Shown one piece after another: positions 1-64,000 of a DNA stretch of 64,000 nucleotides. Below the pieces are notes generated by a model that worked only from the letters and a program-made list of their open reading frames with translations, did no database searches and was not told the DNA's origin. Source of the DNA: Candidatus Eiseniibacteriota bacterium (lineage in GTDB: Bacteria; Eisenbacteria; RBG-16-71-46); the NCBI GenBank assembly GCA_041483195.1, contig JBGPFC010000007.1, positions 32,001-96,000 on the forward strand. Reading direction: 5' to 3'. Positions within the stretch are counted from its first letter, which is position 1. Each line of letters starts with the position of its first letter. Both the position numbers and the translations under genes were made by a program.

Positions 1-786
1 GGCGAAGCTGAGCGGCTGCCCGGAGCTGGTGGTGAAGAAGAGATACGAGAGCCCGGCGTGCTCGAACAGGTGCGGGGACTCGACGAGGTCGTTGTAGCTG
101 TACGCCGTATAGGTGATCCAGAGCGGGCCGAGATCGGTCCAGCGCGTGAAGTCGCCGTCTGAGGCCGCCACTGCGGCGACCATCGAGGCATGGTCGCTGT
201 CGGGCGCGGTGCTGTAGAGCATGAGCCAGCGCCCCGGCACGGATGGATCGGGCATGACGAATGGATCCCTGAAGGGCGCGCCCGAGGTGGTGTCGCACCA
301 GCACCACGGCACCCCGTCGCAACCGAGGACCGGCTGATCCATGCGATTCCACTGCACGAGATCGGTGGAGGTCGCGACGCCGATCCGCTGGTGGAGCCCG
401 AAGCTCCCGGGCCCGTCGGCGACCCCGGTGTAGAAGAGGTAGTACACACTGTCGCGCTCGACGATGCTGGGCGCCCACACGTGGCTGCTGTCCCATCCGC
501 TGTCGCTGACCGCCATGACCGGCTCGAGCTGGGTCCACTGGTAGAGGTCGTTCGACACCGCGTGGCCCAGATCACGCTCGGTCAGGTTCGAAGGCAGCGA
601 GGTGTTGTTGCGGATGTAGAACAGGTGGTACGTCCCGTCGCGCTTGACGAGCGTGAAATCCTTGGCTCGAATGGGATAGGGTGCCACCATCCACGACGCC
701 CACGAGGGGTCGGCGTTCAGAACGCCGAGCCAGCTCGCGACCATCGCGACCATGAGCCGGAGGCGGGGCGGGGAAGCCAGGTTCAT
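1..786 (-). CDS. Secreted glycoside hydrolase, GH32/GH43-like five-bladed beta-propeller (partial, runs off window start)
   Basis: Not in the ORF track; translated by hand from ATG at 786: MNLASPPRLRLMVAMVASWLGV...KDFTLVKRDGTYHLFYI...LGHAVSNDLYQW...VWAPSIV...YYLFYTG...FRDPFV...ESPHLF. Signal-like N-terminus, RDP motif and propeller repeats. Confidence 0.75.
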   Translation of the reverse strand, partial: MNLASPPRLRLMVAMVASWLGVLNADPSWASWMVAPYPIRAKDFTLVKRDGTYHLFYIRNNTSLPSNLTERDLGHAVSNDLYQWTQLEPVMAVSDSGWDSSHVWAPSIVERDSVYYLFYTGVADGPGSFGLHQRIGVATSTDLVQWNRMDQPVLGCDGVPWCWCDTTSGAPFRDPFVMPDPSVPGRWLMLYSTAPDSDHASMVAAVAASDGDFTRWTDLGPLWITYTAYSYNDLVESPHLFEHAGLSYLFFTTSSGQPLSFA

Positions 787-936
787 GTTGGCCGGACTTT
801 CGATCGAGCGTGGAGCGGGAACACAACCGGTACTGGGACCGGCGACCGGAGTATCGGCCGCCACTCGTCACCGAGTCAACGCATTTGCGCGCAACGCGCT
901 GTCAGGCAGCCTTCGACTCGCACGACAGGGGTGGGC

Positions 937-2880
937 GTGATCCAGCTGCAGAAACTCCGTTACTCGATCGGCGATCGGGTGCTCTTCGAGGACCTGGACT
1001 GGGTGCTCGCACCGGGCGACCGCGTGGCGCTGGTCGGGCCGAACGGCGCGGGCAAGACCACGCTCATCCGCGTGATGCTGGGCGAGTACCAGCCGGAATC
1101 GGGCGCGCGCGTGCTCGCGCGCGGCACGCGGCTCGGCTACCTGCCGCAGGAGGCGGCTGAGCGATTCGACGGCACGGTGCTCGACCGCGCGATGGAGGCG
1201 CATCGCCACCTGCTCGGCATGCGCGAAGAGCTCGACGCCCTCCACCAGCGGCTCTCCGGGATCCGCGCCGAGGACGCCGATCTCGAAGCGCTGCTCGAGC
1301 GCGCGGGCGAGCTGCAGCACCACCTCGAGCTCGGCGACGAGCACGCGCTCGAGCCCGAGGCGCGGCGCGTGCTGACCGGTCTCGGATTCTCGAGGCGCGA
1401 TCAGGACCGGCCGCTGGCGGAGTTCTCCGGCGGCTGGCGCATGCGCGCGGCGCTCGCCGCGCTGCTGCTCACCGACCCCACGCTGCTGTTTCTCGACGAG
1501 CCGACCAACCACCTCGATCTGCCCGCGATGGAGTGGCTCGAGGACTACCTCGAGGAATTTCACGGCGGGCTGGTGGTGGTCTCGCACGATCGCGTCTTCC
1601 TGGACCGCGTCGCGACCGAGGTCCGCGAGCTGGACCGCGGCACGCTCAGCGACTATCCCATGAAGTTCACGCAGTACCTGGAGGAGCGCGAGCTGCGCCG
1701 CGAGCGGCTCGAGGCGCAGAACGCGCAGGTCGAGAAGCGCATCGCCGAGCTGTCGCGCTTCGTCGAACGCTTCGGCGCGAAGAACACCAAGGCCGCGCAG
1801 GCCCAGAGCAAGCGCAAGATGATCGCGCGGCTCAAGACCGAGCGCGTGGTCATCCCGCACCGCGCGAAGAGCATCCGGTTTCACTTCCCCGACCCGCCGC
1901 ACGCCGGGCGCACCGTGGTCCGCCTCAAGGACGTGGCGTTCGGATACGGCGAGGCCGACGTGTTCGCGGGCGCGCGCCTCGAGATCGAACGCGGCGACAA
2001 GGTCGCGATCGTCGGCGCGAACGGCGCGGGCAAGACCACGCTGCTGCGCGTGATCGAGGGACAGCTCGAGCCCCGCGCCGGCGAGCGTGAGACCTATCCC
2101 CATACGAAGCTCGCCTACTTCGCGCAGCACGCCGCCGAGACCCTCGACGCCACCCAGACGGTGCTGGGCGCGGTCGAGGACGTGGCGCCCGCGGAGTGGC
2201 GGCCGCGGCTGCGGAGCCTGCTCGGCAACTTCCTGTTCTCGGGCGACGACGTGTTCAAGCTGTGCCGCGTGCTCTCGGGCGGCGAACGCCAGCGGGTCGC
2301 GCTCGCACGCATCCTGATGGCGCCCGCGAATCTCATCCTGCTCGACGAGCCCACCCACCACCTCGACCTGGCGGGCAAGGAAGTGCTCGAGGACGCTCTC
2401 GAGCAGTATCCGGGGGCGATCGTGGTCGTGACCCACGACCGCTCGCTGATGGCCCGGCTCGCGACCCGCATCATCGAGGTCAACGACGGGCGCGTCGTGC
2501 TCTATCCGGGCGGCTACGACGACTACGAATCGGCGCGGCTCGCGCGCGTGGCGGGCGCCGTCCCGCCGCGGGCGGACGCCACGCGCGAGCAGCCGCGGGC
2601 GGCCGTGAAGCCCGCGGCGCCCGCGACGCCCCCCCGGAAGCAGCCGGGCCGCGGGACGGAGCGCGCCGCCCGCGGTGGGCAGCCGAAACGCGACAAGGAG
2701 CTGCTGCGCATCGAGCAGGACATCGAGGCCCGCGAGGCGAAGCTTCGCGCGCTCGAGTCGCAGCTCGCCGATCCCGACATGTACCACGATGGCCCGCGCG
2801 CGAAACAGCTCGTGACCGAATACGAGCGACTGCGCGCCGAGCTGGACTCGCTGTGGGCCCGCATGGCGGAGCTGGGATAG
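937..2880 (+). CDS. ABC-F family ATP-binding protein (Uup/YheS-like)
   Basis: Two ABC domains (GPNGAGKT/FSGGW/LLFLDEPTNHLD and GANGAGKT/LSGGE/LLDEPTHHLD), no TM segments, C-terminal coiled coil. Start set at GTG 937, where homology begins. Confidence 0.92.
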   Translation: MIQLQKLRYSIGDRVLFEDLDWVLAPGDRVALVGPNGAGKTTLIRVMLGEYQPESGARVLARGTRLGYLPQEAAERFDGTVLDRAMEAHRHLLGMREELDALHQRLSGIRAEDADLEALLERAGELQHHLELGDEHALEPEARRVLTGLGFSRRDQDRPLAEFSGGWRMRAALAALLLTDPTLLFLDEPTNHLDLPAMEWLEDYLEEFHGGLVVVSHDRVFLDRVATEVRELDRGTLSDYPMKFTQYLEERELRRERLEAQNAQVEKRIAELSRFVERFGAKNTKAAQAQSKRKMIARLKTERVVIPHRAKSIRFHFPDPPHAGRTVVRLKDVAFGYGEADVFAGARLEIERGDKVAIVGANGAGKTTLLRVIEGQLEPRAGERETYPHTKLAYFAQHAAETLDATQTVLGAVEDVAPAEWRPRLRSLLGNFLFSGDDVFKLCRVLSGGERQRVALARILMAPANLILLDEPTHHLDLAGKEVLEDALEQYPGAIVVVTHDRSLMARLATRIIEVNDGRVVLYPGGYDDYESARLARVAGAVPPRADATREQPRAAVKPAAPATPPRKQPGRGTERAARGGQPKRDKELLRIEQDIEAREAKLRALESQLADPDMYHDGPRAKQLVTEYERLRAELDSLWARMAELG

Positions 2881-2886
2881 CGCCCT
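2879..2886 (+). repeat. Left target-site duplication AGCGCCCT
   Basis: Identical 8-mer immediately outside both TIRs. Confidence 0.9.
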
Positions 2887-2905
2887 GGTAGTGGTCTAGT
2901 TTGAA
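2887..2905 (+). repeat. Left terminal inverted repeat
   Basis: GGTAGTGGTCTAGTTTGAA; 16/16 and 18/19 match to the reverse complement of 5739-5757. Confidence 0.93.
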
Positions 2906-2952
2906 CACGCGGCCCCCTTCCCAAAACGGGCGTGACGTGCCACATTACGTGC

Positions 2953-3189
2953 ATGCCTGCCCGCGCAAGAAAACGCCCTCGCGATCCGAACCGGCTCGCC
3001 TTCCAAGTCGTTCAGGAAGCTACCAAGCAAACCCCAGTGGCCCCGGACACGAGAAATCCGGCCGCCGTGGCCTTGTCGAAACTCGGAGCCTCCAAGGGCG
3101 GGATGGCCCGCGCCGCGAGCCTGTCGGTCGCGCGGAGGCGGGCCATCGCCAAGAAGGCGGCTTGGTCGCGGTGGGGCAAGAAGAAGTAG
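2953..3189 (+). CDS. Small basic IS-associated protein (78 aa; KGG-like motif, putative nucleic-acid binding)
   Basis: MPARARKRPRDPNRLAFQVVQEAT...NPAAVALSKLGASKGGMARAASLS..RRRAIAKKAAWSRW; resembles small proteins I recall next to IS1-type transposases (often labelled histone H1-like or RNA-binding). Confidence 0.8.
   Translation: MPARARKRPRDPNRLAFQVVQEATKQTPVAPDTRNPAAVALSKLGASKGGMARAASLSVARRRAIAKKAAWSRWGKKK
2954..2971. promoter_or_regulatory. Palindromic operator-like motif, copy 1 (TGCCTGCCCGCGCAAGAA)
   Basis: 16/18 identical to the copy at 3656-3673; overlaps the start codon of the 78-aa gene. Confidence 0.55.
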
Positions 3190-3228
3190 GATGTGGCGCG
3201 GTTGAGAACCAATCGAAAGGGGAAAAGC

Positions 3229-3375
3229 ATGGCTAAGAACGAGAAAACCTCTTCGGAGGTTTCCAAGGCAGCCAGTGCCATTTTGCGCGCCCGCAACTCC
3301 ACCAAGAGGGTGAAGAGCGTGGCCGGTTCGGCACTCACCCAAGCCCCGGACAAGGGGAACAAGAAGAAGCCCTGA
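3229..3375 (+). CDS. Small Lys/Ser-rich hypothetical protein (48 aa)
   Basis: RBS AAAGGGGA before ATG 3229; MAKNEKTSSEVSKAASAILRARNSTKRVKSVAGSALTQ...; stop overlaps the next start (TGATG). Confidence 0.7.
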   Translation: MAKNEKTSSEVSKAASAILRARNSTKRVKSVAGSALTQAPDKGNKKKP

Positions 3376-3632
3376 TGCGGCTGGTGCTCGTGGAATGGCT
3401 GGATTCATTCGGTTGCTCGGCAACGTGGGAGCAGCTTGATGGCTGCTCCCCGCATCTTTTGACGTGTCGATCTGTCGGCTGGCTTATCCACGACGGCGAC
3501 GACTGCAAGGTGATTGTCCCGCACGTTTCGCAGCCCAATGAGGGGTGCGGGCAACAAGGCTGCGGAGACATGACGATTCCCACCCGCGCGATAGTCAGGA
3601 TGGCCGACCTGTCCGAGTCCTCGGCGGCCTAG
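3375..3632 (+). CDS. Small beta-rich hypothetical protein (85 aa, Cys-rich)
   Basis: Translationally coupled (TGATG); pattern VLVEWLDS...CRSVGWL...IP..AI like small phage/MGE proteins. Confidence 0.75.
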   Translation: MRLVLVEWLDSFGCSATWEQLDGCSPHLLTCRSVGWLIHDGDDCKVIVPHVSQPNEGCGQQGCGDMTIPTRAIVRMADLSESSAA

Positions 3633-3648
3633 CTCGATTCTTTCTTGC

Positions 3649-3677
3649 TTGACTTTGCCTGCCCGAGCAAGCATCAT
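3649..3677 (+). promoter_or_regulatory. Sigma70-like transposase promoter with palindromic operator copy 2 in the spacer
   Basis: TTGACT(3649-3654)-17 nt-CATCAT(3672-3677)-6 nt-ATG; TGCCTGCCCGAGCAAGCA (3656-3673) is 14/18 self-complementary. Confidence 0.65.
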
Positions 3678-3683
3678 GGCTAC

Positions 3684-4508
3684 ATGAACAGGTTGAGTGT
3701 TGAGGAGCAGGTTCGAATCGTGGCGGTGCTGGTCGAAGGCAACAGCCTTCGGGCAACGGCGCGAATCACCGGCTTTGCCCGCATGACGATTGAGAAGCTC
3801 CTGCGCGATCTCGGCTCGGCGTGCGCCGAGTATCAGGACGTGACGCTTCGCGGCCTGCCTTGCAAGCGCATTCAGTGCGATGAGATTTGGAGCTTCATCT
3901 ACGCGAAGCAGAAGAACCTGCCCGAGAAATTCGCCAAGGAGCCCGGCTACGGCGACACATGGACGTGGACGGCGATTTGTGCGGACACGAAGCTCGTTCC
4001 GTGCTGGCTGGTTGGCCCGAGAAACAAGCGCGCCGCTCGAGAATTCCTCTTCAACCTGTCGGTGCGGATGCGTGGCCGCTTTCAGTTGACTACTGACGGC
4101 CACACCGCCTACCCGGATGCCGTCGAGCGTGTCTTTGGCCATGAGATTGACTACGCGACGCTGACCAAGATTTTCGGGACTGACCCCCAGAACGAAGCCC
4201 GCTACAGCCCGGCGCACCTCACCGGCACGCAAGCCGCAATTATCAGCGGCGATCCGAACCGACGGCACATCTCCACAAGCTATGTCGAGCGGCAAAACCT
4301 GACCATGCGCATGAGCATGCGCCGGTTCACGAGGCTCAGCAATGGATTCAGCCGCAAGGTCGAGATGCACCAGCGTGCGATCGATCTCCACTTCATGCAT
4401 TACAACTTCTGCCGCATCCATCAGACGCTGCGCGTGACCCCGGCCATGGCGGCGGGCGTAACCAACCGGCTTTGGGATGTGGAAGACATCCTCGCCCTGC
4501 TCGACTAG
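3684..4508 (+). CDS. IS1-family DDE transposase (274 aa)
   Basis: N-terminal HTH (EGNSLRATARITG), catalytic CDEIWSF / TTDG / STSYVERQNLTMR and RRFTRLSNGFSRK motifs; single ORF with no frameshift and no zinc ribbon. Confidence 0.92.
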   Translation: MNRLSVEEQVRIVAVLVEGNSLRATARITGFARMTIEKLLRDLGSACAEYQDVTLRGLPCKRIQCDEIWSFIYAKQKNLPEKFAKEPGYGDTWTWTAICADTKLVPCWLVGPRNKRAAREFLFNLSVRMRGRFQLTTDGHTAYPDAVERVFGHEIDYATLTKIFGTDPQNEARYSPAHLTGTQAAIISGDPNRRHISTSYVERQNLTMRMSMRRFTRLSNGFSRKVEMHQRAIDLHFMHYNFCRIHQTLRVTPAMAAGVTNRLWDVEDILALLD

Positions 4509-4517
4509 GAGGAGCAC

Positions 4518-4760
4518 ATGAACAATCGCCAACGCCTTGCGTTTGCTCTCGCCTGCTGGATCGCGTGCGGGCTGATTCTGGCTCCCTGTGACCGGGCGAC
4601 CAGCCACTTTTTCAACCTCCCGGACGGCTACTATCCGAACGACATGGCGATGCTGCGATCCGGCTACGCGCCGATCGCCCGGACGGTGGATCTGGTGATC
4701 GCCGCGCTTCTCGGCGGAGCCGGGCTCACGGTGCTGCTCGGTTGGAAAAAATCGAACTGA
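4518..4760 (+). CDS. Small two-TM membrane protein (IS passenger, 80 aa)
   Basis: Strong RBS AGGAGGAG; two hydrophobic segments. Confidence 0.65.
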   Translation: MNNRQRLAFALACWIACGLILAPCDRATSHFFNLPDGYYPNDMAMLRSGYAPIARTVDLVIAALLGGAGLTVLLGWKKSN

Positions 4761-4769
4761 TCCACTAGC
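4751..4769 (+). repeat. Degenerate internal IS end-like sequence
   Basis: ATCGAACTGATCCACTAGC vs TTCAAACTAGACCACTACC (left TIR reverse complement): 13/19, conserving AACT-N3-CCACTA. Confidence 0.5.
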
Positions 4770-5619
4770 CACCTTTGACTCTTCTTTTCTCAAAGTATTT
4801 GGCCATTGTTTCTCTAGCCCCCCGCTCCCCTCTTTGAGCAGCCATCCGTTCCCGCCTATATAGTCGGTCGAGGTCCTTCACCATTGGTGAGTCCGGGCCG
4901 TCGAGCCCTCGATTTCCGTCGTGGCCGATAGAGAACACGTCGGTGGCCCGCCCGACACCAGGAGCGATCTCGCCGCGCTTCTTCGCGAAGAACACGGACA
5001 CAAGGGCGGCAGAGGCGGCCACTTCTCGCGTGTGGCCTTGGAGCATTAGGTACGAGTTCGCGTGCCAGCCGCCCGTTCCGATTGCCGCGAACCCAACCGA
5101 GTCCTCGCAACTGGGTGCGCCGCGCTTACCGATGAAGATGTGGGCACCAGTCGCGTCTACGCCGGCAATGATGCACCCGACTTCCAAGTCGTAGTCCTTG
5201 GCCGACTCGGCTAGACCACCAATCAGCATCTCGACAAGTCCAGCGCTCAAGTTCTGCTGCTGCTGGTTAAAACTCTTCCACGTGAGCCCGTACGGGCCGA
5301 GAATGTCTGCCTCGGCCTTTGCCCTGTAGGCTGCGGTGGCGAGTCGCCCATAGGATTCAGCTACCCACCCCACTTCTGGATCGCTTGCTTCGTCGCGAGT
5401 TGCGATCAGGCTCCGAAGCTGGCTGAAGATGCCGGACTGGATCGACACGTTCCCCGCAACCATTGCGACCAGCGATTGACCGAGCCATTCGAGTTTGGAG
5501 CGTCGAGGCTCGAACTCTATGACATCCGAGGTCAACATCTGATCGGAGGCACCTAGGACCCAGTCTTGGTATTTGGTTTGGCTGCCAAACCTGCACAGCG
5601 CTGCGACGCAGACCGTCAC
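4765..5619 (-). CDS. Proteasome beta-subunit-like Ntn hydrolase (IS passenger, 284 aa)
   Basis: RBS AAGGAAGG then GTG-ACG gives M-T-V-C-V-A-A (N-terminal Thr); ASDQMLT, SKL, IIAGVD..GAHIF, FAAIGTGG..A motifs of the proteasome/HslV fold. Confidence 0.75.
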   Translation of the reverse strand: MTVCVAALCRFGSQTKYQDWVLGASDQMLTSDVIEFEPRRSKLEWLGQSLVAMVAGNVSIQSGIFSQLRSLIATRDEASDPEVGWVAESYGRLATAAYRAKAEADILGPYGLTWKSFNQQQQNLSAGLVEMLIGGLAESAKDYDLEVGCIIAGVDATGAHIFIGKRGAPSCEDSVGFAAIGTGGWHANSYLMLQGHTREVAASAALVSVFFAKKRGEIAPGVGRATDVFSIGHDGNRGLDGPDSPMVKDLDRLYRRERMAAQRGERGARETMAKYFEKRRVKGG

Positions 5620-5709
5620 AACCGGACCCTTCCTTCGTGGCGGCGACAGCGTCCTGCGCGGTTTGCGCGACGGCCTCAGCCGCGGAAAGGGGCGAGCATA
5701 GTCCGTGCC

Positions 5710-5727
5710 TACGTGCCCGCGCAAGCA
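5710..5727. promoter_or_regulatory. Palindromic operator-like motif, copy 3 (TACGTGCCCGCGCAAGCA)
   Basis: 15/18 identical to copy 2; just inside the right TIR and upstream of the Ntn gene. Confidence 0.55.
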
Positions 5728-5738
5728 ATCGGGCTGAT

Positions 5739-5757
5739 TTGAAACTAGACCACTACC
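5739..5757 (-). repeat. Right terminal inverted repeat
   Basis: TTGAAACTAGACCACTACC. Confidence 0.93.
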
Positions 5758-5765
5758 AGCGCCCT
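5758..5765 (+). repeat. Right target-site duplication AGCGCCCT
   Basis: Matches 2879-2886. Confidence 0.9.
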
Positions 5766-5772
5766 CCCCGGA

Positions 5773-5801
5773 TTGACGCGCGTCTCCCGCCCCGCTAACG
5801 T
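5773..5801 (+). promoter_or_regulatory. Sigma70-like promoter of the BMC gene (leaderless-type)
   Basis: TTGACG-17-TAACGT-8 nt-ATG(5810), no SD. Confidence 0.6.
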
Positions 5802-5809
5802 GCCGCGGC

Positions 5810-6445
5810 ATGGCCGACGTCACGCTGCGCAGCTACATCTTCCTCGACAGCCTCCAGCCGCAGCTCGCGGCGTTCATCGGCACCACCGCCCGCGGGTTCC
5901 TGCCGGTGGCGGGTGACGCATCGATGCTGATCGAGACCGCGCCGGGCCTGATCATCAATCGGATCACCGACGTCGCGCTCAAGGCGACGCAGTGCACGCC
6001 CGCGATCATGGTGGTCGAGCGCGCGTTCGGGTTGCTCGAGATCCACCATCGCGACAAGGGGCAGGTGCAGCTCGGCGGGCAGGCGGTGCTCCAGTACCTC
6101 GGCATCGACGAGCACGACCGGATGAAGCCACGCGTGGTCTCGGACCAGGTGATCCGAGCGGTCGAGCCCTATCATGCGCAGGTCATCAACAAGACGCGAT
6201 ACGGCGACATGCTGATCGCCGGCGAGAGTCTGCTCATTCTCGAGACCGAGCCGGCGGGATACATCGCGTTCGGCGCGAACGAAGCGCTCAAGGCGGCGCG
6301 CGTGAAGCTGATCGACGCTTCGTTGTTCGGCGCCTACGGGCGGCTCTACCTCTCCGGCCCCGAGGCCCAGATCGACGCGGCACGCGACGCGGCGCTGCGC
6401 GGGCTCGGCACGGTCACGGGCCGGGAAGCGAAGGGCAGCGTCTAG
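5810..6445 (+). CDS. Bacterial microcompartment shell protein, tandem permuted BMC-T (CcmP/CsoS1D-like)
   Basis: [43 protein letters not shown]...[16 protein letters not shown] signatures. Confidence 0.92.
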
Positions 6446-6450
6446 CGCGC

Positions 6451-6476
6451 CCGCGGCGGCCGCGATGCCGCCGCGG
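6451..6476. terminator. GC-rich hairpin between convergent genes
   Basis: CCGCGGCGGC-6 nt-GCCGCCGCGG perfect 10-bp stem; no U tract. Confidence 0.4.
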
Positions 6477-6518
6477 AGGGGCCCGCCGTCACCCTCCCGC
6501 GACGCCGTGGCCCGGGGC

Positions 6519-7724
6519 TCAGAGGTATCGCAGGGCCCCGAATCCCGCGCGCTCCTTGAGCAGGCGATACCCGCGAGCGAGCGGGAACATGATCGCCATT
6601 CCCGCGATCCAGACCAGCGCGTATCGCAAAGCATCGTGGCGCGGGGCGAGGTGCAGCCCGGCGCGGCCGATCACCTTGTAGACCGCCAGGTGGAGGACGT
6701 AGACGAACAGCGGCGCCTGGCCGAACACGACGAGCCAGCGCCCCGGGCCGCGATCGAGCGGCACCTTACCGCTCCAGAGCAGCGCGAGCGCGAAGGCGGC
6801 GAGCCCCAGATTGAACGCCATGAAATCGAGCCCCGGCGGCCCCTTGCTCATGATGAACAACGCGCCACCGCCGTGCGGCGCCAGCCGCGTGGCGAAGGTC
6901 CCGTATCCGAGATCGAGCCCGAGCGCGAGCCACGTCAGGAGCGACACCACGCCCATCGCGGCCCAGGTGAGCGGGCGCCGGAGCACGGGCCGCCACAGGT
7001 TCCGGCCGAGCGCGTACCCGATGCCCATCGGCGCGATCCAGCCCAGCACCGGAAACGCGACACCCGGCGAATGTCGCATGTCGTACGCGAGCCACATGCG
7101 AGCCCCGAGCCCGCCGTGGGCCAGCGCGCCGTGGGCGTTGGCGAGCAGCCACGGGTAGCCCGCGAACAACGCGAGCATGGACGAGACGAGAACCAGCGGC
7201 GGCAGGAATCGCAAAGCGGACATGAGCACCATGCTCACCGCAAGGGCCGAGAGCAGCTCGAAGTCGTAGCCGTACTTGAAATGATGGACGCGCGCCCACA
7301 GCAGCGGCATGACGGTGATCTCGATCGCGACCAGCACCGCGGCTCGCACCAGCAGGAACCGGGTCGTCGGCCACTCCGAGCCGAAGCGCCAGCGGTTGTG
7401 CTCGGCGAGCAGGGCGATGCTGATCCCGCTCAACAGCCAGAACATCGGGGCCGCGACGTTGGTGAGGAGCCCGATGATCTCGTACGCCGGCCCTCCCATC
7501 GCCGTCGGTCGCCCGGCGTAACGCTCGGCGACCACGTTGATGCGCGTGAAGAACGCGGAATGGTCGAGCGCCATGAGCGCCACCGCGAGCCCGCGTGCGG
7601 CGTCGAGCGCGAGGACGCGATGCGGTCGCGCGGTCGAAGGCGCGGCCGCCGGCGTCGCGGCCGGCCGGCCGGGGACGTGCTCGGGCTCGCGATGATCGCG
7701 GGCGGCGGTGGAATGCTGGGCCAT
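6519..7724 (-). CDS. DUF1624 / heparan-alpha-glucosaminide N-acetyltransferase-like membrane protein
   Basis: RVLALDAARGLAVALMALDH, AAPMF, SKGPP motifs; about 10 TM helices. Confidence 0.8.
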   Translation of the reverse strand: MAQHSTAARDHREPEHVPGRPAATPAAAPSTARPHRVLALDAARGLAVALMALDHSAFFTRINVVAERYAGRPTAMGGPAYEIIGLLTNVAAPMFWLLSGISIALLAEHNRWRFGSEWPTTRFLLVRAAVLVAIEITVMPLLWARVHHFKYGYDFELLSALAVSMVLMSALRFLPPLVLVSSMLALFAGYPWLLANAHGALAHGGLGARMWLAYDMRHSPGVAFPVLGWIAPMGIGYALGRNLWRPVLRRPLTWAAMGVVSLLTWLALGLDLGYGTFATRLAPHGGGALFIMSKGPPGLDFMAFNLGLAAFALALLWSGKVPLDRGPGRWLVVFGQAPLFVYVLHLAVYKVIGRAGLHLAPRHDALRYALVWIAGMAIMFPLARGYRLLKERAGFGALRYL

Positions 7725-7830
7725 GAGGGTCGCTCGCAGGACGAACGCATGCGCCAGCCGCCGGCGCTCGCGGCCCACGAGGCCGGTCCGGGGCGGTGCC
7801 TAGAAGTTTTCGGCAGGCCCCGGCCGGGAG

Positions 7831-7908
7831 TTGAGCACGGGCCAGAGGGCCCGGGTATTGAGCACGGGCCTCAGGGCCCGGGTACTGAGCCCGGGCCCGA
7901 GCGGCTCG
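7831..7908 (+). repeat. 27-bp tandem repeat with internal palindrome (2 copies plus 1 degenerate)
   Basis: TTGAGCACGGGCCAGAGGGCCCGGGTA / TTGAGCACGGGCCTCAGGGCCCGGGTA / CTGAGCCCGGGCCCGAGCGGCTCG. Confidence 0.8.
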
Positions 7909-7920
7909 CTCAGCGGGCGG

Positions 7921-8754
7921 TTACCACAGCTCGCCCTGCGGCCACAGCGATTTCGCGTCGACCGGGATCAACCCGAGACGCCGCTTCATCTCGTTCGCGC
8001 TGGCGGGCGAGTGACCGGCCCAGTGGTTGTTGAAGTAGCCGAACACCTCGCGCACCGCGGGCAGCACCCGGATCAGATCGCGCTCCCATGCGTCGAACGC
8101 GTCGGCGCGATCGATCTGGACGCGGTCGTAGGTCTCGATCTCGCGCCGGTCACCGAGCCAGCGCAGGTAGAGGAAATCGGCGGTCACGTCGGTGAGCCGC
8201 GGCAGCTCGCGCCATTGCGTCCAGGCCAGGGCCGCGTGCCGCGCGCGCAGCAGCTCCGCGGTGGCGGGCACGTGCCAGGATGCGTTGCGGAATTCCATCG
8301 CGAGCCGCACCGCGGCGGGCGAGGCCGCGAGGAAGCGATCGAGCAGTCCGACGTTGCCGGCCTCCCGCGTGAACTCGGCGGGCATCTGCACCAGCAGCGG
8401 CCCGAGCTTCTCCCCCAGCGGCTCGAGCGCGCGCGCGAAGGCCTGCATCTGTTCCCCGACCTTCGAGAGCCGCGCGGTGTGGGTGATGGCCTGTGGCACC
8501 TTCGCGGCGAACCGGAAATGCGCGGGAGTGTGCCGGTCCCACGAGCGCACCACGGAGGCGCGCGGCGGATGGTAGAAGGTGGTGTCGAGCTCGACGGTGT
8601 CGAACACCCGCGCGTAAAACGGCAGGTAGTGTTCCTGCTTCGACCCCGGCGCGTAGAACACGCCGATCCAGTCGGGGTATGACCAGCCCTGCGTTCCCAG
8701 GTGGATCGCGGCCCCGGCTGCGGCGCGAGCGACGCGCGCCTTGCCCGCGCTCAT
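7921..8754 (-). CDS. DUF72 family protein (YecE-like)
   Basis: IHLGTQGWSYPDW..VFY, VELDTTFY, FAAKVPQAITH, YFNNH..GHSP. Confidence 0.9.
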   Translation of the reverse strand: MSAGKARVARAAAGAAIHLGTQGWSYPDWIGVFYAPGSKQEHYLPFYARVFDTVELDTTFYHPPRASVVRSWDRHTPAHFRFAAKVPQAITHTARLSKVGEQMQAFARALEPLGEKLGPLLVQMPAEFTREAGNVGLLDRFLAASPAAVRLAMEFRNASWHVPATAELLRARHAALAWTQWRELPRLTDVTADFLYLRWLGDRREIETYDRVQIDRADAFDAWERDLIRVLPAVREVFGYFNNHWAGHSPASANEMKRRLGLIPVDAKSLWPQGELW

Positions 8755-9737
8755 GGCTTCCGCGATCCGCGATGGGCCGCGCCGGCCACTCGATGGGCCG
8801 CGCCGCGCGCGAGCGAGGCGACGGCGTGCGCGGAGACCGCGGCGCCGGACCTCGCCCCCTCGCCCAGATTCGCGAGCGTGCCCTCGCCGAGATACCGGCC
8901 GAAGAATGCGAGCACGCGCCGCTCGTACTCGGCACCGTGCAATCGCCACGCCTGGTTGTGACCCTCCGGCAATAGCCAGATCTCGTCCTTCGCGCCGGCC
9001 GCGCGCCAGAGATCCCGGGCCTGCTCCGGCGCGAAGCGATCGTCCCGCAGCGCGTGGATGAAGAGCAGCGGGCGGCTCCTCAGCGACTCGGCGGCCGCGA
9101 TCGCGTCGAGCGCCCCCGGATCGTATCCGGTCAGCACGCGGCCGCCCGCGCGCGCCAGCGCGGCCGCCGGCCAGCGGGGCACGTGGGCCCAGCGCTCGGT
9201 CGCGTCCTCGATCGCGCGCGCGCCGGTCGCGAACGGGCAGTCCGCGACCACGGCCGCGATCTCGGGATGGCGTGCGGCGAGCCACAGCGCCACGCTGCCA
9301 CCCAGCGATTCGCCGAGCACGCCGATGCGATCCCGCCGCAGCGCGGGATCGCGCTCCACCCATTCGAGCGTGGCTTCTGCGTCGATCGACTCGTAGTGGC
9401 CGAGGGTGGTGGGCTTGCGATCGTGCACGCGCGACGAGCGAAAATCCACGGTGACGACCCCGTAGCCCGCGCGCAGCAGGAACGCGGCATAGCGCCAGGC
9501 GCGGGTGTGGTCGCGGCCGTACCCGTGAAACAGGAGGACGACTTCGCGGCGTGTTCCCCCGAACACCCAGCCATCGATCGTGTCGTCTCCCACCGGGATC
9601 GACACGCGCCGCGCGGTGCGATCGAGGTCGACGGCGCCGCCGAGGTCTCGCGGCACGCCGGGATAGAGCGCGAGCCACGCCGATGCAGCTGCGAAGATCG
9701 CGAGCGCCGAGATCGCGAAGAACAGGAAGCGTTTCAT
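8751..9737 (-). CDS. Alpha/beta hydrolase, membrane-anchored
   Basis: N-terminal TM, LLFHGYG, GESLGG nucleophile elbow, DD and GHN catalytic residues. Confidence 0.85.
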   Translation of the reverse strand: MKRFLFFAISALAIFAAASAWLALYPGVPRDLGGAVDLDRTARRVSIPVGDDTIDGWVFGGTRREVVLLFHGYGRDHTRAWRYAAFLLRAGYGVVTVDFRSSRVHDRKPTTLGHYESIDAEATLEWVERDPALRRDRIGVLGESLGGSVALWLAARHPEIAAVVADCPFATGARAIEDATERWAHVPRWPAAALARAGGRVLTGYDPGALDAIAAAESLRSRPLLFIHALRDDRFAPEQARDLWRAAGAKDEIWLLPEGHNQAWRLHGAEYERRVLAFFGRYLGEGTLANLGEGARSGAAVSAHAVASLARGAAHRVAGAAHRGSRKP

Positions 9738-9769
9738 AGGTGATGCGCCGGGGCGCTCCCGCGCCCGGA

Positions 9770-10912
9770 TCAGCGCGCGAGCGTGAGCCCGCGCGGCCCC
9801 ACGTATTCGGACTGGGGACGGATCAGATGGTCCTCTGCGTGCTGCTCGATCACGTGCGCGCACCAGCCGGCGACGCGCCCGCACGCGAACATCGCGACGA
9901 AGCTCCGCGGCTGGAGCCCGAGCGACTGCAGCACGAGCGCGGTGTAGAACTCGACGTTGGTCTTGAGATTGCGGCCGGGCTTGTGCTCCTCGAGCACGCG
10001 CAGCGTGGTCTGCTCGACGGCGCGGGCGAGATCGAACAGCTTGCGATCGTGCAGCACGGCGTTGCCCATCTCCTCCGCCGTCTTGCTCAGCACCTCGGCG
10101 CGCGGATCGCGCACCTTGTACACGCGGTGCCCGAATCCCATGATGCGCCTCCCGGCGGCGAGCTCCTTCTTGATCCATGCCTCCGCGTTGTCCGCGCTGC
10201 CGATCTCGACCAGCATGTCGAGCACCGGGCCCGGGGCACCACCGTGCAGCGGGCCCTTCAGCGCGCCCACCGCGCCGGTCACCGCGCTCACCATGTCGGA
10301 GCGCGTGCTGGCGATGACGCGGGCGGCGAAGGTGGAAGCGTTCATGCCGTGGTCGATCACCGTGACCCAGTAGGTGTCGAGCGCGCTGGCCGCGAGCGGA
10401 TCGGGCTCGCTGCCGTGCACCATGTAGAGATAGTTCGCGGCGAGGCCCAGATCGGCGCGGGGCGCGATCGGCTCCTTCCCCGCCGCGATGCGGGTGTGCG
10501 CAGCAACGATCGTCGGGAATCGCGCCGCCAGCATCATGGCCCGCGCGAGATCGGCCTCGCGCGCGATGTCGTCAGGATGCGCGATGTCCAGCGACAGCGT
10601 CGCGCAGGCCATGCGCAGCGCGTCGATCGGCGAGGCCTTGGCGGCCGATCGGATCACCTCGAGCGTGGTCGCGGGCAGGGCGCGCAGCGCGGCCATCTCG
10701 GCACGCAGGCCCGCAAGCTGCTCGCGCCCCGGCAGCTCGCCTTTCCACAACAGGTAGGCCGCTTGCTCGAAGCTCACCCGGCCCGCCAGCTCCTTGAGCT
10801 CGTAGCCGCCGATGATGAGGACGCCGCCGACGCCGTCCACGTGGCTGAGGCGGGTCTGCGCCGCGACGACGCCGTCGAGTCCGCGGGGCGCCGGGGTGGT
10901 GGTGCCTGCCAT
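9770..10912 (-). CDS. Citrate synthase / 2-methylcitrate synthase
   Basis: DHGMNASTF, GPLHGGA, IMGFGHRVYKVRDPR, TNVEFY. Confidence 0.93.
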   Translation of the reverse strand: MAGTTTPAPRGLDGVVAAQTRLSHVDGVGGVLIIGGYELKELAGRVSFEQAAYLLWKGELPGREQLAGLRAEMAALRALPATTLEVIRSAAKASPIDALRMACATLSLDIAHPDDIAREADLARAMMLAARFPTIVAAHTRIAAGKEPIAPRADLGLAANYLYMVHGSEPDPLAASALDTYWVTVIDHGMNASTFAARVIASTRSDMVSAVTGAVGALKGPLHGGAPGPVLDMLVEIGSADNAEAWIKKELAAGRRIMGFGHRVYKVRDPRAEVLSKTAEEMGNAVLHDRKLFDLARAVEQTTLRVLEEHKPGRNLKTNVEFYTALVLQSLGLQPRSFVAMFACGRVAGWCAHVIEQHAEDHLIRPQSEYVGPRGLTLAR

Positions 10913-11006
10913 GCATCGCTCCTTTCGTGGCGGGATCGGGAAACGGATCGAACGCGACTATCGCATCGCACGGGCGCGGCGGGCAACCGCACCCCGGGCC
11001 GCGCGT

Positions 11007-12206
11007 TCAGCTCACGCCGCGAATCACCAGCGGATCGTCCGAGCGGCCCTCACGCGCCGCCCAGCGGAAGTAGACGACGCTCATCACGCCCCAGTAGAAC
11101 AGTCCGCCCGGCACCCACATGATGAGCCCGCCCAGACGCTGATCGTCCACCGCCGACATGCCCCACAGCCGGGGCGCGAACGTGTACCAGTCGTACAGTG
11201 GCCGGGCCGCGAACGTGATGGGCGCGGCGACCGCCATCATCGGAATGCCGAGCAGGAACAGGTAGAGCATCTGCCCGCCGGGATTCAGCGGGCGCTCCAC
11301 GGCATCGCCACCGGCCACCGGCCACCACATGAGCACGGCGGTCGCCATCACCATCAGGTGCATGACGATGTGGAAGCCGTGCTCGCGCATCATCAGGTTA
11401 TAGAGCACCGGCACGTGCCAGATCGAGAACACGATGATGTAGAGCACGAATCCGGCCGGCACGGCGCCGAAGGTATTCCAGAGTCGCGCGAACGGGCGGG
11501 ACTCGAGCATGCGACGCCAGAGCCACGGGGGGATGCCGAGGATGAACAGCGGCGGGAACACCTGCGCGAGGAGCAGGTGCTGCACCATGTGGGTGCTGAA
11601 GAGGTAGAGATCGCTGAGATCGTGGAGCGGACCGTCGAGGGAGACCAGCACCACCACGAGTCCCGCGAGGAACGTTGCGGCGCGCCCGGACTCGAAGCGG
11701 CCATTGGGCGCGCCGAGACGGCGGCGCAGCGGCCCCAGCGCCAGCAGGTGGAGGGCGGCGAGCAGCCCGCATCCCAGCAGCACGCTCCACTCCCACCGCC
11801 ACGGCCAGAGCGCAACGCGTGGCGCCGGCTGATCGCGGAACGGATACACCGCATTGATCGCGATCGCCGCAGCGCCCGCCCGCCGCCACACGTGCGCTCG
11901 AATCGCGAAGGTGTCGCCGAGCGCGTCGAGGAATCCCTGCCTGGGATCCTCCCAGTGGTTCTGCCCGATGATGGTGTAGAGCTTGCGCTGGCGGATGTCG
12001 AGGAAGTACATGCCCTGCTCGACCCGGCCGCTCACCATCGCGCACTGGCGCTGCGCGACCCCCTGCATGCCGTGCTGGAAGATGCACACCGGGTCCACGA
12101 ACTCGCCGACCAGGTAGATGCTGTCGGGATTCGCGTCGCCGGGGCCGGCCCACGCCGGCGCGGCGAGCGCGCACACGAATCCCAGCGTGATGAGCAGCTG
12201 GCGCAC
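11007..12206 (-). CDS. ctaG: Caa3-type cytochrome c oxidase assembly factor CtaG fused to an N-terminal exported domain
   Basis: C-terminal half has LFSTHMVQHLLL, WHVP.LY, DQRLGGLIMWVPG; N-terminal signal peptide and GEFVDPVC...QCA domain; RBS GAGGA before GTG. Confidence 0.8.
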   Translation of the reverse strand: MRQLLITLGFVCALAAPAWAGPGDANPDSIYLVGEFVDPVCIFQHGMQGVAQRQCAMVSGRVEQGMYFLDIRQRKLYTIIGQNHWEDPRQGFLDALGDTFAIRAHVWRRAGAAAIAINAVYPFRDQPAPRVALWPWRWEWSVLLGCGLLAALHLLALGPLRRRLGAPNGRFESGRAATFLAGLVVVLVSLDGPLHDLSDLYLFSTHMVQHLLLAQVFPPLFILGIPPWLWRRMLESRPFARLWNTFGAVPAGFVLYIIVFSIWHVPVLYNLMMREHGFHIVMHLMVMATAVLMWWPVAGGDAVERPLNPGGQMLYLFLLGIPMMAVAAPITFAARPLYDWYTFAPRLWGMSAVDDQRLGGLIMWVPGGLFYWGVMSVVYFRWAAREGRSDDPLVIRGVS

Positions 12207-12288
12207 GTTCAAGGTCCTCGGTCGATGGCGGGCCGCCGGCGGTCGCCGGGTCCGGGCCGGCATTGTAGTCGAAAATCGCACGGCGCGA

Positions 12289-13926
12289 TCAGTCCCCGCC
12301 GCTCAGCTCCTCGATCAGCGCGACCGGGCTCAGCGTTTCGCCGGTGGCCCGCTTCAGCGTCTCCCGCCAGTCGAAGAGACGCCCGCTCCGATAGAGCTTC
12401 GTCTTCAGGAATGATCCGACCTCCGGGCTCGCGACGTAGCGCTGCCACGCGCCGGCTCCACCCTGCAGCACCGTCCGCAGGATGTGGCGTTGGAGCTGCG
12501 AGGCCATCATCTCCCCGAGCATGTAGTTGTGGTAGTAGACCGGAGCGATGCTGAAGTGGATCTTGCTCGCCCAGTCGGGCGCGTGGCGTCCCTCCGGGCG
12601 TTTGAGCCACTGGAAGCGCTCGACCAGGTCCCACCACAGCGTCTCAAGATCTTGCCCTGGATCGCGATAGAGCGCGCGCTCCATGTGACACATCACCAGG
12701 CACCAGCGGGTCTGCACCAGCAACTGGCCGCGGATCGAGCGCGCGACCGCCGCGGCCTTCTGTTGCGCTTCGCTCCCATCCACCCCCGCGTAGCGTGCGA
12801 GCCACGCCGCGTTCTTGGTGAGCCGCCCGAACAGCATCGCGCTCGCCTCGGTGCTCAGCGTGTGCGCAGGGGCCCGAAGCAGGAACGGCAGAGCGGCGTC
12901 GATGTACTTGTCGTACACCGCGTGCCCGAACTCGTGGAGCATGGTGCCCATCCAGCGCTCGTTGGATTTCAAGTTGCAGAGCACCCGGATGTCGGGACCG
13001 TGGTCGACGGAGAGGCAGAACGCGTGCTGGCATTTCCCCGGCTTCTCGTAGAGGTCGGCCCGCGCGAGGAGGTCGTCGATCTCGAAGCCGACCGCCTGGT
13101 AGAAGGTCCGGGTCAGATCCTCCAGCGAGCGGCCCGCGAAGCAGGGATCGAGATCGACCTCGGCGGCGGGCGCCTCCTGGAAGAAGGGATCGCTGTAGTG
13201 CCAGGCCCTCAGCTCTCCGGGCGCGACGCCGAAGCGCCGGGCGAGGCGCTCGTCGAGGTCCCCCTTGTAGCGCTCGAACAGCGGACGCGTGCCGTGATCG
13301 AGCGCCTCGAGGATCGCGAACAGCTCGCTCTCGTCGAGCTCATCGAGGGTGAGCCTCATCGAGTAGTAGTTGTCGAACCCCAGATCGCGCGCCGACTGGT
13401 TCCGCAGCGCGACCAGCGCGAGCAGCTCGCCGCGCACTTCGCCCCCGATCTGTTTCGCGGCCTCCCACGCTCGGCGGCGCCGCGCCGAGTCGTCGGAGTC
13501 GCGCAGCACGTCGTGCAGCTGATTGTCGGTCACGCGATCGCCGTCGAGCGTCGCGCGGAAATTGTTGAAACGGCTCTCCAGGCTCTTCTCGAGCTTCACC
13601 ATGCGACCGATCAACTCGGGCGGGATCTGATGCGCCTGGAACTCGTGAAGCAGCAGCACCAGCTGGCGCTGGAGCCGCGGCTCATCCACCCCGCCCGCGC
13701 CCCGCAGCGCGCGCAGCGTGCGATAGGGCTCCGGGCGCGCGAAGATCATGCGCAGCTCCGCGTCGAGCCGCGCGCTCTCCGCCTCGTGCACGGGATCGCC
13801 GGTGATGTTGGCCTGCCACACCGCTTCGTTGTGGCGGCGATGCAGGGGCTCGACCTCGCCTACCAGGTCATCGATCAGCGCGGCGAGCGCGGTGCTGCGG
13901 TCTTCCGGCGAGGCGTACTCGGGCAC
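12289..13926 (-). CDS. M2/M3-family zinc metallopeptidase (peptidyl-dipeptidase A-like)
   Basis: HEFGH zinc motif, TEASA, KIHF..APVYYHNY; TATAAT upstream near 14027-14022. Confidence 0.88.
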   Translation of the reverse strand: MPEYASPEDRSTALAALIDDLVGEVEPLHRRHNEAVWQANITGDPVHEAESARLDAELRMIFARPEPYRTLRALRGAGGVDEPRLQRQLVLLLHEFQAHQIPPELIGRMVKLEKSLESRFNNFRATLDGDRVTDNQLHDVLRDSDDSARRRRAWEAAKQIGGEVRGELLALVALRNQSARDLGFDNYYSMRLTLDELDESELFAILEALDHGTRPLFERYKGDLDERLARRFGVAPGELRAWHYSDPFFQEAPAAEVDLDPCFAGRSLEDLTRTFYQAVGFEIDDLLARADLYEKPGKCQHAFCLSVDHGPDIRVLCNLKSNERWMGTMLHEFGHAVYDKYIDAALPFLLRAPAHTLSTEASAMLFGRLTKNAAWLARYAGVDGSEAQQKAAAVARSIRGQLLVQTRWCLVMCHMERALYRDPGQDLETLWWDLVERFQWLKRPEGRHAPDWASKIHFSIAPVYYHNYMLGEMMASQLQRHILRTVLQGGAGAWQRYVASPEVGSFLKTKLYRSGRLFDWRETLKRATGETLSPVALIEELSGGD

Positions 13927-14100
13927 GAGGGAGTCTCCGGGGCGGGTTCGAAGCCTGCATCGCGTGAACCGCGGGACGAGACGGTCCCGGGTCCGCCGCG
14001 ACGATTACGCGAAGGCGCGGCATTATAGATGGGGGTCCGCCGCCGACACAATCCGCGCGGGCGCCGCGAAGCGCCCCGCGAGAAGCCGCGGCTCCGGGCC

Positions 14101-14931
14101 CTAGTCCTCGCGCGCCCCGGCGCGCGGCGCGACCAGCGTGCGATAGAACCGCGGGCGCCGCGACCGGAACAGATGCGTGATGGCGGTCAGCGACTTGTCG
14201 CGGGACAGCGCGAGATCCGCGGTCACGGCATGCGCGCCGGTCTCGCGCTTGCCGGCCCGCGCCAGCACCTCGCCCCCCGGCGCGACGATCTGGCTGCGGC
14301 CGGTGAATGGCACGCGTCCACCCGCGCGATGCTCGATGCCGGTGCGGTTCGCGGTCACCGTGAACACGCGGTTCTCGATCGAGCGGGTGAGCATCGCGGT
14401 CTGCGCGTTCGCGAACACCAGGTTCGACGGATGGGCGATGACGTCGGCACCGAGCAGCGCGAGCGTGCGCGCGGCCTCCGGAAACCGCCAGTCGAAGCAG
14501 ATCATGAGCCCCACCCGCGCCGCACCCACGCGGTGCACAGACCACGGCAGGTTCCCGGGCGCGAACCACTCCTGCTCGCGCTCGAACAGGTGGAGCTTCC
14601 GGTAGACCGACTTCACCCCGCCCGGTCCGACCAGCAGCGCGCTGTTGTAGAAACGCCCGCGGCTGCGCTCGGGAAATCCCGCGACGTAGTGGCGGCGCTC
14701 GCGCCGCGCGGCCGCGATCAGCGCCCGCGCGGTGGGCCCGCTCGCGGCGTCCTCGGCGAGCGCTTCGACCTCGGCGTGGGACGAGAACACGTAGCCCGAG
14801 CTCCACAGCTCGGGCAGCACCATGAGGTCGGCATCGACCGTCGCCGCCAGCGCCAGACCGCGCTCGAGGTTTTCCGCGGTACGCCCGAAGCGCGGCGCCC
14901 CCTGCGCGAATGCCACACGAATGCTCGCCAC
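14101..14931 (-). CDS. Carbon-nitrogen hydrolase (nitrilase family)
   Basis: LPEL, YRKLHLF, ICFDWRFPE catalytic E-K-C triad. Confidence 0.9.
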   Translation of the reverse strand: MASIRVAFAQGAPRFGRTAENLERGLALAATVDADLMVLPELWSSGYVFSSHAEVEALAEDAASGPTARALIAAARRERRHYVAGFPERSRGRFYNSALLVGPGGVKSVYRKLHLFEREQEWFAPGNLPWSVHRVGAARVGLMICFDWRFPEAARTLALLGADVIAHPSNLVFANAQTAMLTRSIENRVFTVTANRTGIEHRAGGRVPFTGRSQIVAPGGEVLARAGKRETGAHAVTADLALSRDKSLTAITHLFRSRRPRFYRTLVAPRAGARED

Positions 14932-14975
14932 GCGCGCACCGTAGCCGGTTCGCGCGGACCCGACAAGCCGCGCGC

Positions 14976-15500
14976 TCAGCCCGCCAGGCGGTCGATGGTG
15001 CTGTCGCCGCCGGTCAGCGGGGCCCCCGCGCTTTCGGCGAGCCCGAGTTGCGCGACCGATGCCGCGTTGAGCAGGTGCACACCGCTGGAGGTCAGCAGCA
15101 CGAAAAAGCCGGAGCCGAGCTGATTCATGTAGTCCGAGACGCGCTGACTCTCGCGCTGCAGCGGCATCCACACCCGGCCCATGAGATTCGTGCCGTCCAC
15201 CAGCAGTAGCTCGACCTCCTCCTCGCGCCACGGCAGGAAACTGCGCGAGTAGACGTCGCTCTGGATCACCGTGCGGCCGATCGTGACGCGGGTCAGCGCA
15301 GCCTTGTTGAAGAGATGCGAGCGCCCCTCGTCCCCGATCGCGACCGCGAGGAAGCGCGCCGACTCGTTCAGCTTCTCGACGATCGTCTGGTGGCGATGGT
15401 TCTCGGCGTCGAGATCGAGGAAGATGTGGCCAGGGACGCCATGCAGCGTGTTCGACCACAGCGTCACCGGCACGCGCCGCTTCGGAATGTAGTGGTCCAT
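14976..15500 (-). CDS. Hypothetical protein with two tandem small beta domains (DUF6812/Sm-like, tentative)
   Basis: Two similar halves (G.IFL...EKLN...FL.V...LFNK; G.VWM...DYMN...FFVL...LLNA); RBS GAGGA. Confidence 0.6.
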   Translation of the reverse strand: MDHYIPKRRVPVTLWSNTLHGVPGHIFLDLDAENHRHQTIVEKLNESARFLAVAIGDEGRSHLFNKAALTRVTIGRTVIQSDVYSRSFLPWREEEVELLLVDGTNLMGRVWMPLQRESQRVSDYMNQLGSGFFVLLTSSGVHLLNAASVAQLGLAESAGAPLTGGDSTIDRLAG

Positions 15501-15826
15501 GAATGTCCTCTCGGCGCGACCCGCGTCGCACGGCACGATTCCCGGCGCTCCGCCGGGCAGGCCCGCCCGATCTTCGAGCGGTCGGCTGAAACCTGGCGGC
15601 GCGGAATCGGCCACCACTAAGCAACACCTCGGCCGGAGCGCATCAGGGATCCGGGGCCCGCCGGGCCCGCCGCCAAGTCGCGGCCGGCGCGCGCGGGACG
15701 CGTGCGAAGCTGCGCGGTCACGGCGGGATGTTCCCCGCGCGCGTTGCGAATCGCACGGCACCGGCGCCGCACGGGCCCCCTTCTGCACGGCGGGCCGTGC
15801 CCGGCACCTCTGCTACACTGACCGCA

Positions 15827-17179
15827 ATGCTCGAGCGCGCCCAGACTCATGCCCGCCGGCTGCGGCCCGAGGACCGGCCTCGCGCGCGTCCCGGCCCCTG
15901 GCTCGCGTTGTTCGCGGCGGCGCTGCTGGTCCGGGTGCTGTACGTGTGGATCGCGGCCGGCCCCGCCGCGACGCCCTCCTCGGACGCGCTCGAGTACGAC
16001 ACCGTGGCGTGGAATCTGGCGCGCGGCGCGGGCTTCGCGCTCGACGGAGCGGGTGGGCACTACCCCACCGCGTTCGTGCCGCCGGTCGTGCCATGGCTCG
16101 TGAGCCTCACCTACCGCGCATTCGGCCACCACTATTTCTTCGCGCTCCTGCTCCAGTGCGTGCTCGGCGCGGTGGTTCCGCTGGTGCTCGCGAGCTTCGG
16201 CGGCGCGGTGTTCGGCGGGGGCATCGGGCTGCTCGCGGGGTGGCTCGCGGCGCTCGATCCGCTGCTGGTGTTCTTCTCCGGCTACCTGCTCACCGAGACC
16301 ACGTTCACCGCGCTGCTGCTGGTCGCGCTCGCCGTGAGCGCGGCCTGGGTCAAGACCCCGCGTTCGGGCCGCGCGCTGGGCGTTGGGCTCGCATGGGGCG
16401 TCGCCTCGCTCGCGCGCCCGACCGCGCTGCTGCTGCCGCTGGTGGTCGCGTTCTGGGGGTGGGTGCCGCTGGGGCTCACGGTGCCAACGCGTGAACGCGC
16501 GCGGCAGATCGCGCTGCTGCTGCTCGGGCTCGCGCTCGCGATCGGACCGTGGACGATTCGCAACGCCCTCACGCTGCACGCCTTCGTCCCGGTCACGACC
16601 GGGGGCGGACGCGCCTTGCTCGACAGCAACAACCCGATCGTGTGGAGCGATCCCCTGATCCGCGGCGGCGCGATCAGCACCACGCACGTCGAGCCCTATG
16701 CCCGCGACGCGGCGGGTCGCTCGGAGGCCGCAGCCGACGCGATCGCGCGAAGCAGCGCCCTCGAGTTTCTGAGCGGCCATGTGCGCGAGTGGCCGGCGAT
16801 GGCGCTCGCCAAGCTGCGCCGGTTCTGGCGCGTCACCGCCGAGGGCGGCGGCACCGGCACGTGGCAGCGGCAGGGCTCACCGCTCGGCGGTCTCGCGCGC
16901 CGCATCGATCCGCTCGCGGCGTGGTCGTTGCTCGTGCTGCCGTTCGCGCTCTGGGGCGTCGCACGCACGCTGTCGGGGCCACGCCGCTGGTTTCAGTCGC
17001 TGTCCCTGCTGGTCGTGATCTACTTCACGCTGCTCTCGCTCGTCTTCTGGGGCGCGCTTCGGATGCGCGTCCCGGTCGAGCCGCTGATCGCGCTGTTCGC
17101 GGCCGTGGGATTCGAGGACGCGCGGCGCCGCGTGCGCACCCGCGCGCGCGGGCTGCGCGTGATCGAGGGCCGGCGCTGA
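15827..17179 (+). CDS. GT-C fold glycosyltransferase (ArnT/PMT, GT39-like)
   Basis: SDALEY..VAWNL, TAFVPP, LLTET, LARP, PWTIRN, R.RVP; multi-TM. Confidence 0.85.
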   Translation: MLERAQTHARRLRPEDRPRARPGPWLALFAAALLVRVLYVWIAAGPAATPSSDALEYDTVAWNLARGAGFALDGAGGHYPTAFVPPVVPWLVSLTYRAFGHHYFFALLLQCVLGAVVPLVLASFGGAVFGGGIGLLAGWLAALDPLLVFFSGYLLTETTFTALLLVALAVSAAWVKTPRSGRALGVGLAWGVASLARPTALLLPLVVAFWGWVPLGLTVPTRERARQIALLLLGLALAIGPWTIRNALTLHAFVPVTTGGGRALLDSNNPIVWSDPLIRGGAISTTHVEPYARDAAGRSEAAADAIARSSALEFLSGHVREWPAMALAKLRRFWRVTAEGGGTGTWQRQGSPLGGLARRIDPLAAWSLLVLPFALWGVARTLSGPRRWFQSLSLLVVIYFTLLSLVFWGALRMRVPVEPLIALFAAVGFEDARRRVRTRARGLRVIEGRR

Positions 17180-19059
17180 ACCGCACGGCCGCCATTCCAC
17201 CGGACGCCGGCGCGGAGCGCGGGGCGCTGGCGCTGTGGGCGGCGCTGGTCGCGCTCACGCTGATCCGCGCGCTGTTCGCGCTGCTGCCGTCGATGTTCGG
17301 CTGGGGGCTCAACTATTCGCGCTTCATGGACCCGGCCGCAGCTTGGGCGCTGTGGGCGGTCGGCGCCATGGCCCTGCTGCCTCCGCTCGCGCGACGCGCG
17401 ACCGCCCGGCTCGAGGCGCCGGGCGCGACCATCGCACGCGCGAGCTTCCTCGCGTACGCGATCCCCGCGCTCGCCGGCGCCGCGCTCGTGCTCACGTTTC
17501 CGGATCGCGTGTGGTTCGTCGGCGACTTCCTGCTCCGGGCCGGCATCCTGCGGGAACCCGAGGGCTTCACGCGCACGTTCCCGCAGGCGCTCCCGCTCGA
17601 CGTGTTCATGCACTACACCCTCCCGCGCGCGGCGGGCGCCGCGTGGCACGTCGATCCCAATCAGGTGGCGCGCGCGCTCGGCGTGCTCGAGGTCATGGCG
17701 CTCGCCGCGCTCGCCGTGCGCTTCGCGCGCGGGCTCGCGCTCACCGGCGGGGCCGCGATCGCCGCCGCCGCGGTCGTGATGTTCGGCGGCTACTTCACGC
17801 TGTATACCGGGTACGGCAAGCCCACCATCGAAGTGTGCCTCGCGACCGTCGCGGTCGGCGTGTTCGGCATGGACATGGTGCGTCGCGATCGTTCCATGCT
17901 CGCGACCGGCATCGCGATGGCGGCGGCGATCTGCGTCCACCGCGCCGGGCTCAGCCTCCTCCCAGGCTTCGTCGCGGCGTGGGCGTTCTGGTGGGTGGCG
18001 CACGGCCGGCGCGGCGCCTGGAAATCGCCGCGCGTGCTCGCCGCGCTCGCGGTGCCGGTCGCAGCTTTCGCCGCGATGGCGCCGCGCCTGGTCCGGCTCT
18101 TCCTCGGCTTCGATGTGGCCGTCAACTTCCGCTCGGTCGAGGTCGAGCAGCAGGGGGGCGTGCTGCGCGCCGCGCTCGCCCCGCTCAAGCTCATGGACGT
18201 CGCCAACGTGCTGACGCTCCTGTGCCCGCTCGCGCTCGTGGTCCCCGTGCTGCTGGTCGCGCGCGGGCGGCGCGCGCCGCGGGGCCGCGAGGCGCTGTGG
18301 CTGGGATGCCTCGCGCTGGGATTCGTGCCGTCGCTGTTTCTGGTCTACGTCACGCAGGGTCCGTTCCGCGACTGGGACGCGTTCGCGGGCGCCGGCGCGG
18401 CGTGCTCCCTGCTCGCCGCGTGGCTGATCGGCGAGACGCTGCGCGCGGCGCCGCGGCGCGCGTGGCTGGCCGCATCGGTCACGCTCGCGGTGATGATCCC
18501 GACGCTGCAGGTGCTCATCTCCCAGCACGACCTCGATCGTGGAGTCCGGCGCGCGCGGGCCTTCATCGCGGAGCGGCCGGGCCGCACCTGGTCCCAGCGG
18601 GTCGCGACCTGGGATTTCATCGGGCTGCGCAGCCTGCGCGTCGGGCGCTGGGGCGACGCGGCACGCGCGTACGAGATGGTCTCGACCGAGGCGCCGCATC
18701 CACGCGCGTTGCTGCTGTGGGGCACGGCCGCGATCATCGATCGCGACGAAGCGGGAGCGCGCCGCGCGTTTCACACGCTGCTCGCGCGTGACCCCGAGAA
18801 CCCCGAGGGCAGGTTCGGCCTGTGGATCGCCTCGAGCCTGCTGGGCGACACCACCGAGGCGCGCGCCGCGCGCCGAAAGTTGGACGGCTACGCGGTGGAC
18901 GGCCCCGAGATGGCGCGAATCGTCGCGCACCTCGAGCACTATCCGCCCCTGTGGGCGAGCATGCGCGCCGCGGAGGCACGAGCCCCGGGGCGGGCGCTCG
19001 AGCCGCCGCGATCGCCGGGCGCGGCGCGCCCGCCCGCCTCACCTCGTCGCGTCGAGTGA
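17176..19059 (+). CDS. Multi-TM membrane protein (GT-C-like) with C-terminal TPR-like region; start uncertain
   Basis: About 13 TM segments, WFVGD and RDWD motifs, helical repeats; in-frame CTG at 17176 overlaps the upstream stop. Confidence 0.65.
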   Translation: MNRTAAIPPDAGAERGALALWAALVALTLIRALFALLPSMFGWGLNYSRFMDPAAAWALWAVGAMALLPPLARRATARLEAPGATIARASFLAYAIPALAGAALVLTFPDRVWFVGDFLLRAGILREPEGFTRTFPQALPLDVFMHYTLPRAAGAAWHVDPNQVARALGVLEVMALAALAVRFARGLALTGGAAIAAAAVVMFGGYFTLYTGYGKPTIEVCLATVAVGVFGMDMVRRDRSMLATGIAMAAAICVHRAGLSLLPGFVAAWAFWWVAHGRRGAWKSPRVLAALAVPVAAFAAMAPRLVRLFLGFDVAVNFRSVEVEQQGGVLRAALAPLKLMDVANVLTLLCPLALVVPVLLVARGRRAPRGREALWLGCLALGFVPSLFLVYVTQGPFRDWDAFAGAGAACSLLAAWLIGETLRAAPRRAWLAASVTLAVMIPTLQVLISQHDLDRGVRRARAFIAERPGRTWSQRVATWDFIGLRSLRVGRWGDAARAYEMVSTEAPHPRALLLWGTAAIIDRDEAGARRAFHTLLARDPENPEGRFGLWIASSLLGDTTEARAARRKLDGYAVDGPEMARIVAHLEHYPPLWASMRAAEARAPGRALEPPRSPGAARPPASPRRVE

Positions 19060-20463
19060 GCGCGCGCCCGCCCGTCCGAGATCGACGCCGTTCACGCGCG
19101 CATTTCCCCAGTCGGCGCCCGCGAGGTAGCGGACGCGGATCCCCTGCCGGGCCCATGCTCGCAGCTCCTCCGCCGTCGCCACGTACGCGTACTCGACGCG
19201 GCCGTCGAGCTTGCCGCCGAGCCTCACGCGGACTTGAGGCAGCCAGTCGTACGCGATGACCACGGCGCGGCCATCGAGCGCCCGCGCGCGCTCGAGGCTC
19301 CGCTCCACGTAGCGCATCCCCTGCTCGCGGCGTTCGCGATCGGCGAGCACCGGTCCCGGAACCAGTCTCAGCGCCACGCTCCGCCCGAATACGCGCATCG
19401 CGACCGTGCCCCGGCCCGACGGCGGCTCGCCGAACATCCCCGGCTGACTCAGCTTGAGGAACCAGGGCGAGAGCAGCAGCGCGAGACAGACGGCCGCAAA
19501 CGCGCGACGCGAGAGCCATCCGCCGAGAACGATCATCACCATCGGCACGACCGGCAGCAGGTAGGCCGCCTTGATCGGGAGCCGCAGATAGATCGCGGCG
19601 TAGATCGCGATCCCGCTCGCGCACGCCGCGAAGATCAGGGGCGGCATCGGGCCGGAGGCCGCGGACTCCAGCGATGGCCGCTCCCCGCGCGCCGCGTGGA
19701 ACACGACGACCAGGGTCAGCACCAGGACGCCCGGAACTCCCCACAGATCGGCCGTCGCGTTCTTGAGCACGAGCGCTGCGGCCGGATAACCATACTCGTA
19801 GAAGCGCAGGAACCGGGGACCGTACGTGAACAGGACCGGAAGAAATGCCACTGCGCCCGCCCCGACCGCCGTGATCAACAGGACGGCGATCGAGCGCCGC
19901 CGCGCGCCGCGAGGGACGGCATGTGCCAGCGCCAGCGCCAGCGGAACCAGCCAGCCGACCGACGGCATTCGCGACGCGATCGCGAGACCCGCGAGCGAGC
20001 CCGCCGCGAACGCGCGGCCGCGCACCGCGCAATAGAGCGCGGCGAGGTCGAACCCGAGCGCCCACGCGTAGTCCATCGCGGTGACGCTCGCGAGAAAGAC
20101 GGCGGGCGCCGACGCCAGCGCGAGGCTCGCGAGCAGCGCGTCACGCACCCGCAGGGTGCGCAGCGTGAGCGCGAAGCAGCCCGCGCCGATCGCGCAGAGG
20201 AGCGCTGACGCGCCGTTCAGCGCGATCGGCCCGCCCCGCCACAGCCACGCCGAGACGAACTCCTGGAGCGGATAGCCCGGGAACCGCGAGGCCTCGTACT
20301 GACCGGTCAGCGCGATGACGCGCGCGGCCCACGCCGCCCGCCAGGCGTCGGGGTCGGCGCCGTATCCCGCGCCCAGGAATGGAAGGCGCGAGAGCAGCAC
20401 GATGAGCGTGACGAGCGCGAAGAGCCAGGGGCCCTCGGGCTCCCGCAGCGGGCGCAGGTTCAC
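19039..20463 (-). CDS. Multi-TM membrane protein, GT-C-like
   Basis: DPDA, SRFPGYPL, MDY motifs; many TM helices. Confidence 0.7.
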   Translation of the reverse strand: MNLRPLREPEGPWLFALVTLIVLLSRLPFLGAGYGADPDAWRAAWAARVIALTGQYEASRFPGYPLQEFVSAWLWRGGPIALNGASALLCAIGAGCFALTLRTLRVRDALLASLALASAPAVFLASVTAMDYAWALGFDLAALYCAVRGRAFAAGSLAGLAIASRMPSVGWLVPLALALAHAVPRGARRRSIAVLLITAVGAGAVAFLPVLFTYGPRFLRFYEYGYPAAALVLKNATADLWGVPGVLVLTLVVVFHAARGERPSLESAASGPMPPLIFAACASGIAIYAAIYLRLPIKAAYLLPVVPMVMIVLGGWLSRRAFAAVCLALLLSPWFLKLSQPGMFGEPPSGRGTVAMRVFGRSVALRLVPGPVLADRERREQGMRYVERSLERARALDGRAVVIAYDWLPQVRVRLGGKLDGRVEYAYVATAEELRAWARQGIRVRYLAGADWGNARVNGVDLGRAGARSLDATR

Positions 20464-20476
20464 GCGTCCTCCTCGC

Positions 20477-22804
20477 TCATGGCGCCGGCACCCGCACCGG
20501 CCGCCGCTCCCAGCGCTTGAACGCGGCGTCCATCACCGCCTCGGCCGGCTTCCCGCGCGGAGTGAACGACGGATCGAGCGGCCCTGAGGCGTCGGGCGAG
20601 CTGAACCATTTCCACACCAGCGCTCCCGCCACCCATTCGCAGCCGTCGAGCGCGCCGAACGCCGCCTCGTAGCATGCACGCTGGGTCTCGAGGTCCGGAG
20701 CGCCGCTCCGCTCTTCCCATGGGCGCACCGGAGCTTCCGCGAACGGCGCGTACCCGATCTCGGCGAGCAGCACCGGGCGATGCGCGCGCGCTCCGACCGC
20801 GCGCAGCGTCGCGAGCGCCTTCGTGGCCCCCGCGCGCAACGCCGGGACCGATCGGGTGGGGGCGCTCGAGAGCGGCGCGTAGAACGAGACGCTCACCAGG
20901 TCGAGGGCGTCCCAGAACGCGATTCCCTCGAACTCCGGCCCCCAGTTGGCGCCGTAGGTGAGCGTGCCGCCGTAAACGCGGCGCACGTCGGCGATCAGCG
21001 CGCGCCAGCGATCGGGATCGCGCAACGAGGCGCTCACCAGCTCGTGCCCGACGAACAACCCGTCCACCCCTTCGCGTTCGGCGAGCAGCGCATAGTGGAG
21101 GATGAACGCACGGTACTGGTCGAAGAAGCGCGGCCATCCGGCCGGGCCGAACTCGAGGTCGCCGGTCCAGCCGCGGGTCCAGAGATGAGGCGCGAGCCAC
21201 ACTCGCATGCCGATCGCGCGCGCGTGGGCCGCCGCCTCGACGATCGATTCGTCGCTCTCCTCGTCGGCCCCGGCCCCGGCGCTCGGGAAGATCTCGGGCG
21301 TGTGCGGCGAGGGCAGGTAACCGAAGGGCGTGAGCGACACCCAGTCCACCCCCATCCGATGGAGGCTCGCGAGCTCACCCGCGCAGCTCGCCGAGAGGTA
21401 ACCGCGTTCCATGCTTACCGAGTGCGCGAGGCACACGCCGCGCTGAAAGCCGTCGGCGGGCCGCCACGGGCGCGGGCGCGCGCCCGCGGGACGGCGCTGT
21501 CCCGCGCGTGCGAGCGAATCGGCGAGCGCCGCGTAGCGCCGCTCGACCCGCGCGGGATCCAGACCGGCCGCGCGGCAGAGGCTGTCGAGGGCGCCCGGCG
21601 GCCGCGCGACCAGCAGCGCGCGCAATGCGCCTCGCCCGCGCGCTCCCGCGCACTCGAACGCCGCTCCCGCGAGCAGCGCGCGCGCGGGAACCCACACCAG
21701 CGGGGAGCGCCACGTGGATCCGCCGACGGCGGCCTCGCGCGCCGTGGGCAGCAGCCGTCCGAAATACAGCCGGCTCACCGCGCGCTCCAGCGGCTCGCCA
21801 TCGAACGCGCCCGCCAGCCAGGTCGAGGCCGGCTCGAGGTATGGCGCGTCGGGCGCCGCGCCCAGCGCGCGCAGTCGCAGCGCGGCCACCGACCACAGAT
21901 CGAGCGAGCCGCGGCCGAATGGCAACGCGGCATGCGCTCCGCCGACTTCGAGGTGCTCGGGGCGCGTGTCGCGCGTGAGCACGCCCTTCTCTTCGAGCGA
22001 GCGGTAGAGCGTGAGCGTGATCGTGCCAGGCGCCGCGAGCCCCGCGCGATCGAGCCGATCGAGCAGCGCGGCGGCGGCGGCCGCGACCGGCGCCGCGACC
22101 GCGAGATCCGGAGGGGCGCGCAGCTCGAGCCCGCCGCTTCGCACGATCCGCAGGCCGGACGCGAACCGCTCGCGGTCCCGCTCGCGATCGTGGTCGAGCG
22201 TCGGATCGTACCGCCACGGGCTCGTGGTGGATTGCGCGAAGCGGCCCGAGCGCGCCAGCTCGCCTTCGCGATAGATCCTCCAGTCGTCCTCGCCGAAGAA
22301 GAACCCACCGCCCCGTCGCACCATCGCGCCGGGTGAATTGCCGGCGACCAGCAGCAGGAAGCGCTTCGGATCGAGCGGATTGGGATAGACGAGGTGGATG
22401 ACGTCGCCGGGCCGGTCGTAGCTGCGCCCGAACCAGCGGAACTGGCGCTCGTCGAATTGGACCGGAAAGGCCGGCGCGAGCCGCCGCGTCCACTCGTTTT
22501 CGCGCGGGCCACCGATCAGGAACACCAGCGCCCCGCCGATGGCGCGCGCGTCCACCTCGCGGTCGGCGCGCACGCTCGCGCTGTCCCCGCCGAACAATCG
22601 ACGCGCCACCGCGAGCGCCCGCTCGCGCAAGACGGGCGCCGCCGCCGCATCGAGGGTGCCGTACACGAAGAGCCGGCGGGAGCGCTCGGAGAGCGACAAC
22701 TCCATCTGTTCGCGCGTGAGTCGCGGCGGCGCGAGGTTCAGCGCGGCGGCCGGCCCGACCCACAGCATCAGCGCCGCGAGGACCAGCGGCCGCGAGCCGT
22801 GCAT
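20477..22804 (-). CDS. Secreted multidomain protein with C-terminal GH113-like TIM barrel
   Basis: Signal peptide; GHEL, WRALIADVRRVYGGTLTYGANW, FWDALD, RPVLLAEIGY motifs. Confidence 0.78.
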   Translation of the reverse strand: MHGSRPLVLAALMLWVGPAAALNLAPPRLTREQMELSLSERSRRLFVYGTLDAAAAPVLRERALAVARRLFGGDSASVRADREVDARAIGGALVFLIGGPRENEWTRRLAPAFPVQFDERQFRWFGRSYDRPGDVIHLVYPNPLDPKRFLLLVAGNSPGAMVRRGGGFFFGEDDWRIYREGELARSGRFAQSTTSPWRYDPTLDHDRERDRERFASGLRIVRSGGLELRAPPDLAVAAPVAAAAAALLDRLDRAGLAAPGTITLTLYRSLEEKGVLTRDTRPEHLEVGGAHAALPFGRGSLDLWSVAALRLRALGAAPDAPYLEPASTWLAGAFDGEPLERAVSRLYFGRLLPTAREAAVGGSTWRSPLVWVPARALLAGAAFECAGARGRGALRALLVARPPGALDSLCRAAGLDPARVERRYAALADSLARAGQRRPAGARPRPWRPADGFQRGVCLAHSVSMERGYLSASCAGELASLHRMGVDWVSLTPFGYLPSPHTPEIFPSAGAGADEESDESIVEAAAHARAIGMRVWLAPHLWTRGWTGDLEFGPAGWPRFFDQYRAFILHYALLAEREGVDGLFVGHELVSASLRDPDRWRALIADVRRVYGGTLTYGANWGPEFEGIAFWDALDLVSVSFYAPLSSAPTRSVPALRAGATKALATLRAVGARAHRPVLLAEIGYAPFAEAPVRPWEERSGAPDLETQRACYEAAFGALDGCEWVAGALVWKWFSSPDASGPLDPSFTPRGKPAEAVMDAAFKRWERRPVRVPAP

Positions 22805-23484
22805 CAGCGGCGAAGAACGCTGGCGACCCTGAAGCGGAAGGTGTACGTGCGGGGCTGGTTCTCGATCAGGAACACGAGGCTCACCGCGAACTCGCGATCC
22901 GAATACTGGAGCGCGCTCGCGTCCTCGGGAAGGAGCGGACGGTGCGGCTGCTCGCCGAGATCGACGTCCGAGTCGTCCACCAGATAGCTGATCGGGAACA
23001 TGTAGTCGCTGTAGCGTTGCAGGCCGGGGATCTGGGTCTGCGCGAGCGTGCGGTAGCGGTCCTGCCAGCGCGTCGGCGCGTGCGCGATCTTGCCGGAGCT
23101 GCCGAGCGGATCGGTGAAGGCACAGCGATCCCAGTCGATCCAGGCGGGACGATCCTGCCGGTTCTCGACCTGAAAGAACAACGCGGCCGGGGTCGGGCGG
23201 AAATAAAAGGAAAGCTCGCGGTCCTGGAAGGTGAAGCGATCGGAACCGGGCTCGACCTGGCGGAAGCGGTACCGATAGAGCGCGCCGGGAGACCCGGGCA
23301 GCGCGCTGACCGAATCGGCGGCGCCGTTGACGATGGGCGCGGGGCCGGAGCCTTCGGGCGCCGGGACGCCGCCCGCACGAGGCGGCGGCGCGGAATTTTC
23401 AGGCGGCGGGCTGGACGAGCACCCGGTCCCGATCGCCGCGACCGACGTCACGGCTGCGGCCAGCAAAACGGAGGGCCAACGCAC
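22804..23484 (-). CDS. Hypothetical lipoprotein
   Basis: Signal ending GTGC (lipobox-like), Pro-rich linker, beta-rich domain. Confidence 0.7.
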   Translation of the reverse strand: MRWPSVLLAAAVTSVAAIGTGCSSSPPPENSAPPPRAGGVPAPEGSGPAPIVNGAADSVSALPGSPGALYRYRFRQVEPGSDRFTFQDRELSFYFRPTPAALFFQVENRQDRPAWIDWDRCAFTDPLGSSGKIAHAPTRWQDRYRTLAQTQIPGLQRYSDYMFPISYLVDDSDVDLGEQPHRPLLPEDASALQYSDREFAVSLVFLIENQPRTYTFRFRVASVLRR

Positions 23485-23586
23485 GGCGCGAGACTAAAGG
23501 CCGCTCCTCCGCAGCGTCAAGCGCCTAGGAACATCTTCCGCGCGCCGGGCGTCACGCGGGTCGCGCGCGGCGCCCGGCACTTGGGC

Positions 23587-23940
23587 TCAGAGCGTGAAGC
23601 GACGGGTTTCCTTCAGCACCGCGGCGCTCTGAGTGCCGAGGGTGAACGCCGCGCGGAACGTGCCCTCGACTCCGACGCGCGCGCCATCGCGCGGCGCGCC
23701 GCCTTCCTTCGTGACCACCCGGAGCTTTCCGGTGCCGTCGCTCAGCTGGTAGGTGCCGTAGCCGAGCACGCTCATCGCCTCCGAGACGTCGCCCGCGATG
23801 CGCACGACCTGTCCGTCGAATCGGCCCGGATCGTCGAGCAGCGTCTTGATCGGGGTGGTGGCGATTTCGTGCTTGCAGGATGTGAGCGTGAGCGCGCCGA
23901 ACGCGACCAGCACGGCGACGAGTCGAACCGCGAGTCTCAT
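23587..23940 (-). CDS. OB-fold lipoprotein
   Basis: LTSC lipobox; TPIKTLL..P..FDGQ.V.I.G.V...YQLSDGTGKL.V; RBS AGGAG. Confidence 0.78.
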   Translation of the reverse strand: MRLAVRLVAVLVAFGALTLTSCKHEIATTPIKTLLDDPGRFDGQVVRIAGDVSEAMSVLGYGTYQLSDGTGKLRVVTKEGGAPRDGARVGVEGTFRAAFTLGTQSAAVLKETRRFTL

Positions 23941-24066
23941 GAGGTCTCCTGAGCTGGGGCCCGGGCTGGCCGGGGTGGTGGATCGATGGGGAGTGCGCGA
24001 CAGGCTAGCGACGGCGATCGGTGCGCGCAACTCGCGGGCTCGATCCCCGCGGCCAGCGCGCGCTCT

Positions 24067-24978
24067 TCACGCCCCGCCGCGAGCGCGCAGCGCCCGGGCC
24101 AGCGCGGCGTCGAGGGTCGGGGCGCCGAAGCCGAAACCGGTCTCGAGCAGACGCTCGGGGACAGCGCGTTGGCTCGCGAGCAGCAGCGCGTCCGCCCGCT
24201 CGCGGCCGAGCAGCAGCCGCAGCGCGAATCCCGGAGCCGCAAGACGCGCCGGCCGATGGAGGGCGCGGCCCAGCGCCCGTGCGAAATCGCGCTGGGTGAC
24301 GGGCTGCGGCGAGACCGCGTTGACCGCGCCCGCCAGCGCGTCGTTGGCGAGCACATGGCGCACCGCGGCGATCAGGTCGTCGAGCGCGATCCAGCTCACC
24401 CACTGACGGCCGCTGCCGAGCGGCCCGCCCAGACCGAGCCGGAACGGGGCGATCAGGCGCGGCAGCGCGCCGCCGGCCCCATCGAGCACCATGCCAATCC
24501 GAAGCCGCACCACGCGCACGCCCCGGGCTTCGGCGGGCGCGGTCTCCGCCTCCCACGCCTGCGCCAGATCGGAGAGGAAGCCGCGGCCCCTGACGCTCGA
24601 CTCGTTCAGCAGCTCGTCGCCGCGGTCGCCGTAGTAGCCGACGCCGGAGGCCGAGATCAGCACCCGGGGCGGGCGGGCGAGGGCCGCGATCGCACCGGCC
24701 AAGAGCCTCGTGCCCGCGACCCGGCTGTCGCGGATGCGCGCCTTCTGCGCATCGGACCAGCGCCGCTCGCCGACGCTCTCCCCCGCGAGATGGACCGCGG
24801 CGTCGGCTCCCTCCAGCGGTTCGCGATCGATCGTCCCCGCGACCGGGTCCCAGCGCACGTCGTCCGGGCCGCGCGGCACGCCGCGCGACACCCGGAGCAC
24901 GCGATGGCCTTCCCGCCCGAGCGACGCGGCCAGCGCCGACCCCAGGAATCCGCCGGCGCCCGTCAGCAGCAGCTTCAT
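24067..24978 (-). CDS. TIGR01777 family NAD-dependent epimerase/oxidoreductase (YfcH-like)
   Basis: TGAGGFLG, HLAGE, SASGVGYYG, GSGRQWVSWI. Confidence 0.92.
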   Translation of the reverse strand: MKLLLTGAGGFLGSALAASLGREGHRVLRVSRGVPRGPDDVRWDPVAGTIDREPLEGADAAVHLAGESVGERRWSDAQKARIRDSRVAGTRLLAGAIAALARPPRVLISASGVGYYGDRGDELLNESSVRGRGFLSDLAQAWEAETAPAEARGVRVVRLRIGMVLDGAGGALPRLIAPFRLGLGGPLGSGRQWVSWIALDDLIAAVRHVLANDALAGAVNAVSPQPVTQRDFARALGRALHRPARLAAPGFALRLLLGRERADALLLASQRAVPERLLETGFGFGAPTLDAALARALRARGGA

Positions 24979-25002
24979 GGTCGGCGCCCGCCGCGCACGA
25001 GC

Positions 25003-25773
25003 CTAGCTCTTGTTCTTCTCCATGCTGGTCATGAAGGAACGCAGGAAATCGACGGGGACCGGGAAGACGATCGTCGAGCTGTTCTCGGTCGCGATCTCGG
25101 CGAGCGTCTGGAGATAGCGCAGCTGGATCGCGGCGGGCTCCCGCCCGATGACGGCGGCCGCCTCCGCCAGCCGCGCCGAGGCCTGGTACTCGCCCTCGGC
25201 GTTGATGACCTTCGCGCGGCGCTCGCGCTCGGCTTCGGCCTGGCGAGCGATCGCGCGCTGCATCTCCTGCGGCAGGTCCACGTTCTTGACCTCGACGGTC
25301 GAGACCTTCACCCCCCACGGCTCGGTCTGCCGGTCGATCACCTGCTGGAGCGCCTGGTTCAATTTCTCACGCTCGCTCAGCAGCTCGTCGAGCTCCTGCT
25401 GTCCGAGGATGGAGCGCAGCGTGGTCTGAGCGATCTGCGAGGTCGCGTACAGGAAGTTCTCGACCTGCACGATCGCCTCCTGCGCCGAGACCACGCGGAA
25501 GTAGATCACCGCGTTCACCTTCACCGATACGTTGTCCTTGGTGATGATGTCCTGCGGAGGCACGTCCATCGTCACGGTGCGCAGCCCCACCTTGACCGCG
25601 CGATCGATCACCGGCCACAACAGAATCAGCCCGGGCCCGCGTTCGCCGACCAGCCGCCCGAGGCGGAACACGACCAGCCGCTCGTACTCGCGCACCACGC
25701 GAATCGCGTTCGCGAGCACCACGATCACCAGAAACACCAGGAACACCGACAGCACCGCGACCTGTCCGAACAT
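25003..25773 (-). CDS. SPFH/stomatin (slipin) family protein
   Basis: [41 protein letters not shown]. Confidence 0.95.
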
Positions 25774-27101
25774 CACCGAGCCTCCTTGGCCAGAGGGCGC
25801 ACCCGCAACGTGAGCCGGTCGACGCCCGTGATTTCCACTTCGTCCCCCGCTTCCACCATCTCCTCCGTCACCGCCTGCCACAGCTCTCCGTTCACGCGCA
25901 CCAGTCCCGTCGGCCCGAGGCGCTCGACCGCGAACGCACGGCGGCCGCGCATGCCATCGGATCCGGTTTGCACCGGGCGCCGCTGCGCGCGGAGGCCGGC
26001 GCCCACCACCAGCAGGAAGAACGCTGCGGTCGCCAGCGTGACGCCCCCGATCATGCTCCAGGAGAGCCGCGGGCTGCCCGACTGAAACAGGATCAGCGAT
26101 CCCAGGATCATCGAGAGGATTCCGCCGGCCGCGAGCACGCCGTGACTCACGACCTTGATCTCCGCGATGAAGAAGACGATCGCGAGCACGATCAGCGCGA
26201 CTCCCGCGTAGTTGACCGGCAACGTCGAGAGCGCGAGAAACGCGAGGATCAGGCAGATGCCTCCGACGACGCCGGGCAGGATCGCGCCCGGGTTCTGGAG
26301 CTCGAACAGCAATCCGTAGAACCCGAGCATCAGCAGGATGTAGGCGACGTTGGGGTCGGCGATGGTCGCGAGCAACCGCTGGCGGAATCCGGGCTCGATG
26401 CGATCGTACGGCAGGCCCTTGACCGCCAGCACGTGGCTCTCGGCTCCGCGTCGCCACGCGTGGCCGTCGGCCTTCGCGAGCAGCTCGGGCAGCGTCGCCG
26501 CGATGAAGTCCACGACGTGCAGATCGACCGCCTCGGTCTCGTCCACCGCGACCGCCTCGCGCACCGCCTTCTCGGCCCACGCCGCGTTGCGCCCGCGCTG
26601 CGCCGCCACCGTGCGCGCGAACGCCGCAGCGTCGTTGGTGGCCTTGCGGGCGAGCGTCGAGTCCATCGGGCCCTGCATGCTGATGGGCGTCGCGGCGCCG
26701 ATGTTGGTGCCCGGCGCCATGGCGGCAACGTCCCCCGCCATGGTCACGAACACGCCGGCCGACGCCGCGCGCCCGCCGCTGGGGGTGACCCATGTGATGA
26801 TGGGAACCTGGGAGGCGAGCATGCGCTTCACCATCTCGCGCATGCTGCTCTCGAGACCGCCCGGCGTGTCGATCTCGATCACGAGCGCCGCGTAGCCTTC
26901 GCGCTCGGCGCGATCGACCGCGTGAATCAGCGCCTCGGAGGTGACGGGCGAGACCGGTCCCTCGAGCTTCATGACCAGCACCCGGTCCCGGCTGGCCGGC
27001 GCGGACCGCGAGGGCGGCGCGATCGCTAGGCCCATCATCAGGACCGCGACCCCCGCCGCGATCCCCGCGACGCCTCTCACGGCTGGCATCCGCGCGCTCA
27101 C
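25773..27101 (-). CDS. nfeD: NfeD membrane-bound ClpP-class serine protease
   Basis: DTPGGL, AASAG, NIGAA.P, C-terminal OB (GELWQA); coupled to the slipin gene. Confidence 0.93.
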
Positions 27102-28339
27102 GCTTCCGCCTTCACGTTCCGGGAGGCGCCGCGGCGCGCGATCGCGGCGCGCCACGCCTCCAGATACTTGAGCCCGCTGCCGGTGTTGAAGATCACCGCC
27201 CGTTGCCCGCTTGTGACCTCGCCGCTCGCGCGCAACTGGCGCAACGCCGCGAGCGTCGCCCCGCCCTCCGGGCAGGCGAAGCATCCTTCCGCCTCGGCCA
27301 GCTCGGCCATTCCGTCCAGCATCTCCTCCTCGCTCACGCTCACCGCCCCGCCGCCGGTCTCCCGGATCGAACGCAGGATCAGCTGGTCGGCGAACGGCGC
27401 GGGAACCCGCAGACCGCTCGCGACGGTGGACGCGTTCTCCCAGGGCGCGATGGTCCCCGCGCCCTGCGCGAACGCACGCACCACGGGCGCGCACCCGCTC
27501 GCCTGCACCGAGATCAGCCGCGGCAGCGCGCCGTCGATCCACCCGAGGGAGCGCATCTCCAGAAACGCGCGCCACATCCCCACCAGCCCGGTCCCGCCGC
27601 CGGTAGGATAGAAGATGACGTCGGGAGGACGCCAACCCGACTGCTCCGCGATCTCGTATCCCAGGGTCTTCTTGCCCTCGAGGCGGAAGGGCTCCTTGAA
27701 GGTCGCGACGTTCCACCACTCGGCGGCGGGCGCCCAGGCCGCGAGCGCCTTCCCGGCGTCCGAGATGGTCCCGGGCACGCGCATCACCTCGGCGCCGAAC
27801 GCGCGCTGCTCGATCAGGAAGGCCTCGGGTGTGTCCTCGGGGATGGTGATGCGGCAGCGCATTCCAGCTGCGGCCGCGTATGCCGCCGCCGCGCTTCCCG
27901 CGTTGCCGGCGGAGGGCAGCGCGATCGCGCGGATCCCCCACGCCGATGCGCCGTTCACGGCGAGCGCGAGGCCGCGCGCCTTGAAGGACTGCGTGGGATT
28001 GGGGGATTCCTCCTTGAGCCACAGCTCCCCGAGCCCCAGTTCCGACGCGAGCCGCGGCAGCGGCAGCAGCGGCGTGCCACCCTCGCCCAGCCGGACCGCC
28101 TCGAAGTCCGGCGCGAACGGAAGCACGGCCCGGTAGCGCCAGAGATCGGTTCCGTAGCGCGCGAGATCTTCACGGCGCAGCCTCCGACCGATGCGCTCGA
28201 GATCGTAGCGCGCGACCAGCGGGCGGCGGCACGCCGCGCAGGTCGAGCGCGGAGCGCCGAGATCGCAGCTCGCGCCGCAGGCGGGGCACTCGAGCGCGAG
28301 CAGCTGCTCGTTGAAGGGGGAAGCCGAAGCGCGGGTCAT
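27098..28339 (-). CDS. thrC: Threonine synthase (PLP)
   Basis: CxxC...CxxC N-terminus, [25 protein letters not shown]. Confidence 0.88.
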
Positions 28340-28455
28340 CCCCCGCAGCATACAGGAATCCGGGGGTCTCGGCCGGACGGCGGGGAGGCGCACGGTTCCG
28401 GCCGCGCGGCGCGCGGGCGCGCGGCCGGTGCGAGGATCCGCCCCGTTCCGCGCGG

Positions 28456-29415
28456 TCACCCGCGCGCGATTTCCTCCTCGAGCTCCGCGCGCAGCTTGAG
28501 GAACGACTGCATGCGAAGCGGCGCGACGTCTCCCGCCACGACCGCCTGCCGGAGCGCGCAGGCGGGCTCCGTAACGTGGCGGCAGTCGCGAAACCGGCAG
28601 GCGCCGATGAAGCGGCGGAACTCGGGATAAGACTGTTGGAGATCGTCCGGCCCGATCCCCCACAGCCCGAACGCGCGCACGCCCGGGGTGTCGATGACCT
28701 CGAATCCCGGCTCGGGACGGAGCAGCAACGCAGCGGTCGTCGTGTGGCGGCCCTTGCCGGTCTTCGCGTTGACGTGACCGGCGAGCAGGCCGATCCCCGG
28801 CGTCAGCGCGTTCAGGAGCGTGCTCTTCCCGACTCCGGAGTGCCCGATGAACAGCGTGCGCAGGCCGCGACACGCCTCCCGCAGCGCTTCGATCCCCGCT
28901 CCGCTCTTCGCGCTCACGACGTGGCCCGGGTAGCCGGCCCGTTCGTAGGCCGCGACGATCGTGCGCGCATCCGCCGACTCGCCCAGGTCGCACTTGTTGA
29001 GGACGAGCCGCGCGGGGAGTCCGCAGTGTTCCGCCTGGCACAGCACGCGATCCGCGAGACCGGCGCTGAAGGGCGGGTCCGAGAGCGAGGCGACCAGCGC
29101 GACCTGATCGAGGTCGGCGGCCACGACCTGCTCGACCGGGCGCGTCCCGGCCGCTCGCCGGCTGTACGAGTTGCGCCGGGGCGCGACCTCGGTGATCACG
29201 GGGCGACCGCCCGTCTGCTCGACCTGGACGGAATCTCCGACCACCACCGCGTTGCCGAGCGCCTTGCGCGGCCCCATCAGCTTGCCGCGCACGGTGGCCT
29301 CGCTCAGGGTTCCGTCCCCGGCCTGGAGCACGCACGATCCGAAGTCGACCCGCACGACGACCACGGGCCCGATCGCCCCCGCCGCGCCTTCGCGCGCGCC
29401 GCCCGTCAGGTCCAC
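28456..29415 (-). CDS. rsgA: Ribosome small subunit-dependent GTPase A
   Basis: NKCD, GHSGVGKS, GRHTTT, DTPG, CRFRDCRH..EP.C. Confidence 0.95.
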   Translation of the reverse strand: MDLTGGAREGAAGAIGPVVVVRVDFGSCVLQAGDGTLSEATVRGKLMGPRKALGNAVVVGDSVQVEQTGGRPVITEVAPRRNSYSRRAAGTRPVEQVVAADLDQVALVASLSDPPFSAGLADRVLCQAEHCGLPARLVLNKCDLGESADARTIVAAYERAGYPGHVVSAKSGAGIEALREACRGLRTLFIGHSGVGKSTLLNALTPGIGLLAGHVNAKTGKGRHTTTAALLLRPEPGFEVIDTPGVRAFGLWGIGPDDLQQSYPEFRRFIGACRFRDCRHVTEPACALRQAVVAGDVAPLRMQSFLKLRAELEEEIARG

Positions 29416-30836
29416 GCTCCCGCCCGGTCGAGGGGCAGGGTGATGGAGAAGGTCGCGCCCTGCGCGGGCGGACTCTCCGCGACGATCTTGCCGCCGTGGT
29501 TGGTGATGATGCGATACGAGGTCGAGAGTCCGAAGCCGTGGCCCTGCGGCTTGGTGGTGAAGTGCGGCTCGAAGATGCGCGAGAGGTTCGAGGCCGCGAT
29601 CCCGGTGCCGGTGTCGCTCACCGTGACCCGGATCAGCTGCGCGCGCTCGTCGCAGCTGCTCGTCACGCCGATGATCTTCCGCGCTCCGCCCTTCTCGTTC
29701 ATCGCGTCCGCCGCGTTCAGGAACAGGTTGAGGAACACCTGCTGCAGCTGCCCGGGGTCGGCGCGCAGCTCCGGCAGCGGCTCCATGAGGCGCAGGTCCC
29801 ACTCCACGCCGTCGAACCGGTTCTGCGAGCGCACGAACTCGACCGAGCGCTGGAGCAGCGCGTTCACGTCAACGCGCTCGATGTTGAGCTCCGCTCGCGA
29901 GAAGTCCATCAGCCCCTTGGACAGCGCTTCCATGCGATTGGACTGCTCGAGCACGATCTGCGCGTGACGCCCGACGTGCTCCCAGCGCTGCTTCTCGGCG
30001 TCCTTGAGCAGCATCTGGGCGCGGCCGCTGATCGCGACCAGCTGGTTGCGCAGCTCGTGGCCGATCTCCGCCGCCATCTCTCCCTTCGCGGCCATGCGCT
30101 CGCTGTGGATCAGCTGCTTCTGCGCGTTGCGGATCTCGATCTGACGCCGGGTGGATTCCTTGATCATGCGCAGCGGCGCGTAGAACAGGAGCACCCCGAT
30201 GTACCCGATGGATTTGTACGACACCACCATGAGCGGACTCAGGAAGAGGGACGCCATGTCGTCGAGCAACCGCTCGGCGTAGAACCAGTCCTCGCGCAGC
30301 ACGCGCAGGTATGGCCGCTCCGTGGACCACGCGATCGCGACCGCGACCAGCGCGCGATTCACGAGCAGGTAGCCGGCGAACAGCCCGAGGATCGGCACCG
30401 CCATCCGGATCGCGGTGCTCGCTCCGGCCGGCAGCCCGCCCACCGACTCGAACCCCGACAGCGGCCCGCCCAGGAGCGCGAACACCCAGCAGGCCACCCA
30501 GAGCGTGATCGCGATCTGCGCGGCGTTGAACGCCGCACGCACCCAAGGCTTGCGCTGCACGAACAGCTCGGCGAGCAGGCTCGAGGCCGCCGTGATCCAC
30601 ATCGCGGGGCTCTGGCCCCACAGCATCGCGGTCGCGAGGTTCGCGGTGGAGGCCATGCTGAGCGTGCCCGCGCCGGACAGCGTGGAGAGCCACATCGTCT
30701 CCGAGAACACGCAGAGCAGGACCCAGAGCGTGTAGTGCCACCAGCGCGCCTCGAGATCGTGCGGCGCGTGGAGGGCGAGCAAAGCGCACGCCGCGACGAT
30801 GACCGCGGCGACGTAGATCCTCAGCCGCGCTTTCAC
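29406..30836 (-). CDS. Membrane sensor histidine kinase (no adjacent response regulator)
   Basis: About 6 TM sensor, HELRN H-box, NLFLNA, DTGTGI, FTTK, GFGLS. Confidence 0.92.
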   Translation of the reverse strand: MKARLRIYVAAVIVAACALLALHAPHDLEARWWHYTLWVLLCVFSETMWLSTLSGAGTLSMASTANLATAMLWGQSPAMWITAASSLLAELFVQRKPWVRAAFNAAQIAITLWVACWVFALLGGPLSGFESVGGLPAGASTAIRMAVPILGLFAGYLLVNRALVAVAIAWSTERPYLRVLREDWFYAERLLDDMASLFLSPLMVVSYKSIGYIGVLLFYAPLRMIKESTRRQIEIRNAQKQLIHSERMAAKGEMAAEIGHELRNQLVAISGRAQMLLKDAEKQRWEHVGRHAQIVLEQSNRMEALSKGLMDFSRAELNIERVDVNALLQRSVEFVRSQNRFDGVEWDLRLMEPLPELRADPGQLQQVFLNLFLNAADAMNEKGGARKIIGVTSSCDERAQLIRVTVSDTGTGIAASNLSRIFEPHFTTKPQGHGFGLSTSYRIITNHGGKIVAESPPAQGATFSITLPLDRAGAWT

Positions 30837-31858
30837 GCGCTCGCGCCCCGCACCGGTTCCGCCCCGAGCCCTGGCCGCTCGGAGAGCACGATCCGTCCGC
30901 GCTCGCGAGGCGCCCCGTCGAACGGATCGCGCGCGAGCAGCCAGTGCCCGTCGAGGTCGAGGACGTCCGCGAGCGGCGCGAGCTGCGCGGCGGCCGAGAG
31001 CGCGAGGCTCGACTCGATCATGGAGCCCAGCATCACCTTCATCCCGAGCGCGCGCGCCGCGTGAATCATGCGCCGCATCTCGCTCAGGCCCCCGGTCTTC
31101 ATCAGCTTGAGGTTCACGCCGTCCACGCGCCCCGCGAGGTTCGCGAGGTCGCCCAGGTGATGGCAGCTCTCGTCGGCGAACACCGGGATGCCGCAGCGCT
31201 CGCGCACGGTGCGCAGGCCGTCGAGGTCTTCGCGCGGCACCGGCTGCTCGACCAGCTCGATCCCGAGCGGCTCGATCTGGCGCAGCACGCGCACCGCGTC
31301 GGTCGCGTTCCACGCCGTGTTCGCGTCCACCTGAATCGCGCCGGCGTAGCGCGCCCGGATGCGGCGCAGGTTGTCGACGTCGCCCGGAGCGCCGAGCTTC
31401 ACCTTGATTCTCGGGAAATCGATCACGGTCTCGAGCTTGCGTTCCATCTCCTCCGGGCCGGCCATGCCGAGCGTGACGCACGAGACGGGGACCGCCCCGG
31501 GATCGAGGCCGAACAGCTTCCACACCGGGAGCGAGAGCCGCTTGCCGATCCAGTCATGGAGCGCCATCTCGAGCGCGGCGTGCGCGGCGCCGTGGCCCCG
31601 CAGCACGCTTGCGAGACGCCGGTCGATCGCCTCGAGCGCGAACGGATCGTCCCCCAGGTGCGGCGCCCAGGTGTCGAGCGCCGCCTCGACGAGCCGCCGG
31701 GTCTCGCCGTAGTAGTGCGAGGGCGACGCCTCCCCCAGCCCGGTCAGCCCCTCGTGCTCGATCCGCACCAGCGTGTTCGCGTGACCCTTCGCCGTCGAGA
31801 CCGCGATGCGGAACTCGAAAGCGGTCGCGAGGTCGAGCGGTTCATGGCTGAGGCGCAT
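30833..31858 (-). CDS. Dipeptide (L-Ala-D/L-Glu) epimerase / DgcA-like, enolase superfamily
   Basis: KVKLG, DAN, EQP, DES, KLMKTGG, DLDG. Confidence 0.9.
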   Translation of the reverse strand: MRLSHEPLDLATAFEFRIAVSTAKGHANTLVRIEHEGLTGLGEASPSHYYGETRRLVEAALDTWAPHLGDDPFALEAIDRRLASVLRGHGAAHAALEMALHDWIGKRLSLPVWKLFGLDPGAVPVSCVTLGMAGPEEMERKLETVIDFPRIKVKLGAPGDVDNLRRIRARYAGAIQVDANTAWNATDAVRVLRQIEPLGIELVEQPVPREDLDGLRTVRERCGIPVFADESCHHLGDLANLAGRVDGVNLKLMKTGGLSEMRRMIHAARALGMKVMLGSMIESSLALSAAAQLAPLADVLDLDGHWLLARDPFDGAPRERGRIVLSERPGLGAEPVRGASA

Positions 31859-32921
31859 GGGTCCCCCGTGTGAGCGCGAGCACCGCTTCGGCGAGCGGCG
31901 CCGCCCCGAACCGCACCGGATCGGTCGCGGGAAGCGAGAGCTCGCGCCCGGCCGCTTCGCACGCCGCTCGCGCGGCCGGCTCGTCGAGCCCCAGCGTGTT
32001 GAGCGCCGTGCCCACCACCCGCGCCGGGCTCACCCACGCCGCGGCGGTCTCGCACGCCGCGCGCAGGGCGGTGAGAGTGGGCAGCGGAAATTCCCCGGAA
32101 GCAGATGGCCCGACTCGCATCCGGTCGCGCGCCGAAGCGTGGCACAGCACGATCGCGTGCGGACAGCAGCCATGGAGCAGGGCGAGCGTGACCCCGGAAT
32201 AGCCGGGGTGATGGAGAGCGCCCTGGCCTTCGACCACCACCACGTCGGCCCCGCGCGCCGCCGCGAGCACCCGCGTCTCGACCGCGCCCGCCACGAAATC
32301 GGAGGGCACGGCGTCGATCGCGACCCCGTCGTCGGCGATGAAGATTCCGGTCTGGCCGGTCGCGACGAACGCCGCGCGAACGCCGCGCCGTTCGAGCTCG
32401 CGCGTGAGCTCGAGCGCCGCGGTCATCTTGCCCACGTTGCAATCGGTGCCCATCGTGAGCACCACCCGCGCGTCCACGCGCGCGGCGCGCGCCGAGCCGA
32501 CCGGCTGCCCCGTGGATGGCCGGCGCACGTCGAACATCCGCGCGCCGGTTCGCGCGGCGATCGATGCGAACTCGGGATCGTCGGCGAGGAAGACGTGGAG
32601 TCCCGAGAGCACGTCCCATCCGCGCTCGAGCGCATCGCGGACCAGCGCGCGCCACGCGCCGGGAAGCGTGCCCCCCTGCGGGGCGATGCCGATCAGCAGG
32701 CCGTCCGCGCCCCGGGCGGCGGCGCCCGCGAGGTCCGCGACCACCGGCAGGTCGCCGCCGAACCCCACGCAATCCTCCGCGCGGGATCCGGCGCGGGTCG
32801 AGTCGATCACGGCCGCGACTTCCTGTGGACGGTAGCGGAGCACGCCCACCGCGGTCTTCGCGTCGAGCGCCGTGAAGTGCCCTTCCGCCAGCAGTGCGAG
32901 GCGACGCTTGCGGCCGAACAT
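31842..32921 (-). CDS. DUF1611 domain protein (DgcN-like)
   Basis: AKTA.G.LRY, GTDCNVGKMT, ATGQTG, EGQGAL.HP.YS. Confidence 0.92.
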   Translation of the reverse strand: MFGRKRRLALLAEGHFTALDAKTAVGVLRYRPQEVAAVIDSTRAGSRAEDCVGFGGDLPVVADLAGAAARGADGLLIGIAPQGGTLPGAWRALVRDALERGWDVLSGLHVFLADDPEFASIAARTGARMFDVRRPSTGQPVGSARAARVDARVVLTMGTDCNVGKMTAALELTRELERRGVRAAFVATGQTGIFIADDGVAIDAVPSDFVAGAVETRVLAAARGADVVVVEGQGALHHPGYSGVTLALLHGCCPHAIVLCHASARDRMRVGPSASGEFPLPTLTALRAACETAAAWVSPARVVGTALNTLGLDEPAARAACEAAGRELSLPATDPVRFGAAPLAEAVLALTRGTHAPQP

Positions 32922-32924
32922 GTC

Positions 32925-34169
32925 CTAGCGGAGCGAGTCGTAGACCTTGATGTAACGCCCCACCATCTCCTCCACGTTGAACCGCTCGCGCGCCACGCGG
33001 CGGGCACGCCGGCCCATCGCGCGGCGCAGTGGCTCGTGCATGAGCAGGCGGAGGGCCGAGGCGACGAAGCCGTCCACGTGTCCCGAGTCGTGCAGATAGC
33101 CGGTCACGCCGTGCTCGATCACTTCCGGCAACCCGCCCGCGTTGGACGCGACGACCGGCACCTCGGCGCTCATCGCCTCGAGCGCGACGAGGCCGAAGCT
33201 TTCCGAAGAGCTCGGCAATAAGAAAACATCGGCGAGCGGGAGCAGTTCCTCCATGCAATCCTGATTCCCGAGGAACAGCACGTCCCGCTCGACCCGCAGC
33301 TCGCGCGCCAGCTGCTCGGCCCCCGCCTTCTCGGGGCCGTCGCCGATCATGACCAGCTTCGCCGGCAACCGCTTGCGGACCTCCGAAAACACCTGAATGA
33401 CCGCCGGGATGTTCTTGACCGGCCGGAAGTTGGAGGCATGCATCAGGATCTTGGTCTCGGGCGGCGCCAGACGCAGGCCGGTCTTCTTGCGGGGCGCGAA
33501 CACGGCGGGATCCACGAAGTTGTAGATCACCTCGATCGGGCGAGTGATCCCGAACGTCTCCTCGGCTCGGTCCTTTAGAAAACGGCTCACCGCAGTGACC
33601 CGGTCGCTGGACTGGATGCTGAACTGCGTCACCCGAAAATAGGCGGGCTCGATCCCGACCACGGTGATGTCGGTTCCGTGCAGTGTCGTGACCACCCCCA
33701 GCTGCCGGGGCAGCAGCAGCTGGCGCGCGAGGTAGGCGCTCGCGGCGAACGGCATCGCGTAGTGAACGTGCAGCACCTCGAGGTCGTAGTTCTCGGCCAC
33801 CTCGACCATCTTGGTGGTGAGCGCGAGATTGTATGGCGTCTGCTCGAACACCGGGTAGGTCGCGGAGATCGCTTCGTGGAAGAACACGTTCGATTCGAAC
33901 GTGCGCAGACGGAACGGCAGCCGGCTCGCGATGAAATGCACTTCGAAACCGCGGCGCGCGAGCGCGAGCCCCAGCTCGGTCGCGACCACGCCGCTCCCGC
34001 CGAAGTGCGAATAGCATGTGATCCCGATGCGCCGGGTGCGCCGCGTGCGGGAGACCGGCGCGGCCGCCGCGGCGCGCGGGCGGGGTGCGCGGGCCGCGCG
34101 GCCCGCGGCCGGGCGCGGGCCGTCCCGCTTGGTGCGCTCCGCGACACCGCGTCGTATGGGTGCGCTCAT
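32925..34169 (-). CDS. bshA: N-acetyl-alpha-D-glucosaminyl L-malate synthase
   Basis: IGITCY...[45 protein letters not shown]. Confidence 0.93.
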
Positions 34170-34891
34170 CGCTTCACCTCCGCGTGGAATCCGGGCAGCA
34201 GCGCGCGCGCGTCGCGAATCGCGACCGGGCCGCGCGTGCGATAGCCCTCCCCGTAACGCGCGCCGATCATCGCGCCGAAGTTGCGCGCGCGGGCCTCGAC
34301 CTCCGAGAGAAAATCGGGCTGCGTGAGATAGGTGGCCGGGCCGGCCGCGGGATCGAGCTGGCTCCGGTGCGCCGCGAGCGCCGCGGCTCGCCGCTCCCAC
34401 ACCGCGCTCACGTCCACCACCAGATGCGGCGCGCGCGCCCCGCGATACAGCGAGAACAGCAGCTGCTCCGGCCGGTGCCGCTCCCCCGACGCGTCGAATC
34501 GCGCGAGCCCCGCGACGTAGCACGCGCGCGCGACCAGGTGCGCCGCCTCGACGTGATCGGGGTGAGCGTCGTCCCGGTGCGGCGCGACGACCAGCCGGGG
34601 CCGGCGCGCCCGCAGGATGCCGGCGACGACGCGCAGCTGCCCGTGATCCGAGCGGTCGATCCCGAGATCCGGAAGCCCGAGGTTGAGACGCTCCTCGACG
34701 CCGAGCGTCTTCGCGGCGAGCTCGGCCTCGACCGCCCGCTCCTCCGAGGTGCCGCGGCTCGCGGCTTCCCCGCGCGTGAGATCGACGATCCCCACCGCGT
34801 GGCCGTGCGATGCGAGCAGCGCCGCGAGGCCGCCCGATGTGAGCTCCACGTCGTCGGGATGGGCGCCGAAGAACATCGCGTCGAGCGCCAT
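34166..34891 (-). CDS. bshB1: Bacillithiol biosynthesis deacetylase
   Basis: AHPDDVEL, DLTRGE..SRG, HPDH; lies between bshC and bshA. Confidence 0.9.
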   Translation of the reverse strand: MALDAMFFGAHPDDVELTSGGLAALLASHGHAVGIVDLTRGEAASRGTSEERAVEAELAAKTLGVEERLNLGLPDLGIDRSDHGQLRVVAGILRARRPRLVVAPHRDDAHPDHVEAAHLVARACYVAGLARFDASGERHRPEQLLFSLYRGARAPHLVVDVSAVWERRAAALAAHRSQLDPAAGPATYLTQPDFLSEVEARARNFGAMIGARYGEGYRTRGPVAIRDARALLPGFHAEVKR

Positions 34892-36501
34892 CACAGCTCC
34901 ACGACGCAGTGTTCGTGGAGCCCGCGCTCCAGGCGCTCGGCGTGCTCGGTGGCGAGCGCCACCAGCTCGGCCGCCACGCTCACGCCGCGGTACGCGACCG
35001 GCTCGAGGCAGGCGATTCGCCTCTCCTGGAGCCGGTCGCCGGGCAGCAGGTAGTAACGGACTCGCAACCATTCCGGGTGCTGGCGCTCGAGCTGATGCCG
35101 CACCTTGCCCGCCAGCCCATCCGCGAGGCGTGCGTACTGGTAGTCCACCTTGGCGCGGGCGGACTCGACCATCTGCGGCAGGCTCGCATCCACCTGCCGC
35201 GCCGCCGACCCGAAGCGTTCGAGACCCGCGAGCGCTTCCTCGTGCGCGCGGGCGAGCGAATCGCGCACTTCAGCCGGAACCCGGCGCTCGGCGACGCGTT
35301 TCAGCACGGCGTCCGCTCCGGTCACGAGCTCCCACGGGTCGGCGCCCGCAGCATCGAGCAGCGCGATCGCGGCGGGCGGCAGCCAGGTCGCGCCGAATCG
35401 CGGGACCGGGCAAGCTGGCCGCACGCCGAGCCCCTCGAACACCTCCCGCAGCTGTGCGAGGTACGCGATCTCGCCGGGGCCGCAGGCCATCGCGACGGTC
35501 GGCAGCACGCCGTCCTGTACCGCCGGCCGCAACGCGACGCTCGGAATGAGCGTGCGTCCGCGGGCGCGAGCCTCCGCGACCGCGACCTTGTGGCGCGACC
35601 CGTCCTCGATCGCGAACACGAACGAATCGAGCGCGCTCTCGGCGAGCGGACGCCTTCCGATCGCACGCTCGATTCGATCGCCGGCGGCCCGTGCCGCGAC
35701 CGAGAGCCGCTCGGCGCTCGCGAGGTAGCGATCGATGACGACCCGCGCCGCTTCGCGGAACGCGGGGAGGCGCGGATCGATGACGACCAGTCCCTGATCC
35801 GCGAACAGCGCGAGCATGAGCGCGCTGGTCGCCTCTCCCAGATCGCGGGCCCGGCCGGTGGCGCGCGCGAGCAGCGCGACGGCTTCCGCGCCGGCCGGCA
35901 AACCCGCCCATGCGCGACTCACCTGCTCGTGCAGGGCCGCGAGCGGCGCGGTCGCGATCCCGCCCACCAGCGCGCCGTCCGGGTGCGCGTCGTCGGGCAG
36001 CGCGAGATCGTGGAGCGTGAGGCCGCCGTCCCCGATCGTAGCTGAACGGATCTCCGCGAAGTCCGAGTCTTCGCCGTGCATCCAGAAAAGCGGCTCGCAC
36101 GCGATCCCGGTGCGTCGCGTGACCGCCTCGCTCAGACCCGCGGCGCACGCGACCTTGTGCAGGGAGTAGAGCGGGCCACCGAGCGGCGCGGGCTGCTGAC
36201 CGGCGACCGCGCATACCGATTCGCCGCGAGCGAGGCGATCGACCGCCGCGAGCGAGCGCGGCGATGCGCCGAGCCGGCGGTGGTACTCCGCGAGCTCGCG
36301 CGCGAGCGCGGGCGGGAGCGGCGCGCGCTTCGCTTCGGCGAGGCGCTTCAGCGCGTCGCGATCACTCCAGAGCGTGGCAAACCGCTCGCGCGCGAGCGGG
36401 CCGCCGCGCGCGAGCTGGTCGAGGAGCGGATCGAACAGCCGCTCGAACCGCGCCTCGGGCCGCGCCTCCACCCGGGCGCGCACGGAAAGCGTGTTCATCA
36501 C
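34891..36501 (-). CDS. bshC: Bacillithiol biosynthesis cysteine-adding enzyme
   Basis: AGQQ....GGPLYSLHK, FWMHGEDSDFAEI, SVALRP..QD, GPGEIAYLAQL, LQER. Confidence 0.92.
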   Translation of the reverse strand: MMNTLSVRARVEARPEARFERLFDPLLDQLARGGPLARERFATLWSDRDALKRLAEAKRAPLPPALARELAEYHRRLGASPRSLAAVDRLARGESVCAVAGQQPAPLGGPLYSLHKVACAAGLSEAVTRRTGIACEPLFWMHGEDSDFAEIRSATIGDGGLTLHDLALPDDAHPDGALVGGIATAPLAALHEQVSRAWAGLPAGAEAVALLARATGRARDLGEATSALMLALFADQGLVVIDPRLPAFREAARVVIDRYLASAERLSVAARAAGDRIERAIGRRPLAESALDSFVFAIEDGSRHKVAVAEARARGRTLIPSVALRPAVQDGVLPTVAMACGPGEIAYLAQLREVFEGLGVRPACPVPRFGATWLPPAAIALLDAAGADPWELVTGADAVLKRVAERRVPAEVRDSLARAHEEALAGLERFGSAARQVDASLPQMVESARAKVDYQYARLADGLAGKVRHQLERQHPEWLRVRYYLLPGDRLQERRIACLEPVAYRGVSVAAELVALATEHAERLERGLHEHCVVEL

Positions 36502-36609
36502 CGGAGCCGGATCTCGCGAGCGGCCGCAGGATCGAAGTCGGGGGGGCCGCTCGGGCCTCGACAGGAGCCGCGCATAGACGACGCATCCTAGGGGGGGTCG
36601 GCGGACGGG

Positions 36610-37251
36610 TCAAACCGACGGAACGCGCCCGCCGAACGCATGCGACCACGCGTTCGCGCAGGCCACGCGCCCCCCGGCCGCGGCCCGCCGTGCGCCCGCC
36701 CGCAGCGCGAGGCGGATCTGCGCGCTCGAGGCTCCGAGGCGCGAGGCGCCGAGCAGGTGGCTCACGAGCTGACGCTCCCACCCGGTCGCGGCCAGCACCG
36801 CGACCGCGATCAGCTCGCGCGCGACGTCGCTCAAGCCTCCGCGCGACAGCACCCGGCCGTAGCCCTGCTCGATCATCCAGGCCGCGAGATCCGGGTGGAG
36901 CGCATCGACGTTGCGCCGCAGCTTCGGAAACGCGTCCCCGTAGACTCGGCGGCAGAGTCGCACGCCGCGGGCCCTCCAAGCTGCGGGCCCGCCCTCGCGC
37001 GTGCGCCGGGCGCGGCCGGGCCACGCCGCGTTGAGCGCCCGCGCGCCCTCGAGGGCGGCGGGATATCCCGCGTGCAGCACCAGCATGAGCGCGACCTCCT
37101 CGGCCGCGACGCGCGGGGCGCCCGCCCGGCGCGCGCGCGCGATCGCCCGCGTGGCGGAAGTCACGTCCCGCGCCGCCATCGCGCCCGCGAAGTCGCAGAG
37201 CGGAGCAAGCGCACGCGTCTCCGCGGCCCTCAATCCGCTTGACGCTCTCAT
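36610..37251 (-). CDS. Carboxymuconolactone decarboxylase (CMD/AhpD-like) family protein
   Basis: HAGYPAAL, GYGRVLSRGGL...RELIAV..L, QL.SH..GA...GA. Confidence 0.8.
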   Translation of the reverse strand: MRASSGLRAAETRALAPLCDFAGAMAARDVTSATRAIARARRAGAPRVAAEEVALMLVLHAGYPAALEGARALNAAWPGRARRTREGGPAAWRARGVRLCRRVYGDAFPKLRRNVDALHPDLAAWMIEQGYGRVLSRGGLSDVARELIAVAVLAATGWERQLVSHLLGASRLGASSAQIRLALRAGARRAAAGGRVACANAWSHAFGGRVPSV

Positions 37252-37315
37252 GGGGGTCCGACAGTATCGGCCGGCCGCGCCGCTCACAAGTCAATCCCCC
37301 GGACGGAGGGCTGCC

Positions 37316-38764
37316 GTGGATGAAATTCTGGATCGCGCGCTCAACACCGCTCAGCTCGCCGGCGCCACCTACGCCGACGCGCGGGTGGTGGATTCACGTT
37401 CGCAGATGATCGAGGTGAAGAACCGTCAGGTCGCCGCGCTCCAGGAGAGCGGCTCGATGGGGCTGGGCGTGCGGGTGATCGTGGACGGAGCATGGGGCTT
37501 CGCCTCCAGCGCGGACGTGACGCTGGACGAAGCCGAGCGCTGCGCCCGGCTGGCGGCGCGCATCGCGCGCGCGTCCGCGCGGGTGCGGACGGCGAAGATC
37601 GCGCTCGCTCCGGTCGCGCCCCGGGTCGCGCGCTGGACCACGCCGTTCACGATCGATCCGTTCGAGGTGCCGCTGGCCGACAAGATCGCCCTGCTGGTCG
37701 AGGCGACGGGCCTCATGGAAACGGAGAAGGCGGTCAAGGTCGCGCAGGGAAACATGCAGTTCTGGGAGGACGTCAAGCGGTTCGCGTCGAGCGAGGGCGC
37801 CCGCATCGAGCAGCGCATCGTGCATTCGGGTGCCGGCCTCACCGCGCTCGCGGTCGGCTCGGACGACCTGCAGGTGCGCTCCTACCCCAATTCGTTCGGA
37901 GGCCAGTACGAGTCGGCGGGCTACGAGCTGGTGCATCGCCTCGACCTCCCCGGACACGCGGCCGAGACCGCGGCGATGGCGGGCGCCCTGCTCGCCGCTC
38001 CGGTGTGCCCGGCGGGCGTGACCACCATCGTCCTCGACGGCACGCAGATGAGCCTGCAGCTGCACGAGTCGTGCGGGCACCCCACGGAGCTGGACCGCGC
38101 GCTGGGCCACGAGGCGAACTACGCGGGCACCTCGTTCCTCACTCCCGATCAGCTCGGCGCGTTGCGCTACGGCTCCGAGGTCGTGAACATCGTGACCGAC
38201 GCCACCACCCCGAGGGGGCTCGGCAGCTTCGGGTTCGACGACGAAGGGGTCGAGGCGCAGCGCGCCGACCTGGTGCGGGGTGGCCGCTTCGTCGGGTACC
38301 TCACCTCGCGGGAGACCGCCCCGCAGGTGGGGCTCCCATCGAACGGCACCATGCGCGCGGAGTCGTGGGCGCACATTCCACTGGTGCGCATGACCAACGT
38401 GAACCTGGAACCGGGAACCTGGAAGCTCGAGGACCTGATCGCGGGCACCGAAGACGGCATTCACATGATCACGAATCGTTCATGGTCCATCGACGACAAG
38501 CGCTTCAACTTCCAGTTCGGAACCGAGGTCGGATACGAGATCAAGCGGGGCAAGCGTGGCCGGCTCCTCAAGAACTGCACATACACCGGCATCACGCCCG
38601 AATTCTGGAACAAGTGCGACGCCGTATGCGACGCGTCCGACTGGGAGATCTGGGGCACCCCGAATTGCGGAAAGGGGCAACCGAGCCAGACCATGAGGAC
38701 CGGGCAGGGGGCTTCGTCCGCGCGTTTCCGCAACATCCAGGTGGGCGTGGGGGTGGGATCGTGA
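37316..38764 (+). CDS. tldD: TldD metalloprotease
   Basis: YADAR, GAWGFAS, HESCGH, FDDEG, RMTN, CGKGQP; RBS GGAGG. Confidence 0.93.
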   Translation: MDEILDRALNTAQLAGATYADARVVDSRSQMIEVKNRQVAALQESGSMGLGVRVIVDGAWGFASSADVTLDEAERCARLAARIARASARVRTAKIALAPVAPRVARWTTPFTIDPFEVPLADKIALLVEATGLMETEKAVKVAQGNMQFWEDVKRFASSEGARIEQRIVHSGAGLTALAVGSDDLQVRSYPNSFGGQYESAGYELVHRLDLPGHAAETAAMAGALLAAPVCPAGVTTIVLDGTQMSLQLHESCGHPTELDRALGHEANYAGTSFLTPDQLGALRYGSEVVNIVTDATTPRGLGSFGFDDEGVEAQRADLVRGGRFVGYLTSRETAPQVGLPSNGTMRAESWAHIPLVRMTNVNLEPGTWKLEDLIAGTEDGIHMITNRSWSIDDKRFNFQFGTEVGYEIKRGKRGRLLKNCTYTGITPEFWNKCDAVCDASDWEIWGTPNCGKGQPSQTMRTGQGASSARFRNIQVGVGVGS

Positions 38765-40164
38765 GCGGGGCGCCGCTGCACCGGACGCCGCTCGAGCAGG
38801 CGCGCACCGCGGAAGGTGTTCCGCTCGCGATCGAAGAGGCCCGCGGATTGCTGCGCGAGGCGCTCGGCATGGTGGGCGCCGATCACGCCGAGGCCATCCT
38901 CGAGGCGCACGATCACAGCCTCACGCGCTTCGCCAACAACGAGATCCATCAGAACGTCACCACCCGCGATCACATGCTCACCCTCAAGGTGGCGACCGGC
39001 AAGCGCCAGGGCGTGGCCTCCACCCACCGGCTCGATTCGACAGCGCTTCGGCAGCTCGCCGATCGTGCGCTCGCGATGGCGCGGCTCTCCCCCGAGGACC
39101 CCGATCTGCCGGAGCCCGCGCCCCCCGCCGAGTACACGACCCTTCCCGGCTACGTCGCGGAAACCGCGGCCTCGACGCCCGAATCGCGAGCGGATGCCGT
39201 GGAGCGGGTCACCCGTGCGGCAGCGGGGCGCGGCCTCAACGCGGCCGGCGCGCTCAGCACCTCGGCATCCGCGCTCGCGGTCGCGAACTCGCGCGGGCTG
39301 TTCGCGTACCAGCCCGAGACCTACGCGAACTTCACGTGCACCGTGCGCTCCGACACCTCGAGCGGCTGGGTGGATCGCCACCGCCGCGACGTGCGCGCCC
39401 TCGACGTCGAGGCCCAGGGCGCGATCGCGATCGAGAAGGCGGAGCGCTCGCGCGCGCCGCAGCCGATCGATCCCGGGCGCTACACGGTCGTGCTCGAACC
39501 CAACGCGGTCGCGGAGCTGGTGGCGTTTCTCGCGTCGCTCGGGCTCGGGGCGCAGGCCGAGATCGAAGGCCGCTCGTTCATGGGCGGGCGCATGGGCGAG
39601 CGCATCACCGGCGAACGCGCGACGCTGGTCGACGACGCGTCCGATCCCCGCGCGTTCGGCCGTCCGTTCGACGTCGAGGGCACGCCGCGCCAGCGCGTTT
39701 CGCTCATCGAGCGCGGGATCGCGCGCGGGGTCGTGCACGACCGGCGCACCGCCCGCAAGCTCGGGGCTTCGAGCACCGGCCACGCCTGCCCCCCTCCCGC
39801 GACCGAGGGCCCGCTCCCCTTCAGCCTGGTGCTCGAATCGGGTGAGGCGACGCTCGCCGATCTGATCGCGTCCACCGAGCGCGGGATCCTGGTCACGCGG
39901 TTCTGGTACAACCGCGTCGTGGATCCGCGCAAGACGCTCATCACCGGGATGACGCGCGACGGCACCTTCCTGATCGAGGGGGGCCGGATCGCCCGCGGAC
40001 TCCGCAATCTGCGCTTCAACGAGAGCGTGCTCGAGGTGCTCGCCCATGCCGAGGGGTTCGGCCGCGACGCCGAGCCAACGGTGTTCGACTACGTCGGGAA
40101 CTGCGTGGTCGTCCCCGCGCTCAAGGTGGCGAACTTCCGCTTCACCGGGGTGAGTCCGTTCTAG
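38761..40164 (+). CDS. pmbA: TldE/PmbA family protein
   Basis: TRFANN.IHQN, FDVEG, TGMTRDG, NLRFNES; no HExxxH; overlaps the tldD stop. Confidence 0.88.
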   Translation: MSGAPLHRTPLEQARTAEGVPLAIEEARGLLREALGMVGADHAEAILEAHDHSLTRFANNEIHQNVTTRDHMLTLKVATGKRQGVASTHRLDSTALRQLADRALAMARLSPEDPDLPEPAPPAEYTTLPGYVAETAASTPESRADAVERVTRAAAGRGLNAAGALSTSASALAVANSRGLFAYQPETYANFTCTVRSDTSSGWVDRHRRDVRALDVEAQGAIAIEKAERSRAPQPIDPGRYTVVLEPNAVAELVAFLASLGLGAQAEIEGRSFMGGRMGERITGERATLVDDASDPRAFGRPFDVEGTPRQRVSLIERGIARGVVHDRRTARKLGASSTGHACPPPATEGPLPFSLVLESGEATLADLIASTERGILVTRFWYNRVVDPRKTLITGMTRDGTFLIEGGRIARGLRNLRFNESVLEVLAHAEGFGRDAEPTVFDYVGNCVVVPALKVANFRFTGVSPF

Positions 40165-40171
40165 GCGACCC

Positions 40172-41356
40172 GTGCTCCTGACCCCGCCGCCAATCGAGGA
40201 GGCCCGCCAGAGCGCGCTGCACGCGATCTGGACCTTCCCATCGATCCTGGCCAGCGCATTCGTGGTCGGCTGGGGCGCCGAGGCCGCTCAATTCTTCGTG
40301 TCGCAGGGGCTGGCGCTCGCCCTGCTCGCGTGGATCCAGGTGCTGCCGGAGTTCGCGGTCGAAGCGGTGATCGCGTGGCACCGCAATATTCCTCTGATGA
40401 CCGCGAACTTCACCGGCGCGCTGCGACTGCTCACCGGCCTCGGGTGGCCGGTGATCTGGATCGTGTTCGCCGTCGCGCGCCGCCGCCGCGGAGAACGCGG
40501 CGCATGGGCGGCGATCGACCTCGACGAGGAGCACGCCGCCGAGATCGTGAGCCTCGTGCCCCCGCTCCTCTACTTCGCGTGGATCATCGTGAAGGGCACG
40601 CTCGACTGCTTCGACGCCGCGGTGCTGCTGGCGCTGTACGCCGGCTACCTCGTGATCCTCAACCGCATTCCGCCCAAGGAACACGAGGAGCTCGAGGACA
40701 TCGCGGCGGTGCCGCGCGCGGTGATCGGCTTCGCGCCGCGGTGGCGCGCGCTGGCGATCGTGAGCATGTTCGCGGCCGGGGCGACGCTGCTCTACCTCAC
40801 GGCCTCGCCATTCCTCACCAGCATGATCGGCCTCGCGAGCCTGCTCGGCGTCTCGCAGTTCGTCTTCGTGCAGTGGGTCGCGCCGTTTCTCTCGGAATTT
40901 CCGGAGTTCGTGACGACCTCGTACTGGGCGCGCAGCCGCGGCAAGGGCGGCATGGCGCTCATGAACATGGCGTCGTCGAACATCAACCAGTGGACGGTGC
41001 TCGCCGCCATGATCCCGATCGTCTACTCGATCTCGATCGGGCACGCGACGGCGGTCCCGCTCGCGCAACATCGCGTCGAGCTGCTGCTCACGCTGCTGCA
41101 GGGCATCCTCGGGGTCGTGCTGCTCGCCAATTTCAACTTTCAGGCGTACGAGGCGCTCGGCCTGTTCACGCTCTGGTTCGCGCAGTTCATGGTTCCGGAG
41201 TGGCGCGAGGAGATCATCTGGGTCTACGCGGCGTGGATCGCGATCGAGCTGCTCTCCACGCCCTTCCGGCGCGGACGCCTGCGGGCGTTCGGGGTGTTCC
41301 CCACGCTGTGGCACGTCGCGGCGCGGCGCGCGGCCGCCCGCGCCGGGCGCGGCTAG
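40172..41356 (+). CDS. Cation:calcium antiporter (CaCA family)
   Basis: Alpha repeats LPEFAVE..ANFTGA and SEFPEF..SSNINQWT; about 10 TM. Confidence 0.85.
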   Translation: MLLTPPPIEEARQSALHAIWTFPSILASAFVVGWGAEAAQFFVSQGLALALLAWIQVLPEFAVEAVIAWHRNIPLMTANFTGALRLLTGLGWPVIWIVFAVARRRRGERGAWAAIDLDEEHAAEIVSLVPPLLYFAWIIVKGTLDCFDAAVLLALYAGYLVILNRIPPKEHEELEDIAAVPRAVIGFAPRWRALAIVSMFAAGATLLYLTASPFLTSMIGLASLLGVSQFVFVQWVAPFLSEFPEFVTTSYWARSRGKGGMALMNMASSNINQWTVLAAMIPIVYSISIGHATAVPLAQHRVELLLTLLQGILGVVLLANFNFQAYEALGLFTLWFAQFMVPEWREEIIWVYAAWIAIELLSTPFRRGRLRAFGVFPTLWHVAARRAAARAGRG

Positions 41357-43086
41357 GGTTTCGGCCGCGAGGCGCGCACCGCGCGAATCTCCGGCACCCG
41401 CGGATCGTCCGGCCAGCGGCGCACGAAGGTGTCGGCCAGCGCGTCCGCGGCACCGAACTGCTCGCGCTCGGAGAGCGAGACCATGATCCCGTAGGCCGCT
41501 CCCGGCAGCGTATCGCCCAGCGCTCGCGCCCGGCGGAAGCTGCTTTCCGCCTCCGCCCAGCCTCCAGCGGCGAGTTGCATCTCGGCCTGCCGCATCAGCG
41601 CGGACTGGCCCCGCCCCCAGCGACGGAGGTGGCCGCGCTGGTCGAAGAGAAAGCACTCCGCGTCCCCGGCATCCGCGGGGATCGTCCTCGCGACCCCGCG
41701 GTAGACCGCCCCTGGCACGAACAGTCGAAGGGTCTCGCCCCCGCGCATCGCGCCTTCGAGCGGCATGTACGATCTGCGCGCTGCGAAGTCTTCGGCGCGG
41801 GTGGGCGCCCCGGTCGTCAGATCGAAGCGGCGCTCGGGCAGCGGGTTCACGAACACCACCCCGGTGCCGACCGGGAGCGCGGCCGCGCGCAGATCCGAGA
41901 TCGCGTTGCGCAGCAGCATCGCCTCGCGCATGGTCCGATCCACCGGCAGCGCATCGCGCGCGGCGCGTTCCCGCGTCGCGACGTTGCCGGCCTCGATCCA
42001 CGCGAAGGCCGCGAGTGCCGCGAGCGCGATCGCGGCCCCGAGCCGGCGGGGCAGACGCTCGATCAGCCCGCGACCGGCCATCGCGATCGCGAGCGCCCCG
42101 CCCGCCCACGGCAGGTACAGGTAGTACAGGTACGTGTGGTACGCGAGCGGCAGCACCGGAGCGATGAAGATCACCAGCCACAGCGCGCCGATTTCGGCAC
42201 CGCATCGGCTCGCGCGGCGCCCGCGCCACATGGCGATCCCCACGGCCACTGCGACCGGAAGGCCGACCCGCCACGCGTGAGGATCCATCGCGGCCATTGC
42301 GTCACGCACCGGATCGCGCAGGTCGACGCACCAGCGGAGATAGGTCGCCAGATTGAGCGCGAGGAATTCCGGCGCGAGCGTTCGTGCGTACGCCTCCGAT
42401 CCCGCGAAGCGATGCGCGGCGCCCGCCGCGAAGAACCACAGCACGAACAGCGCGGCGCCCGTGACCGACGGAACCAGCGCGCGCGCGGAAGGCTTCCAGA
42501 TCCGCGAGCGCCACTCGAGCAGCGCGGCCAGCGCGACCCACGCGAGCGCGGCCTCCTTCGCCAGGGCGGCGACCAGCGCGAGCGCCGCCGCCCCCCACAA
42601 CCCGGCGGCGCGGCCGGCGCGGCGCGCCTCGATGTGGAGCAGCGTCGCCGCCAGCACCAGCGAGGCCGATAGTAACTCGACGATCCCGGTCGCCCAGTGC
42701 AGCGGCGTGAAGGCGATCGACGAGACGCCGAACAGCAGCGCCGCGGCGCCCGCCTCGGCGCGACCGCCATCGAGCCGGCGCGCGATCGCGTAGAGCAGCG
42801 CGACCGCGATCAGGTGGAGTCCGAGATTGACTCCGTGATAGCCGAGCGGCGCGAGGCCGAAGCATGCGTACTCCGCACGAAACGCGAGGGTCTCGGACGC
42901 CGGGCGAAATTGCCAGACCGGGGGCACCAGGCCGGCCGCGCGCGAAAGAAACGTGACGTCATCCTGCGCGAACCAGGTCCCGGGCGCGCGCCGATAGGTC
43001 GCGATCGCGGCCAGCATGGGAATCCCCGCCGCGACCGCTTCGCGCCATCCGGTCCTCGTGACCGCTTCGCGTCGCGTGGTCGCCAC
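41353..43086 (-). CDS. GT-C-like membrane protein with C-terminal TPR
   Basis: QDD, FRP, YHGVNLGLH, AKE, YLYLP motifs; TPR-like end. Confidence 0.75.
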   Translation of the reverse strand: MATTRREAVTRTGWREAVAAGIPMLAAIATYRRAPGTWFAQDDVTFLSRAAGLVPPVWQFRPASETLAFRAEYACFGLAPLGYHGVNLGLHLIAVALLYAIARRLDGGRAEAGAAALLFGVSSIAFTPLHWATGIVELLSASLVLAATLLHIEARRAGRAAGLWGAAALALVAALAKEAALAWVALAALLEWRSRIWKPSARALVPSVTGAALFVLWFFAAGAAHRFAGSEAYARTLAPEFLALNLATYLRWCVDLRDPVRDAMAAMDPHAWRVGLPVAVAVGIAMWRGRRASRCGAEIGALWLVIFIAPVLPLAYHTYLYYLYLPWAGGALAIAMAGRGLIERLPRRLGAAIALAALAAFAWIEAGNVATRERAARDALPVDRTMREAMLLRNAISDLRAAALPVGTGVVFVNPLPERRFDLTTGAPTRAEDFAARRSYMPLEGAMRGGETLRLFVPGAVYRGVARTIPADAGDAECFLFDQRGHLRRWGRGQSALMRQAEMQLAAGGWAEAESSFRRARALGDTLPGAAYGIMVSLSEREQFGAADALADTFVRRWPDDPRVPEIRAVRASRPKP

Positions 43087-43090
43087 CGCG

Positions 43091-44680
43091 TCAGCGCGCG
43101 GACCATCGGTCGCGCATCGCGCGCGCCAGATCGCTCACGGCGGAGAGTTCTTCGACCCGCAGCCATCGCATCGCCGCGAACATCAGGACGATCGCGATCG
43201 CGAAACCGCCGCCGACGATCCCGAGCTCACGGGTCCAGCCCCCGTGCCATCGTTCCCCCAGCCAGAGCAGCGCGAACGCGCAGGGCGCGAGCCCGATCGC
43301 GGTGGCCGCGAGCACCCGCGTCAGGGTGCGCAGCATGCGCCGGCCCTCGAGCGGGCCGAGCCGGCGGCGCAGGTAGAAGCTCAGCTGGGCGAAATTCGCG
43401 ATCGCGGTCACCGAGGCGCTCAGCGCGAGCCCGTGGTGGCCGAGCGGCCGCATCAGGAGCAGGTTGAGCCCCAGGTTGAGCGCGACCGAAACGAAGCTCG
43501 CCTGCACCGGCTTGCGCGTGTCGCCCAGCGCGTAGAACGTGCGCGACATCACGCCGATCGCGGCGAATGCCGGGAGCCCGATGCAATACATCACCAGCGC
43601 GCCTGCGGTGCGCTCGGTGTCGAGCGCGTGAAAGCGCCCGTGCTCGTAGAGCAGCGCGATCACCGGGCGGCTCATGACCGCGAGCCAGAGCGCGGCGGGG
43701 ACGGTGAGCAGCAGCACCAGCCGCAGCGTGGCGGAGAGCGTCGTCTTGAGCCCCGCCATGTCGTTCGCGACCGCGGCCCGCGACAGCGCGGGCAGGCTCA
43801 CCGTCGCGAGCGCCACGCCGAACACGCCGATCGGGAGCTGCATGATGCGGAACGCGTACCACAGCCACGACACGCTCCCCTGCTGCAGGAGGCTCGCGAT
43901 CAGGGTGCTCACGAACAGGTTGAACTGGGTCGCGGCCAGCCCCACCGTGGCGGGCAACATCAGCCGCGCGACGCGCCCCACCCCGGGGTGCGCGCCCGGG
44001 CGCGCGAATCCGAAGTGGAATCCCTGCCGGCCCAGCGACGGCAGCTGCACCACGAACTGGAGCACCCCGCCGATCACCACCCCGATCGCCATGGCCAGGA
44101 TCGCGGGCTGTCCGGCCCGCTCGCACACCGGGATCAGCGCGACGCCGAACACCACCATGCCGAGGTTGAGCAGGGTGGGCGCGAGCGCCGGGACGCCGAA
44201 CACGCCTCGCGCGTTGAGCATTCCCATCGCCGCCGCGGCGAGCGCCACCGCCGGGAGAAACGGGAGCATCACGCGCGTGAGCAGGACCGTCAGGTCCAGC
44301 TTGCCCGGGATCGACGCGAATCCCGGGGCGAACCACCGCACCAGCAGCGGCGCCGCGACGTAGCCGGCCGCGCACAGCGCGAGCAGCACGACCAGCAGCG
44401 TCGTCATGAGGTGCCGCCCGAACGTCCAGGCCTCGGCCTCGCCGCGTTTCTCCAGGACCTCGGTGAAGGTGGGCACGAACGCCGACGACATCGCGCCTTC
44501 CGCGAACAGGTCGCGCAGCAGATTGGGAATGCGGAACGCCACGTTGAAGGCGTCGGTCGCGAGCCCCGCCCCGAACAGCGTGGCCATGACCTGTTCACGA
44601 ACCAGCCCCAGCACGCGCGAGAGCAGCGTGGCGATCCCGACCTTGCCGGCCTTGCGGGCGACCCGCCCTTCCTCACTCAT
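43091..44680 (-). CDS. murJ: Lipid II flippase MurJ
   Basis: SRVLGLVRE, AFRIPNLLRDLFAEGA, QLPIGVFG. Confidence 0.95.
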   Translation of the reverse strand: MSEEGRVARKAGKVGIATLLSRVLGLVREQVMATLFGAGLATDAFNVAFRIPNLLRDLFAEGAMSSAFVPTFTEVLEKRGEAEAWTFGRHLMTTLLVVLLALCAAGYVAAPLLVRWFAPGFASIPGKLDLTVLLTRVMLPFLPAVALAAAAMGMLNARGVFGVPALAPTLLNLGMVVFGVALIPVCERAGQPAILAMAIGVVIGGVLQFVVQLPSLGRQGFHFGFARPGAHPGVGRVARLMLPATVGLAATQFNLFVSTLIASLLQQGSVSWLWYAFRIMQLPIGVFGVALATVSLPALSRAAVANDMAGLKTTLSATLRLVLLLTVPAALWLAVMSRPVIALLYEHGRFHALDTERTAGALVMYCIGLPAFAAIGVMSRTFYALGDTRKPVQASFVSVALNLGLNLLLMRPLGHHGLALSASVTAIANFAQLSFYLRRRLGPLEGRRMLRTLTRVLAATAIGLAPCAFALLWLGERWHGGWTRELGIVGGGFAIAIVLMFAAMRWLRVEELSAVSDLARAMRDRWSAR

Positions 44681-44755
44681 CGCGCGGCGCACCTGCTCGA
44701 GCCGAGAGCGTCGCGCGCTGGTGGGGCGACGGGCCGCGTGCTAGCGTGCCGCGCC

Positions 44756-45547
44756 ATGTCGCCCTTCCAGGCCCTGGTGCTCGGTGCGATTCAGGGTGTC
44801 TCCGAGTTCCTCCCGATCTCGAGCAGCGCGCATCTGTACGTCGTGCCGGCCCTGCTCCACTGGGCTCCCCACGGTCTCGCGTTCGACGTCGCGCTGCACT
44901 GGGGAACGCTCGTAGCGCTGCTGGTCTGCTTCTGGCGGGACTGGTGGGAGCTGACCCGCGACGCGCTGGTGGGCTATGGCACGGCGCGCGCGCATGCCTG
45001 GTCGGTCTGGGCGCGGCTCGCCGCGGCCTCCGTCCCGGGCGCGATCGCCGGCGTGCTGCTCGATCCGTACGAGGACACGATGCTCCGTCACCTGCCGCTC
45101 CAGGCGGCGCTGCTCGCGCTGTTCGGGTTCCTGCTGTGGTGGGTGGATCGGGTGCGCCCCGCCGGGCGCGACGCGCGGATTCCGGGCTGGGGGGCCTGCA
45201 TGGCGATCGGCGCGGCGCAGTCGTTCGCGCTGGTCCCCGGGGTCTCCCGTTCCGGGATCACGATCACCACCGGTCGCGCGGTCGGCCTCACGCGCGTCTC
45301 CGCTGCGCGCTTCTCGTTCCTGCTGGCCACCCCGATCACGCTCGGGGCCGGCCTGCTCAAGCTGCGGCACTTCACGGCGGACGCCTCCGCCTCGACCCTC
45401 GCGATCGGAGTGATCGCGGCGGCACTGGTCGGCATCGTGGCGATCCAGGGGCTCATTCGATTCCTCGCCCGCGCGGGATTCGGCGTGTTCTTCGGCTACC
45501 GGGTGCTGCTCGCAGGGCTGATCCTGTGGCGGGTCCTGGCACGCTAG
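44756..45547 (+). CDS. uppP: Undecaprenyl-diphosphatase
   Basis: QGVSEFLPISSSAH, PGVSRSG.T, AARFSFLL. Confidence 0.95.
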   Translation: MSPFQALVLGAIQGVSEFLPISSSAHLYVVPALLHWAPHGLAFDVALHWGTLVALLVCFWRDWWELTRDALVGYGTARAHAWSVWARLAAASVPGAIAGVLLDPYEDTMLRHLPLQAALLALFGFLLWWVDRVRPAGRDARIPGWGACMAIGAAQSFALVPGVSRSGITITTGRAVGLTRVSAARFSFLLATPITLGAGLLKLRHFTADASASTLAIGVIAAALVGIVAIQGLIRFLARAGFGVFFGYRVLLAGLILWRVLAR

Positions 45548-45562
45548 CGGCGCGGGGACTCG

Positions 45563-46177
45563 TCAGCGCCCGCGATCGCGGCGCGTGAGGCGATCGTTGA
45601 AATATCGATTGAGCCGGTCGCGCAGCTGGATGCGCGCGCGATGCAGGCGCGACTTCACCGCCGCCACCGAGACCTCGAGGATGTCGGCCACCTCGGAGTT
45701 CGAGAGCCCCTGCTCGTCGCGCATCACGAACACCGTGCGCAATTCCTCGGGAAGCAGCGCCTTGCCCTCCTCCATGACCTCGCGCGTCTCGGCGTCGAGC
45801 AGTTCCTCGGGCGGCTGCTTGGACCAGTCCTGCAGCTGGAGGGTTTCCGCGTCGGCGTTCGCGCTCTGCGACTGCTCGAACGAGACGTGATTCGCGCGGC
45901 GCTTGCGGTACTTCATGAGGCTGGCGTTGGTGGTGATCCGGTACAGCCATGTCGAAAACGTCGACTCGGCCTTGAAGTTCCTGAGCCCGCGAAACGCGGA
46001 GAGAAACGCGTCCTGCTGCGCCTCGGAGGCGTCGTCCTCGTTGCGCAGGATCTTGAACGAGAGCCGGTACACCCGGTCGCGGTAGCGCCGCACCAGCTCG
46101 TCGAATCCGCGCGTGTCGCCGTCCTGCGCGAAGCGCACCAGGACCTCGTCGGTCTGGGCGTGATAGTCGGTCGTCAA
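45563..46177 (-). CDS. ECF (sigma-70 family) RNA polymerase sigma factor
   Basis: FDELVRRY, STFSTWLYRI, region 4 (GLSNSEVA...VKSRLHRAR); RBS GGAGG before TTG. Confidence 0.92.
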   Translation of the reverse strand: MTTDYHAQTDEVLVRFAQDGDTRGFDELVRRYRDRVYRLSFKILRNEDDASEAQQDAFLSAFRGLRNFKAESTFSTWLYRITTNASLMKYRKRRANHVSFEQSQSANADAETLQLQDWSKQPPEELLDAETREVMEEGKALLPEELRTVFVMRDEQGLSNSEVADILEVSVAAVKSRLHRARIQLRDRLNRYFNDRLTRRDRGR

Positions 46178-47835
46178 GCTCGTCCTCCCGGCCCCACCGG
46201 ATGGGCCGTTGGTTCGGAACGCGGAATCGGAGGCGCCGCGGCATCGGGCGCGGGGCCACGGAACACTACCTCGCCCGCCGAGATCGTCACCGCTGCGTGC
46301 ACGCGAGCCAGCGCCTCCGGGGCGAGCGCGTGGAGGTCGGCGTTCCATAGCACGAGATCCGCGTGGCAGCCGGCGGCGATCCGCCCCAGGCGCGGCCACT
46401 GTCCCGCGAGCCGCGCCGGACTCGATGTGCAGGACGTGAGCGCGGCGTCGAGCGTAACGCGCTGCGCGGGGACGAAGCCCCCGGCCGGGGTGCCGTCCGC
46501 GCGCTGGCGGGTCACCGCCGCGTGCAGCGCGAGCCCCGGATTCGGCGGCTCGACGGGCGCGTCCGAGCCGAAGGCGACCCACGCGCCGCTCGCCACCAGG
46601 CTGCCGTAGGGATAGGCGCCGTCGCGCCGGGTGCGCCACCAGCGCTCGACCAGCTCGATGTCCGAGACGCAGTGCGTGGGCTGGACGCTGGCCGCGACGC
46701 CGAGCCGCCGCAGGCGCGGCAGATCGTCATGATGCACCAGCTGGAGGTGCTCGATGCGAGAGGGCAGGCGCGGCCGGCGCAGGGCCTCCGCCGCGGCCTC
46801 GAACGCGTCGAGCGCCGCGCGCGCAGCCCGGTCGCCGATCGCGTGGATCGCGACCGCGAGCCCCGCGCGCAAGGCGCGTCCGACCTCGACCCGCAACACC
46901 TCCGGGGCGATCAGGTCCATGCCGCGCCGATCGGTTCCATCGTATGGCTCGAGCATCGATGCGGTGCGCGAACCCAGCGTGCCGTCCGCGAAGAGTTTCA
47001 CGGCGCCCAGCCGGAATCCATCATCCCCCAGGCCGCTCTCGAGACCGAGCGCGAGCGCGGCATCGAGCCCGGAGTGCGGGAGGTGCATGAGCACTCGCAC
47101 CCGCGGCGCGGCGCCGTCGCTCATCGCCCGCAGCAGCCGCTGCGCGTCGGCGCCCTCGAAGTCGTGCACGGCCGTGATGCCGGCCCTGTGCAACAGCGCG
47201 ACCGCGCGTCCCAGCGCCGCGCGGTCGGCGTCGGCCTCGTGGACCTCGAACGCAGAGAAGGCGCGAACCGCTTGCTCGCGGACGACGCCGGTCGGCTCGC
47301 CGGCCGCATCGCGCTCGAAGCGGCCGCCCGGCGGGTCGGGCGTGCCTCGATGGACGCCGGCCCCGGCGAGCGCCGCTCCGTTGACCCAGAGCGCGTGGAA
47401 ATCCCGGCTGTGGAGCAGGACCGGCCGCGCCGCGCAGATCACGTCGAGCACGGCGCGATCGGGCGGCTCGCTCCACGCGTTGGAGTCCCACCCGCGGCCG
47501 ATCACGGCACCGGCGCCGCCCCGCGTGCCGAGGAATCGCCGCAACCGCCCGCCGGCTTCGGCCGCCGAGACACAACCCTCGAGCGACAGCTCATCCAGCG
47601 AGCGCGCCCACTGCACCAGGTGAATGTGCGAGTCGGTGAAACCCGGCGTGAGCGTGGCGCCGGCCGCATCGAGCAGCTCGGTGCCCGGGCCGATCAACGG
47701 CGCCAGGTCGCGCGCGGGCCCCACGGCGAGGATCTCGGCGCCCCGGATCGCGACCGCGTCCGCGTTCTCGACCCTGGCCCCATCCGACCAGAGGCGCGCT
47801 CCGCGCACCATTCGGTCGGCTTTCCCCTGCATCAT
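46174..47835 (-). CDS. Amidohydrolase (YtcJ-like)
   Basis: DSHIH, KLFADG.LG, HAIGD, RIEH, GSDAPV. Confidence 0.92.
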   Translation of the reverse strand: MMQGKADRMVRGARLWSDGARVENADAVAIRGAEILAVGPARDLAPLIGPGTELLDAAGATLTPGFTDSHIHLVQWARSLDELSLEGCVSAAEAGGRLRRFLGTRGGAGAVIGRGWDSNAWSEPPDRAVLDVICAARPVLLHSRDFHALWVNGAALAGAGVHRGTPDPPGGRFERDAAGEPTGVVREQAVRAFSAFEVHEADADRAALGRAVALLHRAGITAVHDFEGADAQRLLRAMSDGAAPRVRVLMHLPHSGLDAALALGLESGLGDDGFRLGAVKLFADGTLGSRTASMLEPYDGTDRRGMDLIAPEVLRVEVGRALRAGLAVAIHAIGDRAARAALDAFEAAAEALRRPRLPSRIEHLQLVHHDDLPRLRRLGVAASVQPTHCVSDIELVERWWRTRRDGAYPYGSLVASGAWVAFGSDAPVEPPNPGLALHAAVTRQRADGTPAGGFVPAQRVTLDAALTSCTSSPARLAGQWPRLGRIAAGCHADLVLWNADLHALAPEALARVHAAVTISAGEVVFRGPAPDAAAPPIPRSEPTAHPVGPGGRA

Positions 47836-48626
47836 TCGGCGGCCTCCACTCGATTCTCGAGCACCCCGATGCCCTCGATCTCGACCTCGATGCGATCACC
47901 GACCTCGACCGGCGCGATTCCCGCCGGCGTTCCGGTCGCGATGACGTCACCGGGCTCGAGCGTCATGATGCGCGAGACGTACGCGATCAGCGCCGGGATC
48001 GAGAACAGCAGCTCGGAGGTGTTGCCGTGCTGACGCCGCTCGCCGTTCACGCGGCACTCCAGCTCGAGGCCGGACGCCTCGAGACCCACCGCCACCCATG
48101 GCCCGAGAGGCGCAAACGTATCGAAGCCCTTCGCCCTTGTCCATTGGCCGTCCTGCCGCTGGTAGTTGCGCGCGCTCACGTCGTTGAAGCAGGTGAGTCC
48201 CGCGATGTGCCCACGCGCATCTTCGGCACGCACGGCCCTCGCGCGTCGTCCGATGACGACGGCGAGCTCGGCCTCGGGATCGAGCCGCGTGACCCCCGGC
48301 GGATAGCGGATCGCCTCGCCGGTCGCGATGATCGCGCTCGGCGGCTTCAGGAAGATCAGCGGCTCGTCGCGGTCCGGAGCGCCCGGCACCACGCTCTGGC
48401 TTTCCGCGATGTGCGCACGGTAGTTGAGCCCGACGCAGACGATCTTGCTCGGCACGACCGGCGGCAGCAGGCGGGCGATCTCCAGCGCGTCGTGCTCGCC
48501 GCTCTCGCGCCCTCCCGCCCAGGGCGGGGCATCCAGCCGGGTGAAATGATCGGCGTCGCGCCGGCCCACGTGGATGCGGCCCGCGATTTCGTAGCGAGCG
48601 ATGAACTGAGTCGAGGGATGAGGCAT
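47832..48626 (-). CDS. Fumarylacetoacetate hydrolase family protein
   Basis: KIVCVGLNY, FLKP, EAEL, NDVSAR, KGFDTF, TGTP. Confidence 0.93.
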   Translation of the reverse strand: MPHPSTQFIARYEIAGRIHVGRRDADHFTRLDAPPWAGGRESGEHDALEIARLLPPVVPSKIVCVGLNYRAHIAESQSVVPGAPDRDEPLIFLKPPSAIIATGEAIRYPPGVTRLDPEAELAVVIGRRARAVRAEDARGHIAGLTCFNDVSARNYQRQDGQWTRAKGFDTFAPLGPWVAVGLEASGLELECRVNGERRQHGNTSELLFSIPALIAYVSRIMTLEPGDVIATGTPAGIAPVEVGDRIEVEIEGIGVLENRVEAAE

Positions 48627-48652
48627 CGGGCGATTGCGGCTCGCGTGGCGGG

Positions 48653-48780
48653 AAAAAAGAGGAGGTCCCCATCACACCGTGAGGCGACCACCACGACACC
48701 CGAAACGATGGCACGTCCGCTTCGCTTTCAAGGTGCCGGCAGCGCTAGAGCACGGGTCGGACAGGGAACCTCGCTCCGCT
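48653..48780 (-). ncRNA. Candidate structured small RNA (~128 nt rod-like hairpin), family unassigned
   Basis: End-to-end pairing (GAGGUUCCC/GGGGACCUC, CCGUG/CACGG, CUGCC/GGUGG, GGCACCU/GGGUGUC) with at least 6 G-U pairs on the minus strand, U6 tract at the 3' end and a promoter upstream. Confidence 0.6.
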
Positions 48781-48788
48781 GGTGGATC

Positions 48789-48818
48789 AGTGTCGAAGCG
48801 CGGACCCGCGCCGGTCAA
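48789..48818 (-). promoter_or_regulatory. Sigma70-like promoter for the candidate ncRNA
   Basis: TTGACC-18-GACACT preceded by A/T tracts (AAAAA...TTTTT, UP-element-like). Confidence 0.55.
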
Positions 48819-48993
48819 GGCAAAAATCGCGTTTTTCAGCCATCGGCGCGCTCCGCGAGCCCGGGCGGGGCGGCTCGGCCGGCGCACCCCGTCGCCTTAG
48901 GACGGGCGGACGATCCTCGTCCGGGGGCCGAGGGCGGTCCGACCCGGGCGCCGATTGACGGTCGCGCCGCGGCTTTGCTAGTTTCGCGATGAC

Positions 48994-50331
48994 ATGTCCT
49001 CCCAGCGAGCCCGCGTCCGCCGAACCTCTCCCGCCGAGCAGTTGTCGAGGCGCATCGATAGCCACAAGGCCCACTTGAGCGTGATCGGGCTGGGCTACGT
49101 CGGCCTGCCGCTCGCGGTCGAGTTCGCGCAAGCCGGATTCCGGGTCACGGGCATCGACGTCGACTCGCGCCGGGTGAAGCACCTCCAGCGCGGGGTCTCG
49201 TACATCCAGGACGTTCCGACCCGCGATGTCCGCGCGCTGGTCAAGTCGGGCCGGCTCATGGCCACGACCGACTTCGGAGCGCTGCGCAGCGTGGATGCCG
49301 TCAACGTCTGCGTTCCCACCCCGCTTTCCAAGCAGCGCGATCCCGATGTCTCGTACATCGTCGCGGCCGCCCAGCAGGTCAAGAAGCACCTGCATCGCGG
49401 CATGCTGATCATCCTCGAGAGCACGACCTATCCCGGCACCACCGACGAGCTCATCCTGCCCCTGCTTGAGGAGACCGGCATGAAGGTGGGCAAGGACTTC
49501 TTCCTCGCCTTCTCCCCCGAACGGGTCGATCCCGGCAATCCGCGGTTCAACACGCGCAACATTCCGAAGGTCGTGGGCGGCGTGACCCCGGTCTGCACCG
49601 AGGTCGCGGTGCGCCTCTACCGTCAGCGCCTCGAGCGGGTCGTCCCGGTGGGATCGCCGCAGGTCGCGGAGATGGTCAAGCTGCTGGAGAATACGTTTCG
49701 CAGCGTGAACATCGCGCTGGTGAACGAGCTGGCGCTGATGTGCGCGCGCCTCAAGATCGACGTGTGGGAAGTGATCGACGCGGCGGCGACCAAGCCGTTC
49801 GGGTTCATGCCGTTCTTTCCCGGTCCGGGGCTCGGGGGCCACTGTATCCCGATCGATCCGTTCTATCTCTCGTGGAAGGCGCGCGCGAGCGGCTTCGAGG
49901 CGAGATTCATCGAACTCGCCGGATACATCAACGGCCAGATGCCGGACCACGTCGTGACGCTGGTCATGGACGGTCTGAACCGCATCGGGCGCCCGGTGAG
50001 GGGCTCCCGGGTGCTGGTGCTGGGCGTCGCCTACAAGTCCGAGATCGACGACACGCGTGAGAGCCCCTCGCTCGACATCATGGAGAAGTTGCGCGAGCAC
50101 GGGGCACGCATCGAGTACAGCGATCCGTTCGTGCCCACCCTCGAATTCGCGGGACGCCGCATGAAGAGCACGCCGCTCACCCCCGCGCAGCTGCGGCGTT
50201 TCGATTGCGTCGTCATCGCGACGGCGCACAAGAGCTTCCCCTACCGCGACGTGGTGCGCTACGCGAAGGCGGTCGTCGATACGCGCAACGCGCTCCGCGG
50301 ACGCCGCTCGCCGAAGATCGTCCGGCTCTAG
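48994..50331 (+). CDS. Nucleotide-sugar dehydrogenase (UDP-GlcNAc 6-dehydrogenase, WbpA/WecC-like)
   Basis: GLGYVG, CVPTP, ESTTYPGTT, SPER, KLLEN, GGHCIPIDP; promoter TTGACG-18-TAGTTT. Confidence 0.93.
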   Translation: MSSQRARVRRTSPAEQLSRRIDSHKAHLSVIGLGYVGLPLAVEFAQAGFRVTGIDVDSRRVKHLQRGVSYIQDVPTRDVRALVKSGRLMATTDFGALRSVDAVNVCVPTPLSKQRDPDVSYIVAAAQQVKKHLHRGMLIILESTTYPGTTDELILPLLEETGMKVGKDFFLAFSPERVDPGNPRFNTRNIPKVVGGVTPVCTEVAVRLYRQRLERVVPVGSPQVAEMVKLLENTFRSVNIALVNELALMCARLKIDVWEVIDAAATKPFGFMPFFPGPGLGGHCIPIDPFYLSWKARASGFEARFIELAGYINGQMPDHVVTLVMDGLNRIGRPVRGSRVLVLGVAYKSEIDDTRESPSLDIMEKLREHGARIEYSDPFVPTLEFAGRRMKSTPLTPAQLRRFDCVVIATAHKSFPYRDVVRYAKAVVDTRNALRGRRSPKIVRL

Positions 50332-51824
50332 CCGGAGAACGCGCTCGCGCGCAGCGAGCGGATCCCTACCCAGCCCAATCCCAGCGACAGCAACAGCAGG
50401 AAGGGCACCGCGCGCGCGTGGCCGGCGGCGCAGGCGAACGCTGCGAGCCCGGCAAAGTAGGCCGCGAGTCCGATCTCGGTGCGGCCTTTGATCCCGCGCC
50501 CGGACCGGTACGCCGCGCCGCGCGCGGGTCGCGGACCGGTGCCCGATTTCGGCGTGCGCTCCCAGTCTCCCGGGCGGTGGCCGAGTCCCTCCAGCACCGC
50601 GCGCGCGTTGTTCACCGCCAGCCCCGCGCCCAGGACCAGCGCGGCCGCGACATCCCGCGTCACCCGGAGGCGGCGTCCCAGCCCCGCCTGGCCCAGCGCG
50701 AGGAAGATCGTCACCGGGAGCACTCCCAGCACGACGACTGCGATCTGAATCGCCCACACCAGCGGCGCCGGGGCGCCGCGCGTGCCGAGCAGCACTGGCA
50801 ACATGAGCAGACCGAGCGCGAGCAACAGCGGGTAGGCCAGATTGTTCGTGAGATGGATGACGGCCTCGACCTTCACGGCGGGCGGCAATGGACTGGCGAG
50901 GAGTCGCGGGAGCACCTTGCGCGCGGTCTGGATCGAGCCCTTGGCCCAGCGTCGCTGCTGCGACTTGAATGCCTCGATGTCGGCGGGGAGCTCCGCCGGC
51001 GCGGTGACCGTGCCGTCGAATACGAAGCGCCATCCCTCGAGCTGCGCGCGATAGCTCAGGTCGAGATCCTCGGTCAGCGTGTCGTGAGACCAGCCGCCCG
51101 CCGATTCGATGCAGGCGCGGCGCCACACACCGGCCGTGCCGTTGAAGTTGAAGAACAGCCCGCTGCGCATGCGGGCCTCGTGCTCGAGGGCGAAATGCGA
51201 GTCGAGCATCACGGCCTGCGCTGCGGTGAGCATCGAGCCGTCCCGATTGAGGTGACCCCAGCGGGCCTGCACCATTCCCACATCCGGGTCCGAGAAATGC
51301 GGGACCAGCCGGCGCAGGAATTCGGGCGGCGGAACGAAGTCGGCGTCGAATACCGCGACCAGCTCGCCCCGCGCGCTGCGCAATCCCGCGGCGAGCGCGC
51401 CGGCCTTGAACCCGGTCCGCCGATCGCGATGGATGACGCGGATGTCGATCCCGCGCGCGGCGTGCCGCGCGGCGGCCGCGCGCGCCCAGTCCAGCGTTTC
51501 GTCTGTGGAATCGTCGAGCACCTGGATCTCGAGACGATCGCCCGGGTAATCGAGCGCCGCCACCGCCTCGATCAGCCGCTCCACCACCCGGCGTTCGTTG
51601 AAGAGCGGGAGCTGCACGGTCACGCGTGGCCATTCGGCGGGAGCGTCCGAACCCGTGAGGCGGCGCGTGCCCGCGCGCCAGCGGCGCCAGAGGATCACGT
51701 AGCGGTGCGAGGCGTAGACCACGATCAGCGCCTGGGCCGCGAAGTAGAGGATGAAGCAGAGTCCCAGCAGCGATTGCACGAACCATCCCGGCGTCGGCAC
51801 CAGCAGCGGCATGAGCGGTCTCAC
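50328..51824 (-). CDS. GT2 cellulose-synthase-like glycosyltransferase
   Basis: QVLDDSTD, KAGAL, FDADF, TED, QQRRW (D,D,D,QxxRW). Confidence 0.92.
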   Translation of the reverse strand: MRPLMPLLVPTPGWFVQSLLGLCFILYFAAQALIVVYASHRYVILWRRWRAGTRRLTGSDAPAEWPRVTVQLPLFNERRVVERLIEAVAALDYPGDRLEIQVLDDSTDETLDWARAAAARHAARGIDIRVIHRDRRTGFKAGALAAGLRSARGELVAVFDADFVPPPEFLRRLVPHFSDPDVGMVQARWGHLNRDGSMLTAAQAVMLDSHFALEHEARMRSGLFFNFNGTAGVWRRACIESAGGWSHDTLTEDLDLSYRAQLEGWRFVFDGTVTAPAELPADIEAFKSQQRRWAKGSIQTARKVLPRLLASPLPPAVKVEAVIHLTNNLAYPLLLALGLLMLPVLLGTRGAPAPLVWAIQIAVVVLGVLPVTIFLALGQAGLGRRLRVTRDVAAALVLGAGLAVNNARAVLEGLGHRPGDWERTPKSGTGPRPARGAAYRSGRGIKGRTEIGLAAYFAGLAAFACAAGHARAVPFLLLLSLGLGWVGIRSLRASAFSG

Positions 51825-51913
51825 GTGGCCGTACTGTAGGAACGGGGGATCGGCAGCGTCAACCCGAGCCCGATCGTGCGTGGCTCACGCCCGGGACGCC
51901 GCCCGTGACGAAT

Positions 51914-51943
51914 TCGGGCGGCGGGGAATCTCCCGCCGCCCGA
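51914..51943 (-). terminator. Stem-loop downstream of dnaK
   Basis: Perfect 12-bp stem TCGGGCGGCGGG / CCCGCCGCCCGA with 6-nt loop, 20 nt after the stop; weak U tract. Confidence 0.6.
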
Positions 51944-51963
51944 GCGCCTCCGGCGAAACGCGA

Positions 51964-53883
51964 TCAGTTGACGACTTCGAAATCGGCGTCGACCGGGCCG
52001 TCGCCTTCCTTCTTGGGCGTGCCCCCCGCGCCCTGGGCACCGGCCCCCCCGGCCGCACCCGCCCCGGACTCGGTCTGCGATCCGGCGGTCGACTGGTAGA
52101 GAACCGCGGCCGCCTCGTGCCACACCTTCTGCAACGCCTCGGAGGCCGACGCGATCGCCTCGACGTTCTGCCCCTTCAGGGCCTCCCGCAGGGCCGTGAG
52201 CCGCTCCTCGATCCGTCCCTTGAGCCCGGACTCCAGCTTGGCCTCGTGCTCCTTGAGGTTCTTCTCGATCTCGTACGCGAGCTGATCGCCCTGATTGCGC
52301 GCCTCGACTTCCTCCTTGCGCTTGCGGTCCTCGGCGGCGTTCGACTCCGCGTCCTTCACCATCTGCTGGATCTCGGACTCGCTGAGCCCGCTCGAGGCCT
52401 CGATCCGGATGCTCTGCTCCTTGCCGGTGGCCCGGTCCTTGGCCGAAACGTGGAGCAGCCCGTTCGCGTCGATGTCGAACGCCACCTCGACCTGCGGCAT
52501 GCCGCGCGGCGCGGGCGGGAGGCCATCGAGGTGGAACCGGCCGATGGTCTTGTTACCAGACGCCAGCGGGCGCTCGCCCTGCAGGACGTGGACCTCGACC
52601 GTGGTCTGATTGTCGGAAGCGGTCGAGAACACCTCGCTCTTCCGCGTCGGGATGGTCGTGTTGCGCGAAATCAGCGTGGTCATCACCCCGCCCAGGGTCT
52701 CGATCCCGAGCGAGAGCGGGGTCACGTCGAGCAGCACGACGTCGCGGACGTCACCGGCGAGCACCGCGCCCTGGATCGCGGCGCCGACCGCCACGACCTC
52801 GTCGGGGTTGACGCCCCGGTGCGGCTCCTTGCCGAAGATCTGCTTCACCAGCTCCTGCACCTTCGGCATGCGCGTCGCGCCGCCCACCAGCACCACCTCG
52901 TCGATCTGCGAGGCGGCGTGACCGGCGTCCTTCAGGGCCTGCAACACAGGCCCGCGGCAGCGCTCGATCAGCTCGTCCACCAGCTGCTCCAGCTTCGCGC
53001 GGGTGAGCCGGATGTTGAGATGCTTCGGCCCGTTCTGGTCCGCCGTGATGAACGGCAGGTTGACCTCGGTCTCGAGCGTGGTCGAGAGCTCGCACTTCGC
53101 CTTCTCGGCGGCCTCCTTGAGCCGCTGGAGCGCCATCGCGTCCTTGCGCAGGTCGATCCCCTCCTGCTTGCGGAACTCGTCGGCGAGGTGGTCGATGACG
53201 CGCTGATCGAAGTCATCGCCGCCCAGGTGGGTGTCGCCGTTGGTCGAGCGCACTTCGAACACGCCGTCGCCGATCTCGAGGATCGAGATGTCGAACGTCC
53301 CGCCGCCGAGATCGAACACCGCGATCTTCTCGTCCTTCTTCTTGTCGAGGCCGTAGGCCAGCGCGGCCGCGGTGGGCTCGTTGATGATGCGCTTCACGTC
53401 GAGCCCGGCGATGCGCCCCGCGTCCTTGGTGGCCTGCCGCTGGCTGTCGTTGAAGTACGCGGGCACGGTGACTACCGCCTCGGTGATCTTCTCGCCGAGA
53501 TAGTCTTCCGCCGTCTTCTTCATCTTCTGGAGGATGATGGCCGAGACCTCGGGCGGAGAGAATTCCTCGCTGGCTACACGCACGCGAGCGTCGCCGGCGG
53601 GACCGCGCACCACCTGGTAGGGCACCAGCTTGATCTCGGCGCCGACCTCTTCGAACTTGCGTCCCATGAAGCGCTTGATCGAGAACACGGTGTTGGCCGG
53701 ATTGGTCACCGCCTGACGGCGCGCGACCAGGCCCACCAGCCGCTCACCGCTCTTCGAGAACCCGACCACCGACGGCGTGGTGCGGAATCCCTCGGCATTC
53801 GCGATCACCTTGGGCTCGCCGCCCTCCATGACCGCCACGCACGAGTTCGTGGTGCCGAGATCGATGCCGATGACCTTTCCCAT
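51964..53883 (-). CDS. dnaK: Chaperone DnaK (Hsp70)
   Basis: [31 protein letters not shown]-terminus. Confidence 0.99.
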
Positions 53884-53966
53884 GATGGCTCCTGACTATT
53901 CGGCGCGGGTGCCACGGCGGCCCGGCATTCGCCGGGCCGCGCGTGGCCCGCAAGATTACATCCGGA

Positions 53967-54428
53967 TTACGACGCGACCTGGATCTCGATCTCGCGAAGC
54001 TTGGCTTCCTCGGCCTTGGGGACGTGAATCTCGAGCACGCCGTCCCGGTAGCTGGCCTTCACCCCATCGTTGCGCACCGGCGTGCCGAGCGTGAAGGAGC
54101 GCTCGAACGAGCCGTGCACCCGCTCGATGCGGTGCAGGTTGCCCTCCGCCCGCGAGGCATCCTGCCTGCGCTCGCCGCGGATGGTGAGCGTGTCACCCAT
54201 CAGGCTGACCTTGACGTCCTTCTGCGCGACCCCCGGAAGGTCGGCGCGCACCAGGAACTCCTCGGCGGTTTCCTCGATGTCGATGGCGGGAGTGAAGAGG
54301 GGCGCGACGTCGTTGCGAAGCGTCGCGCGGCTGAAGAAGTTTTCGAAGAGGCGGTCGAACTCGTCCCGAACGGCGAAGGGATCGCGCGCGGGGCTGACCG
54401 AGCTCGGATTCCAACGGATGATGGGCAT
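53967..54428 (-). CDS. Small heat shock protein Hsp20
   Basis: Alpha-crystallin domain: PAIDIEE, DLPG, ER..GSFERSF, A.Y.DGVL; RBS AGGAG. Confidence 0.95.
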   Translation of the reverse strand: MPIIRWNPSSVSPARDPFAVRDEFDRLFENFFSRATLRNDVAPLFTPAIDIEETAEEFLVRADLPGVAQKDVKVSLMGDTLTIRGERRQDASRAEGNLHRIERVHGSFERSFTLGTPVRNDGVKASYRDGVLEIHVPKAEEAKLREIEIQVAS

Positions 54429-54512
54429 CGCTATTTCTCCTGGCTGCTGTCGGTCTGGATCGAGCGCGGGCGGAGGCCCGCGCGGTGATCGAGTGATTCG
54501 CGGGATCTGAAC

Positions 54513-54528
54513 TGCAGTTCACGTGCCA
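54513..54528 (-). promoter_or_regulatory. Sigma-54 (-24/-12) promoter of hsp20-dnaK
   Basis: TGGCAC-GTGAA-CTGCA vs consensus TGGCAC-N5-TTGCW, 85 nt upstream of hsp20. Confidence 0.7.
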
Positions 54529-54714
54529 GCGAATCCCCGGGGATCAGCACGTTGTGGCGCAACGAATTGAACCGGGGGCCGGGGCCCGGCGCACCGGGCG
54601 GCGGGGGCGGCGCGTTTCGGATGCGAACGGCTCCCGTTTCCGATCCGCACGCCCGCGCGATGGGAACGCCGCGCGCTGGCCCGCGGTACGCACTGCTGGT
54701 AGCGTGCGCCGACC

Positions 54715-55695
54715 ATGAAGATCAGCACGTTCCTCCCCCACGTCGGGGTGTTCGGTGGTGTCCGCCGCTTCCTCGAGCTGGGCAATGCCTGGGTCGCTCT
54801 GGGACACGAGGTCACGCTCTATCACCCGGAGGGAGCGCCGCCCGGATGGCTGCCCTATCGCGGTCGCACCGCACCGCTGGTCGACGCCGCGCGCAAACGC
54901 GCCGATCTCGCGCTGTGCGCGGACCCGCACACGCTGGACGCGTTCCTCGCCCACCCGGCCGCGATCCACCTCTACTACTGCGTCATCGAGGGCGACCCGG
55001 GCGTCGCGCGCGCGCTGCGCGATTCGCGGGTTCGACTCGCGGCGAATTCGGGCGCGCTCCGGGGTTCGCTCGCGCGCCGCACCCGCCGCACGGTGCTCGA
55101 CGGCGTCGGCGGGATCAACCTCGCGCAGTTTCGCCCCGATCCCTCCCGGCGCGCGGCCGCGCCGCTGCGCGTCCTGCTGAACGGCCGCCGCTCGCGGCCC
55201 AGGAAGGGCACCGACCTGATCCTCGCCGCGTTGCGAGGACTCGAAGGCTCGGTGCCGCCCTTCGAGATCGTGTTGTTCGACGCGCGCGGCGAGCACAATC
55301 GTGAGGATCCGCGCGACGGCGCGCCGCTTCCCGCCAACGCCCGGTACGTGCTCGATCCGACGCAGGACGAGCTGGTCGCCCTCTACCAGTCGGCCGATCT
55401 CTTCGTCGCTGCGGAACGCAGGGCCGGATGGTGCAACACCGCGCTCGAGGCCATGGCGTGCGGTGCGGCGGTCGTCTGCACCCCGAGCGGCACGCGCGAC
55501 TTCGCGCGCCATCTCGAGAACGCGTTCGTGGTTCCGGTGCGGCACGCGTTCTTCCTGCGTCGCGCGCTGCGCCGCGTGATGCGGGATGCGGGACTGCGCG
55601 ACGCGATCGCGGCGCACGCCCCGCTCGGCGCCGGGGCCTGGAGCTGGGACCGGCTCGCGCTGCGCCTGATCGAGCAGGTCGCCGCCCCGGAATGA
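54715..55695 (+). CDS. Glycosyltransferase family 4
   Basis: GG...LELGN....GHEV, RKG, ALEAMACG. Confidence 0.88.
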   Translation: MKISTFLPHVGVFGGVRRFLELGNAWVALGHEVTLYHPEGAPPGWLPYRGRTAPLVDAARKRADLALCADPHTLDAFLAHPAAIHLYYCVIEGDPGVARALRDSRVRLAANSGALRGSLARRTRRTVLDGVGGINLAQFRPDPSRRAAAPLRVLLNGRRSRPRKGTDLILAALRGLEGSVPPFEIVLFDARGEHNREDPRDGAPLPANARYVLDPTQDELVALYQSADLFVAAERRAGWCNTALEAMACGAAVVCTPSGTRDFARHLENAFVVPVRHAFFLRRALRRVMRDAGLRDAIAAHAPLGAGAWSWDRLALRLIEQVAAPE

Positions 55696-55745
55696 CGCGA
55701 GGCGGACCGGCTCGCCCGGAGGCCGCCTCGTCGCTGCGAACCGGA

Positions 55746-56192
55746 TTATCGCGCGGGCAGGTAGCCCGACTTTTCCTCAGGGACCAGCAGCTCGTCCTTG
55801 GTGTAGATGAACGCGTCGCGCTGGTAGTCGGCGAGCTCGTAGTTCTTCTCGAGGAAGATGGCGTCCTCGGGGCAGGCTTCCTCGCACATGCCGCAGAAGA
55901 TGCAGCGCAGCATGTTGATCTCGTAACGGACCGCGTAGCGCTCGCCGTGCGAGACCGGCTGGTTCGGGTCGTTCTCGGCCGCCTTCACGAAGATCGCGTC
56001 GGCCGGGCAGGCGACCGCGCACAGCTCGCAGCCCACGCAACGCTCCAGCCCGTCCTCGTGCCGCGCCAGGATGTGGAGCCCGCGGAAACGCGGGAACATC
56101 GTGAGCTTCTCGTCGGGGTACTGGACCGTGAACGGCTTCTTGAACAGGTTCTCGAGCGTGACCCCGAGTCCCCTGCCGAGTTCCTTCAGCAT
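55746..56192 (-). CDS. nuoI: NADH-quinone oxidoreductase subunit I
   Basis: [41 protein letters not shown]. Confidence 0.95.
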
Positions 56193-56345
56193 GCACCCTC
56201 CGCACCCGTCCAGCACCTCGACCGTAAACGCGCCGCATGATAGCGGGCGCATTGGAGGCGCGCAAACCGCGGGAGCGTAGGCCGGATCGCGGCCGCCTCG
56301 GTCCCCGGGGGGCGCGCCGCGCGCCACCTCGCGCCGCGTGCCCGG

Positions 56346-56900
56346 CTATAGTCTCGGCAGCGTGATGCCCTGCTGAGCCTGGTACTTGCCGGCCTTGTCC
56401 CGGTACGACGTCTCGCACATCTCGTCGCTCTCGAAGAACAACACCTGCGCGATCCCCTCGTTGGAGTAGATCCGGGCGGGCAACGGCGTGGTGTTGCTGA
56501 TCTCGAGCGTCACGAACCCCTCCCACTCCGGCTCGAACGGGGTGACGTTCGTGATGATGCCGCAGCGCGCGTAGGTGCTCTTGCCCACGCAGATCGTGAG
56601 CACGTTGCGGGGGATGCGGAAGTACTCGACCGTTCGCCCGAGCGCGAACGAGTTGGGGGGAATCACGCACACCGGGCCCTTGAAATCCACCATCGAGCCC
56701 GGATCCATGTGCTTGGGATCCACGATCGTCGAGTTCACGTTCGTGAAGATCTTGAACTCGTCGGCGATGCGGATGTCGTAGCCGTACGAGGAGATCCCGT
56801 ACGAGATCACGCCGGCGCGCACCTGCTTTTCCTCGAACGGCTCGATCATGCGGTGCTCCCTGCACATCTTTCGGATCCAGCGGTCGGGCTTGATCGACAT
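56346..56900 (-). CDS. dcd: dCTP deaminase
   Basis: [37 protein letters not shown]. Confidence 0.97.
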
Positions 56901-56902
56901 GC

Positions 56903-57439
56903 TCACTCCCCGGGTGGAATTCGGCCGAGCATGCGCAGCGTGTGCGCCAGCTCGGGCAGCAGGAGTCGCGTGAGCGCGAGCTCCACGGCGGCGGTGGACC
57001 CCGGCAACATGATCAGCAGCCGGCCGCGCGCGACGCCCGCCGCCGCCCGCGACAGCCACGCCGCCGCGCCGATCGAGTCCACCGAGAGCGCGCGGAACAG
57101 CTCGCCGAAGCCGGGCAGCCACTGCCCGACGAGCGGCGCGAGCGCCTCGGGCGTGCGATCTCGGGGGCTCACCCCGGTGCCGCCCGTGAAGATCACGCAA
57201 TCGATGTCGCTCCGCTCCAGCGCGGCGCGCGCCGCGCGCCGGATCGCCGGCACGTCGTCGCGCACCCAGCCGCGCGTGGCCACCGCGTGACCCGCGCGTT
57301 CGATCAGTCGCTGGATCGCGGCCCCGCCGCGATCGTCCGCCCCGCGGCGCGTATCGCTCACGGTGATCACCGCGCACCGCGCGGGACGGGGCGAGCGCTC
57401 GTCCGCGCGGTGTCCGGCGGCGCGCCGCGCGCGGGTCAA
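56903..57439 (-). CDS. moaB: Molybdopterin adenylyltransferase MoaB/MogA family
   Basis: ITVSD, TGGTG...[23 protein letters not shown]; start approximate. Confidence 0.9.
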
Positions 57440-58128
57440 GCGGTCCACTCGCGCACGCGCTCGGCGAGCGGGCGCGGCTCGAGTCCGAAGTGCGAAAGCC
57501 AGGGCCCCGCCTCGGCGAGACGCTGTTCCTGAAGCTCGGAGAGCGCCGGCTCCCATGCCACGCCGCCGGGCGCGGCCGGCGGGCCCGCCGCGCGCGCGAG
57601 CGCCGCGAGATCCGCGAGGCTCATGACCTCGGGCCCGGCCACCTCGAACCAGCCCTCCCACCCGGCGCGGCCGTCGAGCGCGCGCTCGATGGTCTCGATC
57701 GCGTCGCTCTCCGCGACCGGGTTCAGCAGCATGCGTCCCTCCTTCGGCAGCTTGGGACCCGTGCGGAGCTTGAGCCAGAGCGGGCTCAGGGGTCCGAGCA
57801 GCGGCCCGAGCCTGAGCGTCAACACCGGCAAACCCGACGCCCGCGCGTGCTCCTCCAGCCGCCACAATCCCTTGAGCGTTTCGGAACGGGCATCGGGGTG
57901 CGCGCCGAGGCGGCTGATCACGAGGACGCGCGCCCCGGGCGCGGCGCGCCACGCGCCGAGCAGCACCCCGAGCGCCATCGGGTCCAGATCGCTTCCGGAC
58001 CCCAGCACCAGCGTGGACCACCGCCGTCCGGCCGGCGCCCCGGCGGGGGCCACTTCGTGGCCGTGGGCGGCGAGGGTCTCGAGCAGGCGGGGCGCCGGAG
58101 GATCCGGACGGCCGAAAGCGTGGATCAC
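57436..58128 (-). CDS. Atypical SDR / NDUFA9-like protein (degenerate)
   Basis: ISRLGA, E...RASGLP...[13 protein letters not shown]; lacks a clear GxxGxxG. Confidence 0.65.
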
Positions 58129-59177
58129 GCGAGCTCCCCGAGCGTCTTCGCGATCTGCCTTCGATGCGAAAGGTCATGGTCCACCCAATGCCGCACCATG
58201 TCGCCGAGCGGGAACGGGCCGCGCACCGAGTGAATCGCGGCCCGTGCCCAGTCCTCACGCCGGAGCGGAGCGAGTCGCGACAGCAGGCTCCCGCGTGCCA
58301 CGCGCCACGAGTCGAGCGCCTCCGCGGCCATCGCCCCGCGATAGCCACGGGTCTCCGCCCATCCGGTCATGTCCACGTCCGGCACCGCGGGCTGCGACTC
58401 GAGCAGCATGCGCTCGAGCCGCGGCAGGTAGACTTCGCGATCGGCGTCGCGCAGATGGCACGTCACCTCCACCGGGCTCCAGCCCGCGGCCGGAGGGCGC
58501 TCGCGAAATCGCTCATCGCCGTGGCGCGCGAGGCGCGCCGCCACCCAGTCCGGACTCTCGGCGAGCGCCGCGAGCAGCTGTCCCCATTCGAGAAACGTCA
58601 TCGGACCGCGATCGCGCGCGGTGATTCCGGTGTCGCTGCCCTGGAACGGGTGAGGGCGCGCGAACCCGCGGGCGATGTAGCTGCGCGAGAGCGCGACGTA
58701 GTGCAGCGTGCCGTCGCGAATCGATTCGCGGTGACGGTCCGTGACCGGGCCCACCACGCGCGCCGGCGAACCCACTGCGAGGCTGCGGGGCGGAATCACC
58801 TGGTTCTCGCGCACCAGCGACGCGGCTCCGATCAGCGAGCCGCCACCGATGCGCGCGCCCGAGAGCACGACGCTGCCCATCCCGATCAGGCAGTCGTCCT
58901 CGATGACGCAGCCGTGGATGACCGATCGATGGCCGACGGTCACGCGCGCGCCGAGGAGCGCGGGCTGGCCCTCATCGACGTGCACCGTCGAATTGTCCTG
59001 GACGTTGGACTCGTCCCCGATCTCGACCGCCGCGCTGTCGCCCCTCACCACGGTGTTGAACCAGACGCTGGCCCGCGCGCCGATCGTGACCTCGCCGACC
59101 ACCACCGCCCCTGGCGCGATCCAGGCGGTGGGATCGAGCCGGAGCCGGGCCGGCCAGTCGCGGGACCGGTCGCTCAC
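58125..59177 (-). CDS. Gamma-carbonic anhydrase-like protein fused to a DinB/YfiT domain
   Basis: Hexapeptide repeats with VRGD, NVQDNSTVH, VGHRSVIHGC; C-terminal WS..EV..HL.D and H..DHDLSH. Confidence 0.85.
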   Translation of the reverse strand: MSDRSRDWPARLRLDPTAWIAPGAVVVGEVTIGARASVWFNTVVRGDSAAVEIGDESNVQDNSTVHVDEGQPALLGARVTVGHRSVIHGCVIEDDCLIGMGSVVLSGARIGGGSLIGAASLVRENQVIPPRSLAVGSPARVVGPVTDRHRESIRDGTLHYVALSRSYIARGFARPHPFQGSDTGITARDRGPMTFLEWGQLLAALAESPDWVAARLARHGDERFRERPPAAGWSPVEVTCHLRDADREVYLPRLERMLLESQPAVPDVDMTGWAETRGYRGAMAAEALDSWRVARGSLLSRLAPLRREDWARAAIHSVRGPFPLGDMVRHWVDHDLSHRRQIAKTLGELA

Positions 59178-59827
59178 GCCCGGGCCGCGCGTTCGCCGAC
59201 GAACGGATTGTGTCGTCGTTCGTCGCCAATCGTGGTGTGCGGTCCGTGACCGGGGAGCACCCGCACGTCGTCGCCGAGCGGGAAGATCCGCTCGCGGATC
59301 GCGCGTTCGAGCGCCTCGAACGATCCCCCCGGAAGATCGGTGCGCCCCACCGATCCGGCGAACAGCGTGTCGCCGCTCCACAGCGTCTCTCCGTGGCGAA
59401 AACACACGCCGCCCGGCGAATGCCCTGGCGTGTGGATCACCTCGAGCGTCTCGGCGCCGAGCCGGAGCGTCTGGCCGTCGGCCAGGTCGTGCGGCTCGCA
59501 CGGCGCGGAGGCGGGCGGGAAGCCGAACGCCGCGCCCTGTTCGCTCAGCAGATCGAGCAGCGGCCGGTCCGCGGGATGCAGCCAGTATTCGCCTCCGCAT
59601 GCGGCCTGCACCACGCGCATCCCGGCGACGTGATCGTAGTGCGCGTGGGTGTTGAGCAGCAGGCGCACCCGAACCCCGAGGCCGCGCAGCGCTTCCACCA
59701 CGACGTCGGGCTCGAACCCCACGTCCATCACCGCCGCTTCGCGGGTCGCCTCGCACACCAGCAGGTAGGCGTTGTTGTCGAGCGGCCCGAGCTGAAACGT
59801 GCGCGTCGCGAGGGGCGTGGCGCTCAT
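59174..59827 (-). CDS. MBL-fold metallo-hydrolase (glyoxalase II/YcbL-like)
   Basis: THAHYDH, TPGHSPG, GDTLF..SVGRTD, PGHG. Confidence 0.93.
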   Translation of the reverse strand: MSATPLATRTFQLGPLDNNAYLLVCEATREAAVMDVGFEPDVVVEALRGLGVRVRLLLNTHAHYDHVAGMRVVQAACGGEYWLHPADRPLLDLLSEQGAAFGFPPASAPCEPHDLADGQTLRLGAETLEVIHTPGHSPGGVCFRHGETLWSGDTLFAGSVGRTDLPGGSFEALERAIRERIFPLGDDVRVLPGHGPHTTIGDERRHNPFVGERAARA

Positions 59828-60984
59828 ATGACGTTCGCCTCGGCCGCCGCGGCGCGCTCGGCGAAGCGCTCGAGCCGCAGCGCGCCGAGATCGATGCTGG
59901 GCGCCCCGTCCACGATCCACTCCGCGATCAACTGTCCCACCCCCGGCGAGTGCATCAGGCCGTGCCCGCTGAAGCCGTTCGCGAGCATCAGCCCCGCCAC
60001 CCCGGCGGGAGGACCCAGCACCGCGTTGTGATCGGGCGTCGTCTCGTAGAGGCCCGACCATCCGTTCGAGATCTCGGCCGCCTCCAGCGCGGGCAGCCGC
60101 CGGAACGCCGGCTCGGCGATGCGCTCCACGAAATTCCAGTCGACGCTCATGTTGAATCCCGGGGGCTCGTCGCGATTCGCGAGCCCCAGCAGCATGCCGC
60201 CGCTCTCGCGGTGCATGTAGACCCCCGACTGCATGTCCACGATCATCGGCAGGCGATCATGCACGAACGGCAGGGGCTCGGTCGTGAAGCAGTGCCGCCG
60301 GTACGGAAGGACCGGCAGGTCGACCCCGGCCCAGCGGGCGATCTCGGAGGCGTGCGGGCCGGCGGCGTTCACAACGACCGGCGTCGCGATCGTGCCGCGA
60401 TCGGTGACGACCCCCGCGACCCGGCCCTTCTCCATCACCAGTCCCCGCGCGGGCCGGCCGAACTCGAATCGCGCGCCGAGCCTGCGCGCCTGAGCGACGT
60501 AGGCCTGCGTGATCTCATGCGGATTCGCGAGCCCGTCCTTCGCGCAGAAGGTGGCGCCCAGCACGTCGCCGGTCGCGAGCTCCGGGACCAGCTCGCCTGC
60601 CTGCTCCCCGCTCAGCGTCTGGGTTGGCACCCCCATCGCGCGCTGCATCTCCGCCTGGCGCTGGAACGAATCCCAGCGCTCCGGGTCGCAGAGCAGGAAC
60701 AGATATCCGACCTGGAAGAAGACCGGATCGGTCTCCATCTCCTCCGCGAAGCGCTCGAGATGCGCGATGCTGAGCATCGAGATCCGGACGTTGACCGGCG
60801 TCGAGAACTGGGCGCGCACCCCGCCGGCGGCCTTCGAGGTCGAGCCCGCGCCGGCGAATTGCTCGCGCTCGAGCACCACGACGCCGCGCACCCCGCGGCG
60901 GCCGAGATGATACGCGATCGAAGCGCCGATGCAGCCCGCTCCGATCACCACCACCGGCGCGACGCCTTCCCCGGCCGCGCTCAT
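59824..60984 (-). CDS. FAD-dependent oxidoreductase (DAO / sarcosine oxidase beta-like)
   Basis: IGAGCIG, GSTSKAAGGVR, TPDHN, GFSGHG. Confidence 0.9.
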   Translation of the reverse strand: MSAAGEGVAPVVVIGAGCIGASIAYHLGRRGVRGVVVLEREQFAGAGSTSKAAGGVRAQFSTPVNVRISMLSIAHLERFAEEMETDPVFFQVGYLFLLCDPERWDSFQRQAEMQRAMGVPTQTLSGEQAGELVPELATGDVLGATFCAKDGLANPHEITQAYVAQARRLGARFEFGRPARGLVMEKGRVAGVVTDRGTIATPVVVNAAGPHASEIARWAGVDLPVLPYRRHCFTTEPLPFVHDRLPMIVDMQSGVYMHRESGGMLLGLANRDEPPGFNMSVDWNFVERIAEPAFRRLPALEAAEISNGWSGLYETTPDHNAVLGPPAGVAGLMLANGFSGHGLMHSPGVGQLIAEWIVDGAPSIDLGALRLERFAERAAAAEANVI

Positions 60985-61805
60985 CCGAGCCTCCGGAACG
61001 CGCGCTGGAGCTTCAGCGCGTCGTCCTCGAGCTCCGGACTCTCGCATGCGACCCAGCCCGAGACCCCGCGGTCGTGCAGCGCGCGCAGCAGATCCCGATA
61101 CCGAAACTTCGAATCGGCGAGCGGCAGGTGACGTCGCTCCCCCTTCGGCCCGAACAGGATGCCGGCGATGTGCACGTGGAGGCGGTCCAAGGCCCTGCGT
61201 CCGAGGCGTTGCGCGATGCGGTCGAGCATCGCGCCGAACTCGTCGAATGAGTTGAAAGCTCCCCCGTGGCGCGCGTACTGGTGCGAGAAGTCGATGCAGG
61301 GACGCACGCCCTCCACCGCTTCGCACCAGTCCAGGATCTCGTCCAGCGAACCCAGCTGGCTCGGCTTCCCGGTGAGCTCCGGGCGCACATCGACGGTGGC
61401 GTTCATGTCACGCAGACGTTGCGTGACGATCTCGAGGCCGGCTCGCACCCGCGCGCGCGCCTCGCGGGGATCCTGCCCCTGGAAGAAACCGGCGTGAAAG
61501 CAGAAGCTCTCGGCCCCGCAACGGCTCGCGATCCGCCCGGTCTCGACCAGCCGGCCGATGCTGCGCTCCACGATCTCGGGCGCCCCGCAGAGGTTGATGT
61601 AGTACGGCGCGTGCGCGGTCAGCGTGATCCGGTGCCGCCGCGCGGCGGCCGCGATCGCGTCGGCAGCCGCGTCCGACATGCGAACCCCGTTCACCCATGC
61701 CATCTCGAGCGAGTCGAGCCCCAGCGCCCGCGCCCGCGCGATCCCGTGCACCGTCCCGGGGCGCGGACTCGAGCGTGGAATGCCCGAGGTGCCGAAGCGC
61801 AGCAT
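60981..61805 (-). CDS. nfo: Endonuclease IV-like TIM barrel (archaeal-type Nfo)
   Basis: FGTSGIP, HAPYYINL, FHAG, PELTGK.SQLG, DFSH, HVH..GI, ESP.LE.DA. Confidence 0.8.
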   Translation of the reverse strand: MLRFGTSGIPRSSPRPGTVHGIARARALGLDSLEMAWVNGVRMSDAAADAIAAAARRHRITLTAHAPYYINLCGAPEIVERSIGRLVETGRIASRCGAESFCFHAGFFQGQDPREARARVRAGLEIVTQRLRDMNATVDVRPELTGKPSQLGSLDEILDWCEAVEGVRPCIDFSHQYARHGGAFNSFDEFGAMLDRIAQRLGRRALDRLHVHIAGILFGPKGERRHLPLADSKFRYRDLLRALHDRGVSGWVACESPELEDDALKLQRAFRRLG

Positions 61806-62287
61806 CAGCGCTTGTAGCCGATCGTTCGCAGGAATTCACGCCGCGCCGCCTTCGCCGTGTCGTCCTCGATCCCGCGCGGGGACAGTCCATCCACCACCCC
61901 CAGCATGCCTCGACCCTGATCGGTCTGGGCCACCAGCGCCTGCACCGGGTTCGAGGTCGCGCAGAAGACCCGGGCGACCTCGGGGCAGAGCTTGATCGCG
62001 TTCAGCACGTTGATGGGATACGCGCCGCGCAGCAGGAGGAAGAACGTGTGTCCCGCCGCGACCCGCTCCGCGTTCGAAACCGCCGCCGCGAGCAACTCGG
62101 GATCGTTGCCCTCGGTGCGGATCAGGCATGGCCCGGACGCCTCGCAGAACGCGAGACCGAAGCGCGCTCCCGGTACCGTCGTGACCACGATCTCGGCCAG
62201 ATCCTCGACCGTCTTGATGAAGTGCGCCTGGCCGGCGATCAGGTTGCTCTCGTCCGGAATGTCGAGCGCGACTGCGTTCAAGTTCAT
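61805..62287 (-). CDS. Adenosine-specific kinase family (DUF355)
   Basis: GQAHFIKTVED, FCEASG.CL, GH.F, CATSNP, GVVDG, IGYKR. Confidence 0.88.
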   Translation of the reverse strand: MNLNAVALDIPDESNLIAGQAHFIKTVEDLAEIVVTTVPGARFGLAFCEASGPCLIRTEGNDPELLAAAVSNAERVAAGHTFFLLLRGAYPINVLNAIKLCPEVARVFCATSNPVQALVAQTDQGRGMLGVVDGLSPRGIEDDTAKAARREFLRTIGYKR

Positions 62288-62363
62288 GCGCGAAGTTCTC
62301 CCGGCGCGCACGCTACGAGCGCGCGCCGGTGGGCGTCAAGTGGCCGGCGGCGAAGCCGAGCGG

Positions 62364-63998
62364 TCAGAATGCCTGGCTCGAACCGAATGAGAATACCGGA
62401 TCATGACGCCCATCGCGGGTGGGGCTCAGCGGCCAGGCGAGATCCACGCGGAGCGCGGGCCCGAGCGTCGAGCGAGTCGTCGCGAATCGCAGTCCGAATC
62501 CCGCGTCGTCGAACCACCCGGTGCCGACCGCGCCCGGCCCCCACGCGTGCGCCGCGTCGTAGAACACCGCGCCGCCGATCGACACCAGGTCCGCGAGGTT
62601 GCGATTCACCACCCAGCGTTGTTCGACGTTCGCTCGAACCAGCTGCCGCCCCGTCACCGCCTGCACCGGGTACGCGCGCAGGCCGTTGAGCCCGCCCACC
62701 ACCGCCTGGAAGTCGCGCCCGACGCGCGAGCCCGCGATCCCCTGCGCCGCCAGCACCAGCGTGTGGCCGGTTCGGGTCGGCCAGATCCAGCGCGCGTCGG
62801 CCTGCCGGATCACCTCGAGCGGAGTGCGGCGCATGCGGGCGCTCGCGCTCGCGTGCAGGAGCCCGAATCCGAACCGGGTCTCGGCCCCCGCTCCCACGCC
62901 GATCCGCACGTCGCCTTCGTCCGCCGTGCTCCCGAGCACGTGCGGGGAGAGCCCGATCCGGATCGCGAATGACGGGCCGAGGTCGTAGTCCTCGACCCGC
63001 CCGATGCGCTCGATGCCGGCGCGCGCGATGTAACGCGGGTGCCAGCGCATGCCCTCGAGCGCCACCCGGCGCTGCCGCAGATGCTCCTCGCCGCCCGCGA
63101 ATTCGGGGGGCGCGCCGGGTTCGAGCCGGCTCGGGCCGAAATCGCGGTCCCGCGACAGGTAGGAGGCGGTCAGCCTCCGCACGATGCCGTCGCGTTCCAC
63201 TCCTCGTCCCAGCGAGGCATCGATCTCGGAGATGCGCTGGTCCAGGCTCGCGATCTCGCCGGCGCTCTGGAACAGGAGCAGCTCGGAGCGCGTCCGCCAC
63301 CAGGAGACGCCGTACGACCACGGCGTGTCCGGCGCGTAGAATGGAAGCGCCATCGCCAGGATGTCGGTGGAGCCGGCGGTGCCGGTCGATGCTGTGTAGT
63401 GAAGGCGATGATGCGATCCCAGCACGGTCGGATCGGTGAACGAGATGCTGCGCGCGATCCCGGTGGGATCTTCGTGGTAGCCGATCGAGAACGACTTGCC
63501 GAAGCCGAGCAGGTTGCGCTCGGACAGCCCGAACGACCCGAACTGCTTGCCCCCGCCGCGTTCGAGATTGAACTCGGGGGAGGTGGTCCAGCCATCGCGA
63601 GTCTCCACTCGGACGTTGACGGAGTCGCCCTCGCACCGCGACTCCACGCGCTGCGGCTCGAGGTAGTCGAGCGAGCGCAGGACGCGCAGCGTCTGGGCCC
63701 GATGCTCCTCCTCGTATGGCTTCCCCGGCTCCATCAGCATCCGCTCGCGGATGGTGCTCGACCGCGTGCGGACATGGAGCCGGTTCGTCGCCCGGTACAG
63801 GGGCGCGAGCCGGCCCGGAGGAATCGGGTCGTAGATGTTGTGCGAGATGATGTCGATCCGCCCGACGCGAAGCCCCTCGCAGGCGCCCGTGGAATCGGCG
63901 ACGGGGGCCGCGACGCGTGCGCTCGCGGCGGGCTCCGCGGCGGGCGCCCATGCCGAGGCGAGACAGGCGACCGCGGCAACGACGCGGAGTCCGCTAGT
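62364..63998 (-). CDS. BamA/TamA-like outer membrane protein (POTRA plus beta barrel); 5' end beyond window
   Basis: Frame stays open upstream of the ORF-track start to the window edge (signal-like region, NRLHVRTR..TIR); ERNLLG.G, LRAYP, C-terminal F. Confidence 0.8.
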   Translation of the reverse strand, partial: TSGLRVVAAVACLASAWAPAAEPAASARVAAPVADSTGACEGLRVGRIDIISHNIYDPIPPGRLAPLYRATNRLHVRTRSSTIRERMLMEPGKPYEEEHRAQTLRVLRSLDYLEPQRVESRCEGDSVNVRVETRDGWTTSPEFNLERGGGKQFGSFGLSERNLLGFGKSFSIGYHEDPTGIARSISFTDPTVLGSHHRLHYTASTGTAGSTDILAMALPFYAPDTPWSYGVSWWRTRSELLLFQSAGEIASLDQRISEIDASLGRGVERDGIVRRLTASYLSRDRDFGPSRLEPGAPPEFAGGEEHLRQRRVALEGMRWHPRYIARAGIERIGRVEDYDLGPSFAIRIGLSPHVLGSTADEGDVRIGVGAGAETRFGFGLLHASASARMRRTPLEVIRQADARWIWPTRTGHTLVLAAQGIAGSRVGRDFQAVVGGLNGLRAYPVQAVTGRQLVRANVEQRWVVNRNLADLVSIGGAVFYDAAHAWGPGAVGTGWFDDAGFGLRFATTRSTLGPALRVDLAWPLSPTRDGRHDPVFSFGSSQAF

Positions 63999-64000
63999 TG

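Follow-up and report, generated by a model that had tools for sequence, protein, structure and literature searches.

The element lodged between an ABC-F gene and a BMC-domain gene in this Candidatus Eiseniibacteriota genome raises the question of what kind of mobile DNA it is and what the genes that it carries might do. We analyzed the window, i.e., the whole 64,000-nucleotide stretch, in which the element occupies positions 2887 to 5757 (2871 bp, read directly from the sequence) and comprises an intact DDE transposase gene and five further open reading frames (ORFs). Our analysis shows it to be a predicted autonomous "transporter IS" from a distant, single-ORF branch of IS1. The fuller account, a transporter IS with a fixed core, variable slots, a shared putative operator, a -35-linked target and cargo, is the one that we consider probable. 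The features concerned are as follows.

2879 to 2886, no strand: left copy of the target-site duplication (AGCGCCCT, 8 bp), abutting IRL.
2887 to 2902, plus strand: left terminal inverted repeat, IRL (GGTAGTGGTCTAGTTT).
2953 to 3189, plus strand: ORF1, a basic 78-aa protein (pI 12) with four predicted helices; GC3 0.78.
2954 to 2971, no strand: palindrome copy 1 (TGCCTGCCCGCGCAAGAA), sharing bases with the ORF1 start codon.
3229 to 3375, plus strand: ORF2, cargo, a basic 48-aa protein of a phage family; GC3 0.78.
3375 to 3632, plus strand: ORF3, cargo, an acidic 85-aa protein with 7 Cys; GC3 0.76.
3649 to 3677, plus strand: transposase promoter (TTGACT, 17 bp, CATCAT); no other promoter-like site was detected in this region.
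3656 to 3673, no strand: palindrome copy 2 (TGCCTGCCCGAGCAAGCA), inside the spacer of the transposase promoter.
3684 to 4508, plus strand: tnp, a single-ORF IS1-family DDE transposase of 274 aa with an N-terminal HTH.
4518 to 4760, plus strand: ORF5, cargo, an 80-aa small membrane protein starting 9 bases past the tnp stop; GC3 0.78.
4765 to 5619, minus strand: protease gene, cargo, a predicted proteasome-beta-fold Ntn hydrolase of 284 aa; its GTG (5619) is preceded by AAGGAAGG.
5710 to 5727, no strand: palindrome copy 3 (TGCTTGCGCGGGCACGTA on the minus strand), 91 to 108 bases upstream of the protease start.
5742 to 5757, minus strand: right terminal inverted repeat, IRR, the exact reverse complement of IRL (16/16).
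5758 to 5765, no strand: right copy of the target-site duplication (AGCGCCCT), abutting IRR.
5773 to 5801, plus strand: host promoter of the BMC-domain gene, TTGACG (5773 to 5778), a 17-bp spacer and TAACGT (5796 to 5801).

The sequence-only reading had described an intact IS1-family element with cargo, perfect 16-bp inverted repeats and an exact 8-bp duplication. Direct reading and a repeat search recovered both the repeats and the duplication; the region holds no longer inverted repeat than the IRL/IRR pair, whose match runs on imperfectly for ~3 bases past the 16 bp. Together with the further ORFs and a transposase that scores above the cut-off of PF03400 (DDE_Tnp_IS1; 33.2 bits, cut-off 24.1), these ends confirm that description. 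The element also differs in composition from its surroundings, with a GC content of ~0.60 inside versus ~0.71 outside and a GC3 of 0.69 to 0.79 in its six ORFs versus 0.92 in both flanking host genes. It is present as a single copy in its own genome (G000). Independent contigs of runs X2 and X5 span both junctions with 0 differences, and a contig of run X12 spans the right junction only, also with 0 differences.

The catalytic residues D66, D138 and E202 (ERQN..R) of the transposase are invariant in an alignment of 45 sequences, and HTH_38 was matched as well as the DDE domain. With these residues, the enzyme would act on the 16-bp inverted ends, which the 8-bp duplication flanks. Its score against NF033558 (55.5 bits) lies below the NCBIfam IS1 cut-off of 100, and a tblastn search of plasmids returned only 20 records, none of them a named enterobacterial IS1; we therefore assign it to a distant IS1 branch. 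Relatives are abundant. They are encoded by 592 of the 601 pattern matches on genome contigs and number at least 8000, all candidates scored reaching E ≤ 1e-20 and the named ones being called "IS1 family transposase". End pairs of the GGTAGTG type (family consensus, GGTAGTGnnnnAGTTT) were found at 58 of the 80 best transposase loci, delimiting elements of 1817 to 5435 bp, and 51 of these 58 are flanked by an exact 8-bp duplication. On viral contigs, 63 of 80 loci had end pairs and 42 had exact duplications. The organization of the element is thus not exceptional, since thousands of relatives of 1.8 to 5.4 kb are built alike. Literature searches returned no description of the lineage's ORF1, shared operator, -35-linked target or cargo rich in toxin-antitoxin and defence-like genes. 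The lineage is a very large, little-described group of IS1-like elements with varied accessory genes.

Elements of the lineage are built in the order IRL, ORF1, a first variable cargo slot, the transposase gene under its own promoter, a second such slot and IRR. ORF1 belongs to the fixed part of these elements. It occupies the equivalent left-end position in 42 of the 58 end-paired relatives, has tblastn matches at 57 genome loci and 55 viral loci, out of 80 of each kind, and counts at least 7960 relatives, none of them named or in Pfam, with the motif NPAAVALGRLGGxKGGxARA..LS..R..IA.KAA..RW. Apart from a weak match to phrog_2384 (E = 3e-4), searches of Pfam, NCBIfam and PADLOC gave nothing, and its AF2 model (pLDDT 80.7) found no fold match in the PDB. 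Given its conserved position and its occurrence across the lineage, we rejected ORF1 as a passenger: it is a conserved core gene, likely encoding a DNA-binding regulator or accessory factor, and the passenger genes, initially counted as five, number four. The four true cargo genes encode the Thr1 hydrolase, a membrane protein with two helices, and two small proteins of phage type whose genes are apparently coupled.

Three of these four cargo genes are small, and long chance ORFs do arise in high-GC DNA, so we considered whether ORF2, ORF3 and ORF5 are not genes at all, leaving the protease as the only real cargo. ORF5, whose hydropathy profile has two hydrophobic segments (residues ~6 to 25 and ~55 to 77), has no convincing family match (best, phrog_22051, E = 0.3) and no homologue in the fetched loci. 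The matches of ORF3 are weak (phrog_25889, E = 7e-4); viral hypothetical-protein clusters matched it at 0.93 as an Atlas feature, and tblastn found no match in the phage collection and no homologue in the fetched loci. ORF2, on the other hand, matches phrog_5079 (E = 1.5e-10) and, by tblastn, 5 phage records of 4 distinct phages at 48 to 58% identity, and has a homologue in a single related element (L093) among the fetched loci. Moreover, all three ORFs share with the transposase a GC3 in the range of 0.76 to 0.78 and lower GC1 and GC2, from which most overlapping alternative frames differ, and they follow closely on one another along the strand, at junctions of 1 and 9 bases; the one-base overlap of the ORF3 start with the ORF2 stop suggests translational coupling. 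We consider it unlikely that these ORFs are spurious.

The fourth cargo gene had been read as a proteasome-like Ntn protease, and profile, model and fold searches all agreed with this. A start at 5823 was rejected in favor of the GTG at 5619, inside the element. Since the protein begins M-T-V-C, the Thr would be N-terminal after Met removal. In the protease alignment (A1), M1, T2, C4, D26 and R27 are nearly invariant and K42 is invariant. PDB profile searches matched proteasome beta subunits (E = 8e-9) with this Thr aligned to Thr1 and the Asp, in the sequence alignment, one position off proteasome Asp17. PF00227 did not reach E = 0.1 on the protein, and it matched neither PADLOC nor PHROG families. 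The AF2 model is confident (pLDDT 95.1, pTM 0.89) and resembles beta subunits with a Foldseek probability of 1.00 and a TM score of up to 0.80; additional helices follow H2, and the C-terminus forms a helix of 39 residues. No conserved partner gene was found outside the element. The gene product is a predicted stand-alone Thr1 hydrolase of the proteasome beta fold without a propeptide.

The protease also occurs elsewhere in the lineage. The lineage's transposase lies on 19 of the 80 best metagenome protease loci. At locus L045, a PF00227 protein occupies the same slot in the same orientation as the protease of the window, and at L098 and L099 the protease gene stands between ORF1 and tnp, all on one strand. 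Protease-bearing elements are scattered on the transposase tree, with at least 6 changes forced by supported branches; as cargo, the family is thus recurrent and has been acquired or lost no fewer than six times.

An 18-bp palindromic, operator-like motif (family consensus, TGCTTGAnCGnTCAAGCA) is present three times in the element, at the ORF1 start, in the tnp promoter and upstream of the protease gene. It is concentrated in the lineage, reaching 0.51 per kb across 59 elements (95 sites) versus 0.023 per kb across 387 kb of flanking DNA (9 sites); it lies upstream of tnp with the same promoter layout in 40 of the 59 elements and within the left 150 bp in 35. At locus L169, a near-identical palindrome stands 124 bases upstream of a protease gene. 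A single DNA-binding protein, either ORF1 or the HTH of the transposase, would repress all three palindrome-bearing genes, and such a repressor would wire the cargo into the element's own control circuit.

What the protease does may be approached through the cargo of relatives, surveyed over 135 ORFs of at least 100 aa. Toxin-antitoxin-type genes encode HigB/Gp49 with an HTH protein, HicB, MazF, SocA-Panacea, AAA_21 and RelA_SpoT; restriction-modification-type genes encode NotI with a D12 methylase, and N6_N4 methylases; other defence-like genes encode a STAND NTPase, NYN and a dCTP-deaminase-like protein. Proteases and regulators are represented by an XRE fused to an M78 peptidase and by ClpP-like and SDH-type proteases, and an Acidiphilium plasmid copy of the lineage carries RES-Xre. 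Many cargo ORFs are without any family, so "defence-like" covers only the named part. In the window, a possible defence module had been proposed, and a PADLOC check on all six element proteins recognized no known defence system. By analogy with the toxin-antitoxin, restriction-modification and protease genes in the same slots, the protease may be a maintenance (addiction) factor or an anti-phage effector, a role that we put forward tentatively, at somewhat less than an even chance.

Alternatively, the protease and other cargo might serve transposition itself, for instance if the protease controlled how often or when the element moves by degrading the transposase, ORF1 or a host nucleoid protein. 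Such a function would fit the recurrence of four unrelated protease kinds (proteasome-like, ClpP, SDH-type ClpP-like and M78 fused to XRE), the operator-like palindrome that the protease gene shares with ORF1 and tnp, and the same-strand position between these two genes at L098 and L099. However, most elements of the lineage have no protease, which movement therefore does not require; of the 80 best protease loci, 61 lacked such a transposase within the fetched DNA, many of their contigs being short; and the other named cargo is typical of toxin-antitoxin and restriction-modification systems, with no role in transposition. We regard this alternative as improbable and retain a maintenance or anti-phage role as our working proposal.

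The insertion site bears on a target preference of the lineage. As first read, the element lies after the ABC-F stop and before the BMC promoter and disrupts neither: the stop TAG (2878 to 2880) shares 2 bases with the left duplication, the BMC ATG is at 5810, downstream of the right end, and the -35 box begins exactly 15 bp past that end. Five related genomes lack the element at this site, four with a bare intergenic region and one with ~0.6 kb of unrelated sequence. In G003, G002, G015 and G006, the ABC-F stop is followed within 45 to 150 bp by a TTGAC...GCTAACGT promoter and the BMC ATG, so the promoter is conserved without the element, and G015 carries GGCGCCCTCCC at the empty site. Cargo genes kept here without the transposase, which the sequence-only reading had named as evidence against itself, were not found, because all five genomes lack the element at this site. 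The empty site that it anticipated thus exists in related genomes; no empty-site joint was seen in the contigs of four runs, in which rare variants can stay hidden. The sequence-only reading had called the element probably active; with a single genomic copy and no such joint, we treat it as only potentially active.

We then compiled 89 non-redundant insertions of the lineage, leaving out the window's own copy. TTG occurs at offset 15 in 24 cases on the IRR side and 15 on the IRL side, versus a mean of 1.55 and a maximum of 7 at other offsets. TTGAC occurs there 13 and 6 times, respectively, against a background of 0.10. A TAnnnT-like signal appears at offsets 38 to 43, and under a strict rule a good -10 box was present in only 7 of 17 TTGAC cases. 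These statistics show that the lineage strongly prefers to insert 15 bp upstream of -35 TTGAC boxes, and the window copy is at such a site, with the BMC -35 box as its apparent target signal. This is a preference, since TTG is missing at offset 15 from 50 of the 89 insertions. The box itself, or RNA polymerase on it, may be read as the signal. That the elements land anywhere and only insertions just outside promoters or genes persist would agree with those 50 insertions and with the unharmed neighbors of the window site, but is the least probable of the alternatives, because selection for harmless sites would scatter insertions across intergenic positions, whereas TTGAC, summed over sides, peaks at one offset (19 at 15, 4 at 16, at most 1 elsewhere) on both element sides and in two independent collections. 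The insertion preference that we favor could be reinforced by the persistence of harmless insertions.

Canonical IS1 of E. coli has ends beginning GGnnnTG, generates duplications of 8 to 9 bp and encodes InsA, a small separate left-end protein that represses the element. The element of the window shares such ends, an 8-bp duplication, a small separate left-end gene and a DDE transposase matching DDE_Tnp_IS1 above cut-off. It differs in its length (2871 bp versus ~768 bp), in a transposase encoded by one ORF, with an HTH and a promoter of its own, in place of the frameshift fusion InsAB', and in an ORF1 without a Pfam match or detectable similarity to the zinc-finger/HTH InsA. Two cargo slots, a palindromic operator-like motif away from the ends and a promoter-proximal target choice further set the lineage apart from IS1, of which enterobacterial members were absent from the plasmid matches. 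The IS1 subgroup ISMhu11 of ISfinder, with sizes of up to ~4.6 kb, would match the length range found here; a full-text literature search returned no match for that name.

The protease resembles uncharacterised prokaryotic proteasome homologues, together with Anbu, BPH and HslV, in its beta fold, in an N-terminal Thr that lacks a propeptide, in a Lys aligned to Lys33 and in a gene that stands alone, with no unfoldase partner. Fuchs, Alva and Lupas (2021) defined 22 families of uncharacterised prokaryotic proteasome homologues and described, for PHI, PMI-3/4, WPH and Anbu, helices inserted behind H2 and an extended C-terminal helix (PMC8665760), features by which the window protease can be likened to them. 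Its transposon setting is absent from the main text of PMC8665760, in which no word begins with "transpos", and PF00227 does not match it at E = 0.1. In the passages of PMC9330008 on Tn3-family transposons, toxin-antitoxin passengers are built into the transposition module under res-site promoters; candidate addiction-type cargo under the element's own putative regulatory site is a likeness, whereas the window element has an unrelated transposase family, no resolvase or res site, a far smaller size and a protease instead of a recognized toxin-antitoxin pair. With one transposase, one end pair and passenger genes inside, the element fits the transporter IS (tIS) as defined in the relevant passages of PMC9330008 and PMC7986276.

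The sequence-only reading had described an intact IS1-type element with 16-bp terminal inverted repeats and an 8-bp target site duplication, and both the sequence as read and a repeat search bore this out. The left terminal inverted repeat (IRL), GGTAGTGGTCTAGTTT, lies at positions 2887-2902. Its exact reverse complement forms the right repeat (IRR) at 5742-5757, and the repeat search returned no longer inverted pair in this region. The octamer AGCGCCCT directly adjoins both ends of the element, at 2879-2886 and 5758-5765. A chance or composite origin of these ends was ruled out, since the same ends with 8-bp duplications were found at 51 loci in genomes and at 42 in viral contigs. GC content is ~0.60 inside the element and ~0.71 outside, and GC3 is 0.69 to 0.79 in the six internal open reading frames (ORFs) versus 0.92 in both flanking host genes. 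These lower values mark the DNA of the element as foreign, with little amelioration so far. The source assembly (G000; 93 contigs, 96.8% complete) was searched both with DNA and with the transposase protein, and each search identified this copy alone.

The 3' end of the upstream ABC-F gene was present in 41/41 related genomes, a tally that includes G000 itself and the related genome G026, from which no conclusion is drawn. Twelve loci were fetched for an empty-site comparison; one (L003) was the window's own, leaving 11 related loci, and 5 of the 11 also held the BMC gene that follows the element. In four of these five (genomes G003, G002, G015, and G006), the element was absent, and a TTGAC box, then GCTAACGT, and then the start of the BMC gene followed within 45 to 150 bp of the ABC-F stop. 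The G015 site reads GGCGCCCTCCC, resembling the octamer in unduplicated form. The fifth locus (G018) carries ~0.6 kb of unrelated sequence between the two genes. The relatives lacked the whole unit, and none was found to keep the cargo at this locus without the transposase, the pattern that the sequence-only reading had named as its refutation. The BMC-domain gene (5810-6445) keeps its TTGAC...GCTAACGT promoter and its position after the ABC-F gene at loci L004, L007, L011, and L012, in several genera of the family.

We also compared contigs from independent sediment sequencing runs. Contigs of runs X2 and X5 spanned both junctions of the element and a contig of X12 spanned the right one, with 0 differences, and the X13 contigs bridged neither junction. 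No joint skipping the element was found in the contigs of X2, X5, X12, and X13, in which rare joints may be hidden. Contig cover of the protease gene had empty bins in some runs, from which nothing follows. At 3797-3923 and 4178-4431, the most conserved transposase segments, contig depth reached up to 57 versus ~8 elsewhere in the element, and many contigs had loose ends that continue into other sequence. The deep cover and the loose ends together show that many related transposases co-occur in the sediment samples.

The element encodes six proteins, as follows.

ORF1, 2953-3189, plus strand: 78 aa, pI 12, starting 66 bases inside the IRL end
ORF2, plus strand: 48 aa, basic; matches phrog_5079 (E 1.5e-10) and five phage records, which represent four distinct phages
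ORF3, plus strand: 85 aa, acidic and Cys-rich; its start shares one base with the stop codon of ORF2; weak links to viral proteins
tnp, 3684-4508, plus strand: transposase, 274 aa, a single ORF with its own promoter (Pfam, NCBIfam, and alignment)
ORF5, plus strand: 80 aa, two hydrophobic segments
Protease gene, 4765-5619, minus strand: GTG start at 5619, 284 aa, beginning M-T-V-C

The N terminus of the transposase matches a helix-turn-helix (HTH) in Pfam, and PF03400 (DDE_Tnp_IS1) scored 33.2 bits against a cutoff of 24.1, over residues 209 to 249 only. The top NCBIfam match, NF033558, reached 55.5 bits, under its cutoff of 100. Residues D66, D138, and E202 are invariant across an alignment of 45 transposase sequences, and relatives bear the name "IS1 family transposase" in JGI and NCBI annotation. 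In a collection of 5.8 billion proteins, we detected at least 8,000 relatives at an E value of ≤1e-20 (all 8,000 candidates scored), the named ones again being "IS1 family transposase." Transposase relatives were encoded at 592/601 pattern matches in species-representative genomes, from Acidobacteriota, Verrucomicrobiota, Nitrospirota, Chloroflexota, Planctomycetota, and other phyla, and 248 were found in viral contigs. A tblastn search of plasmids returned 20 records only, with no enterobacterial IS1 among them. Judged by its sequence, the lineage is a distant branch of the IS1 family. The nearest relatives of the window's transposase (P0054 to P0060) are 73 to 80% identical to it, and for two of them the longest contig equals in length that of a protease homologue (P0054 and P0003; P0055 and P0025).

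The element is no oddity; it belongs to a huge lineage. GGTAGTG-type end pairs surrounded the transposase in 58 of the best 80 genome loci, delimiting elements of 1,817 to 5,435 bp, with an exact 8-bp duplication in 51/58 and an exact 9-bp duplication in 0/58. Viral contigs gave end pairs at 63/80 loci and 42 exact duplications. No element among those examined was as short as classical IS1, and no end pairs were obtained by the same criteria at L177, which holds the closest transposase in the tree (67% identity), or at L218. Two copies reside in cultured bacteria, on plasmid p_1 of Mesorhizobium loti 582 (L175) and on a plasmid of Acidiphilium multivorum JZ-6 (L176), which makes experiments feasible; neither record has an annotated mobile-element feature.

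A family of ~80 aa occupies the position of ORF1 in 42/58 elements, as established by ORF clustering, and ORF1 homologues were present at 57/80 genome loci, 55/80 viral loci, and 14/80 metagenome loci selected by the protease. A profile search of 8,000 candidates yielded at least 7,960 ORF1 relatives at an E value of ≤1e-5, all unnamed and without Pfam domains; the homologue in one of the two cultured copies is annotated "histone H1." ORF1 itself had no match in Pfam, NCBIfam, or PADLOC. An AlphaFold2 (AF2) model showed four helices (pLDDT 80.7), for which Foldseek found no PDB match at an E value of ≤10, and prediction of a complex between ORF1 and the transposase scored 0.00 in both runs, a value that speaks neither for nor against an interaction. 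A weak match (E 3e-4) aligned the C-terminal motif of ORF1 with the N terminus of phrog_2384, and this motif may be a module that ORF1 has in common with phage regulators. P63C-domain cargo ORFs of 324 to 387 aa (loci L019, L076, L085, and L089) clustered with the ORF1 family in blastp comparisons. Among relatives, the content of the cargo slots varied and ORF1 and tnp were constant; on this pattern of conservation, ORF1 is a core gene of the lineage, not cargo. Of the five passengers announced by the sequence-only reading, four (ORF2, ORF3, ORF5, and the protease) hold as such, all lying inside the ends, but ORF1 does not.

Direct repeats at 2954, 3656, and 5710 proved to be three copies of an 18-bp palindrome, for which the relatives give the consensus TGCTTGAnCGnTCAAGCA. 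Allowing ≤4 mismatches, we counted 95 sites in 59 elements (0.51/kb) versus 9 sites in 387 kb of their flanks (0.023/kb). In 40/59 elements, a site precedes the transposase and falls within a promoter spacer (TTGACA...CATAAT); 35/59 have a site in their leftmost 150 bp, and 5/59 have one near the right end. In our element, copy 2 falls inside the one promoter-like site detected in the region (3649-3677), and copy 3 precedes the protease start by 91 to 108 bases. An operator-like site was present ≤260 bases upstream of the protease at 10/21 transposon-borne loci versus 1/59 others, this site being the ORF1 or tnp site itself at some of the transposon-borne loci. We infer that the palindrome is a putative operator common to core and cargo genes and that a protein binds it.

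The protease ORF had been listed as 4765-5823 on the minus strand, a start that is impossible because this ORF extends past the end of the element; AAGGAAGG precedes the in-frame GTG at 5619. The protein had no Pfam match at an E value of ≤0.1 and scored 17 bits with TIGR03634, against a cutoff of 224, so that it falls outside these curated family models. Among 3,825 candidates, we identified 51 homologues besides the protein itself at an E value of ≤0.001, 13 of which have a precomputed PF00227 match. An alignment of 33 sequences showed K42 to be invariant and M1, T2, C4, D26, and R27 to be nearly so. The family profile reached proteasome beta chains (E 8e-9) and placed Thr2 at Thr1 of the mature beta subunits and K42 at Lys33; in this sequence alignment only, D26 falls one position after Asp17 (GASDR versus GADTR). 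The AF2 model (pLDDT 95.1, pTM 0.89) displays the four-layer alpha-beta-beta-alpha fold of proteasome subunits, to which it adds helices following H2 and a helix of 39 residues at the C terminus. Foldseek returned at least 500 PDB matches at an E value of ≤0.001, the best being 20S subunits (probability 1.00, TM up to 0.80). By its modeled fold, the protein is a predicted Thr1 hydrolase of the proteasome/HslV superfamily (MEROPS T1, Ntn hydrolases). Fuchs, Alva and Lupas (PMC8665760) described 22 new families of proteasome homologues, some of them with helical insertions and coiled-coil helices. Compared by description only, our protease resembles those families that likewise have insertions and long helices; the main text of that article contains no word beginning with "transpos."

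The protease recurs as cargo. Metagenomes contained 401 protease relatives, and at the best 80 of these 401 loci, the transposase was also present in 19 and ORF1 in 14, many of the contigs being too short to tell; protease relatives also occurred at three viral loci. The slot and orientation varied: the protease lies downstream of tnp in the window, between ORF1 and tnp at L098, and convergent with ORF1 at L096, and a distant PF00227 protein occupies the window's protease slot at L045. No conserved partner was found outside the element, the largest cluster of non-element neighbors covering 7/80 loci. In a tree of 161 transposases, the 14 protease-bearing rows require 12 changes, at least 6 of them forced by well-supported branches, and 37/500 label shuffles reached as few changes. 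As the metagenome rows were picked by the protease, the tree shows repeated exchange and not its frequency.

For the remaining cargo of the window element, automated ORF choice took spurious antisense frames, and the frames adopted here are those that GC3 supports; ORF2, ORF3, and ORF5 have GC3 of the coding type. No tblastn match to ORF3 was found in phages, and ORF5 had no detectable relatives. The suspicion of a defense module in the cargo drew a blank in PADLOC-DB 2.0.0, where 0/6 encoded proteins matched at an E value of ≤1. We then scanned 135 cargo ORFs of ≥100 aa from relatives against Pfam. Many belonged to no Pfam family. Those that did included proteases (XRE HTH fused to an M78 peptidase of the ImmA/IrrE type, SDH-type ClpP-like proteins, and one ClpP), parts of toxin-antitoxin systems (HigB/Gp49 with HTH, HicB, MazF, and SocA-Panacea), AAA_21 and STAND ATPases, P63C-domain proteins, Rap1a, N6_N4 methylases, a NotI-type endonuclease with a D12 methylase, and one each of RelA_SpoT, NYN, and a dCTP-deaminase-like protein. 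In the Acidiphilium plasmid copy, genes for a RES toxin and its Xre-type partner antitoxin lie beside the transposase. At L037, a 4.0-kb element of the lineage holds both halves of a restriction-modification pair (2128-3858): the methylase is a D12 adenine enzyme, and the endonuclease is of the NotI type (E 3.6e-54). A 4.6-kb element of the lineage, which has no exact 8-bp duplication, contains a Mutator-family (IS256-type) transposase (L088:6514-7824) and looks like one transposon nested in another. With the cargo spectrum of the relatives as the sole basis, we propose by analogy that the protease may have an addiction or defense role.

To describe target choice, we measured the offset from each element end to the TTGAC of a −35 box in 50 genome insertions, namely, those with exact duplications, the window excluded. 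From IRR, TTGAC occurred at offset 15 in 10/50 and at offset 16 in 2/50, with 0 at the remaining of the 56 offsets; from IRL, the counts were 3/50 and 1/50, respectively. Replication was weaker in 39 insertions on viral contigs, with TTGAC at offset 15 in 3 per side. When all 89 insertions were pooled, TTG stood at offset 15 in 24 on the IRR side and 15 on the IRL side (39/89), the mean at other offsets being 1.55. After TTG, A and then C were favored, and a TAnnnT-like signal appeared at offsets 38 to 43, the expected place of the −10 box; under a strict rule, 7/17 TTGAC cases had a good −10. The duplicated octamers showed no consensus among the 89 insertions. The window copy fits offset 15 exactly, as IRR ends at 5757 and TTGACG begins at 5773, and relatives that lack the element keep this promoter. 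At L048, TTGAC boxes flank the element on either side, each at offset 16, which places the insertion between two divergent promoter-like sites. Insertions might cluster near promoters simply because harmless ones survive, but an exact peak at a single offset on either side argues for recognition, as far as sequence patterns can tell.

In a bolder reading, the transposase or ORF1 would read the −35 box itself or the sigma subunit of RNA polymerase bound there, and integration would occur at a fixed distance of 15 bp, at about position −50. A site linked to the −35 box would be a safe landing place in nearly all bacteria, Acidobacteriota and Chloroflexota marking the span, as well as in phages, and the operator of the element would come to control the cargo. 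The proteasome-like Thr1 hydrolase, for which at least 6 captures are counted, would then act alone as an addiction or anti-phage effector of a new kind. That all of this holds together, as a promoter-seeking gene shuttle with operator-wired cargo and the protease as a new addiction or anti-phage effector, seems to us possible but on balance rather doubtful. If true, base-pair-precise promoter reading by a transposase would add a new way of choosing targets and could serve as a tool. Through the protease, one branch of the orphan bacterial proteasome homologues acquires a genomic setting that recurs, that of small transposons.

In the IS1 family, the terminal inverted repeats begin with GGnnnTG and the target duplication is 8 to 9 bp. 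Classical IS1 totals <1.2 kb and joins insA and insB' through a programmed −1 frameshift; ISfinder also recognizes single-ORF IS1 subgroups and includes a long one. Our element shares with the family its ends beginning GGTAGTG and its 8-bp duplication but, with a single 274-aa ORF and a length of 2,871 bp, differs from the two-ORF, sub-kilobase layout of classical IS1. The difference excludes it from the classical subgroup but not from the IS1 family. A literature search returned no papers on ISMhu11 and no description of the lineage's conserved ORF1, shared operator, promoter-linked target, or cargo spectrum. The published notion of a transporter IS, as set out in passages of PMC9330008 and PMC7986276, is that of passenger genes within the ends of a single IS, and our element likewise carries passengers unrelated to transposition between one pair of ends. 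By its transposase, ends, and duplication, it is IS1-type, and it fits the transporter IS as outlined in those passages. Its interest rests more in the features of the lineage than in the one copy described here: compared with the textbook element IS1, this branch is different in having a second conserved gene and one putative operator common to core and cargo; it carries modules of the kind found in defense islands, and appears to pick a fixed position next to promoters.

Follow-up and report, generated by a model that had tools for sequence, protein, structure and literature searches.

Why a proteasome-type hydrolase should be encoded on its own in a bacterium without a recognisable proteasome gene is the question raised by one reading frame in the window, the 64,000-nucleotide stretch of Candidatus Eiseniibacteriota DNA analysed here. 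The preliminary description placed at positions 4765..5724 a stand-alone Ntn hydrolase resembling the proteasome β subunit and HslV, carried as transposon cargo and possibly made with a basic propeptide. The coding part of this span is 4765..5619 on the minus strand (284 amino acids, convergent with the transposase gene described below), and the remaining positions, 5620–5724, are 5′ untranslated DNA. The sequence features listed at the time are all present: a GTG start codon (5619–5617) directly followed by an ACG threonine codon (5616–5614), a Shine–Dalgarno (SD)-like purine run (GAAGGAAGGG; 5627..5636, minus strand) 7 nt 5′ of the GTG, and the motifs ASD, K and AIGTG, found as GASDQM (containing D26), K42 and AAIGTGG (181–183). 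The gene ends with a TAG stop codon at 4767–4765. Upstream, the frame stays open to a TTG at 5724, as had been said, with a basic in-frame translation, and further to a GTG at 5823. A protein-database gene model (P0003) has the same 284-residue form (100% identity). The ORF is not a chance one, because it has relatives both in a word-indexed search (36 at E ≤ 1e-3) and in an exhaustive profile search, where representative clusters number 4,658 at E ≤ 1e-3, 3,346 at 1e-10 and 1,338 at 1e-30.

The AF2 model of the hydrolase (pLDDT 95.3, pTM 0.90) contains the four-layer α–β–β–α sandwich, as also indicated by Foldseek and VIA, which bears out the assignment to the Ntn hydrolases of proteasome-β fold, the MEROPS T1 type. 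Every top Foldseek match is a 20S proteasome subunit (E about 5e-10), and the VIA comparison with an archaeal 20S β subunit (1j2q_H) gives a Z score of 24.7 and an r.m.s.d. of 2.2 Å with 198 of 202 residues aligned, model residue 2 falling on residue 1 (Thr1) of 1j2q_H. A profile search of the PDB matches 20S β at E 5.8e-6, with the D, K and AG motifs aligned to D17, K33 and G47 of 8oix_L, and its matches include 20S α as well as β subunits. The label 'HslV-like' has to be given up, since in structure and sequence alike the closest matches are 20S β and α subunits; HslV is absent from the 60 best profile matches and the 50 structural matches listed. Among family models, NCBIfam arc_protsome_B reaches E 0.0035, TIGR03634 with 17 bits stays below its cut-off of 224, and no Pfam family, PF00227 included, is found at E ≤ 0.1.

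Over an alignment of 259 sequences the catalytic positions are nearly invariant (T in 221 of 222, D in 233 of 234, K in 245 of 245 and G in 238 of 247 aligned positions). Thr1, D26 (equivalent to Asp17), K42 (Lys33) and G56 (the oxyanion Gly47) would together make up a proteasome-type active site. The Ser129/Asp166/Ser169 shell is a mark of active 20S β subunits, not of the whole superfamily, and it is absent here: the G-x-G position equivalent to Ser129 is variable (S 76, I 65, A 54 and V 30 of 256), and EIAPGVG (217–223) occupies the place of the proteasomal loop, with E217 and APGVG instead of D166 and SGG. The family has invariants of its own, K213 (256 of 256), E217 (255 of 256), H186 (252 of 256) and the P of E-x-APGVG (251 of 256), and these agree with the earlier suggestion that APGVG in place of a DxxSG-like loop marks a distinct family. 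In place of the shell stand the family-specific H186, K213, E217-x-APGVG and D227; the chemistry of the hydrolase could differ, because this second shell is unlike that of active proteasomes. The long helical insert that had been noted is visible in the AF2 model as helices 83–110, 114–119 and 126–146, between the core helix 58–74 and the strand 147–155, and helices 184–193 and 202–216 lie next to each other. Substrate access or assembly is probably controlled by the large helical insertion that follows H1/H2, together with the long helix at the C-terminus. An oligomer prediction with three copies scored 0.29 against a mark of 0.42, a value below the level at which it is informative either way. 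Most likely, the enzyme cuts peptide (amide) bonds without ATP or a dedicated unfoldase.

An N-terminal Thr is sometimes freed by autocleavage, and the propeptide suggested here would belong to a precursor translated from TTG 5724 and be autocleaved ahead of Thr. The open upstream frame with its basic translation would suit such a precursor, as would the N-terminal extensions of some database gene models of relatives. We surveyed the 69 loci in which the alignment reaches the N-terminus. The codon 5′ of Thr is ATG in 35, GTG in 24, TTG in eight, CTG in one and another codon in one, so that ATG, GTG or TTG abuts Thr in 67 of the 69; Thr comes next in 68, and in the proteins of the family the preceding residue is always M, V or L. 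An SD-like motif stands at the same position in 59 loci. In 21 loci an in-frame stop codon lies 0–8 codons 5′ of the start, and in two of them (L066 and L069) it directly abuts the start. The conserved 'RKG'-like residues are the Shine–Dalgarno run translated in frame, GAAGGAAGGG being read as 'RRKG' of the supposed propeptide. Moreover, proteasomal precursors carry a Gly at position −1. The excerpts of the survey by Fuchs et al. 2021 (PMC8665760) on which we draw confine propeptides to proteasome β and HslV. A propeptide is scarcely credible against these observations. Translation begins at the GTG directly before Thr and, given that the start codon abuts Thr in 67 of the loci, Thr1 would become the N-terminus once the initiator Met is cut off; methionine aminopeptidase is expected to strip this residue and leave a free Thr1 amino group, as in HslV. 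Removal of the Met, like the peptidase activity and the oligomeric state, is something that we infer rather than observe.

The enzyme was also said to lack partners, and this extends well beyond its surroundings. No gene for an α subunit or an AAA+ protein is found in or beside the element, nor is such a partner present in 33 surveyed neighbourhoods of family members. In the whole genome (96.8% complete) nothing matches PF00227 at E ≤ 0.01, and the best match to the HslU model TIGR00390 stays, with 94.8 bits, below the cut-off of 362. The hydrolase shares with HslV a stand-alone bacterial gene for a Thr1 protease and a Thr directly after the initiator Met, but its host has no HslU above the cut-off; HslV, as described in the excerpts, lacks an insertion at H1/H2, and its pore loop is short (PMC8665760). 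With archaeal 20S β subunits (1j2q_H and 1pma) it shares the α–β–β–α fold and the equivalents of Thr1, Asp17, Lys33 and Gly47. Unlike them, it lacks an α subunit and a propeptide, does not match PF00227 at E ≤ 0.1, carries a helical insertion of roughly 50–60 residues, belongs to a family with a variable Ser129 position and E-x-APGVG for the D166/S169 loop, and is encoded on an insertion sequence. A canonical 20S β subunit was rejected on the TIGR03634 score, the missing Pfam match and the absence of PF00227 from the genome.

Among known families, the one that ours resembles most is PHI, from the survey by Fuchs et al. 2021 (PMC8665760), to which we liken it by description, not by sequence; the preliminary description was unaware that a family answering to it had been catalogued. 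The survey introduced 22 new homologue families, PHI being represented by WP_012956871.1, and its excerpts contain no experiments on these families, no genomic context hinting at function and no occurrence of the word stem 'transpos'. Compared with the account of PHI in these excerpts, our AF2 model has the same long helical insertion after H1/H2 and none between H3 and H4. The C-terminal helix (a predicted coiled coil in some members), the lack of a propeptide, the tightest sequence links to proteasome α and β subunits and the lack of a known AAA+ partner agree as well, as does a sporadic occurrence in both bacteria and archaea, in which close pairs are all but missing (53 sequences at nr90, 52 at nr70). 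Two differences stand out: the family described here is far larger (the 1,338 clusters at E ≤ 1e-30), and it is tied to transposases of the IS1-like and IS1595 kinds. For PHI, the excerpts give no informative context.

'Transposon cargo' proved both right and understated, for the gene sits in an IS1-like insertion sequence of 2,871 bp (2887..5757), which is bounded by inverted repeats and a duplicated target and whose site is empty in relatives. The inverted repeats are 19 bp long and match at 18 of 19 positions: IR-L (GGTAGTGGTCTAGTTTGAA) at 2887..2905 on the plus strand and IR-R (reverse complement GGTAGTGGTCTAGTTTCAA) at 5739..5757 on the minus strand. The target-site duplication is an 8-mer, AGCGCCCT, identical at 2879..2886 and 5758..5765, and duplications of 8–9 bp are those of the IS1 family. 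The left copy shares two bases with the end of an ABC-F gene (190..2880), the final two of its TAG stop codon, so that the element sits just past this stop codon. Its ends, GGTAGTGG...AGTTTG, also flank IS1-like elements at two other loci of the family (L064 and L079). The GC content inside the element is 0.60–0.62 (0.65 in the right-end bin), compared with about 0.70 in most neighbouring bins. The element occurs once in the genome and is missing from 20 of 20 relatives; in four of these (G003, G006, G010 and G002) its flanks lie 58–118 bp apart, the ABC-F stop codon and the intergenic site being intact, and the right duplication could be aligned to G003 and G006. The element inserted recently, just after the ABC-F stop codon. 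It should be noted that a contig of one sequencing run (X3) joins position 2537 to 5809, skipping 3,271 bases; with only 36 letters on its shorter side and unknown letters between, it might come from an empty-site allele of a relative, too weak a hint to be used.

The transposase gene (3645..4508, plus strand) encodes an IS1-like DDE transposase with an N-terminal helix-turn-helix, of 287 residues from TTG 3645 or 274 from ATG 3684 (PF03400 DDE_Tnp_IS1, 33.2 bits against a cut-off of 24.1; HTH_38; phrog_720). We call it 'IS1-like' because NCBIfam transpos_IS1, at E 5e-15, stays with 55.9 bits below its cut-off of 100, and the match covers part of the profile only. It clusters with nine other transposases adjoining family members. 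Four small passenger ORFs share its strand: 2932..3189 (85 residues with a basic C-terminus, a putative gene with a weak match to phrog_2384 at E 3e-4 and no Pfam family), 3193..3375 (60 residues, or 48 from ATG 3230, matching phrog_5079 of unknown function at E 8.8e-11), 3375..3632 (85 residues, a weak match to phrog_25889 at E 7e-4 and no Pfam family) and 4518..4760 (80 residues, a putative hydrophobic gene product with two apolar stretches by eye and no Pfam, PADLOC or PHROG match). A 462-residue ORF on the minus strand (3405..4793) runs antisense to the transposase, matches no family and was treated as an artefact of high GC content; it falls into one cluster (cluster 5) with antisense ORFs of further IS1-like transposases.

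Is this association peculiar to one genome? The hydrolase gene occurs in one of 206 genomes of the phylum, and a pattern-based search found at least 88 matches among 185,579 species genomes, from many bacterial phyla as well as from Aenigmatarchaeota, Micrarchaeota, Bathyarchaeota and Nitrosopumilaceae. One of the nearest Atlas clusters is mainly archaeal, with Methanobacteriota commonest, which serves as a lead only. An IS1-like or IS1595 transposase, or its remnant, adjoins the family gene in 27 of 80 genome loci (22 of the 52 whose flanks each measure 1.5 kb or more). Metagenomes show such a neighbour in 33 of 80 loci (14 of the 28 where flanks are long) and viral contigs in two of eight, the identity of the transposases being confirmed by Pfam (PF12762 with PF12760, and PF03400). 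Inverted repeats with 21–46 matched bases enclose both genes in ten loci. The best repeats in transposase-less loci have 17–22 matches, and this support is firm only for the longer repeats, because 20 matches or fewer fall in the range of those loci. In both transposase families the hydrolase gene sits 45–130 bp inside an inverted repeat. In many phyla, then, the gene recurs as a passenger of transposases from two related families, the IS1-like one and IS1595.

The linkage is nevertheless incomplete. At 53 of 80 genome, 47 of 80 metagenome and six of eight viral loci no IS1/IS1595 transposase is present and, since this is about half or more of the loci, the gene can persist alone; fragments and truncated copies of it are common. 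On a family tree of 66 of the 80 rows (14 fragments shorter than 230 residues left out), transposase type changes 20 times, compared with 19.4 times for shuffled labels. Pairwise identities of enzyme and transposase have Spearman coefficients of 0.17 (54 pairs) and −0.01 (15 pairs), with no signal of co-evolution except in the two closest pairs. Scattered types and uncorrelated identities do not bear out a long-term joint inheritance of the two genes. We further clustered, all against all, the ORFs lying up to 7 kb from the family gene at the 80 loci with a tblastn match (79 public ones and the copy in the window, L001), and no recurrent neighbour other than transposases was found. The clusters comprised ABC ATPases, response regulators, histidine kinases and resolvases, each in three to seven loci at variable distance, and also antisense ORFs of the hydrolase gene itself. 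Pfam annotation, which covered the first 150 of 395 neighbouring ORFs (loci L002–L034), added a resolvase, integrases, SieB, a Gp49-type toxin–antitoxin, Mrr, patatin and terminase.

We hold the anatomy set out so far, namely the gene, its fold and catalytic residues, the start codon, the boundaries, the recent insertion and the transposase linkage, with high confidence. As an explanation of the whole, an IS1-like element with a proteasome-fold Thr1 peptidase that serves the element has a little better than an even chance of being right. Because the gene recurs with IS1-like and IS1595 transposases across phyla, we infer that the hydrolase acts for the element; taken singly, the claim that it does so and is not a housekeeping protease is a tentative one. 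It might turn over or process the transposase or the transposition complex. Host ClpX acts in this way on phage Mu, and Lon on IS903. In a stronger form, which we regard as somewhat doubtful, the hydrolase would be a dedicated transposition factor of the IS1/IS1595 superfamily, engaged in transposase turnover or complex disassembly, and the first transposon-encoded protease of the proteasome family. Were this form true, the sporadic and diverse spread in bacteria and archaea would be explained. TnpB, an accessory gene of IS200/IS605 and IS607 that is often found solo without a transposase, offers a parallel in logic only, an accessory gene with two transposase families and frequent solo copies; by this logic, solo copies of our gene would be remnants or domesticated forms. 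The TnpB protein is unrelated and its chemistry differs, and an effect of the hydrolase on transposition is hypothetical.

This pattern would equally suit a cargo that benefits the host, namely a protease of general use that, like an uncapped 20S, needs no ATP to remove unfolded or damaged proteins, with insertion sequences as its repeated vehicles. Hosts lacking HslV or 20S would be favoured, and the present genome is without PF00227 and HslU; scattered transposase types and uncorrelated pair identities are what repeated capture predicts, and many loci have no transposase. The excerpts of Fuchs et al. raise ATP-independent clearance as a possible role of the new homologues (PMC8665760). A useful protease should, however, be kept vertically, which is at odds with its presence in a single genome of the phylum, with the few matches among species genomes and with the many fragments and truncated copies. 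In addition, the same position within the inverted repeats of two transposase families is unusual for opportunistic cargo, and no other recurrent cargo gene was noticed in these elements. We consider a host-beneficial cargo unlikely.

A specific processing enzyme or a ligase of the connectase kind is less probable still. Its insertion would gate the active site, and a monomer or dimer would act on one substrate by cleavage or transpeptidation. This idea draws on the second-shell residues unlike those of the proteasome and on the large insertion (residues about 83–146), which lies where the PHI insertion is expected, according to the excerpts, to clash with ring assembly (PMC8665760); connectase, in the part of its description used here, shows that ligation is possible on this fold (PMC7980362). 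Connectase itself was rejected as the identity of the protein: it is described in the excerpts as lacking the core helices H1 and H2 and as having a two-helix insertion between S3 and S4 (PMC8665760), whereas our model keeps helices 58–74 and 83–110 at H1/H2, has only short strands from residue 29 to 45 and bears its insertion elsewhere. Nor does any conserved candidate substrate gene lie nearby except the transposase. Finally, the neighbourhoods rich in mobile and conflict genes and the eight copies on viral contigs could suggest a component of a conflict system, that is, a defence, anti-defence or addiction factor cleaving a phage or host target. PADLOC, however, matches neither the hydrolase nor the other ORFs of the element, PHROGs contain no match for the hydrolase, no recurrent partner gene was found besides transposases, and a tblastn comparison with 50,697 phage and 72,556 plasmid records gave no match to the hydrolase; such a role is very improbable.

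Relatives of the proteasome are usually regarded as vertically inherited housekeeping machines. Here, one of the most proteasome-like of the 22 new families, if the fit to PHI by description holds, receives a genomic context as passenger of two related families of insertion sequences, with a fresh insertion whose ends are intact. Mobility, not ancient descent, accounts for the odd distribution of the family and bears on reconstructions of proteasome evolution that use such families. The function of an orphan proteasome homologue becomes a testable question within a 2.9-kb element, and a substrate-specific enzyme might be of practical interest, as connectase is.

Insertion sequences with passenger genes, reportedly named 'transporter IS' by Siguier, Gagnevin and Chandler in 2009, are said to occur in the IS1 and IS1595 families. 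The present element resembles them in its single DDE transposase, short inverted repeats, 8-bp duplication and extra genes inside the repeats, and differs in that one passenger family recurs across two transposase families and many phyla. A literature search on proteasome homologues together with IS1595, transposase or insertion sequence did not find this pairing described. The element also contains all three matches in the window to a 12-nt motif, TGCCCGMGCAAG (2958..2969 on the plus strand, 3660–3671 and 5714–5725), compared with 0.01 expected from shuffled sequences. The copies lie within longer direct repeats (D1 and D2), and the motif is a candidate operator or transposase-binding site.

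The proteasome-like gene lies within an IS1-like element, as the transposon-cargo reading of the preliminary description had it. A repeat search of the window returned a single outstanding inverted pair, IR-L (positions 2887–2905, GGTAGTGGTCTAGTTTGAA) and IR-R (5739–5757), which agree at 18 of 19 positions and are flanked by an 8-bp direct duplication, AGCGCCCT (2879–2886 and 5758–5765). With its ends read in this way from both junctions, the element therefore spans 2887..5757 (2,871 bp); it comes directly after the stop codon that ends an ABC-F ATPase gene (190..2880) and is low in GC (0.60–0.62 in most bins from about 3000 to 5500 and 0.65 in the right-end bin, compared with about 0.70 in most neighbouring bins). 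It encodes an IS1-like DDE transposase on the forward strand (3645..4508; PF03400 at 33.2 bits against a cut-off of 24.1, with NCBIfam transpos_IS1 under its cut-off) and four putative small passenger ORFs. At least one of these is probably a real gene of mobile-element origin, since the ORF at 3193–3375 (+) matches phrog_5079, a family of unknown function (E = 8.8e-11). The proteasome-like gene and the transposase are convergent, and the former starts 120 bp inside IR-R. Three copies of a 12-nt motif, TGCCCGMGCAAG, are present in the 64-kb window (0.01 expected), all of them on the forward strand and within the element: near its left end (2958–2969), at the start or a promoter-like site of the transposase (3660–3671) and upstream of the proteasome-like gene (5714–5725). 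The motif may act as an operator or be bound by the transposase. A 462-aa ORF on the reverse strand (3405–4793), antisense to the transposase and overlapping the proteasome-like gene at its end, matches no family and was rejected as a gene: it looks like a high-GC artefact, and it clusters with similar ORFs antisense to other IS1-like transposases. On the right, the gene at 5810–6445 (+) has a weak match to the BMC (microcompartment shell) domain (24.1 bits, cut-off 24.5). Since the element is placed between the ABC-F stop codon and the upstream region of this gene, it could affect the expression of the latter.

The proteasome-like gene arrived by a fresh insertion of this element, which is single-copy in the 4.17-Mb assembly and absent from all 20 nearest genomes. 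In four relatives (G003, of the same genus, G006, G010 and G002) the end of the ABC-F gene is separated from the downstream gene by only 58–118 bp, and alignment shows the intergenic site uninterrupted where the element sits in the window. Across the phylum, the family profile found the gene in one of 206 genomes of varying completeness, that of the window itself. Contigs of four other sediment-metagenome runs, which may come from one campaign, bridge the element junctions with zero differences (X2 and X3 both of them, X4 the left one and X5 the right one), so that the insertion is a real feature of the population and no assembly artefact. In four sediment runs the conserved parts of the transposase (3831–3951 and 4194–4435) are covered at 3–6 times the summed contig depth seen elsewhere in the element and carry many loose contig ends, an excess that the proteasome-like gene does not share; related IS1-like transposases of other organisms are thus common in these communities. 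A 67%-identical transposase stretch, without the proteasome-like gene, is also found in an unpublished genome of the same order (G014:C31:2482-3122).

The ORF itself (4765..5619, reverse strand, 284 aa) opens with GTG at 5619–5617 followed by ACG (Thr) and ends with TAG at 4767–4765, which is the start originally proposed; its protein database entry has exactly the same 284-aa form. A spacer of 7 nt separates the GTG from the purine run GAAGGAAGGG upstream. The frame does stay open upstream to an in-frame TTG at 5724, as had been noticed with the suggestion of a basic propeptide, and runs on to a GTG at 5823. This propeptide is refuted by the relatives. The residue before Thr is M, V or L in all database relatives, with or without an N-terminal extension in the gene model. 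At the DNA level, among the 69 of 80 loci whose alignment reaches the N-terminus, the preceding codon is ATG in 35, GTG in 24, TTG in eight, CTG in one and a different codon in one (L010, which has a degenerate N-terminus); Thr comes next in 68 of the 69. A loosely defined Shine–Dalgarno-like motif precedes the start by 4–16 nt in 59 of these loci, and an in-frame stop lies 0–8 codons upstream in 21, abutting the ATG directly in L066 and L069. Translation therefore begins at the codon preceding Thr, and the 'RKG'-like conservation upstream, taken at first for a basic propeptide, is the ribosome-binding site read in frame. In one copy (L037, approximately 9911–10894), located beside an intact IS1595 transposase with inverted repeats, Val-Ala-Val-Cys stands where other copies have Met/Val-Thr-Val-Cys; it is presumably the single Ala of the Thr column, and could be a natural Thr1-to-Ala variant or a miscall.

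Simple scans of model libraries hardly detect the protein, whereas its relatives make the assignment clear. No Pfam family matched the 284-aa protein at E ≤ 0.1; NCBIfam gave arc_protsome_B far under its cut-off (E = 0.0035), and phmmer against the PDB a 20S beta subunit (E = 0.002). A word-indexed search returned 36 relatives at E ≤ 1e-3, seven of them with a precomputed PF00227 assignment. The profile built from 33 of these (A1) matched 4,658 clusters at E ≤ 1e-3 among 1.84 billion representatives (3,346 at 1e-10 and 1,338 at 1e-30). The AlphaFold2 model made from A1 (pLDDT 95.3, pTM 0.90) bears out the proposed proteasome-beta-like fold: its best Foldseek matches are all 20S proteasome subunits (E of about 5e-10), and VIA-align ranks first 1j2q_H, a beta subunit from Archaeoglobus (Z 24.7, rmsd 2.2 Å, 198 of 202 residues aligned), whose catalytic Thr, chain residue 1, superposes on model residue 2. 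The motifs first read from the sequence (GASDQM, a Lys 16 residues past the Asp, AAIGTGG and EIAPGVG) are all present, and the A1 profile pairs the family Asp, Lys and Gly of 'AGD' with D17, K33 and G47 of a 20S beta subunit in the PDB. Across 259 sequences aligned to the A1 model (180 from the protein database plus 79 translated loci, partly overlapping), Thr is conserved at 221 of 222 filled positions, Asp at 233 of 234, Lys at 245 of 245 and Gly at 238 of 247. The position equivalent to Ser129 is variable, and an invariant E-x-APGVG does replace the D166/S169 loop, as had been pointed out; H186, K213 and D227 are further family invariants. The long insert, correctly described as helical, follows the first helix pair of the model (helices 83–110, 114–119 and 126–146), and the C-terminal helix extends over 39 residues (245–283). 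The gene, fold, active site and start codon are well supported, as is the element.

Methionine aminopeptidase is specific for small penultimate residues and exposes Thr1 in HslV, and we infer from this preference that it would free Thr1 here too. In the established proteasome mechanism Thr1 is the nucleophile, Lys the proton acceptor and Asp the residue that orients Lys. Here, too, Thr1 would most likely become the nucleophile once Met is removed, with the proton accepted by the Asp-oriented Lys, and the backbone NH of the conserved Gly would form the oxyanion hole. Both the changes in the second shell and the inserted helices of the model suggest gated or selective substrate access rather than an open chamber.

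The protein family has probably been catalogued already, purely in silico. A sequence analysis by Fuchs, Alva and Lupas introduced 22 new families of proteasome homologues (Fuchs et al., 2021; PMC8665760). One of these, PHI, has the tightest links to the proteasome clusters, a long insertion after H1/H2, a C-terminal coiled coil predicted in some members, no propeptide and a thin, wide spread over bacteria and archaea. All of these traits agree with the distribution, model and profile matches obtained here, whereas PMI-3 and PMI-4, which also carry the H1/H2 insertion, have in addition an H3–H4 insertion that the model lacks. Compared by description, the family is quite likely to be PHI. That it travels as insertion-sequence cargo seems to have gone undescribed so far. 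The authors report no function-suggesting genomic context, and the stem 'transpos' does not occur in their text; none of the citing papers found concerns this topic by title or abstract, and one of them, a 2026 review, has the paper in its reference list only. Literature searches for proteasome homologues with IS1595, transposases or insertion sequences, with a coverage that excludes most subscription journals, found no account of such cargo.

The association with transposases recurs well beyond the window. In a one-genome-per-species collection, 88 stretches encode a relative, of which 80, all from MAGs, were analysed; they span many bacterial phyla and several archaeal lineages. Clustering of all ORFs within 7 kb yielded two recurrent neighbour families only, namely IS1595-family transposases (PF12762 and PF12760) and IS1-like transposases resembling the one in the window (PF03400). 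HMM searches place one or the other within 2.5 kb in 24 public loci (22 of the 52 whose flanks reach 1.5 kb or more on each side), and three remnants found by tblastn bring this to 27 of 80 (16 IS1595, 11 IS1-like). The metagenome collection served as a replication set: among 80 of the 401 stretches that encode relatives there, some near-duplicate, 33 have such a transposase at 99–1,343 bp (14 of 28 with long flanks). On viral contigs, two of eight loci have an IS1595 transposase directly downstream. Inverted repeats of 21–46 matched bases surround both genes in ten loci (L050, L055, L059, L035, L047, L079, L029, L037, L076 and L031) and shorter ones in L007, L064 and L025; L064 and L079 have the window's ends, GGTAGTGG...AGTTTG. 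Since loci without a transposase give best repeats of 17–22 matches with the same script, we regard only the longer pairs as firm. The neighbourhoods are otherwise dissimilar, with other mobile-element genes frequent, and none of the 33 annotated with Pfam encodes an alpha subunit or AAA+ unfoldase, partners that had first been noticed as missing near the window's gene.

The recurrent linkage is well supported, and the enzyme is bona fide cargo of both IS1-like and IS1595 elements. The pairing is no proof that it acts in transposition. Transposase type is scattered over a quick IQ-TREE phylogeny of the enzyme (66 rows; 20 label changes, compared with 19.4 for shuffled labels), an IS1595 locus and an IS1-like locus (L059 and L060) are sisters with 97% support, enzyme and transposase identities are uncorrelated beyond the two closest pairs, and neither transposase is present at roughly half or more of the loci. 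These data therefore fit either repeated exchange or capture or an accessory gene outliving its transposase. As to function, which we infer, the enzyme might be an ATP-independent protease that benefits its hosts and has spread by capture, a specific processing enzyme or ligase similar to connectase, or a conflict-system factor. With at most moderate confidence we favour service to the element, since hosts very distant from one another have the same passenger in the same position next to either of two transposase families; the enzyme would then control the transposase or the transposition complex.

Finally, a few loci show arrangements of their own. In L043 (an Aenigmatarchaeota MAG), the family gene lies without a transposase in the roughly 1.5 kb between the arms of a 22/25 inverted repeat (9498–9522 and 10970–10994). 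This repeat, whose match borders on what chance gives, may mark a non-autonomous element. On the 3.2-kb contig of L012, a 118/121-nt inverted repeat (131–251 and 2924–3044) surrounds the family gene together with a gene for a large serine recombinase; the arrangement is either a cassette, invertible or mobile, or a fold-back of the assembly. L026 (Binatia) and L027 (Pirellulales), MAGs from one study, encode identical family proteins and also agree in an upstream patatin-like gene and an 834-aa ORF, reflecting either a very recent cross-phylum transfer or one contig binned twice.
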